A stretch of 62,545 bases of DNA, filler included, from Rhabdomonas costata (Eukaryota), in the NCBI GenBank assembly GCA_019059605.1. It is 42 parts of 42 records of this genome, joined end to end, with 100 filler letters (N's around TTAATTAATTAA, not from the genome) between each part and the next. Parts side by side here need not be neighbours in the genome. Positions count along the whole stretch, not along the records: positions 49,227 to 50,617 come from JAHMHO010017319.1; 41 more parts are not named here. One strand, 5' to 3'. Below are positions 1-62,545 of this stretch, in pieces; position 1 is the first letter of the stretch, and each line of letters starts with the position of its first letter. Below the pieces are notes generated by a model that ran no database searches, was not told the origin of the DNA, and was given only the letters and a program-made list of their open reading frames with translations. A program made the position numbers and the translations under genes.

Positions 1-1392
1 AGCCGCAACTTACCGTTGGCCTTTGGAACGAACAGCACACCTGCGCCATAAGGGGATGTTGCTGGCTATATAAAACCAAGCTCATGGAGACTATTAAGTT
101 GCTTCCGCAATTCCTCATCTTTCGCCGGAGACATTCTGTACAGCCTCTGTGATTATACCTTACTGTGCGGCTTTAAATCAATCTTGTGGTCCTTCCTTAT
201 TGAATGTGGTAAACATCCGAAAACTGAAGCTGAAAATATGTGCGCAAATTCTTGATTGAGCCTCTAAATATTTGGAGGGGTTGGTAACACATCACATCAC
301 AAGTATGTCCAAAAATGCTGTGGTCAACCTCTTTGATCAAATTTTCTACCTCATTTCGAGGCGAATCTCGCAAAGTTCTTTTGACGTTCCACTTAGACTC
401 CTGAGCACTAGCTATAACTCGATGATCTTGCTTGGTTGGAACATCCTCTTCCACCTCCAGTGAAGAAACCACGACCTGTGGATGGGATTGTGGATTTGTT
501 TCCGCACCTTGCGGAATGGTTTCCAACAAGACTCCAACACCCTGGACGTTGGGAATGCTCTGGACGTCGCTTCCCCCATCCCCTGCTATTGTGAGCTCTG
601 GATAGAACGACCTCTGAACGTTCTGCGGTGGAAAATCAACAGGTTCATAGGGGAAATTCACCTTGCTCTGCATCCAACATTCCTGTGGTGGGGCATGTGA
701 TTCGAAATGAATTCATCTCTGGACGCGCCTGTATGTAGTACATTCTTCCTAATCTCCACACCTTACACCTTGAAATTTATGCGCTTCCAATCAATCTGCG
801 GTTGCAGACTTGCTAAAAATGGATATCCCAGCACTACTAGTATTGCCGTCTTGATCACTCTCAAGAACAATTTGATTGGCGTTGTACCCAATCTTCCGAA
901 AACTCGGACGAAATGCGGCACGGGAAGTCATTCCACGTTAGCAACCCTTACCTTAAGCTTCTGCTGCAACTGTTACATCTGCTAACGGAATCTCTGGACA
1001 AACTCCTGACATATAAACGAATCTGAAGCTCCGGAATCCAATAACGCCCTAACTTGGGTGTTCCAAATCCACAACGGCAAGAACATTAGTTGTTAAGGTG
1101 TGGATGGTATGGCAAAAATCCAACGAAACCAACCACCTCTCTCGCGTCTCTCTGGAATTGCAACACGAACAGCGGTACCTGTGTACTTCCTTCCACTATT
1201 CGAATTCTGCTCACCTCTGTCTTTACTAAGTCATCCAAAGAATCCTCTGAAAACTCGTCTACCACCACGCTCCACTCGCAAAGATCTGTGCAATGCTAGG
1301 ACTCGGGGGATTCCTTCCAAATCTTAGGCGAGTGTCCCCATCTGACCCTCAAGGAGATGTCTCCTTCGGATCCCAACACCACCAACTGGGGG
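1..1392 (-). mobile_element. Degenerate Ty3/gypsy LTR retrotransposon pol fragment (aspartic protease plus start of reverse transcriptase)
   Basis: Manual minus-strand translation gives the protease motif VRALLDSGASDSFI (~1060-1010) and VVLGYPFLASLQPQIDW. It then gives the RT N-terminus DHKIDLKP..QRLYRMSPAKDEELRKQL..LGFI*PATSPYGAGVLFVPKANGKLR (~190-1). Several in-frame stops and frameshifts are present. Confidence 0.9.
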
Positions 1393-1492
1393 NNNNNNNN
1401 NNNNNNNNNNNNNNNNNNNNNNNNNNNNNNNNNNNNTTAATTAATTAANNNNNNNNNNNNNNNNNNNNNNNNNNNNNNNNNNNNNNNNNNNN
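1393..1492. other. Artificial contig spacer N44-TTAATTAATTAA-N44 (first of 41, recurring about every 1.49 kb)
   Basis: An identical 100-nt block separates every ~1.39-kb segment. TTAATTAATTAA places stop codons in all six frames. Confidence 0.98.
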
Positions 1493-1521
1493 TTTGTGCT
1501 CCGTACGTGAGGGTGGGGAGG

Positions 1522-2150
1522 AAAGTTACCTCTCCTCCTTTATTTGGGGGAAGGTGATAGGGAGGTATATGGCTTTATTTGGGGAATGGCGATGAAGGAT
1601 GGGAGAGCGGAGCGAAGCGCACGGAGAGAGCGAGGTGAGCGACGTGCGCGACGCGAAGCGGGGGGGGGAAACGTGATTTGGCCCGACGCTCCCACTTCCC
1701 AATTTTAGCTGCTCTCTGATCACGTCTTCGCAATCGAATCGCAACCGAAAAGCCGAACCTCCTCCTTCCCATCCCACATGACACTGGCGACGTATTGGTT
1801 TTCACCTAAATGACCCTTCTTTCGACCGTGGACCTCGGAGGGTCGAAAAAAGGCCGGGGTTTACCCGGAAAAAATCGGCTATTTCTCGGTCAAAACGGTC
1901 GATTCGAAGCTCCAATCCGTGTTTGTCGTTTTCTACGACCCATAAAAAACGGGGTATAGGTCATCTTGTTCGACTACGAGTTCGCTTTATAAGCAACAAA
2001 GCACGATTCTTAGGGTTTTCGCAGTGAAAAAGAAGCGCCACTGAGATTATCAGCACACGGACATGCCTGCATACTAAACCCTATACTCGTTCGCACCTCG
2101 CTACGTTTCGTTTGCCTCAAAAGCCATTTTGGGGGTGAAAGGGTAACTTT
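1522..2150. repeat. Possible MITE-like element with imperfect nested inverted repeats
   Basis: AAAGTTACC (1522-1530) pairs with GGTAACTTT (2142-2150). AGCGAGGTG (1629-1637) pairs with CACCTCGCT (2094-2102). The interior is non-coding. Confidence 0.3.
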
Positions 2151-5100
2151 AAGAAGTTCACTTTGGACTTTCCCAGGACAGCAAATTGGGAATTAACCTT
2201 CGCCGGGCAGATTCCTAGAATTTCTGATCAACTACCAAAAAGCTGTGAAATGAAGCGAAGGCACATCAGGAAGACTCAGAATGCCCTTGCAAACAAAATC
2301 ACCCATCAAAAAGCAAGGGAGTCGAACGCCCACACGACCTGGGGATGCAGCAGTTGTCCCGGTTGAGCCTGAGCAGCCCGGCCTGTCCCACGGCTGCCCA
2401 CAGCAGGACCACTTGCAAACCAAACTCAGGTGGACACGGCCCGGCTTCAACGGGTAGGCCTCCTCCCCAGTGCCGTGAATGCAGCAGCATCGCATCACTC
2501 CCGGATGCTACACGAACAAGGGATGTCGATCACAAACCCACCTCCAAAGTGACTTAATTGTGCCAAACCGACATTTCGGAATTACCAAAAACGGTGGAAC
2601 ACAACTAGGCCAACGTCTATCTCATCTATCTCATTTATCTCCACTCCAAGTGACCCCCAAAAACCAGCGAAGATGCCAACGCATCTCCACCATGACACGC
2701 ATCTGGTGGCACCACACACATAACCCTCTGACACGCGCAAAGACCTACACACAAAGAATCACACAAAAACACCGAAAACAACGCTCAACCACTTTGATCG
2801 CTGCCTCCTGGTCCAAAACGGTAAGGCACCCCCGCGTGAACCACTCCGTCGCGCCGCCCTGGAATCGCACCCGGTACGTCTCATNNNNNNNNNNNNNNNN
2901 NNNNNNNNNNNNNNNNNNNNNNNNNNNNTTAATTAATTAANNNNNNNNNNNNNNNNNNNNNNNNNNNNNNNNNNNNNNNNNNNNAATCATGTTGGGGGGG
3001 GGGGGATTCGTAACCGTTGCCAGTGGTAGATAAAAATAGATAATAAAAAATAAAACCGGTAAAACATGCCAGCACCATCGAAATGACAAGATTCAGTTGC
3101 CAGTGCTCTCTAGATGAGCGTTCTTGTTCAGCAGCCCAAAACTGGTCCCCAGACCAGTCACTTTTGGAAGCTAATGTAATTGTACAATCTTGTACCGCTT
3201 CTTGCCCGCAGCCGCCGGAGGGTTTGACAGAGGGTTTGACAGGGCACCCAGGGGACAACAACTCAGGGAAGCCGCTTCGATTGTTGTTATCCTGCTTGGA
3301 GCCGGGGGTCCTATTTCATTGCCCAGCAGGCTGCAGTTCCCAGGTCCTCGATTGGAATTAGCCTTAGCATTAGTTTACCGGCGGAGGCAATACTGCAGCT
3401 TGGGAAGCCTCGACGACACTGCAAAAATTCTCCCAAAGGAAAATTTCACCCTAAGCAGAAACACATGCACTGTCCCAGTCACCCAAACCAAAAGGAGTTT
3501 CACAAATCTGACACCGAGCTGTATATGCACACACACACACACCGTCTCTTGAGGTGAACCTCACTTGAAGAAGACACAGTTCGCATCCCATTCTGACAAA
3601 GGAAGACGCGCAGAAATATCACAAGGTCAGCACAGCAGCAACAAGTCAGTCATAAAATTGTGCCCAGGGCCGCATCCGCATCCGAAGACAAAAAATAACG
3701 GAACCGCATCCCTCTGTTGTCCTGTCGTCTATGGAAGCGCCAACGAGGGGGGTGGTCCAGGTGGCTTCCGGGAGCTAGCGCCCGAAAGCACGCGAGAGAA
3801 AAGAAAGACGAGAGGACCGTCGCAAGCAACCAGGAGCGCGAAGAATGGCCTCCCCGTCCCACAGGCCACTCCACGGGCACCGGAGCGGCATCTTAGGGGT
3901 TGGGCACGTGGGGAAGGTGGGATGGAGCAAGGCCAAGCACGCGGTAACCTCAAAAATAAATCTCTCAGCCCTGACATCTCCTGACTGACTTATGTCCCCA
4001 CACGAACATCCATAACACACACGGTTAAGGCATGCAAGAAAGTCGTTGGCACTGATACTCGCGAACACATTAGAAAAGCCGGCAAAAGGGCAACAAACAC
4101 AGCCCCATACTTTCGTGTCGCTGCTCCTGCCCTCAGTCATCCCCAATCCCCCTTCACCCTATCTTCAAGAACAATATCTCGCCTGGGATTATCCAAAAAC
4201 AGCTTCCCACACCAAAACGCCACCCCACAATCGCTCGGCTTCTCATGCACTGCACTCTTATGGGATTCCATGCCAGTGGGCGGAGGGTTCACGCACAGCC
4301 ACCGCGCCCAACAGTGCATTGAGCAAGAGGGGAGAGCGAAAAAAGGCATCTCCCTGGCACTGCATCACCACAACACNNNNNNNNNNNNNNNNNNNNNNNN
4401 NNNNNNNNNNNNNNNNNNNNTTAATTAATTAANNNNNNNNNNNNNNNNNNNNNNNNNNNNNNNNNNNNNNNNNNNNGGTGTGTGTTGCAGTTTGTTTTTG
4501 GGAGGGTGGGAGTTAAACTTCTAGCTCCCCCGTGCCCAAAAAATAACATCGCTAAAAAAATAACCAGTTCGGTCGTTCAGCACTGCAAAAATTCAGCAGT
4601 ACATACGGTGCATCGCCCGGCCGCTAAGCACTAAACATTTAACGCCCCCTCCCCACATACATCAACAGCGGTTTCAAATACGGTTTTACTGCCTGTCACG
4701 ACATGTTGATAAGGCTTTCTGAGGGATTACGGTTTGAGAGGGGAGGTGTGCTTAGGGGCTTAGGAGTGGGTCAGTCGCGATCATCGTAAATAATGTGAAG
4801 AAGAGGGTGCGAGGGAGTGCAAGGATGCGGCGGAGAGGGAGGGAGGACGGGAAAACGAGGGAGCGCGGCCATACGGCAGGGCACCCGAAGCAGGCAGTGC
4901 GTGCTGGACCACACGCACATGGTCTGGGCAATGCCGTGGCTGCACAGATGCTCCGTGCCGCAGTCCCCGCAGTTGTATCCGCACCCCTGACTCAGCCGGT
5001 GGTCCACCACCCCACACTCCCCTGCAGAGAGCAGCGCGTAGAGCTCCCAAACATGGCTTTATGCAGAAGCGGCGGGGATCATGCCGAGGGTTTTTTAGAG

Positions 5101-6715
5101 TTGCTTGAGACGAACTTTGGCTGTGGAAGGTCCGTAGTTTTCCCCAAAGACGGGACTCTAGTCAAGTGTAAGCTGCCAGGCAACATGTTGCAGTAGCCAT
5201 TGCCATCAAAAGCCATTTTAGAATCCGGAGGTGTTGCCGATGGGACGGGTACATGAAAGCTGCGAAATACAAGGCATGTCGATCCATGCTATATCCTAAT
5301 TTAATGCACAAACACACCTTACCCCTAAAAAAATGGGCTTCAAAACATTACCACCACAATCATGCGCCATCCATCGCTGTGCACAGGCAGGCTGACAAAC
5401 CTGTTGTTTGGGAAACATGAATGCGACCCGATCGATAAGGGCTGGGAGTGGTGGAGTTGCTGCCCGATTCTGCAGAGACCAGCAGCACCCGGTCACACCC
5501 GGTCACAAGCTCATACAAACGTGTTTAACGTGCGCCTGTCCCATTTCGCGAAGGATGTGAATTAATGCGTGTGTGCGGAACCCGTCCACTACCCTGCACA
5601 TCCACTCGCGTGTTAGTTCACAGGAGAACATTCTGCAAGGAGAATATTCAAGAAATTGAAAAAAGCATCAGCTGATCTTCGGATGGCGGCGAAGCCACGG
5701 AAGCCACTTGCCACCGCTCTTTTCCAACCACTCGCTCACACACATAGTGATATGTGCATGACGCAATGAATTAAGCAAGCAAGCAACCCTCGCTCACATA
5801 TCGCCAAGGACAATTTTTCACGAACCATGTACTTTCTCATGGCAGTGCCTAACGCGAACACCCCCCCNNNNNNNNNNNNNNNNNNNNNNNNNNNNNNNNN
5901 NNNNNNNNNNNTTAATTAATTAANNNNNNNNNNNNNNNNNNNNNNNNNNNNNNNNNNNNNNNNNNNNGTGGTGGGTGTGTTTGGGGGGGTTGTTCTTGAC
6001 CTTTTTCGCTGCGGATGTGGGCTGTCCCACCGGATCTCCTCGGTCTTGGGTTATGGTTGCACACCAGTCAAGAAAACATTCGCTTTCGGTGACGAGTTAT
6101 CTTTTGAACCTGGCTTTGCAGGGCCTGCTTTGGATTTGTCTGTCTCCCCCCCCCCCGTTGAAGTGCACCTCCACGCAGTACTGTAGGTGTGAGGTTCCAC
6201 CGTTCGATGTCACCTTCCTTAATGCGCCTCTTCTCATTGCATAGGGTGCCGTAGTACTCTCTGAGAACAGCACAGCTTTCACCATTCCGGCGCCTAATCC
6301 AGGTGTTTTTCTCATATCTCAGTGCCACCGCACCTCCCCGCCCATCCTCCAATGATGCCACCAGCCTTTGTTCGTAAAACGCCGTCGTGAACCTCCCCCT
6401 TCAGAGCAGCCTGGAGATTTGGTTCGGACGGCTGAGTTATCAGTTGCATCGCGGTGGCGTTGGAAACGTATTTGGTGAACAGGAAGCCACATTTTTATGC
6501 GCCATTGCATAATAAGAATGAGACACTTCCTTCCTTTACTGAGGTTTTTGGGGGCCAGAAAACTTGTCCCCGTTTTTCGAATATCGGAGACGACTTTTCC
6601 TCAGGGAATTACTGTCTGCCAGAAAGGCCACTTACGGGTTCCAAACTGCCAGAACTGTGCTAAGTTTTCAAGTGCCTTCCTGTGCCTGGCCTAATTTCTT
6701 TCCATTCTGTCGCAG

Positions 6716-6864
6716 AGGAAACCAACTCGGGGCTTCTGGGGACCTTTCAGCTGCTGCCCGTGATCCCGGCCTCGAAGCTGACGGCTAAGAAGGCCGCCAC
6801 ACTGCACTTGCTGCAGTTCGTTATGAGGCAGCGGTGCTTCGACCGGCTCCGCACTGAAGAGCAG
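6716..6864 (+). CDS. Exon of an M16 insulinase-family (IDE/nardilysin-like) metallopeptidase
   Basis: AG/GT-bounded exon ETNSGLLGTFQLLP..LHLLQFVMRQRCFDRLRTEEQ. This matches the M16A C-terminal motif EPCFxxLRTKEQLGY. Confidence 0.8.
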
Positions 6865-7567
6865 GTCGTACCAATAGGTTTTTCTTTCGTAAATGTAGGT
6901 AATCGTGAAAGCAATTGTTGGATGTTGCTTTGCAAACCCAGAACAACGCAATCGATATTTGGCAAAGTTCGATTCCAAAAAGAATAGCAAAAATCATGCC
7001 TCCTTTATAGCCAACACACTTATATAAACACTTGCTCACCCTATGTCAGCTGTACCCATGAGTAAGTTTCTGACATCCCCACCCCACTCGCGAATGGTAC
7101 GTTTCCCCTTTGGAACTTTTTGCGGTTGCTGAACAAAGCATTTACGTCCCCCTTCCCTGTTCAATGTTCAGTGTTCGAGCATTGTTGAAACCCATTCTTC
7201 CTGCCGTTAACGTTAATTGACATTCGGTCATCAAGGCAGCAACTGACGCGAGCATAAGAAAAAACGATAATGTTTGATTCAAAACCATTATTCCCATGCT
7301 TGAGCCCGCCTCTCTCCGGTTGAGTCAATGTTAGTTTTTATGGAAGTTTACAAAAACAANNNNNNNNNNNNNNNNNNNNNNNNNNNNNNNNNNNNNNNNN
7401 NNNTTAATTAATTAANNNNNNNNNNNNNNNNNNNNNNNNNNNNNNNNNNNNNNNNNNNNTTTGTTTGGGTAATTTCTTATGGGTCAAAGTGAGACATTTT
7501 TCTTTGCTTTTGCTCCTCTAGCTTTGCTATGCTGTTGAGAGCGGCGGCCACACACACACACACAAAC

Positions 7568-8399
7568 CCCGGCAAGCAGGAGTCACAGGCCGTGCCCGCC
7601 CAGTATCCCAACGTTGGAGTGGCGCTGCAGTTGCACACGCCACTGCCGTACCGCCCGTCGCTGCACACCCCGTGGCCGCACACCACGCCGCCCGAGGTTG
7701 GGCAGAGGCTAGTGCACAGCGTGCCGTATGCCCCCGATGCGCATGTGTTGCACGCCGAGCCGGCCCAGTACCCCGAGGTTGCCGAGGAGTTGCACGTGCA
7801 CAGCCCGGTGCCGTTGATACCATCAGAGCAAACCCCTGCAAGAGAGTGTGGGGGTGGTCAGTGATCCAATAATTTTTCAAAATGGTTCATTCCTCCTTTT
7901 CGTATTTATTTTATTTTTGTTCTTCGTATTTTCGTGTATTTCAATTTTTTTTTTCTTTTTCGCAAATTTTCGTTATTTTTCAGATATTCATAAATTGTGA
8001 CCTTTCAGTTTCCCCTGATTTGCAAGACACACCAATCGGCGCTTACGCACAGCGCTACGTTTGCATGTAATTTCCATTAAGCAGGAGCTCTCACTATGTT
8101 CCGCCTTCTTCCCTCCACCAGTGGGTGGGATATATTCGCCTTACACACTTAAGCAAACAAGCAAACAAGCAAACAAACAAGCAAACCGTGCCCGTTGCAT
8201 GGGGTGCACGCGCCGCCAGGGCAGGTGCCGGCACAAGCCGGGCCGAAGTACCCCGACTGGCAGACCCCACACAGGGTGCCGGACCAGAACCCGAAGCTGC
8301 TGTCGCTGTAGCACTGACAGCTGCTGCTTGTCGCAGGGCACCGCCCGTGTCCTCCACAGGACACGTTGCCCACCCCATTGCACAGAAGAGTGCAAGAGG
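7568..8399 (-). CDS. EGF/laminin-EGF-like repeat surface protein (exons 8399-8187 and 7835-7568)
   Basis: Repeats of CxGHGxCSDGxxGxGxCxC..GYWAGxxCxxC. A canonical GT-AG intron joins CNGH-G/VCSDG in frame. Confidence 0.9.
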
Positions 8400-9294
8400 C
8401 TGCAAGCAAAACCGAAGCACTTCCACTCTATAAGCTCCGATATGTGCATCCAATCCGCTACGAACATTATGATTGCACCTACAGTCGTGATGTCAACGAC
8501 GTCAAAAAAAAGTGAAAACACAGATCTGAGGTAATTTTGGCTCTAAAATGTGCAGGTGTCATCGCTTAAAGGGCGGCTTCGCATCTCCTTTGCACTTGCA
8601 GCCTTCGTGTGATTGCGCGACGGGCTGGGTGCTTGAAAATTAGGGAACAGGCTGTTGGGTCCAAAGGAGGGTCGCCTTGACGGCATGAATCTAACTCCGT
8701 GCTTTGTACGCAACCCGGCTACCTAAATGTGCTCCCCACAACCCGCACGGAGAAAAAGTTTAACTTTTTCCTCCGTGGTTATGAGATAACACAGAACTCG
8801 AAAAGGGGCCAACTGCGGTACACAGACCTCCGTAGTACGCGCCACAACACCNNNNNNNNNNNNNNNNNNNNNNNNNNNNNNNNNNNNNNNNNNNNTTAAT
8901 TAATTAANNNNNNNNNNNNNNNNNNNNNNNNNNNNNNNNNNNNNNNNNNNNTGTGGGGGGGTGACCACTGCGGACTGACTGGCGCATGCGCTGTTGGCCA
9001 CGGGTGCTCGCGAGAGGTGCCGTTGGAGCGAACGGTGCCGTGGGGAACCGAAATCGGCTCACCACCGAACGTTCTACATCTGCTGACCTCCCTTCTGCCC
9101 CACGGGTTCCGGGCCTCTGTCGCGCAGCTGCTCTTTTCCAGCGGCCACCTGCAATGCTCCATTGCTGTCTCTGCGACTCCACACTCCTTCCTTGGAGGGC
9201 TGGGGCCTATTCTCGCGGGTCTGGGTTTTCTCGCAATCTGTGTTGTGGTGTGTGTGTGTCTGCACGCGCGCACGCGCATTTGTCAGCAGGCAAC

Positions 9295-9922
9295 CTTCTC
9301 CGAGGCCGTTGCCAGCCTGCTGCCATCGTGATTGAGCCCCAAGAAACTCAGGTGGGAACGATGAGCCGTCACAATCACCTCGGTCGAGAGTTGCAGGTTT
9401 CGGACTCGCACCAGCCCTGCCCATGAGGTGTCACAACCAAAAGCAGTGACAGAGAGGGGGGCAGGGAGGGAGGGAGGGAGAAGCGCGGAAGCAACGGCCT
9501 GATTCTCATTTTGACGTTTGCACCCGTGACTATCTCTGAACACCACCGTATTTAAAACTGTAAACTTCCCTATCACGTACAAATGATAAGGGAAAAAACG
9601 TTCCCCGAATATGCCCACAACAGGGGCAGGAGAAAAAAGTCCACAGTGCACACAAACAATTGCCGCACCAGCTTGTGGGGTGGGCACGGCCAGAACAGGG
9701 TTGTTGACCTCCGGCGACAGAGCCGCGATCCCTGCAAAAATCAAAGGCCGCATACTAACAATGCCCCACACTGAACCAACGCTCGCACAGTGAGCCTCCA
9801 AATGTCCTTTCCTGCCTCCCTATTCCACACCTCGGATGTTTGGCTCCGTGTCGAACTTCGCCAGGAGCTCGTACTGATCCATCTCGTAAAGATACACCGC
9901 ACTTTCCGTCGCCACCAAAAGA
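9295..9922 (-). CDS. WIPI/Atg18-family WD40 PROPPIN (exons 9922-9831, 9731-9669, 9416-9295)
   Basis: Three GT-AG-spliced exons join in frame as LLVATESAVYLYEM..DTEPNIRGIAALSP..LAVP..GLVRV..AHRSHLSFLGLNHDGSRLATASEK. The last part is the Atg18 signature LATASEKGT. Confidence 0.88.
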
Positions 9923-11186
9923 CTGCGAATCGACCCCGCAAACGCGTGGGCAAAAAAAACAAATTCGCACATCGCTCGCAAGAGCAAAGCGCAAAATGCA
10001 GCAACCCCTTGCACAAAAAGTTGGTTTTTGTTTGAGCCACAACTTACTTTACTTACTGCTGAGCAGAGCCCTCCAAGCGAAGCGCCTACGATCGGATGGT
10101 GTCGCAGTGCGTGTGCCCACACCGCCTCCGCAGCCGGGTCCAAGCGCACGCACACTCCCCCTTGGTAGCCCGGTCCCAGTGCGTTTGTCCTCTTCCCGCT
10201 CCCCACCCCCCTTGAGAGTCCGGATTTTGTTTTGCACTCGTTTTTTCTTACTTTGCTGGGATGGCTCTATACTATTCTTGAGCATAAAAATATACTAAGG
10301 GAAGGGAAAGGGAGGAAAGTAAACCTGTTCCTCTCGTAGGCCANNNNNNNNNNNNNNNNNNNNNNNNNNNNNNNNNNNNNNNNNNNNTTAATTAATTAAN
10401 NNNNNNNNNNNNNNNNNNNNNNNNNNNNNNNNNNNNNNNNNNNTGTGGTGGGTGTGGTTGGTGTGGTGTGGAAAGGGGACTGGCTGACACTATGAAGAGG
10501 GAGAGAGGGAGAGGGAAGAGAGCGAGCGTGCCAACAAGCACAACATCCCGTTCTGCTTGTTTACAAAGAAAGGTAATCCGTCTTGCGTGTTCCAAACGAG
10601 TGCACACGCACCCCACGTTAAATGCTGCAGAGCACGGCAGTTACAGAAACCCACCCCCATGTCAGAATCGCCCAAGGCCTCTCTTCCTCCGCGGGGAGTA
10701 GACGAAACCGGAGGTCGTCAAAGCAGACCTACCACGTCAATCGCGCCCACCTACCACTTTACTAAAGCCCAAGTGCAGAGCAATAGCGATTCTTTTTATA
10801 CAAATTTTACTATTGATTGTATTTTTGCAAACTTTTGAAAAAAAATTTGAGCACCAGTGTAGATAAGATAGTCACAAATTTTGTATCCCAAATGCGCACC
10901 AGATTCCGACATTCGGATTGGGAAAACTAGTTTGTTGTGACCACCAAGCACACGAACAGGCCATGTCCAACACCTTCAGGAGACGGTGTGATGCGAGTGA
11001 TGCGACCGAGAAAGTGCTTCTGGCAATGATAGTACGGCATTGTCGCGTTTTGTCATAATTCTGTAAGGGCACACAATAATCTGGAACCAACCATTCCTTG
11101 GTGCTGGATCCGGAAGTTACCATTTCTTTTCACAACTGTGAAAAAGGAAATACTGGCAATGGTGACCTACGCAACACGCGAGCACC

Positions 11187-11819
11187 TGTACAGTTGGCGT
11201 AGGTGTTACCCCCGAGCACGGCGGCCCAGTTCACCACCCCCACACCCAGCGTGGACCCGGGGCCCACCCCTACCCCGCAGACGTTCGACGCGCCGCACAT
11301 CGACAAAGGCGGCGCAATCGAATTTTGGCCGTACAACACAGGGCAGGTGCAGGTCGCTGTCGTTGCGGAGGTGGCCACGCAGGGCGCCCCCCAGCACTGC
11401 GCCACCCTTGAGCACGACGCCATGAACTGGCTTCCCGCAGCTCCCCCTACGCCGAATGAGGAGTACAGCGCGGTCCCGGCCTGCATCTGGGCGCACACCG
11501 AGGCCCCACCGTCGATGAAGCTGTACCCACTGCTGAGGTAACACGGGCACGCCGCGGTGAGGTTGTCGGGGTTCGCCACGCAGCTTGTGACGTTGGTGCA
11601 AATCGCGAACGGGGCGTTGCACATCGAAAACTGGCCCACGGTGCTGAAGCGGCTGGGGCAGGTGGCGTTGGGCAGGGCCAGCACCATGCTCACGAAGGTG
11701 AACCCTATCAGGGCTGGGTCCACTGCGTCATCTCCAGGAACGCAGGACTGGCCCCATGACCAGCTCGGAAGGGCCAGCAGGCAAACCCACACGGCCCACA
11801 GCGACAGAAAACGACGCAT
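11187..11819 (-). CDS. Secreted cysteine-rich protein, 5' exon; function unknown
   Basis: ORF 11130-11819 has a signal-peptide-like start (MRRFLSLWAVWVCLLALPSWSWG), many cysteines and strongly GC3-biased codons. A probable GT donor follows NCT-G near 11186. Confidence 0.75.
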
Positions 11820-12471
11820 AATCCCACAAACCCACNNNNNNNNNNNNNNNNNNNNNNNNNNNNNNNNNNNNNNNNNNNNTTAATTAATTAANNNNNNNNN
11901 NNNNNNNNNNNNNNNNNNNNNNNNNNNNNNNNNNNGTTTTTGATATATGCTGCACGCATGTCAATGACACGCGTGCAGCATATATCTTAAATCGCCTAAA
12001 AAGACCTATGTTGCGCGCATCGCCTAAAATATCTTTGGTCACATTGGCCTGGTGCTTGATGCCCCGCCTGTCCCATGTTTAGGGATGGATATGAATAGCT
12101 CTCCGCTCAAACCAGCCGAACCCGAAGGATCCGAAAGTGTACCATTAAAATACTCACACCACTGAAACGCCTGTAGGAGCAGCTACGCTGATACGCATTC
12201 GAAACGCTCTCCTTTTTTATCCACTAATTCATGAACACAAACCACCCCCCACCCTACACCTTGGGGTCTGAATCACACTTTTGGGGGCGCGGGGTGTAAA
12301 ATGGAAGATGTTGCAGGGGGTTAGAGGGCGATGCACGCGGTCCCTGGGACAAGTCAGAAGATGTTCAACGACTTTAACCCAACCTTGCATATTTTTGTGG
12401 TGTGATGTCACGCAGGACCTCCTAGGCCTCTGCACCGGCACAAAGGCACAGAGAACGCTGGAAGAAAAGAC

Positions 12472-13309
12472 CTGGGACTGGCCGTGGCCGTGGCCGAGCT
12501 GGCCACAGCCCCCGTCGCCCCAGGAGTACACGTATCCATCCGCCGCCAGGGCCAGAGTGTGCACCCCGCCGCACTCCAGCCGCCGCACCGCCTTCCCACA
12601 TAGAGAGACCACCACAAAGGGCAGCGCGCGTGGTTCCTGAAATTTCGCGCCACGGCCACAATGCGAAAGGAGGTGGGAGGGTGGGGCACAGCGGAGGTTT
12701 CAGACCATGCATCAGCGTCTGTCCCGAGTGGCGAACTCCTTTGGCCCTTTTTGACCCTCCAATCCGCCCTATCCAGCGTAAAATCAACAAGATGGAAAAA
12801 ATCCACCCAAGGCTGTTCTGATTCATTTTCATTGATTCAGGGACAATGTACGGGACAATGTACGACCATTCCAAGCACAGGAGATGGTCCAGTAGGTGTA
12901 TGTTGCCGAAAGCCGGCAAGGACAGTCCAACTCCACCAAACTTTCGTGGCTGCAGGTGTTGGGCCACTCCTTCAAAACTGACTCTCTTTCAAAGACGGTC
13001 CTGCCTTGGAGGTCACACACATGCACAATCACACATGGATACCTTTGTGTCGTAGGACTGGCCCCAGTAGTACACATCCCCAGACTCGGCCAGCGCGCAG
13101 CAGTGGCGGTTACCGCACTGTACCCGCAGTACAGGAAGCGCGGCCAGAGGCCCGCCTACCCGCGCCGGGAACAGGCCGTTAGCCAGGCTGCCGGTGCCGA
13201 GCTGCCCATGCATTCCCACCCCCCAGCACAGCACCTCTCCCTCCTCCGTCAGCGCCACGCTGAAGCTCCGCCCGGCCTTCACGTAGGCCACAGGTCGGCC
13301 CACCAGGGC
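12472..13309 (-). CDS. RCC1-repeat protein (exons 13309-13043 and 12636-12472)
   Basis: Motifs VKAGRSFSVALTEEGEVLCWGVGMHGQLG, VQCGNRHCCALAESGDVYYWG and LECGGVHTLALAADGYVYSWGDGGCGQLGHG. A phase-0 GT-AG intron joins the exons. Confidence 0.93.
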
Positions 13310-13687
13310 CTATGGGTTTGATACATTCGNNNNNNNNNNNNNNNNNNNNNNNNNNNNNNNNNNNNNNNNNNNNTTAATTAATTAANNNNNNNNNNNNNNN
13401 NNNNNNNNNNNNNNNNNNNNNNNNNNNNNTTTGTGTGTGCACCTGTTGTACCTTTACCCCGTGTGTGATTCAATTGCTTTCCTATAGTGTTTGTCATTCG
13501 CTCGCCATCTTCCTGCCTTGCCAGTTTTTTCCCTTGGCTCGTCCTCTGCAACTTGTTGCTTTGTTCCTGAATCGCTGTCTTGGCCACGCCCGTTGCCACT
13601 GCGCTTTCGTTTTTTTGCTACCACCGCCGACACCTGACAGCTGACATTGATAATAACCTCTTTGGTCACCTTTTCTCATTTTTCCAG

Positions 13688-13924
13688 GCCGCTGCTGGTG
13701 CCCGCCCGTCCTCTGCCGCAGCAGCAGCGGGTGGGGTTCCTCCTAGTCCCTTTGCCGCGGCAATGGCCGTGCCCTCCGTGGCGCTGGCAGCTGAGTTGAC
13801 GGAGCTGGGCGGGGGCTCCTCGGGGCGGGCCTCCACCCTCACTACCAGCAGCACTGCCTCGCGCAGCTCCCCACACATCCGCAGCCTCGCTCAGAAGATC
13901 CGCGAGACCCGCCGCCTCAGCTGA
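13688..13924 (+). CDS. Probable terminal exon of an unknown Ala/Ser-rich protein
   Basis: Pyrimidine tract plus CAG acceptor, followed by a GC-rich frame ending ..RSLAQKIRETRRLS*. Confidence 0.45.
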   Translation, partial: AAAGARPSSAAAAAGGVPPSPFAAAMAVPSVALAAELTELGGGSSGRASTLTTSSTASRSSPHIRSLAQKIRETRRLS

Positions 13925-15349
13925 GAAGAGATGTGGATGGGGTAATGGCCGCGCGGCCGAATGATCCGGCCCTGGAGGCCTGCGCATTCCCCGAACCAAG
14001 AACCTTATTTTTGTCTGTGTAATGGGGAGCAGCTTCTGAACGCGGATCAGGTGGGCTGCCTTGCCAGTAGTGGGAGTGTTGGTTTGGGGGGGTGTTCCGC
14101 TGCCGGGCGGTGTTCATGCGTTTGGTAGGTATTTGTGCTTGTACAGGCAGTGCTTCTGTGGAGGTTGGGGTGGAAAAGCGTATTGGCTATACACTTTGTG
14201 TGACTGTGTAGTCTCACCATGCACCCCAAGGTACCCTGTGGGGATGTTGTTGCACGGGTTGTTTTTTCTGCCCTGTTTTTTGTTTTATCGCCGTTGCCTT
14301 CTTTTTTTGTACATATTATGCAGCGCTTTTTCGCTGCCGCGACTGGTCTGACCTTCAGACACTGAAGGTCACGGGGACTTTGCTGAACCGTTGCCACGTC
14401 TGATTTCTTTTCAGAAAGTTTAACAAAGAATATAGTGCGAATGCTGTCCTTATTGTTATTGCAAAAAAAAAATTGAGCTTTGGTGGGAGGAATCCCATGG
14501 GCTGATGCTTAGAGTGCCTTGGCTCTTGCTCAAATTCGGCGGCTGGTTCGCAGCCAGAGCTCGCTGTGAGTGTGGGGGCTCGTTTATATTTAGAAAACAC
14601 ATGAATCACCCCGTGCTAACAGGTGGTGTTGCATTGCAGGAATAAAATGAAACTGGGAGAGCATTCCGCCACAAGCTCAGCGCCCTTTGGCAACTCCGCT
14701 GATTCTGGTAAGCTGGGAAGAAGTAAGTCACACAGCCCCAAAAATAAACCTGAAAGGCCCGGAAAGACTGAACTATAGCTGAAAGTAAGAGTGCTGTCCC
14801 CGGCTCTGGGCCTCTGGTGCANNNNNNNNNNNNNNNNNNNNNNNNNNNNNNNNNNNNNNNNNNNNTTAATTAATTAANNNNNNNNNNNNNNNNNNNNNNN
14901 NNNNNNNNNNNNNNNNNNNNNTGCCGTGCCCTGGGGCCCTGCCCGCCGTACCACCCCAGCGCGTACGCCGAGAGCATCCAGTGCAACCACGTGGAGCACT
15001 GGAAGCGGCTGCGAGCAAAGCGGGTGAGCGTGCATACCGAATGCCATGGCGTGTGATGTGCTGTCTTGGTTCCTTGCATGCAAAAGTGCCCGGTTGGTAG
15101 GGCATTGTTTTGGTGGCGCAGCATTGGGGAGTGGGATGTTTCTATGGAGATGAATACGCACGAGCTATACGTGTACCAGCAGACACTGTGTCCCGGGAAG
15201 GCGAACTAAGTGCAAAAGGATCACGGGTTCCCAGGTTCTTTGGGCCCTGCGGTTGTTCGTCCTCAACTTGACCGTGTGGGCCAGCCTCGCCCAAGTGGTC
15301 CGTCACGTTGACTGCAATCACGTTCGTTACCATGAGCAGGTACCTGAAG

Positions 15350-16313
15350 ACTGAAACGATCTCGCCGAGCTGTCTGCAAACATTGTAACACACTGTTCCC
15401 AACCTCCAGAGGATGTGTCACATGTGACTCCCGGCAGGAAGTTCACCCACCTCGCAGGTCAGATACTTTGCCCGCTCCTTTGCCACCGGTACTTGCGGAT
15501 CCCATCAAAAGGGTATGTCATATCCCTGTGGCAATCAGTGTGACCTGTGGGTCTGTTTCTGTACTCCCCAAAACCCCGCTGGGGCCTCGGATAGCTTGGC
15601 AGCGCTTCTACGCGACGCACTCTCCGCCTTTTGTACCACACGAAGCACTCAATCACTCATTGACCAACCATTGTTCTTCTGCGCGCACAATTCTCACGAT
15701 GCCCCCTCGGGGAGGAGTTCACCACACCCGGGCTCTCGTGGACCAAATCTCGGAGCGCATTGCGCGTTGGCGGCAAGGTGAACGCCATAGCTTGTGGAAA
15801 TCCCTGATGGGCAAGAGTCTCAAGCCAGTGAAACCACCGAAGCAGGCACTATGCGGCAAACGGTACTACAAGCAGTTATTGAGGGTGCACTCAGCAAAGC
15901 AGCACAGCTGCTTATCCGAGAACGCGGTACCCTGCCTCGGGACATCCACCACCAGCTGTGCTGTGTGTCTCCATCCTTCCGCTGAGCCCCCCTCTATGCC
16001 CTCTTCTGAGCCAGCATTGGAGCCCTGCACCCCGGATGAGGTTCGCATAAGCGCTGTGCTCCTTCCCTCCCGGGACCTCTGCAGGACCTTCCGGATTGCG
16101 TCTCAGTCACCTGCGCCAGTGCCTTGATAATCCCGTCGTTGCAACTGAGTTACTTGTTGCATTGTTATCTAGAGCCTCCCTGTTGGTGAATGGTGCCGCA
16201 AGCCTCCCTCCGGATTCGGCTTTTTTCATGCGCGCCTACAGACTAGTTGCCCTGCCGAAACCGGAGGGAGGCTTGCGGCACCATTCACCAACAGGGAGGC
16301 TCTACACAACCAC
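15350..16313 (+). mobile_element. Degenerate CRE-like (restriction-endonuclease-type) non-LTR retrotransposon, 5' part of ORF
   Basis: Contains CKHC..CVTC, then LTMPPRGG..ISERIARWRQGERHSLW. After frameshifts come the pre-RT motifs SAGPSGLRLSHLRQ and RLVALPKPEGGLR (typical form LVALxKxxGGxRPI). Confidence 0.7.
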
Positions 16314-19115
16314 NNNNNNNNNNNNNNNNNNNNNNNNNNNNNNNNNNNNNNNNNNNNTTAATTAATTAANNNNNNNNNNNNNNNNNNNNNNNNNNNNNNN
16401 NNNNNNNNNNNNNAACGAAGAGCCAAAGAAAGAACGGGGAAGCCTCCATCTTGAAGTGAGCATCAAAACTCCAATACACAAAGTCTCAAAGCCCCACCCC
16501 GTTACCAGGCTTTGTTTGCACCCTTCAGTGTATATGTATCACACTGAGACGAGGTAATGCCATTTTTCCAAGAAGCATTCACTTCCTGGCATGCAAAATT
16601 GCTGTGAAGGACGCTCTTGGATGGTTTTTATCTTTCGTTAACATGCACGACCATGTATCACTGATTTATCAATCCATCCATCAATCAATAATTTAAATAA
16701 ATCAATCAATGAAATCTGTTTTTGCATCAAAATTAAGTCTCCAACTTCATTAAAACGTCTCATTGGCACTTACAAAATGAGGAATCTTGCAACAGTGTGG
16801 GAGGTGTTTCTATTTGCACTGTGAAGTTACCTGCATGTAGAGTGAGGAGACTAATTAAAACTACCATATTTCCGAGTGGATGTGTCGACCACCGCTAAGG
16901 TGGGGTGATGTCTAATTTGCTGATGCAAATGGAAGGTTGCTTGCGTTTATGTCCATATTCCTCGTATGACATCCTATTTCTTGTTCCACAGTATTCTTCT
17001 CATGTAAGGGCGCTTCGGCTTGCTTGCGTCTCTGCCGGCATAATCAGTGCAATTGCCAATACAAACCAAAAACCACCAAAAGCTCTACAAAGAATGAGAT
17101 ATGAATTCTTGCAATAGAACTTCGCGCCTAGTTGGGACCAGTTGGAGGGTAAACTGCAGGTTGTGGCTCGTGTTCAACTACCAAAGGGCCCACATTCGGG
17201 TTTGCGCCATCCGTGCCGAATCCACAAATGGAGGGACCCCAAAGGGGTCGGGCGGCCGAGATTACGGGATTAACCCCTTTCTCCAAGTAATGGTTCTTCG
17301 ACCAGAAGTTGGATGGTTATCGGTAATCGACGCCTAGGTATCGATATCAGCATATCAAGCACAAGCTAGACTCGTGTTAGTCAGCCGAACTGGTCCTGCG
17401 AGCTCAGAAGTGTGAGATATCGCCGAAACGCAGTCCGGTTACTTCGCTTGTCTGTCGAGTATCAGCCGAATTCAAAGTCAAAGTGCCCCGTGCTGAGGTG
17501 AGGCGGGGTATCACGCCTTCGGCAGAGGGCCCTACTCGATTGTTCACGAGCAACCCAACGTTGGCACGATTTACCTGTCGCGGACACTGTATACCTAAAA
17601 CAAATTTTGTCTGCCACACCTTCACTTGGGGCTTGTTCAAACAAGTGCGCCGCGTTCGTACCGTTGCTGGGTTAATTGAACAATACCCTGCATTTTCAAG
17701 ACAAAAAGGTCAATGCTTTTGTACCTTTTTTGGGGTGTGAAAAAACCCAGCAGCTGCATAGCCTGAGGCTGTGAGCTTTTATTTTGCATTCTTCCCCCAC
17801 CAACCNNNNNNNNNNNNNNNNNNNNNNNNNNNNNNNNNNNNNNNNNNNNTTAATTAATTAANNNNNNNNNNNNNNNNNNNNNNNNNNNNNNNNNNNNNNN
17901 NNNNNGTGGTGGGTGTGTTTGGTTGTTGGGTGCCCCATTGTGAAACAACATTGATTACTGGGGAAGGGGGGCACGTGTGCTTTGCACAGCGACCGCAAAA
18001 GTGCCCAAATGGCTTTTTCCAGCTAAAAAGACCAAAGTTAGGGGTGAAACGATGGTTTTTGGGCAAAAATTGATGAAAAAGGAAGCATTACAAAAGAAAA
18101 AAAAGCAAATTACAGTACACGCGGATGAGTGGGGTGGCAACGACACAAAAATTACTTGAGGGTAAGCCTCGTCTTGGGGAGGGCAAGAGGAGTTCCGGTG
18201 ACGGAGAAGCTTATTCCATTCCAATTTGACGAATGTTAATGTTGTAAATGACACCAGGCTCTCGACAAAACAAAACAAAACAATTTTGGTCAGAGCGAAG
18301 GGAGGCCAAAAAATTGAATAAAAATTTTCTTACCACCTCGACCCCTCGGGTCATACCCACCTTACGGATGCCAAGTTCAATTCCTTGTCCATCAATTTCC
18401 GGCTGAAATTTTATTTTTCATTTCCCAGTTCATTTACAGTCAGGTTTTTCTGGTTTATAATAATTTCATGATTTTTAGAAAATACCTTCACGTTTTAATA
18501 CGTTTTTTTCGAAAGTCAACCACTCACTAATTGGACCATCACCGCAAGTCGGAGCACTGGTGGCCGAAGCACAAGCGGAAACGGAAGCCGAGGAAGAGAG
18601 CGTCACGTCGGACGGGTCACTGTGATGGGTTAGGGGAGGGCAGGAAAGTATGGAGGGGTTCCCCCAGAGAGCAGTGACGGAGGGTACGCAACGAAGTGGG
18701 GGCCCCCCTGGGGTGCCGCTGGGAAGCGTTTCCCACAAAGTGAAGGGGCTTTCAGGTCCACTGCCATCCCCTGCAAGGTATAAGCAACATATAAGCATAT
18801 CGAATAAGGTAAAAGGCAAATACGATCAAGCAACCGCTTACCATCTTCAGTTTAATAGAAAAGCACAGCGAAAACGAAACGCGAAAAACGACCGCAACAA
18901 AAGAAAAACCTACCACACAAGCGGAGAACACACTTATGGTATGCCGCACTCTGCCTGCCTTCATAGAGTGCGCAGGCCCAAAAGAAAGAGAATAGTACGA
19001 GACGGAGTTCTTTCTCGAGTTTTTCCAACCGCTTTTTGCCATTGTTTACACAAGCTGAAGATGTAACCTGGGAGAGGGAAAATAGGATTAAAATGCATGG
19101 CACGCAGGTGTGTAC

Positions 19116-19297
19116 CTCCACGGACCACCCCTGCCTCGAGCAAGGGATGGACCCAATGCTGCAGGGTGGCCAGTGCCACCCCAGCTGGCCGGCCAGCACC
19201 GCGGGGAGCATCGTGCCCCCGGCCGCCTCCAGCGCATACAGCACCCCGAGCTGCGCCGGGGTCACCACCACATCCCGGGACTCACCACCCCACACCC
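19116..19297 (-). CDS. Exon resembling a cullin/APC2 homology region, with a 1-nt frameshift
   Basis: VVVTPAQLGVLYALE..AVLAGQLG continues, after one missing G in the G-run at 19179-19182, as VALATLQHWVHPLLEAGVVRG. A GT donor follows. Confidence 0.4.
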
Positions 19298-21445
19298 NNN
19301 NNNNNNNNNNNNNNNNNNNNNNNNNNNNNNNNNNNNNNNNNTTAATTAATTAANNNNNNNNNNNNNNNNNNNNNNNNNNNNNNNNNNNNNNNNNNNNGTG
19401 GGGGTGGGGTCTCCTCACGACAAGAAGGCGCGGGTTGAGCGCTTAAAGGCTGCCCAGGCGGCTGCAGGAGAGCAGGAGATGAGGGTACCCAGAGTTCCGT
19501 CCTTCCCAGTTGCCTCCTCCTACACTTCTTCCTCGCACACACGGGACCCCGTCAGTCCCTCAGCAGGCTCCCCCCGAGCCTTGCTCCTAGGCTCACGCAG
19601 CGTCGGCTGAGCTGAGGTCCCTACATTGGGAACAATTTTAGTTTAGAATCGAACAAAAGCGATTTAAAGCTAATGTAAGACATGGTTGGCCGGTGGGGCT
19701 GCTTGCGAACATGTCTGATGACCTGCCTCACCGTCACTAGGTGAGTTCTTCCCAGTAGTTCTTTTGAGGACTTTCAGTTTATGAAAGGTTTCTCAGTTTG
19801 AAAGTTTTCAGCAGTCCAGAGCACATGTAAAAGATCTCGAAAACAAATATGAACACTGTATCGCATCAAGTTGCACAGTAATCGAGTCATTTAAGCCCTT
19901 GTCGTTCAAAGTCGTACTAAGTTTCGAACGTCTCCCACGTCTCATGATTCCCGATTTCAGCAGCACTTGGAAAAAGAGTATCCAGAAAAGAGAAGAAACA
20001 AAGACACCACAACAAGTGGATCAACCCTGGAAACTTCAAAGCCTTCAAAGTCTTGTCAAGTATGCATGTCCACCTAATGTATCAAATAGAAGAGTTTTGA
20101 AACGTGAGCGTAAGAAAAATTAATTTCCTAGAATTATTTCCCAAGAAAATAACGCACAACAAAAAACAGGCAGACTTTGCATTGGGATTTCATGGGTAAT
20201 ACCAGGCGCCTGTATTCATATCCTAACAATTTGGACGAAAGAGAACAAATTAATTACACAAAGTTTAACAACCTAAAACTTTTCTTTTCTTATATTATGT
20301 TTTTTGTGAATAAAGTGCACCTTTTTGAAAATGGAAATCAAGGCCGTGGATACGGAATTTTTGACATTTACGAATTGGGTTGAAGGGTGTGTGTTCAATA
20401 TGTTGCAAAACGTTGGGCTTTGGATCTTTGCTCCATATTTAGTTGTGAGCAACCGCAACATAGACCCCTCTGAGAACCGCGTCCATCAACGACAACCCAC
20501 CTTCGCCGTCAGTGGCTCCAGCGGCAAGGATGGCGCCCCTTTAGCAAAGCGAAGTGCAGCAGCTGAATCAAGTTGTTTCTTGGACACCGTCGAGGGACGT
20601 GGGTCATAAGGATTCTTAAATCTTAAACCTTGCTCGTTTTAATTCCGGGCGCGTTGGCCTTGTTAGCTTTATGGTTGCTTGTTCTTTGCTGTTGATAGCG
20701 CTTATGCAGCCTTCGCTGTAGTGTTATGGCGCCCGGAATTAAAACGAGCAAGGTTTAAGATTTAAGAATCCTTATGAGCCACACCCNNNNNNNNNNNNNN
20801 NNNNNNNNNNNNNNNNNNNNNNNNNNNNNNTTAATTAATTAANNNNNNNNNNNNNNNNNNNNNNNNNNNNNNNNNNNNNNNNNNNNGTTCACATTCTCAC
20901 TCTCTCCATGCACACTTTCCTCCCATTCCCCGCCCTCCACTGCGAAGGCCCTCGAAGGGCGACAAAGTGCGTCCGACGTGACCATTCAATCCCGTGAAAG
21001 AAACTGACTTCCGTGCAAGCAAACCTTTCCCTTCCAAATGCAGGGCAGCCGTGGTGCAACATTTTCCAGGCAAGGCAGATGCAGCAAGGCCACACATACA
21101 CAAAGAGAGTGAGAGTGAGCGGAAGGAAAGCACAAGCACCGGAATGTGGGGACAAGAAGTTGTGGACACACCTCTCTTGCTCCCAGGTCAGAAGGAATTG
21201 GAGCTACGGAAAGAGGTGGCAATAGCGAAAACGCTCCCCACACCCGGATCGTAGAACCCTTCCTTACCTTGAAAAACAAACCTTGTTGACCCACCACCCC
21301 TTTCAGGCCCGCCCCCCTATCGTGTCCATTTTGTTCGGCGTAATTTATTACGATGGCAGCAATGAGTGTATATACAAAGCAATCAAAAAAGACGCCGCAC
21401 ACCCCAACACTACCACAGCAAGGGGTTGACCTCTGCCACAGGGAG

Positions 21446-22224
21446 TTAGCGGGCCATGCATCCCAAATCCCCTCCACAGGGCTGCTGCTGTTGATGCGGC
21501 TGCTTCGCTGCGCCTTCAGGCTTGGGGTCCTTGGGCTCCGCAAGAAGACGTTCGCAGGCAGGCCTGTGGACAATAAAAATGCAACCCCAACCGGACTCAC
21601 GGCTTTGTTATCTCCATGTCATTTATACATCTCTGCTGCTAAATATACTAAAAATCGAACGTAAGGAACTGTAAAACCGAAAAGCCCCCGACAGCGCCTT
21701 CCCTTCACCCCCTCTACCGACACCCACACACAGACACGGAGCCTCCGAGACACGAGCATGGATCAGTGCGCGTAACCCTCGGGAAAGGCGGCGACACAGG
21801 CCCGAGACCTTTGCGGGTAGCACGGAGGCCTTCATAAGTAAACGCACGGCGGTGAGCCGGTGCTTCCACCGCGACTGTACGTTGCGAAGTTATACATCCT
21901 GCGAGCATCGCTGTGGCGACCAATGGCTGCGCCCAGAAGTCGATAGCGGTCACTAGCAGTCAATAAGGTAACAGCCAGCGCGCTATGTGCCATCACCACC
22001 ACCACCACCACCCACACACACAGAGACACGGCACGTGACACACCTGGGAAGCCAGCGGTGCTCAACCTGCAGGCAGTAAGATTGGTAGCCTCCGGTGAGC
22101 GTGCGGGCGTCCACCCCGAGGCGGGCCAGGGCGCAGGCCGCATTGTGCGAGTTCTGGCCCACGTTGCAGTGCACAAACACGGGGCGGTCTCGCGGCAGTT
22201 CCCCCGCCCGTTGCCTCAGCTGCC
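21446..22224 (-). CDS. Rhodanese-domain protein, 3' exons (22224-22044 and 21563-21446)
   Basis: GQLRQRAGELPRDRPVFVHCNVGQNSHNAACALARLGVDARTLTGGY includes the rhodanese active-site Cys loop and the C-terminal LxGG. A phase-2 GT-AG join leads to a last exon ending in TAA. Confidence 0.85.
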
Positions 22225-25200
22225 CTGCGTCCCGGAAAGCGCCACACGGACCCCACTTCAACTGCATTCCAAAAAAACNNNNNNNNNNNNNNNNNNNNNN
22301 NNNNNNNNNNNNNNNNNNNNNNTTAATTAATTAANNNNNNNNNNNNNNNNNNNNNNNNNNNNNNNNNNNNNNNNNNNNGGTGTGGTGGTAAGATCTTTGT
22401 ACTTCTCATTGAGCTTGAGCCGCTGTGGTGGAACTGGAGCTGGAGGGACACAGTTCACTTGATCAAGATTCTTGATCAACTCCAAACGTATTTGCGCACA
22501 CACAAATTCTTCCGCTTTCAATATTCCTTTCGGCGTTGGCGGCGAGCAGCGCACAAACTGAAGATTCCACCTCTTTCAGACTGGGAGGCCAGACTGTGAT
22601 AGCGGCTCGTCCATTGATATGAGCGGGATTACCGCAGTTTGGTTTAGTGCTGGCTGATGTGGCAGATTACGCCTTGCTCTACCGAAATGTGAGCTAATGC
22701 CTCGACTGTGGCAACACGAAAATGCTTCAAATGGCAACTTGTGATATACAAGGAGAAGATTTTCCAATTCCGGGGCGGCAGAAATGGAAGATGCCGCATG
22801 CCGTACGTCCAACTGCCGTGTGACGTCGGCTTCGGGGTCTATTACTTGTTGGGTTGGCTGCTCTGAAGCATGAGGAGCTGCCTGTGGTTCCGAAAACGAA
22901 CTAATTCAAGATGATCCAAAACAATATTTACCTCGCACACTCCACAAGTTGTGGAACAACGCGCACGGGGTGTTTCTCAATGTAATCCAACGTCAATGGC
23001 GCCACTGGATCACCACTCTTGACGTGGTCAGGGGACATTGGAGTCAATTAGGTCAAAGATGCTGCTGTAGCTGTATAATTTGACGGTTCATTCACCATTG
23101 CACACAAAAGGGGCTGAAAGCTTTGCACCTACATCGGAGCGGATGATGTGGAGCATTGGATTGAGGTCAGTGCTGTAGGTGTGTCCGAAGACAACGCTGT
23201 AGCGTCAAGTGTCGGCTCGGCTTTTACCTGGGCTCGTACTGGTTGCCATGCTGCATCATATGCTTGGGCTAGTTGGTGGACGGGCAATCGAGTTTTTTGA
23301 TTTTTCTGAAGAAAAATGATATAGAAAAGCACGTGACAACATCCAGCCTTGTATTATCTCCGCAAAATGTTGCGAAGCTGGCTGAGGCAGTCGGACAACA
23401 AAGCTAGAAAATGTTCTCCGCAGACCATGTCTCTCTGAATCTGTAGATCTAAGAAGGAATGGACTTCCATGCTGTCTCTGGATCACGGCGGAGGGATCTC
23501 CGCAAGCAAACTCCCGTGCTCAGAGAAAACTCATGTCTTGCTGGTCCACGATGGATGGCTATCAGAAAACAACATCCCGCGGTCCCGACATGTGCACCAG
23601 GCGTCCAGAAGTTTGCAGAACTGAAATCTCCCGTCGGGATCGCTCCGAACGTGCTGCGGGGGAACTGTATTGTCTCATAAACTTTGATGACCTCCGCAGT
23701 CAACATATGTTTTGGCGGCTCCTCAACCTGAATGTTCAGTGTGGGCTTAGGCGCTACGCACGCCAAAACCNNNNNNNNNNNNNNNNNNNNNNNNNNNNNN
23801 NNNNNNNNNNNNNNTTAATTAATTAANNNNNNNNNNNNNNNNNNNNNNNNNNNNNNNNNNNNNNNNNNNNTTGTGCTACGGTGTGTGTTCCTCGATGCCT
23901 TCCGTGTTGTTTGACGTGTGGATTTACGACGTGTGGATTTCTGGGGCCAGGGTGTCAGGACGTTGCGATGGTGGTGTTGGATGTTGTCAGTGCTTCTTCA
24001 GTGCATGCGTCTCGAAGTGTGAGTGTGGGTTCAGGGTGTCAAGGTCTCCGGATTTCAGGGTTTGTGGGTTTCACGTGCTGAGGGTCTCGAGGGGTTCTGT
24101 GTGTGTTGGTGATGCTGAGTACTGCCTTGATGTGAGAGAGTGATGGATGCGTGTTTCTGGGACCTAGGGGTGCTTTTGACGTGAAGGTGAGAGGTTTCAA
24201 CGTGAGGGGGTGTCTTTGAGCGTAAGGGGTATTCTATCGCTGATGCCTTTACCTCTACTACGGATGGATCGCTACGCACCCATCCTTCGTGACCCTGATG
24301 CTGAGATGATGCCTTGATGACCTAATGCATGACTCCGATTCCTACGCATCCTCGACTTGGGGACACTGGGGTTAAAGATGCTAGGTAAAAGAATGCCTTG
24401 ATGTCGGTCGTCACTCACTGCGTTCGTTCCTCCCTCCTAGATGTGATGGTTCATGCCCTCCACCGCATTCACCTCTCATCCCTCCCTCTGTCAATCCGGT
24501 GGTAATCACTCCCACGGGTTGGTGTACATAGCCATAGACATAGCCATTACCTATAGCCATAGCCTACCACTGATACACGCACAGAACCAAACCATACCAC
24601 GCTCAACACCAACAGATACCATTACCGCGAACTATACCGTTGCCAAAAATTACGCTTCGCCGACTCACCAACATCAACAGAACCACGTCCAACACTAACA
24701 GAAGCACATCCAACCATGGATAATCTGCCTACTAAATCAGTTCATCACTTCGTCGTGGTCCACCAGACCCGGTGACACTTCCGGCTTGGTTTGTACGCAT
24801 ACGTGGTTTCCAGCCCAATGCTCATAACCAGGTTCAACTAGCCACTTCTCAGTACCTGCGCATCAAGGAACTCCGAAGGGACACCGACCACGAAACCAGA
24901 ATGCCGATAGCCGATACATAGACAGCCTGTGTTCCAACGCCGAATGCTGAATGCCAAATCCAGAAACATACACCCACGCAAAAATTCGCACCGCGCAAAA
25001 ACAAAACCGTGACCGAAATTCCAACCCCGTGAGAAATCCACAATCCGACCTCACTCTCAACACACCACCAACCCTACGCCCACTCCATTATCATACCACA
25101 CCAACCAAGACCAAAACCACAACCCAGAGACGCAAACGTATGCCGCAGAGGCCTACACACCGAAGCCCACACCCACACCTTAAACTCCACCTCTGAACCC

Positions 25201-37294: not shown

Positions 37295-38578
37295 GTGGGG
37301 GGGGGAGCGAAGGGGTCTTCGCGGAGGACGTGCAGCAACTCCCGCAGCGCCGCAGCCTGCCCCGAGCTCACCCCTCCCCTCACCAGTGCCCGTCGGGCTT
37401 CAATTGAAAGCCCACTCACCCACCCCACCGCCGCGACAGGGGACACAATGCGGGACACGGCCTGCACCACGGCCACGCTGCCCCGGGACACTGCGTGAAG
37501 CAGCAGCTTTTCTCGCTGCGAGGGCAGGAGGTAGCTCAAGTCCGCCGTGCGGCGGGCGAGGTACAGCGCGGAGCCCGCGCCGCCCTGGGGCAGGGACAGG
37601 GCAACCTGAGAGTGCAATGCAATACACCGCAAAACCGTTTCTTTGATTTACTATTCTTTTGAAATGTTACACTGAACCCGTCCAAGTGTGATGAAATCAA
37701 TCGTTGCAAATGGCCGAATCTCAGCAGCAAGAGATATTACTCGGGCACGTTGGGCGAAGGAGACTGTCGGACAACTCGAGATTCTCCTTCACATGCAGAA
37801 GACGTTGTTGGATGAAGATCTCCTGGAAGGCCATGTGCGGAATCAGCACAGCGCATGTTGTGGCCAATCAAAGGAATACGGCCGTGGGCAGAGCTGTGGA
37901 TCTGAACGGAATTCTCGCTCAAAAACGACAAAGGGAGGCGCTCGAAAAATCGGCTCCACAGGATCTTGGCTTCCTCCTCCACCTCGCGAGGTGAGAGCAG
38001 TGGTAATTTCTGGGAAAGAGCCAACGCAAGCAGATGTGCGTGGATGCCTGAAGCGCGGTATTGCCGTTGCCGTCTTTCTTGATCAGCTTCTCGTCTGTCA
38101 TCTGGCAGCACGCCAGCTGCAGGACGCTCTCGTTTTCCGCAATTCCCGCCGCGACGTGCACGACAGTGGTGCCGTTGTGGTGCTGGTTCACGCTCAGGCT
38201 ACCGTACATCACGCTGACGCTCGCCGTGCAGAACGCGATGACGTCAGTGTTCCGTCTCCTCTCGGTATCCGTCAGGGCAGTTGGCAGCTGCCTATATGTC
38301 TCAACCACGGTCTCCTCCAGGGTAATCAGGTCGACGGCTCCCAAGTCGCACTCCATGGCCTCCTGCAGAAGCAGCTTCAGTCCAAAGTCCGCCTTCTGTA
38401 CCACTCGAAGCTGAGTGCCGCACGGCAGCAGGACCTCCTCCTCCCCGGGAATCGCGGAGAGGGCCTGGATCAGCCGCCCCGTACGCACGGCGATCGCGTA
38501 GACCGTGCCAAAGGGCTGGCCTTTCGTGGAGCTCAGAAAGTCCCGCACAACCCGAGGGTGCCTGGAGGTGCTGCTGGG
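37295..38578 (-). CDS. R-S-E class ADP-ribosyltransferase domain fused to ankyrin repeats (exons 38578-38048 and 37605-37295)
   Basis: PSSTSRHPRVVRDFL..TVYAI..GRLIQALSAIPGEEEVLLPCGTQLRV supplies the STS and ExE motifs. It is followed by ankyrin motifs NGTTVVHVAAG, DGNGNTALQ/VALS and LLLHAVSRGSVAVVQA. Confidence 0.85.
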
Positions 38579-41500
38579 CTGTGGCAGAGAAACAGAGAGC
38601 CCCACATGGACTATGACACCGCGAAGAAGGAAGGACGACGGTGAAGGATAAAAGCTCAGAATGGTAATAACCAATCAAAAAAAACNNNNNNNNNNNNNNN
38701 NNNNNNNNNNNNNNNNNNNNNNNNNNNNNTTAATTAATTAANNNNNNNNNNNNNNNNNNNNNNNNNNNNNNNNNNNNNNNNNNNNGTCCGCCCCCAGCAG
38801 CACCACCGTGCGGGCAGAGGGCTCCTCAGGCAGCGGGTAGCTCACTTGCAACCCTTCCGCGGGTTGCGGGTGGGGGGAGCTTGCATTACCCTTCCACAAG
38901 GCAATCCCTGAATGATGAATGGGTAAGGGTGTGACGGCAAGGGTGCGCTTCTGACCCCTAAAAACGACCAACTACGGGAACACCAGAAGATCGCCACCTA
39001 AACCCCCAGTAAAAAGTATATTTGCATTCCGGGAATCGCCAGAAGGCGCGCGCGGTGGCGCGGCAGCTGGGACACATGGTGTAGCACCCGGGGGAAGCCG
39101 AGAGCGGCTCTGCACTATTGTGGAGGCAGCACAGTGAGTTTTGTGGGCACTGGCGGCCAAGAGGCGTCGGCGTGACGGGAGAGGCGGGGGGGGAAGTGGG
39201 TTTTGTTGCAGATACGTTGTGGGTGCCTTCGCTAAACCCTCCGCTGCGTGGGGCAAGAAGCAACACAAAAGGGTTACGAAAGAGCCGCCAAGAAGCACCA
39301 CCACCGGCCGAAGGTGAAAGGTCGGGACTCTCCTGACCCCAAGGACCCGCCACGCAGCGTTTCGGGACGCCTGCTGTAAATACAAAAGACCCAGGCCTGC
39401 TTCGCTTCGCCCTCTAAACGTTGTTTTGGTTGTGTTGTTCAATATACTGAGTGAAACAGAGAAATCGGAGGTTGCGAAGACAATATTTTACACATTTTAC
39501 ACATTTGGCAACGAGCGGAAAGCGCTTGTTGGAGGATGCATGTTGTTCATTTTTAGTTGGATCGGACTTTAAACGGCCTCTCATTGAACTTTGAGGTTTT
39601 TGGGATTTTGAAATCTTTTGGCCAACGTTGAATGGACGTTGCACTTTGAAGATTTTTGACCTTCTCGGCAGAAGGGCATTGAACTTTGAACGGGTGACAT
39701 TGAATTGAATTGAACCGAACCTCTTTGGTCCACATTGAACTTTGAGGGTTTTGCAAAACAGGGAGAGGAACGCGGATATCATAAAGGTCGCATTTGAGGA
39801 CAGTATGATCGAGGCATCCGGCAAATTTGGCGTCCACGCGCCACCAGTCAACAGACCGGGTACAGCCCTGCAGCCCGCTGACCGGTGCCGGTGTAGGCAC
39901 ACCGTTGGAACAGCAGCGCTCGCATTCCGGGTACATTGAAAAAAGAGAAGAGCAAATGGCCAGAGCAACCGGTGGAACCCACTTCGCTGGAGCCTCCAGG
40001 CCACCTCCTCATCCGTGCCTTGACAGAGGGGTGTCGCTCTTCGACCCTCTTCAACTTAGTGTGTCCTTCAATCAGGACTGCGGGCTGGTCGCCAGGCGGC
40101 GTGAAGGGATGAAATCAGCAAGCAATACTCTGACTCGTGCCAGCGTGCCACCGTTCGAGGCATCCAGGGGCCCCCACNNNNNNNNNNNNNNNNNNNNNNN
40201 NNNNNNNNNNNNNNNNNNNNNTTAATTAATTAANNNNNNNNNNNNNNNNNNNNNNNNNNNNNNNNNNNNNNNNNNNNGTGGTGGGTGTGTTTGGTTGTTT
40301 TTTTAGCATTTTGCCTGTTCTCTGGACGCAAAAAGGCAGTCATTCTTAAGTGTGAGTGCAATGTTACGTGGCAGGAAATGCGTGGTGAAGTTAGGCTTCG
40401 CTTGGATGGAGTCTGGGAGCCTCTCTCTTCTTCTCGCGTAATTCGTTGAAGATCTAAAAATCTGTAGACGCTCTGACTCGCCGCCTCCTCTGCAGGCCGG
40501 TGTGGACTCCTTTCTGCGCAAGCCCGTGAGCCGGGAGCGCCTTCTAGAGACCCTCCCAAGCTTGCTGGCCGAACTCGGCGCGCGGTCCGCACCGGTCTGC
40601 TGAGGTGTGACCGGCTTGCTTGGTGTGTTTTTGCGAAGCAGAGATGTTGAGAGAAGTTTTCGCTTTGGGTCGGATGCGCGATGCCGCCACCTCGACTGCA
40701 AGGCGCCATCACCACTCATTACCTTATCAGTCCAGCGATTATGAATCCTAGGTGGGGAATGCACAGGATAAGTTTGCACCCCAGTTTCGCCCCCACCCCA
40801 TCCCCGCTGAGTAGTTGGTGGCGTCCCGATGTCGTATTTGTGGGCATGGGGTTTGGGTACTCTATCACCGACCGGCACGATTGAGGTTTTGACATTGCAG
40901 GATTGTTTTCAGTCAAGAAGTTGTTGTGGTTTCGGGTTCAATATTGGTGCTGGTGTAAAGACCTGGTGCGGAGTATTAGGCTCGATCCGCAATTGCCGCA
41001 AAAACCAATAAGGGTGGGCTTGACATTCTGTCAGTTCCCTCTGGATGAGCATGAGGCAGGGAGGGGGGGAAGTTGGGGAGGAATGACGCTCGCTTATCTG
41101 TGCTCAGTGTTCACGGGTGATGTATTATTTTGTATTAAGTACCCTCCCACTCACCCACGTTATATTACAAAAAGTTGGATTTGCCACCATGTTGTGGGTG
41201 TCACACCAAAGACGCCGGCAGAAAGCCCTCCAAGGGCCACCGCCTGGGTGCAAACGGCCTTGCCGCCTTTCGCATCTAATGTGCTGTCAAAAGTGGACCC
41301 GACGGACTGCACTCTCCTGCCCCTATTGCAATAGGAGAGTTTAAGTACCATTCGATTGTATTGAGCAGTCCACTTGTCGTTCTCGTTGATCATTGTGTTG
41401 TGTTTTGTCATTCAGCGGGGTTTAGCTTCCCTTCCGGTTCCCCCAGGAGACCTTTTTAAGGTGGTGTGTTGTCGTTTATTTTTTTGTTTTTTGTTGGCTT

Positions 41501-42333
41501 TTCTCGTTATCGTCTTCTCTGATGGATTCGTATTTTTTGCTCGTTTCTCTTCTCTGAATGGACGGGGCGTGTTCCCGAGGCCTGCGTTTTGCGTGGAAGG
41601 GCCCTTTTTCTCGGAAGGTTCCTTTTTTGTCCTCTTTTTCTTTTTCTCTTTTCTTTTCTTTTCTTTTCTNNNNNNNNNNNNNNNNNNNNNNNNNNNNNNN
41701 NNNNNNNNNNNNNTTAATTAATTAANNNNNNNNNNNNNNNNNNNNNNNNNNNNNNNNNNNNNNNNNNNNGGTTTTTGGGGCAATAGTATGGAATTATTTG
41801 AAGGTCGAGGCGAGTTCAAAAAAGAAACAAACAACACTGCAGACTAATGTCTTTGCACCCTTGCCGCCGCAGTGGAAAAAAATTAGGAAAAAGTGGTGGT
41901 GGGGGACGAATTGTTTCAGAAAGGGTCAATGCCAAACTTTTTCTCATTGTGAGATTTCTATTGATGTCGTTGTTTTGTTTTGCAGCCAAGATGCTGCCAC
42001 GGCCAACGAGGCATGCTTTGTGTGCTGCTCTTGTAGTTTGCCGTGTGGGCTTTTCACTGCGCCTTCCCGTATATTTTTTCTATTGTTTTCGCCAGTGCTG
42101 ATCTTGGGGCGAGAGTAACCCAGCCGAGCACGCCCACCACTGTTTTTACAGGGACACAGGAATTTAACTCCAGAAAAACTGCAAAACCTGCTGTTTTGAA
42201 AACCCGAACTTGTGCGTTTTGGGAATAAGCGTTGTTGAAGTTGATGAACACGCTCATACTCTCTTGCTCCAAGAAAGGAAAAATGCCCGCGAGCTCGTTG
42301 TTTGCTTTCGTGTTCATTTGCACTCACCCCCAG

Positions 42334-42951
42334 GAGCGCCGGACCCGCGGCTGCTCTCGTGGGCGGACTTCCTGCAGGGCTGGGTCCCAGGAACCTTTGA
42401 GCGCCCCGTGGACAGCTGCAGCGCCGCGGTGATCATGTACACCTCAGGTTGGTTGCTCGCAGATCCTTTCGATCCTCCGCTTTCTCCTTTTCCCGCACTG
42501 TTGTCATTGACTTCCTCTCGTCCCTCGTACTCCCTTTCTCTACCCTGTGAGTTAAACATGTGTTTCTTCTGGGTTAGTTCATTGAAAGGGCTTAGCCGAC
42601 GCAGTCCTGAGGTCCTGTGAAAACAGCTGGCCTCCTGAAACGCTGCGTGGCCGGCCCTTGGGGTCAGGAGTTTCCCGACTTTTCGCCATCGGCTGGTTGT
42701 AGTGCCCCTTGGCGGCTCTTTAATATTCCTTTTGCGGCGCTTCTTGCCCCTATACGATGGTACTCACAACATGTTTGCCTTTGTGGTTTGGCTTGATTTG
42801 TGGTTGGTGCCAAGTCTGTGGAAGAGCTCAGCTGTGCTTTTCGACTTTCCTGTGAGCTCATGCTTTCCGTATTTGCGCCTTCGCACTTGTTTCTCTTGAT
42901 TCAGGAACGACGGGCAACCCAAACGGAGTCATGCTGAGCCACCAAAACTTG
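42334..42951 (+). CDS. AMP-binding / long-chain acyl-CoA synthetase (exons 42334-42447 and 42905-42951)
   Basis: The spliced A3 motif AVIMYTSG/TTGNPNGVMLSHQNL spans a phase-1 GT-AG intron. Confidence 0.92.
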
Positions 42952-44114
42952 GTGTGCGCCGTCGCTTGACCTGGTGCCAGCTCAGATTATGAGAAAGTTG
43001 TTTCTGAGAAGCAATGTCACGTTATCTGCGACATTAATTCCAAAAAAGTGGTGCCCAGGGGCAGTAGCCTCGCTTTTCCTGGGAACCAAAGCAGTTGGGG
43101 CTGCGGTTGCGATTAACCACAGGCCATGGAACAATTCTCCAATTTTCATTTTTCCCAACCCNNNNNNNNNNNNNNNNNNNNNNNNNNNNNNNNNNNNNNN
43201 NNNNNTTAATTAATTAANNNNNNNNNNNNNNNNNNNNNNNNNNNNNNNNNNNNNNNNNNNNGGGGTGTGTTCTGGACGCTCTGAGGCTCTAGGACTATGC
43301 GTGGAGAGGTGGATGGCGGTGGGATACCCTTCAGGAAGAGGGGGCAGCCACACTGCCTGGGGGCAAATAATTCACATTTTGGATAGCGCCTCGACAGAGA
43401 AAGAAATCACCTGCGCGAGCCACGGTGAGCTCAGGACAGGTTTTCTGAACCATAGCACATCCGCAGGTGTGCAGAATTCCCGAAGATGACATACAAGCAG
43501 GGATAAAAGCATGCATTCACGTCTGCTAGCAACTGCAGGTCGACTGTCAACTGCAGGTGTCCTTCTATCTCCAGCGACGGAGAGTTAGATGATCCGAGAG
43601 GGTGCTGAATTCAATGCCGCCAACCATCCCGATACCCTAAGCCGCTTGTTTTCAAAAAGCATCTAAACACCACAAGTAAGCGCATCATCATCTTCCTCGC
43701 TTAAATACTTTACATGAAGAATGCATGGTTTCGACCTTTTTAATGCCAAATAAATAAATGGAAATGCTAGTGCCCAGTGAACAATGCAAGCGTGCTGATG
43801 GCAAAGCCCCCCTTCCCCCGTGGCAGCGTCATCCACTTAACTTCACCATCTCTACCTGGAACTTCAAAACTGGGGCAAATGACAGGGCGAAGAGGATCGA
43901 CGTAGGTGCTGTGTCAGTGTAATGTACATCGCAGACATCGTTGCCACGAATGCGCTTTATCAGCGAGCACAGAAGCCGCATACGCTTAAGACGGGAAAAA
44001 CGGTTTCATAAAGAATTAGGGATGAAGCTTTATTCACCGCACATGTCTCCGGCACAACCGCCGGGCAGTGTCGCAGGCTCGCGTCCCACCCCGAAACTCC
44101 ATCAATATCCCTAC

Positions 44115-44429
44115 CGTCAGCTCAACCTCGCCCTCCGCCAGCCCGCTCATCGGACTGGAGGACACCGAGCTGAAGACTCTGAGTTCCTGCAGCTGCCCCA
44201 AGGCAACGCTTCCCGCGGCAAGCAAGCAGGTCACCGAGGAGCGCAGGAAGCCCATCAGAGTAAGTGCGGCGAATACCACCCACAGAAACCTCAGCGGGAC
44301 CCCATCCAAGAGAAGCCCAAGGCTCCCCCACAGCAGGAGAAGGGACATGGCGAACCCGGCCGGAGCCAGGAGGTTCAGGAAGATGTTGGTGTCGTCCACG
44401 CTGAGCAGAATCTCGGTGCAGTTCTGCAT
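44115..44429 (-). CDS. Exon of a membrane protein with two or three hydrophobic segments
   Basis: AG/GT-bounded GC3-rich frame FLNLLAPAGFAMSLLLLWGSLGLLL..FLWVVFAALTLMGFL. Confidence 0.5.
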
Positions 44430-45211
44430 CTAAAGCCGATGGGAAGGTTCGATAGAAATAGAAACAAAACCGTTCTTCCCGAAACTAGGTGTTCAGCGAG
44501 TGCATCTCCTTACCTCCATACAGAATCCTCCCCATTCCGTTTCGTTCCATTCCGTTCCCCATGTAACCTCCTTACCGGTTTCCAACCGGGTATTGCAACG
44601 CGTTGTTCCTCCCTCCTGTGCAAAACAGCAGCCGAATGTGCGGTTTGTCCACNNNNNNNNNNNNNNNNNNNNNNNNNNNNNNNNNNNNNNNNNNNNTTAA
44701 TTAATTAANNNNNNNNNNNNNNNNNNNNNNNNNNNNNNNNNNNNNNNNNNNNCCTAGATGCCTCAGTGCAGAGCCCTCCTTCCCAGTCATGTCTGGAGCT
44801 TATTATTCGGGAGTGACGGAGTCGTGGACTTTCCCGTTTGGTTTGAGGTTGGCAAATTCAAGTGATGCTAGGCTTGAATGGGGGCCAAGTGTGGCTCACA
44901 CCCACGGGCTCGTGGGCGGAATTGCCTCTCTACTTTGGGTGTTGCAAGTATTTTTGTCTGCGGAGTTTTGTTCTATGTTTTATATGTTGAGTTTGGATTC
45001 TGTGACTGCCCGCTTTTGTCGAAGGGTTTGTAAATCTCAATTTGTTGTTGTTTTCTTTCATTTTCTTTCTTTCTTATTCTTCATTTCTTATTGTTTCTCA
45101 TCTTTTCTTTCTGGTTATATCCTACTTCGAGCCAGTCTGTGACCTTGGCGCCCTGAACGGATGCCGCGCAGTGGAAGAAACAAAGCAAAACAGCAAGCCG
45201 GGAGTGCCGCG

Positions 45212-45380
45212 CAGCCCAAGCCTAAGTCCAAGTCCAAGCCCAAGCCAGAGCCCAAGCCCGACTCCAATCCCGAGCCCAAGTCCCAGCCCAACCGCAAGGC
45301 CGAGCCCAAGTCGGAGCCCGAGCCCCAGCCCCAGCGTCAGCCCGAGACCAAGCCCAAATCCGAGCCCAAACCAAAGCCTG
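45212..45380 (+). repeat. Degenerate hexamer array (AGCCCA/AGCCCG) reading PK/PE or SP repeats
   Basis: Read directly. It lies within ORF 45161-45610. Confidence 0.8.
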
Positions 45381-46567
45381 AGGGGTTGCCTCTCACGCCT
45401 ACGGGCTCACTGGATGATTGGAATCCTTCCCCCATTTGGGATGTGACGCGCGAAGAGGCAGGAGACGATCTCCGGGAGCGTGGTATGGCCGACATATTCA
45501 CGTGTAGGGTGCGGGGGGGGCTATCTGAGTATATGGAAGGTCAAGGTCGAAATGAGCAGTACGGACCAGAGCGAGGTGGGCTCCTCCCCCGGCTCCGACA
45601 AAACTCATGATATGGGATGTACTTAAATAAGAAATGACGACCGAGACACGAGAAAGACCGGTATTTCCGTACGCACCATGTAAAGGACCCGACACAGAAT
45701 TCCAACCGTTTGTGCATTCTGATTCCGGTTTGTGAGACATCTGTGGAAAAGATACACACAGTGACGAGTAGATTATCCCCATCCCTTGCATGTGCAAGCG
45801 CAACAGGCTATGCAGAGCAAAGCCGAGGGTCCGCGCCACACCGTCCAAATCTCAGACACAACTGCAGCCATCTAGCGAAGCCGACACCCCACAGGTCCGT
45901 TTGCAGCTCCAATTCGTCAGCTGCAACCATCCACCGTCCACTGAATGTGAGCAGCCACGTCCTTCTGCCGCACTTGCACCCCGCATCTCTCGGCAAAATG
46001 CTCCCAACACTCGAACAAACAGCGTTGTCAATGCCTTCTCGTTCGAGCACCGACCGGACTTTTGATATCTACCGCCGGGCTTTTTCGATGTTCGGCCCCA
46101 GTTGGGCGCTCTTTCGAACGGCAATTTTGCACTACCCCAAAACCNNNNNNNNNNNNNNNNNNNNNNNNNNNNNNNNNNNNNNNNNNNNTTAATTAATTAA
46201 NNNNNNNNNNNNNNNNNNNNNNNNNNNNNNNNNNNNNNNNNNNNCCCTTGGAGAGGTGGGGTGAAGTGCCCAGGCTGGAATTGGAGCAGGCGCGGTTCGG
46301 AGCGGTATCCATCTTAACAAAACGGACGAAAGTCACCCAAGGAGGAGGAAGGAGAGAAGGTGTGGGAAGGGGGTGGGTGGGTGTCGGTATGCGCGCGCGC
46401 GTGCGTAATAATTCAAAGCCCTCTCCCCCCGCCCGGAACAGGACGGAAAACAGGCGTGGACAGGATGGAGAGGGGCGTTTATACAATAACCACACAATCG
46501 GATGATGGCACATTACAGAACCCAAAGTAAGCAGACAGGAAGGTGGGGTGGAGTGGGGTGGAGAAAC

Positions 46568-47557
46568 CTGGCAGCTGATGCCCCAGTACCCGGCCTGGCA
46601 CACGCAGGTGCCATCCCCGGTGCTGCCGTCGCGGCAAGCGCCGTGGCCAGCGCATATCTCGTCATCCACCGTGGGACACAGGCCGCTACACAGAGGGCCC
46701 CAGGCCCCAGAGAGGCAAGTGCACTGCCCCGAGCCGTCCTGTCCTTCGCTGCACGAGCCCGCCACGCACTCGGGGCAGCGTCCCGTGCAGCTCCACCCGA
46801 AGTATCCCGTCATGCCTTTGGAAAAGGAAGCCGACGAAAAAAACAAGAACACCACCCACACTCCTGATTCCAAAAATCTTTTCAATTGAGATTATCTCGT
46901 GGTGTAACTCTCGACAAAAGGTAGCGTAAACGGAACGGAAGCTCAAAAGTTCAAACGGCACCACAGAAGGGGATACAGCTTGTGGGCCAACGGCTGTGAA
47001 TGCAGCATGAGCTATTATCGATGATATCCCTTCTTGGGTGAGAAATGTGGAAATGAGTGAGTGGCGCGGGAGGTCGAGCCCCACTAAAGCCGGATCCTTG
47101 ATGATGCCAAGGGTCCATTTTGCATTGAGGGAGTGGGAATGTGAGAGGGGTGTTAAGCAGGGACACGCCGCGCGGGACACTGAGCATACAGGTGGTGCAG
47201 AGGGAACCATTCCAGAACCCAACGACAGTATCCTGGAAGCAGCTGCACTTGCCGTCGCCCGTGGAGCCGTCAGAGCATGTTCCTGAACAGAAAAGGCAAA
47301 TGCACTGAACACGACCCAAATACTCGACCACTGCTCAGAGCACCATATTTTTCCGTCGCTCCAATGCACAAAAATATAGCACAGCAAACAGGCAAGGGCG
47401 ACATTGTTTTCCATACTGGAAACACTGACCGACGCGGGGACCGAGAACGACGGAAGGCGATCGAGGAGGACATTGTGGGGAAAACCTTTTCCGCTACAAG
47501 GTGCGCCGTTGAACAAGCAGCTTTCCGAGCAGTTCGATCCGTAGTATCCAGGCTCAC
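46568..47557 (-). CDS. EGF/laminin-EGF-like repeat surface protein (exons 47557-47486, 47282-47190, 46815-46568)
   Basis: In-frame GT-AG splicing gives EPGYYGSNC..CSGKG/TCSDGSTGDGKCSC..GFWNGSLCTTC/MTGYFG..CAGHGACRDGSTGDGTCVCQAGYWGISCQ. Confidence 0.92.
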
Positions 47558-47790
47558 CTGCACACAAATATGGTATGCGGAGTTACAGGAGACGGAGACA
47601 GCACGTACACACAACCACCAAAAAAAAAAAAAACANNNNNNNNNNNNNNNNNNNNNNNNNNNNNNNNNNNNNNNNNNNNTTAATTAATTAANNNNNNNNN
47701 NNNNNNNNNNNNNNNNNNNNNNNNNNNNNNNNNNNCCCACCGCCGATATAACAACGTTTTACTCTATGCCACTGCCCCTTTAGGACGTAC

Positions 47791-48481
47791 CGGTGCCGGC
47801 GGCGCCTGTTGTGCAGGGCTGGCCAGGGTGGCCGGAAGGGGGCTGCTTCCTTGCTGCAGCATCCAGTTCATGAGCTGCAGCTTGCGGTTGACCTCCTGCT
47901 CGTGGGCAAGTTCCGCACGAAGCTCCTCCAGACTCCTGCGGCGCGTACGAGCACGGGCGAAAGAGCCCTTTCAGGGAAGAATGCAATCACAGCGGTGCAT
48001 ATTAAATCGCTGGGGGTGCTTTACCAGTGCAAAATTCGGGCCACCTTAGAGTTCAGCAATTTTCTTGGGACCGGTTGCGTTCCAGCACAACGTTATACTG
48101 TTGTTGGTTGATAGGTTTTCTGCAAAAGGACGCCAAACGTATCAAATCGGGAAAGTGCATGTTTGGATCTGGAAAGATGCCGCCGTGCAGGTACGACGAA
48201 CGAACAATCTGTGCACCCGCAGACCGATAATTTTCAAAGTCGGATGTGCAGCCAGGGCTTCCCATCTCACATGGAGCCCATAATGAATGAATAGCAAAAA
48301 AACAAATCACTTCTCCTGATTGCTTACCGGTTTTGGAAAAAGAAGAGAGAGAGGGGGGGGCATGCACTGAAAACACGTGGGAGGGGGAGACAAAATTATG
48401 CCGTTCGCTTTCGCCGCTTCTGTGCAGCTCCTGCGCATCAGCGTCGGCAGGGCTTTGCGGTTCCCTGGTAAGGCTCTCACC
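47791..48481 (-). CDS. Two exons of a coiled-coil protein; absent from the ORF track
   Basis: Exon starting at 47935 reads SLEELRAELAHEQEVNRKLQLMNWMLQQG and ends at a GT donor. The upstream exon reads ESLTREPQSPADADAQELHRSGESE. Confidence 0.45.
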
Positions 48482-49226
48482 TGAACAGTATATCACACCC
48501 CAAAAAGCAGCGTCACATCTTGGCACCCTTCCAGTTCCAGTTTTCGCTGACCCCATTGTTATTGCAGCTGAAATGGGCTACCACACGTATGTCTGCGAGA
48601 GCAGACATACAGAGCCATCTCATGCTCACACCAAAGTTGACGATGGGGAAGGGGGCACACTGTCCTTCCTCACTCTCCACCCCAAACAGAAGATGCGGGC
48701 ATACCAGTGGGAGCAGCGGTGCGTGCGTCCTGAAAAAGAAAAGAAAAGCAGGAACGTGACAGCTTTTCTGTGCGTTAGATGGAAAAGTAAGAGAAAAACC
48801 CAGACATTATTGGCAGGAAAAAACTTGATGACCGGCAACTCAATTCAAGCATACTCGGGATCGGTGATACATATGATTTGAAAGCAGTTGCTCGTGCACG
48901 CATTATACGAAAGCCACCGCGAGGTGGGAAGAGTGATATGTATCAACATCTGGTGTGCTCTTAGAGTGACTGGAGTGCATCCGTTTCTCCACCACATTTT
49001 TTCTTTTGACTTCCGGCATTGCTTTCATCCACTATCCCATTTCTGCTGTGCAGCAACCCCTTCCCATCGCAGCACCACGCGCACCGAGGCAAGAAGAGAG
49101 CTCACTCGATCCGCTTGGGCACCCGTNNNNNNNNNNNNNNNNNNNNNNNNNNNNNNNNNNNNNNNNNNNNTTAATTAATTAANNNNNNNNNNNNNNNNNN
49201 NNNNNNNNNNNNNNNNNNNNNNNNNN

Positions 49227-50617
49227 CGCGTTTTACCACGCGGACGCAGAGAGACGGTGGAGTCTTCCCTTCTTCTCCACTTAGCCCTCCACCACAATGG
49301 ATGCCCATCCCATCTCGTCACGGAACAAGTAACAAACAAAGGGAAGCATCGCCCACGAGAATCGTCGCGGCCTCCGCCCCCGCCACCTGATTCTGCTGCC
49401 AGATGTGTGTGTAGTAGTCCGAGTCCGGCAGGACGACAACCAGTATCCACCGCAGTCCACTAGCCTGCGAAGTGGAGATCTGCATCTGCAGAACGACGGC
49501 ATCCCCAAAAGTGTCAAAGTGATGGTGCTGAATGCCACCGTCCTGAAAGTCGGCAGCAGTCCCAGCAAGGTGTTGAATCTGGAGGATGTCCCTGGTAAGG
49601 GTGACCGGGCTTGCCGTGGCGGAGGCGATCGGTGTCTTCGTGTCCTCCTCCATCAGAAGAAGCATTCCCGAGCTTCTCAGTTCGAGATGCGCCGCAGTGA
49701 GCTGGTCGCTTAATGCGGAGAAAGGGTAGGCCACTCCGTACGCCGCCGCGAGGGTGTTGTTCGGGTAGAACACCACGCTGGTGGCCGTGATCATGTGTGT
49801 GGTGGTCAGCGCGGACGGTGCTGTGTAGGTGAATGCTGGGCCTCCCTGGGCAGTGGCAGTGCGATACCATGGGAGAAGTCTAGGGTCAGTCATTGTAGTC
49901 AAGTAGACGCTTCCCAGGGAGCCGTTGAAGCTCCAAAAAGTCATGTTGGCTTCGACACCCACCGCGCATGGGGGTCGGTGACCCACAGCAACGCCCCCTG
50001 AGGGCATTCGAATGGCCCCCGCTGTCTCTCCATTGGGCTGAGCAAAGTACATTCCTTGCAGAACAGGGTTTTTACTCATCAAATTGTACGTGTACGACAT
50101 CACCTCCTGAGATGTGCTGTACCGCATTTCAGGGATGGCTTCCCATCCGTCAAGCAGGTGCACCATCCCAACCAGCACATTTCCAAGTCGGTTCTTCAAG
50201 TTGTACATCACCGTTGTCTGGAAAACAACAGAGAGATGCCGACAGAGGAGACAGCGGCTCCATTGAGGGTTAGCCACAGGCTGGCAGTAAAGGCACCCGT
50301 GAAGGCAAGCACCGTGGCCACAAAACACATACAAAGCGGTACAGTACGAGACATTCACAGCAGAACACAGTCTGAAGAAAAGGAGGAAGAGATGGAGCAA
50401 CCGTAGCAACCATACGTCGAATCCTGCAGTGGCATGTGCGTGCATCGCGTTTCTTTTGGACTGACTGCAAGGAAATATTCATTTGATCACCGCGTTTTAC
50501 CACGCGGACGCAGAGAGACGGTGGAGTCTTCCCTTCTTCTCCACTTAGCCCTCCACCACAATGGATGCCCATCCCATCTCGTCACGGAACAAGTAACAAA
50601 CAAAGGGAAGCATCGCC
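49227..50617. repeat. Exact 127-bp terminal direct repeat (49227-49353 = 50491-50617); unit length 1264 bp
   Basis: The first and last 127 nt of the contig are identical. Confidence 0.95.
49387..50217 (-). CDS. dCache-type extracellular sensor domain, single 831-nt phase-0 exon
   Basis: Motifs GMYFAQPNG, TDPRLLPWYRTA..GGPAFT, ITATSVVFYPNNTLAAAYGV..LSDQL, GMLLLME and GLRWILVVVLPDSDYY follow the dCache_1 pattern. The acceptor is TTTTCCAG and the donor is CAG/GTGGCG. Confidence 0.85.
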
Positions 50618-53600
50618 NNNNNNNNNNNNNNNNNNNNNNNNNNNNNNNNNNNNNNNNNNNNTTAATTAATTAANNNNNNNNNNNNNNNNNNNNNNNNNNN
50701 NNNNNNNNNNNNNNNNNGGGTTTGGGGTGTTGGGTGTGTGCGGTGTGTGTTTGTGTCGCCGGGCACGTGGCTGGGTGGGTGTGGATGGATATTTCTGTGT
50801 GCTCCCGAAGGGAACACAGGTTTTCCGGCACCCTTAGGAGTGAGTGAGTGAGTGAGTGAGTGAATATTTGCATGCTATTCGATCTGCACCTGAAGGCCGC
50901 GCATAAATCACTGGGCTGCTCGCTGGCTGCTGCAGCTTTGTACACGCCGTTTGCGAAGCTGCGGCGTTGATTTCTTCGTGTGTCGATGTTGCCATGTTTG
51001 CTGCGGTGCTCCAAACGGGATTCCTTCCCATACCCACCGCACTTCATTTTTTGCACTGATTGTTTTTTGCCCCGAAAGAAGTTGAACCACACACACACAC
51101 ACACACCCCTCCAAAGCGCGGTGGGGATGGAGCTGTGCCCGGCGCTTGGGGTGTGCATCCCCGTGGGCAAGGACAGCCTGAGCATGAGCACTCGGTGGGA
51201 GGCCGAAGGGAGCTCCGCAGTGCGCGTGGTCAGCCCTCTCTCCCTCATCATTACCGCCTTCGCCGTGGTGGCCGACGTGGTTCAGCACACCCGCACCCTT
51301 CTACACACACCTTCTCCCCCCAGTACGACCCGCTTGGCACTTCCAGAGAATCGAGACGGTTGTATACCTTGCTCATCGTCATGTTTACAGTCCCTCGTCC
51401 AGCCTCATGTGCAACCGCAGCCAGACAGAAGCCCCCAGTGAGCAACTGCAGTTAGTGGGAATCACCACGGCTTGTGGGATGCTCTCCATCGTATCAGCTC
51501 TGTCTCAGTCTTGAAAAAATGTTGAATGGCGAAACCTGCCATTTTTGGGGGGCCACCACCTGGCCTCTCGCTTTTTGCCACATCCTCCTCGTGGCTCGTG
51601 CTCAGAGGCAGACGCTGACCCCAGTGTTGCGCCGCGAGCCCGACACGGTGCTGCTGCTGGTGGACCTTGCGCTGGGCAAGCAAAGGCTGGGTGCCTCGTG
51701 TCTCGCCCAGGTGTGCTCACCGGTCAACGGTCATTGAAGGGGAAGCCCCAGAAGCCTCCGCTTATGCTGATGCGGTCACACCTTGCCTTATGCTCTTCTA
51801 TATCAAGCCACTCACACCAGACACATTTCACAAAGTTGCCATCGTCGTCGTTTCCTGCCTGTCCTTCCGGTGGGTTCTAGCAGCAGTGGCGGAAGGACAA
51901 AACGAGAAGCAAACCTACTCTTACTTCGTCGTTTGGTGGGAAGGACAATGGATGAGTGGGAGGGTACATTTGTTTGCATTCGTATGTGTGTGTGCATAAA
52001 TCTGATTTCCTCCCCTGGCATCTCGTCGCTCCCGTCTTCAGGTGTACCGCAGCCTAGGCTCTGCCGCCGTCGATGTTGAGGATCCCGTGCTGCTACGGAA
52101 CCCACACCNNNNNNNNNNNNNNNNNNNNNNNNNNNNNNNNNNNNNNNNNNNNTTAATTAATTAANNNNNNNNNNNNNNNNNNNNNNNNNNNNNNNNNNNN
52201 NNNNNNNNTGTGGTGGGCAATTGTATGTGTGCGGCCCAAGGGAACAGTGTGAAAATGCCTGTCCGTCGGGGGTTGGTGGGCAGCCAAGTGGGTCAGTCCC
52301 TGCTGAAGCAAGCAACCCGGAACCTGGCGATTCTGGCGAAGCACCCTGCGGTGGAGCCGAAGCTGACTCTAGTCAGGGAACAGCTGCAGGCTCTGCAGCA
52401 GAAGTTCGCCCATGCCAAGGGCAACTAAGAGGGATGAGGTCAACCCGAAGCAGAGGGAAGGAGAGGGGACGGTGATTGGGATTTTGGTGAGATGAGGAAC
52501 AGCGGCCGGGAAGACGGGTAAAGGGAGAGGGAAGGATTTGGTTGTGGGTTGGCTCTCGTGCAGTGGGCTGTTCATAGGCGCCAAAACGGCGATGGTTTCT
52601 CCAAACGGCCGGCTCAACTTTCCGTCGAGCCTTTCGCAGCGAGGCAGAACGAAATAGTCAGCCTCAGTCTGCTTTCTTCGCTGCTCTCTGCTCGTACTCC
52701 TTGATGTACCTGCGGTAGGACGACCCCCCTCTGCTGCTCTGAATACCCCCAATTGGTTTTTTAACGCATCTACGCAACACAGCCATTCCTGCTTCACCCG
52801 AAGTAAAGTGTGGCATTTCTTGTACACTGATATTATGGAGCCTGGAAATGCGAAAACACGCATGAAACATAAGCACAAAAAAAAGTAAATGAAATGTTTT
52901 TGCCACTTGCAGACCAAGTCTCGAACCTCCTGCCAACGCGAAACACTTGTCTCAAAAACAACAGCTTTGGAGCAGGGGGAAAGCCAGGATTGCCATCGCA
53001 ACACAGAGACCCTCCCCAATAATTGTCTCATCGGTTATGCAGCTGCATCCTCAGTTGCAGCCTCATATCGTGTTTCTGCGATGTGTCAACACTCACCCAC
53101 TCCGCACAGATATGCCGGTGGCCAAAGCGAAGACCAACCCGCCCCATGTCGGAAAATCCAAAAGACTATGCCGCTGCCACACCGTAGCCGGTGCACCAGC
53201 GGGGGATGCGAATCATGAAACAGGGAGTACAAGGGGTCAGGGTCCACTTCACCCTTCTCCTTGATGCACGTCCGAAGTAGCCCTGCAGAGAGAGAGGTAG
53301 TCATCGAACAAATCCGCTGATGTTTACCGTTCTGATGAAGAGAACTGACAACAGATTGCTCGGCAGGTTCTCTTCACACATTTATTTTCAGAGCGCCCGC
53401 CTGACACAATTATACTGTATTCCGCGCTTAAACAATCCAGCGCAGAATGAACTAATGCGCAGCGATGGAAGCGACGAGGATTCCCCGTGCAAGGGACTCG
53501 CCGAGACGTAAAGGCGGAAAAGTGACGGCCAACTCCGCTCAAAAAGCATTTGTCGAACATTCATAAGACATCGTAAATACTCGCTCACCACACCCCCCCN

Positions 53601-56600
53601 NNNNNNNNNNNNNNNNNNNNNNNNNNNNNNNNNNNNNNNNNNNTTAATTAATTAANNNNNNNNNNNNNNNNNNNNNNNNNNNNNNNNNNNNNNNNNNNNG
53701 GTGTTGTGGGCATGGTCTCTGCCGCAGGTCGGGGGTTTATCTCTCTCTCTCTCTCGTGCTGTTCGTCCGTTTGTTTGGTTACATTCCGGCCTTTTTTATA
53801 CAGAATTTCGACGCCCAACTTTCATTTATTGTTTTTGCCAAATGGTGCGCAAACTGGCCATCGGCGCCGCAGCCGGGTGAGGCAATATTGGTCGAATCTT
53901 TCTTTTTACAACGGCGCTTTGCTAAGCCCCGCGAAATGACATCCTATGGCGCCTTCGCCATGAGAAGTTCCTTTCGCCCTGGCCCCCCCATTTTTGTCGC
54001 GGTTTGTCCGCCTGCTCCGCCAAAGGCCATTTCTTTCCCCCCGGCTTTTCCGTTTCTTTATCCGAGGCCGCACATCAATCCATTTCTGATTACCTGTTTT
54101 AATGCCCTGTTGCTTTCCCATAGGAACGTTGATTCATTTTTGAATTTTCGGCCGTGGGGAGACGGACGCATAATGGAAGGATGCCTTATTAGACCCGTGG
54201 CGTTCTTTTCCATTAGCTCTTATGTTAAAAGCACCGGGAAGGGGATGCGACGAAGAAGGGGCCATCAGACGGCAGCGCATGGCGATTCGAAGTTTGTGGT
54301 CGGCGCAAAAAGTAACAAAAACAAAGTGGGGATGAGCAAACGCGGCGGACCAAGGGAAAATTAAAATTTTGCTAAGCGACTGGTTCTCAATCCAGAGTTT
54401 TTATGTTATAGATGGTGGGGGGTGCGCTCTTTCTCTATCGACCGCCCCATGTACAAAAAACATCGGGGGCTAAAGCCACCGTTAGTGCATACGGTGCTTT
54501 GCGCAGTGTAAAAAGACGGATATCGTGGAAATTTTGGTGGTTTTGGAGCAACAGTAGATCAGACATCAGAAATGGCCATCACTGAAATCACGTAATAAAG
54601 GGCTCCAATTTCGGAAAAAAGAGAGTCTTTTTGGTGATCGTGTGGGGCGTTTCTGCAGTCCCCAACTCGAGACCTTTTCAGTGGGTGATCTATGGGCGCG
54701 GAATTGTCTGCGTTGTTGTTAATGTCAGCGGTGCCGTAAGAATTGCGCAGGATCAATACCATTCTGTTTTCAGAAGCTCTGAAAATAAACTCGTAGAGTT
54801 GGCCAAATATAATGCTTTCAATCCCCCTATACACTTCCAGCAGCCCGACCCACACACCCACACCCACACCCACACCGAGGGGCTCCAGCACCCCCAGCAG
54901 CAGCAGATGCAGATTCAGGAGCATCACGCAGACGCTCCATCATCATCATTCTCATGTTGTGCGCGTTTCCACCAACGCCATGTGCTTCATCGGGCGCTTC
55001 CATTGGGAAGGGTGGGGCATCAGAGGCAGCAGCAGCACAAACTTCTCAAAACACAAGCACACATACAAACACACAAAAAAAACACCCACCNNNNNNNNNN
55101 NNNNNNNNNNNNNNNNNNNNNNNNNNNNNNNNNNTTAATTAATTAANNNNNNNNNNNNNNNNNNNNNNNNNNNNNNNNNNNNNNNNNNNNTTTTGTTTTG
55201 TTGGCCACCGCTGCAGCGGGAGTATTCGAGGTGGAGAGTATAGTATTGCTCGGCACTTTCGATGGACGTATAAGGTATAGCTGCCTCATTCGTGAGACTT
55301 TTTCGTCCATGGCTGTGACGCTCAAGAGGACCGCTTACCCCATTCCATACATTAGCGGGGACACAATTGTGCTTGCTTTTCGTTGCTGGATGACAGTGTG
55401 TATATTATGGTGTTTTGTCTTTTCTCGGATGATGTCCGGGCGTCAAATCTGAGCTGAACTGATGGCCCGCTTCTCGTATGCTCATTCGCTTCGGTTGGGA
55501 ACACTCGTGCTGCAAACTTTCCCTGGTGTGCAGCTGTGGCAATGCTCTTACAAGCTGCGCGCATGCTTCCAGGAATCTGGGTGACACGACCTAAATCATC
55601 CATCGCCCATCAAGGAAGATTTTTCAGCTTTTCAGGTATTTTAAAACTGTATCTTCACAGCAATACTCAGCTTCCTTGAACCAAGAGCGGCTGCCGCGTT
55701 TCCCCGTGGCTTTTTTTGCGGTAATATCCCGTAGCTGAACTTGTTAAATGGAAATTTTGATGGAATGATGAGACGTGAAGGTCGATAAAACCTGTGATTG
55801 CCGAAGCGTGCCACTGGATCATATTTGATTCCGGAAGTGCCGGGTTTTGTCTCACGCGGCATGTTCCAAACATACCATTGAGCTACTCTTGCATCCCTAA
55901 GTTTGAGTCCTTGCCCAGAGCTGTACCGAAAGTCCTTTTAAAAGTCCAAACAATTTGAAATTATCGTGCCTCTCTTGGATGTTTAAAGGGCACTAACTCC
56001 CCACTAAGAGCGCAGCCCAATAGTTTGCCCGATATCCTTCTGGTCAAGTGGCCAGACGTTTGAGGCTTTGAAACGGAGCGTATGATATGAGCCACGTGGC
56101 CCCGTAAAGACGAGTTCTTCACGAATGACGGTCACAAAATGCGGTGATGCTATTTTGGACATATCTCTTGTAAAAAGAAGTATGCCATACGCTCGAAAAC
56201 TGGTTGCCGCAAACGCAAAAAAAAATGCTGGGCGTTAAAGCGCGAAACCCGAGTCCATTTTTTCCTTTTTTTCTTTCCTTTCCTTTCCTTCCTTCAGCCC
56301 TCTCTGTACCCCAAATTGAAAATCCGACACTATGAAGAGGAAACCAAAGAACTATGCTGTTGTTTTTGCCTACCATTCCGGTAGAAGCGCATGGCATGGG
56401 GTGTTCATGATAGTTGCTAACCTCAAAACCACATAACCACATAAGGGCACACCACACCCACACACAAAGGAGCAAGACACGAAGAGGTGGAAGAGACCGC
56501 CGCACAGCATGGCATAAGAGAACACAGCATCCACGAGCATCCTCCCCATGACACCCACACCCCCCCAAACACACCCACCACNNNNNNNNNNNNNNNNNNN

Positions 56601-57119
56601 NNNNNNNNNNNNNNNNNNNNNNNNNTTAATTAATTAANNNNNNNNNNNNNNNNNNNNNNNNNNNNNNNNNNNNNNNNNNNNGGGTTTGTGTGTGCGACGC
56701 AAATGAATTTCTGTGGGTGATATGAAGGTGTGTGGGTGCACCTACAACTTCAAAATTCGCTGTGGACATTTTATTTCCGAACCGTGTACTTTGTCGTAGC
56801 AATCCCAAAACACGAACACTTTTCCACTTAATTGGGATGGGGGGGGGAATTTTTGACCAATGTTTTTTTTCAACGATGTCATGCAACGCGTGGTAGAATG
56901 CAGGCTGTGTTTCCGAACTTTGCGGATTTTGGATTCCTTTGATTCTGGCCAAGTTATCATGCAAAATGGCGTGGCATTGAGGCAGCAGATTGACAACATC
57001 GAGTTTTTGGGGTATATTTTTATGATATAGTACGTTACACCGTAAACTCAGAAAAGCCAACCCAAGCATGAAATAATAGCATCTTGCACACTCAACAACA
57101 ATGACAAGAATCAAAGTCT

Positions 57120-57920
57120 TCACTTGACACGCCCTCCCTTGTTCCTGATGCACTGCTTTACCCTGGATCGAAAACTGCTCACCAGCTTGTCCACCTCGCT
57201 TTGCGGGTACTCATCCCACACTTTTCTAATATACGCGTTGAGTTGGTCGACATCGATTGGTCCGCAGTCGTTAACCCTGCGGGCGAGTATCGCACAGAGG
57301 GTTTTCAGGTCAGGAGAACGTGGAGGCCAGCCCTTCATCACGGGGATCTTTTTCCTTTTTAAAAAGGACTCAACAGCGCTGGCCATTTGTACCTTTGCTC
57401 CATTCTGAACCAGAATGTTGGTTTTCAGAAGAGTCAGATGGGGCTTGAAACACTCCTTTTCATAAACCTCAGCATTCACCATGGTAGCCGGAAGAAAGAC
57501 AAGCTTCTTGACGCCGACCCCAATCATCTCCCAAACGTGGACTTTTGGTGCCCAACGATCTCTTCCTAAGCTTCCTAAGGGCTCTACAACCTCACCAGGC
57601 ATCACCCACTCCCACATGCAGCCGTGGTCATTCCAGTCAAAATACCTCTTATCCGTGAAAAGTAGCTTTTCACATTGCAAATAAGTAAGTATGAAACCCT
57701 TCTTGGGCGAGTAAGTATGAACCTTTCTGCAAAACAGACGTCTTTTCTCGCAATCACCGACCCGCCGTCGCGGTGCTTTTGGTCGGCAGCGTGGCTCCCA
57801 TAGACCATAAATCTCGTCGAACAGTCATAGATGTGACGGTGATGCCGTGATTTAATGCCAGTTGTTGAGCGATTGTTGCACACGAAGAAAATTCCCTTCT
57901 GGTCATGATAACTGGCTTTG
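57120..57920 (-). mobile_element. Degenerate Tc1/mariner transposase
   Basis: An HTH-like part (ATIAQQLALNHGITVTSMTVRRDL) is frameshifted from the DDE part LLFTDK..KVHVW..MVNAEVY..LVQNGA..WPPRSPDL..LVSSFRSRVKQCIRNKGG. The second Asp and the NPIE glutamate motif are lost. Confidence 0.9.
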
Positions 57921-58179
57921 CTTTTTCGGTCCCCTCAAATTCGTATGTTGCCGCTGGGCGGTGTATTTTTTGGATTGATAAACTTTGACCAAACGACGCC
58001 GCTTGGGGAGCATGCTCAAATGTGCGGCGTCGTTTGGTCAAAGTTTATCAATCCAAAAAATACACCACCACANNNNNNNNNNNNNNNNNNNNNNNNNNNN
58101 NNNNNNNNNNNNNNNNTTAATTAATTAANNNNNNNNNNNNNNNNNNNNNNNNNNNNNNNNNNNNNNNNNNNNGGTTTTT

Positions 58180-58337
58180 GGGATGCCCGCCCAAGGAGTG
58201 GGGTACGCGCTGTGGTATGCGTGGGTGGGCAACGGGTACGCGTATGACTACTTCCTGGTGGCTTTGGGGACGTCAGCGGGTGGGCTGTGCCTCTCCATGG
58301 GAGTCTCGGCTGGGCTGGAGAAGCTCGCGGAGCGATG
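58180..58337 (+). CDS. Hydrophobic exon of an unknown membrane protein
   Basis: GVGYALWYAWVGNGYAYDYFLVALGTSAGGLCLSMGVSAGLEKLAERW, followed by a GTTTGT donor. Confidence 0.4.
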
Positions 58338-59799
58338 GTTTGTTGCTTGTGCGTGGATGTGTTCTCCGCTCGTTGCGTGGCCCTCTGATCCGTGCCGCGA
58401 ATATCAAGTGAGCCAGAAAGACCCCCTGTGCAACTACATCGCATCGTGTTGATAAGGATGTTGAAAGGTTCAGTGATGGTGTCACCGTGGTCAAAAGGAG
58501 ATGAAGACATGAAGAGGAGGTGAAGTGCGGCAACCCAGCCATTCAATTCAGGCTGTGCGACCGCAGAGGGGGCAGGGGGAGACCGGTTGGAGCTCTCTAG
58601 ACCCGTGATTTTAATGCGCCGTTGAGCCCATGACACTCCCGAGAAGCCAGGTAGCCCCAGGAGATTCAACAAAACCCGCTGGATGAGCAAAGGTCCTCCA
58701 CCGAAGCAATGCTGTACACGCAGTGGGGTGTTCATGTGTTTGCGTGCCGTGTTATTAATCTCATATCATCTGAGCTCTCTGCACAGTGAGTGCAGAGAGC
58801 TCAGATGTTTGGATTTTGAATGTAGTCAGGAACAGGTACCGGTGCAGTGATGCGTTGTGAGGAAAGCGGAGCCCATCGAAAAGTAAGTTACTTTGTGATT
58901 GCCTTGGCTTGGAGACTACCACGGAACGTGTGTGGTTCTCTAACCCCCTGTGAGGCCAAGATCCTGTCCCAGGGAACATCAACCACATGAGATCACCCTG
59001 CAAAAAATGCGGAAGTCGAGCTGGAATTGAGACCAACGTATTTTTGAAGGCGGAAGACCCAGAGGAGGATGAAAAGAAGAAATTTTAAAGGAAATGAAAT
59101 GAAAAAACGCAAAATAAGAAGGATCCTGAAAAGGCAAATAATTCTTCATCTGTCCCCTCTTCCCCTCGTAGGTCAATGTTGGGGCAAAAACTACGCAGAT
59201 ACCTTAGAGCTATCTCAACACTGACTTTTCGGGGGATAGGGGGACGAAATTGACGACACAGATGCTGTTTTCTATGCATATTTTCCTATATTTGCTCCCC
59301 CCCCTTTTTTTTGCTTATTTGGGCTAATTTTACCTAATTTTGGCTAATTTTATTACCCCTTTAGGTCAAATTTGACTTTTTTGGAGGCCTCCTGGAGACT
59401 TCACAAGCGAGCAAGGGAAGGTCATGGTGCAGGAAGGAATATCAGGGGGAGGACTATGCCTTAGGGTCCAAAAGAGCCCTCGGGCAAGGAGTGGCAGAAA
59501 GTTTCGGAATTATTGCTATTTTTTACTGTGGATCCATTTTTAATATAAATTGAATTTTGTCAANNNNNNNNNNNNNNNNNNNNNNNNNNNNNNNNNNNNN
59601 NNNNNNNTTAATTAATTAANNNNNNNNNNNNNNNNNNNNNNNNNNNNNNNNNNNNNNNNNNNNTTGTGATGATCATTGACGCCTTGCAAACGACCACCAC
59701 AACATTAGTACATAGTGAAATCCATCAGATAAAATCCATGAGAAGATACCATGATGGGTCAAGGCCTCTGTCACGGTTGCCTCCCCACGCGCTCCGACA

Positions 59800-60107
59800 C
59801 CTCGGCAGAACCCCCGCTTGCATCCGCGGAGGCACTCCCGAGCTCAGGTGGTGCCGTGAACCGCCGAGTCTTGGCCTGGCGGTGCGCCGGCTTCACCGCG
59901 GGAGGGCACTCCGGAGGGCTCCGCAGGAGTTGCTCCATGGGGGTCTGCGGGCGGGTCGTGAGGGCAGACCTTTCGGAGGGCAGGGAATCAAAGCTTGGGA
60001 TGTCGAAGTCACTGCCGCTGTCACAGCCCACAGTGTCGCAGGGGAAGGTGCTGGGGGCCAAGGAAGGGATCGTGTGCGCAGGTTGCAGCGGCATCAGTGT
60101 TACTATG
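59800..60107 (-). CDS. Pro/Ser-rich exon, unknown protein
   Basis: Pyrimidine tract and AG acceptor, an open GC-rich frame, and a GT donor. Confidence 0.4.
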
Positions 60108-61750
60108 CCTTGAGAGGGTAGAACACAAAGGAGAACGGGGGAAAACGGGAAAGAGGGTTTCGTGGAGCAACGTCGGAGTACGCAGAAAGTAAGAGAGAAA
60201 AAAAAAGGAAAAAGGGCGTCGTCTGAGGAGAAAGGCGAAATGCCCATTGGTCGCGCTGTGTCAGAATATAACCAACCAGATTAAGCTCTCTAGGATCTAG
60301 GAGGGGGTGCAACGCCCCACAATCCAATGAGGAAGGTGCGACGAACTTCAAACCGAAGGACCATGGCAGCAGAAGCGGCAACGGATTGGTGCTTGATTTC
60401 CTTCACCGCAGTGGCAAATAATGACAACGTTGCGCAACCTGTTGGGCTGTAAAACAGTAAAACAGGGCCGTTTCCATTGTCGCAATTTCTTGCGCCTCTG
60501 CTTATCTGGTAGGTAGGAAGAGCACATTGCCAACCTACCAGGGGCAGACTGAATAGCCGTAAAATGAAATGAAAGCACACCACCTTCGACGACACCAGCA
60601 AGGGTACCCCAGCGCAAAAAACAAAGGAGAAAAGCATGGGTACAAAGAAGATCGTTTGTATCAATGGCACCAGCGCTGGCGCGCAGATGCGCTTGTGACT
60701 TGTGTCGGGATGTAGGCCTAACGGCAGAGCGGCGCAACGGTCGAAACCGTTGCCCAAAACTCTCCTTACGTGAGAGGACAAAGAGGAAGAACGGAAGCGC
60801 AGAGGCTGGTCACATACCCAGCCACACAAGCGACGTGGCGCGCACGTGAGCGCCGGGATATGCACAGAGACGCCGGGATGCCAAGACAATCACACCACAT
60901 GCTCTGGCTGGCAAAGGTGCCCTTCCAGAGCGGTAAAAAAAAGGACAAAAACACAAACTCACGATTGCGAAAGCCACACTTCAACACTCCCAGACTTTCG
61001 CATGGAGCTGCCCCACAGCGGGCTGCGCCAGAGCGAAAGGCCTCCCCCACACAANNNNNNNNNNNNNNNNNNNNNNNNNNNNNNNNNNNNNNNNNNNNTT
61101 AATTAATTAANNNNNNNNNNNNNNNNNNNNNNNNNNNNNNNNNNNNNNNNNNNNCCAGGTGAGAAATTTCCTGACCTCGCAGGAAAGTGTCTTCCAAAGC
61201 TCAGCTTTGAGAAAAGAAAGTGCAGAAAAAAAGAGACAAAGTGGGTTGGAAATCAGTTAAGACTGGATAAACGCGCAGGCCCCTGCTGGCAGAAACACAG
61301 AAACTCGCGTTCTACGGAGGACAACGACCACACCCGACAGCGCAGGATGTGGCGAAAAAATCAGCTTTAAGGAGGGGGGGCATTCTCATACTGGTATTGC
61401 CGTTTGTCAAGAGTGGGAGGCTCAACACGATATCTGTAAGAGGCGGTGCTTCGAATGCAGAAGAAGTACCACGGTGGAATGTTCACCATGCGAGACTATG
61501 CTATGTATGACACCTTACACAGCCCCCCCCCCCTCGAAGCCAATAAAATCACTCAGGGGGCACGTGCAGGTGCACTACAACCTCAAATACGACAAAATGT
61601 GGGAGACCAATTTTGTAAAACGTTTCTTCTGTACCATTTCACTTTTCCAGTCCAACTATTTTGGCAACGCGGACAGTATAACGGGGGCCACGGTCCTCCC
61701 GTTGCAAATTGGAGGTGGAGCGACGAATGCTGCCGTCGCTGAGGAGGAAA

Positions 61751-62370
61751 CCAGCGTTGAGCAATGGGGCCTGTATGTTGCTGTGATCCCGAATTTCTCA
61801 CACGCACGCACACACACACACACACACCGACTTTTGCCATTCGTTGCTTCTGGGGCAGCACCTTCACCTCCGGGAGGACAATCTTAGCCTTGACAAAGGT
61901 GTTGTATCCGGTGATCGGTCGTGGCTGGGAGAAAGACACACAGACACACTATTTGCATAAGACACGAGTTCATTTGGGGTTTTCCTCCAAGAGAAACACA
62001 CACATGCAACTGCGTGGTGCAGGAAGAGGGAGAGACACGAAGCAGCGGGGGAGCGGAGGACAGGTTTCCGAGACACGTTTCCTTTTCTTAAATACTTAAA
62101 TAGATCAAATCAAATCGATCAAATCGCGTCCGACGAATCAGTGTCTGAACACCACAATGTTGCCCGGAGTGTGGCACAGCTGGATTGTACACCTGTGAAT
62201 GTGCCAAAACCGTTTTCCACAAGGAAAAAAGCGAAGAAAAAACCAGCACGGATGAGCGAAAACCTTTTTGGGAACTGTATCTCTGTGCCCGCGAGGACGG
62301 GGGGCCCCAGTAGCCGCTTGCTCAGCATGGGCCTGCCTCTCGGACTCGGGAAACACCTTACCGATCTCCA
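61751..62370 (-). CDS. HMG-box/YABBY-like DNA-binding protein (exons 62370-62264 and 61924-61832, possibly ~61765-61751)
   Basis: GT-AG splicing gives DTVPKK/PRPITGYNTFVKAK..LPQKQRMAK, with IAQRW 66 nt downstream in frame. This resembles the HMG-box pattern PKRPxSAYxxF..IxxxW. Confidence 0.6.
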
Positions 62371-62456
62371 CTAATTACAAAGAAGAAGGAGACTTCCCCC
62401 CCCCCCAAAAAAAAAGTAGGACAATTAGAAAGAGGCACAGCTGTAGCAAAAAGAGC

Positions 62457-62506
<50 letters not shown>
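62457..62506 (+). repeat. (AAT)n microsatellite, ~16 units
   Basis: Read directly from the sequence. Confidence 0.97.
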
Positions 62507-62507
<1 letters not shown>

Positions 62508-62545
62508 GAGAGCAGGTCCCCAACCCCCCAGTCATACACACAAAC

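Follow-up and report, generated by a model that had tools for sequence, protein, structure and literature searches.

The bacterial dCache_1 ligand-binding domains, including those of PctA/PctD, TlpQ, Tlp3, Mlp24, KinD and mmHK1S-Z3, have a long N-terminal helix that is followed by a membrane-distal and a membrane-proximal PAS-like module, and in chemoreceptors and kinases they are situated between two transmembrane helices. The domain encoded by the locus described here is predicted to have the same succession of helix and modules in the same position, but it is only 9-18% identical to the solved structures, and its host is a eukaryote. TM-Cache-TM histidine kinases are also known as osmosensors of eukaryotes. 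The sections of PMC6944256 that deal with these proteins describe fungal group VI (Sln1-type) and plant AHK1 kinases with two transmembrane helices bordering an extracellular Cache loop of about 300 residues, which is followed by the kinase core. Three relatives of the sequence analyzed here, P0004, P0006 and P0011, agree with this architecture, the likeness being one of layout, whereas the copy in our contig is truncated in helix 2 and frameshifted.

The contig can also be compared with products of genome amplification and assembly. As in collapsed tandem duplications or circular de Bruijn paths, its ends overlap by exactly k, and 127 is the largest k in common use by SPAdes-type assemblers; the unit, however, is part of a gene and not a whole repeat element or replicon. 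With the template-switch chimeras of whole-genome amplification it has the short microhomology at the junction in common. The fold-back chimeras of the present data set are inverted and lie beside primer tails, whereas the junction described here is direct, spans 1.26 kb and is free of primer sequence.

Amplification remnants in the contigs

The window, i.e. the whole stretch of 62,545 bases that was analyzed, is composed of 42 separate contigs of 1389-1394 nt each, joined by spacers (N/TTAATTAATTAA), and does not represent a single locus. A run of at least 7 nt consisting only of G and T was found at the start of 26 of the 42 contigs, and a corresponding A/C-only run at the end of 31. Both tails are present in 19 contigs, at least one in 38 and neither in four. 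The motif GGGTGTGTTTGG (up to one mismatch) occurs five times in the window, always at contig ends, compared to an expectation of 0.68. It represents the 3' part of the universal primer TGTGTTGGGTGTGTTTGGKKKKKKKKKKNN, which according to the methods part of PMC10781638 served for the whole-genome amplification of heat-fragmented single-cell DNA. The sequence GTGGTGGGTGTGTTTGG, which opens three of the contigs, is one base off this universal primer. The G/T and A/C bases at the contig ends are primer-derived and non-genomic, fragmented template and a degenerate G/T primer were used for the amplification, and the contigs are mostly, or essentially, single amplicons. In addition, five of the 42 contigs end in fold-back palindromes located just inside the A/C primer tail, with near-perfect arms of approximately 43-58 nt and a loop of 0-70 nt. 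Their appearance is that of snap-back products from single-primer whole-genome amplification, which the assembler retained. The positions are as follows.

5968-5994, 17906-17932, 40278-40304 and 56551-56581: examples of the 5' tails (G/T only) and 3' tails (A/C only)
Last 88-184 nt of each of the contigs starting at 14922, 19398, 28347, 29836 and 56682: fold-back palindromes
11942-11986: further fold-back palindrome

The self-closing contig and its gene content

The contig at positions 49227-50617 comprises 1391 nt, and its ends overlap directly and exactly over 127 nt, which leaves a unit of 1264 nt. Among the 42 contigs, no other has ends that overlap directly by at least 12 nt, and the contig belongs to the four that have no primer tails. 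Neither the 127-mer nor the gene was detected in the other 41 contigs of the window, where tblastn matches had E values of 1.7 or worse. The comparison of the contig ends hence bears out the terminal overlap, the unit length and the missing primer remnants that had been stated in the original prediction, and supports its view that the contig represents a cycle in a k=127-type assembly graph.

A word-index search with this sequence gave four matches, namely P0042, P0043, P0005 and P0041, the last being a protein of 446 aa from a EukProt source that is 96% identical at full coverage. When P0041 was aligned to the contig by tblastn, its residues 1-39 matched 50354-50238 and its residues 41-335 matched 50235-49351 in a different frame (-3 vs -2), while residues 336-446 had no counterpart in the contig. 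The following features were assigned.

49227-49353: left copy of the 127-nt overlap, 100% identical to the right copy at a spacing of 1264
50491-50617: right copy of the 127-nt overlap, 100% identical to the left copy
50355-50490, minus strand: 136 nt directly upstream of the start codon, as read from the sequence
50238-50354, minus strand: codons 1-39 with the start codon and the N-terminal transmembrane helix MSRTVPLCMCFVATVLAFTGAFTASLWLTLNGAAVSSVG, 39/39 identical to P0041
50236-50237, minus strand: 2-nt remnant of codon 40 (Asp in P0041), frame change between residues 39 and 41
49351-50235, minus strand: codons 41-335 with linker, predicted dCache ectodomain and the first 12 residues beyond it (VAGAEAATILVG), 284/295 identical to P0041
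49351-49353, minus strand: junction codon GGC (Gly335), the last codon homologous to P0041
49318-49350, minus strand: non-homologous read-through of 10 codons (DASLCLLLVP) followed by TGA, from sequence and tblastn

In the orientation of the gene (minus strand), the left copy of the overlap follows the junction, with its last 3 nt (49351-49353) as the Gly335 codon; the right copy makes up the distal portion of the 260 nt that precede the start codon. Hydropathy peaks were found at residues 5-23 (1.94) and, in P0041, at residues 330-348; the stretch VAGAEAATILVG is the start of transmembrane helix 2. Judged by homology, the unit is composed of 260 nt of upstream DNA and codons 1-335 (1004 nt coding) of a TM-dCache-TM histidine-kinase gene. 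It covers the 5' third of a gene for a eukaryotic membrane sensor histidine kinase, including the first half of transmembrane helix 2. Only this sensor third is found in the contig, from which the H-box and the ATPase domain (HisKA, HATPase_c) are missing. Moreover, a 1-nt deletion in codon 40 breaks the reading frame. As sequenced, the copy encodes no working receptor and is unable to signal, because of the codon-40 deletion, the absence of the kinase part and the early stop 10 codons past the junction. The gene adds one to a protist family of TM-dCache-TM histidine kinases; what is present here is a truncated and frameshifted copy.

The amino-acid differences from P0041 are unevenly distributed. 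All 11 of them fall within residues 186-323, and none is found among the 184 comparable residues of positions 1-185, in which codon 40 is broken (Fisher p 1.2e-4). This restriction to one part of the protein indicates a distinct copy in a multi-copy family, and two further paralogues, P0042 (50%) and P0043 (43%), come from the same source as P0041. The mosaic divergence along 49351-50354 (minus strand) points to an exchange between close paralogues, by gene conversion or recombination, or else to a variable membrane-proximal module.

The original prediction had divided the unit into an 831-nt exon and a 433-nt GT..AG intron. Its description of the frame is correct: on the minus strand, 49387-50217 is open over 277 codons with phase 0 at both ends, and it is flanked by GT at 49386-49385 and by AG at 50219-50218, with a pyrimidine run before the AG. 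The division itself is contradicted by the tblastn alignment of P0041, which continues across both proposed splice sites. The proposed acceptor sits within the coding sequence ...LSVVFQ/TTVMYNL and the proposed donor within ...IWQQNQ/VAGAEAATILVG, and both stretches are kept in P0041 and in other relatives. The claimed exon corresponds to residues 47-323 of the coding stretch 49351-50235. The claimed intron encodes Met1 to Gln46, including the start codon and transmembrane helix 1 (residues 1-39 and 41-46 align), as well as Val324 to Gly335; it is not a stretch that is missing from the coding sequence of the orthologue, since it aligns to residues 1-39, 41-46 and 324-335 of P0041. An in-frame splice from the donor to its own acceptor (junction CAGAATCAG-ACAACGGTG) would remove both membrane anchors. 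A GT and an AG on either side of an open frame do not amount to evidence of an intron as long as no homologue has been aligned over both sites.

Ahead of the gene, at 50372-50395 (minus strand), a pyrimidine tract of 21 nt leads up to a CAG at a distance of 17 nt from the ATG. This could be a candidate acceptor, either for an intron in the 5'UTR or for trans-splicing.

The sensor domain and its relatives

Searches of Pfam with the piece encoded in the window gave no family even at E<=1; no family was obtained either with any of its pieces of 277 aa, 295 aa and 386 aa or with P0041. The gathering score of dCache_1 (PF02743) is 45 bits, and the close kin P0042, P0006 and P0004 remain under it with 40.4, 36.9 and 25.7 bits, respectively, while more distant bacterial relatives that were found with the window sequence reach 59-69 bits and exceed it. 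Among the 43 aligned family members, 35 match dCache_1 (E<=0.001), 30 MCP-like_PDC_1, 21 HAMP, 19 HisKA and 15 HATPase_c. As a lead, a language-model atlas places the window piece among clusters of dCache_1 and MCP-like PDC domains.

An AlphaFold2 model of residues 41-335, built on the family alignment, reached a pLDDT of 92 and a pTM of 0.84. It begins with a helix (H2-32) that is followed by two alpha/beta modules, which corresponds to the double PAS-like (PDC) fold. Foldseek detected 152 PDB chains at E<=0.001, and the best matches were all dCache ligand-binding domains, headed by PctD (7prq, E 1.5e-11) and followed by TlpQ, Tlp3, KinD and Mlp24. The family profile matched the ligand-binding domains of PctA, PctB and PctC with E values of 1e-18 to 1e-23 (4.7e-23 for PctA). 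The modelled fold and the transitive sequence evidence identify the domain as a divergent dCache, which falls below Pfam's own threshold. The assignment made in the original prediction holds only indirectly, through the family, in which 35 of 43 members match dCache_1, and through the structure model, but the window's own piece has no Pfam match.

A HMMER search against 1.84 billion representatives gave 39 matches, four of them at E<=1e-30. One relative, P0005, was found by the word-index search and by HMMER alike and is 77% identical, covering 48% of the query. Ten relatives that were read (P0002-P0011) have one sensor domain, which begins at residue ~47-140 after an N-terminal hydrophobic helix; in those that are long enough, it is followed by helix 2, a linker and the H-box (SHEMRTPL). 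In the HMMER search, the close relatives matched over one stretch. The seven proteins with a dCache_1 match each contain a single stretch of it, and the nine proteins inspected in Pfam have one or none. Hydropathy peaks place the putative extracytoplasmic domain between two transmembrane helices, once per protein. The single-domain relatives thus support the earlier notion of a sensor domain that sits once between two transmembrane helices, and they give no support to a poly-Cache receptor: none of them has two dCache domains (39 HMMER matches; nine proteins in Pfam). To judge from the family architecture, the dCache domain of intact members should bind an extracellular ligand, the signal then passing via helix 2 to the cytoplasmic HisKA kinase.

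Searching JGI metagenomes for DNA of the relatives (alignment A2) gave 195 pattern matches, none of which was confirmed. A protein search for short fragments containing the C-terminal part or the junction tail returned 238 candidates, none at E<=0.001.

The junction

The homology to P0041 stops at GGC (Gly335, 49351-49353), which is the exact inner edge of the 127-nt overlap. The 127-mer that begins with this GGC is found again 260 nt upstream of the ATG. Past Gly335, P0041 continues with FLATLVVMLHIF..., the rest of helix 2, and the contig reads GAT GCT.... There is a single head-to-tail junction with 3 nt common to both sides. The 263-nt spacer has no similarity to the coding part over more than 10 nt, and no primer sequence was found at the junction.

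According to the logic of de Bruijn graphs, an isolated loop is cut by the assembler at an arbitrary place. The chance that an arbitrary break point falls so close to the junction is about 1%. The cut at the junction suggests that, at the 127-mer, a second path with the native upstream sequence used to lead into the loop, since a loop anchored there would imply such a path if assemblers behave in this general manner.

Directly after Leu333 there is a GT (CTC/GTGGGC) that resembles the local donors GTTCAG and GTGTGC. It is possible that an intron starts there, 6 nt before the apparent junction; the Val-Gly reading would then have arisen by chance at about 1 in 16. Non-canonical donors of the dinoflagellate type had been considered at the junction as well and were dropped, because the PurL intron in this window is of the GT..AG type. 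The dinoflagellate spliced-leader motif had no match in the window with up to two mismatches.

Possible sources of the closed loop

We consider either an ordinary duplication junction or an artefact of the amplification to be the most probable cause of the closure. A head-to-tail array or a DNA circle, both proposed originally, are still live explanations, whereas the proposed unit of exactly one exon plus one intron is not; chimerism during whole-genome amplification had been left out of the alternatives, although fold-back chimeras are visible in five of the 42 contigs. Tandem duplication, chimera and circle all fit the sequence.

Tentatively, we regard a local tandem partial duplication of a truncated and frameshifted gene copy as the most likely source. 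In such a duplication, the Gly335 codon (GGC) would have been joined to the DNA lying 260 nt ahead of the ATG of the same gene, and two or more near-identical head-to-tail copies would have been collapsed into a loop by a k=127 assembler; we infer that the junction would in this case be present in the chromosome of the cell. The codon-40 frameshift is as expected for a real duplicated pseudogene copy, but it could also be an early amplification error. The contig represents a distinct family member, with all its differences from P0041 confined to residues 186-323, and an overlap of 3 nt at the junction appears weak for template jumping of the PCR type. The end of homology at the inner edge of the 127-nt overlap is also in favour of the duplication, although the underlying loop anchor depends on the assembler behaviour outlined above. 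Further points against it are the amplification of the DNA from fragmented template, with template-switch artefacts in five of the 42 contigs, and the donor-like GT after Leu333, from which an intron might begin 6 nt before the apparent junction.

It is somewhat unlikely, yet deserves serious consideration, that the gene is single-copy and continuous in the cell and that the closure was made during whole-genome amplification of the heat-fragmented DNA. A nascent strand ending in ...GTGGGC would have re-primed on the complementary strand about 1.26 kb upstream through the 3-nt match GGC; with neighbouring fragments having dropped out, the assembler would have been left with a closed loop. The data set plainly contains strand-switch products. 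Degenerate G/T-only primer remnants, which 38 of the 42 contigs carry at one or both ends, and the five occurrences of GGGTGTGTTTGG, all at contig ends and matching the primer TGTGTTGGGTGTGTTTGGKKKKKKKKKKNN given in the methods of PMC10781638, point to this kind of amplification, and the palindromes in five contigs indicate that strand-switch products were amplified and assembled. The contigs being mostly single amplicons, a loss of both flanks is plausible, and the junction cuts a coding transmembrane helix in its middle without biological logic. However, single-primer PCR is expected to favour fold-backs, in which a second primer site is made, and a head-to-tail product would gain no such advantage; the fold-back frequency is therefore not directly transferable to head-to-tail events. 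In addition, the overlap is only 3 nt, the junction is without primer sequence, and the codon-40 frameshift would need a second independent artefact or a pre-existing pseudogene. The fold-back chimeras of this data set indicate that strand-switch artefacts do get assembled into contigs, and in single-cell amplified assemblies a closure by exactly k should not be taken as evidence of an exon circle or a repeat-domain receptor.

An extrachromosomal circle appears unlikely to a greater degree. Small circles from the 5' ends of genes with short junction microhomology have been described in eukaryotes. In the present case, microhomology-mediated joining (GGC) would have released a circular DNA of 1264 bp from the 5' end of the kinase gene, and this circle, present in the sampled cell, would have been amplified together with the chromosome. 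The closed 1264-bp path without primer remnant and with a single junction of 3-nt microhomology is consistent with such circles. However, the sequence gives no distinction from a tandem duplication, PCR-type amplification does not enrich circles, and the loop anchor at the junction implies that a linear sequence entered the 127-mer, too. A feature for replication or maintenance is also lacking, as the contig had no Rfam match and, in Tandem Repeats Finder, no internal tandem repeat.

Improbable is a cycle that exists only in the graph and in no single molecule. It would require one locus where an element of 127 nt or more precedes an intact gene copy and a second one, in which a truncated pseudogene abuts another copy of the element at Gly335, the identical sequence common to both allowing the assembler to close the loop. 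The family is indeed multi-copy, with P0041 being 96% identical with mosaic differences and with the paralogues P0042 and P0043, and a frameshifted copy is present. However, this presupposes the loss of all four flanks and a perfect identity of the two loci over more than 1 kb, and the 127-mer and the gene occur in no other contig among the 42 of the assembly that were viewed.

We assign a very low probability to a genuine multi-copy head-to-tail array of promoter-proximal sensor cassettes that could be spliced to a shared exon for helix 2 plus kinase, thereby providing a eukaryotic two-component receptor with a bank of alternative first exons. An upstream region, a start codon, a membrane anchor and a dCache module would belong to every cassette, with CTC/GTGGGC as the usable GT donor at its end, and P0041 would be the product of a sister cassette differing only in the membrane-proximal module. 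Such a high-copy array, if true, would be an unusual route to diversify a eukaryotic two-component receptor, and it carries little weight now. Hardly tenable, finally, is the model of one dCache exon plus one GT..AG intron per unit, with in-frame splicing to the next copy (poly-Cache receptor) or use as a bank of alternative sensor exons: the GT and AG with the pyrimidine run, the 277-codon frame with phase 0 at both ends and the GT after Leu333, which could in principle act as donor of a first-exon cassette, speak for it, but both splice sites fall within what is coding sequence in P0041 and is retained by relatives, the supposed intron encodes Met1-Gln46 and Val324-Gly335, two dCache domains occur in no relative, the window copy is frameshifted, and a cassette spliced at Leu333 to the strong acceptor that precedes the ATG by 17 nt would run into a stop after about 33 codons (frame 0).

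Additional observations in the window

Pfam domains were found in six of the 125 open frames of at least 120 codons in the window and belong to RCC1, EGF, a PurL domain and low-complexity families. Two exons of PurL (FGAR amidotransferase) were placed with the help of P0045 at 51118-51279 and 51606-51710 (plus strand), with a GT..AG intron of 326 nt between them. The next PurL donor is GTGTGC at 51711, which corresponds to canonical splicing in the organism. The 120 matches listed in a search with a PurL exon for a spliced protein of the same species were 64-78% identical, and none of them came from the EukProt source; P0045 is a match from this search.

Repeated sequences were observed in other contigs. 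A direct repeat of 137 nt with 94% identity is located at 28362-28498 and 28843-28979, 481 nt apart within one contig. The stretches 39250-39413 and 42587-42750, which are 79.5% identical over 166 nt in opposite orientation, lie in two contigs and probably represent a dispersed repeat family. Finally, coding pieces with RCC1 repeats were found in 11936-13329 (minus strand), with open frames at 13016-13309 and 12232-12699; this region is part of a gene for an RCC1-like-domain protein with at least one intron.
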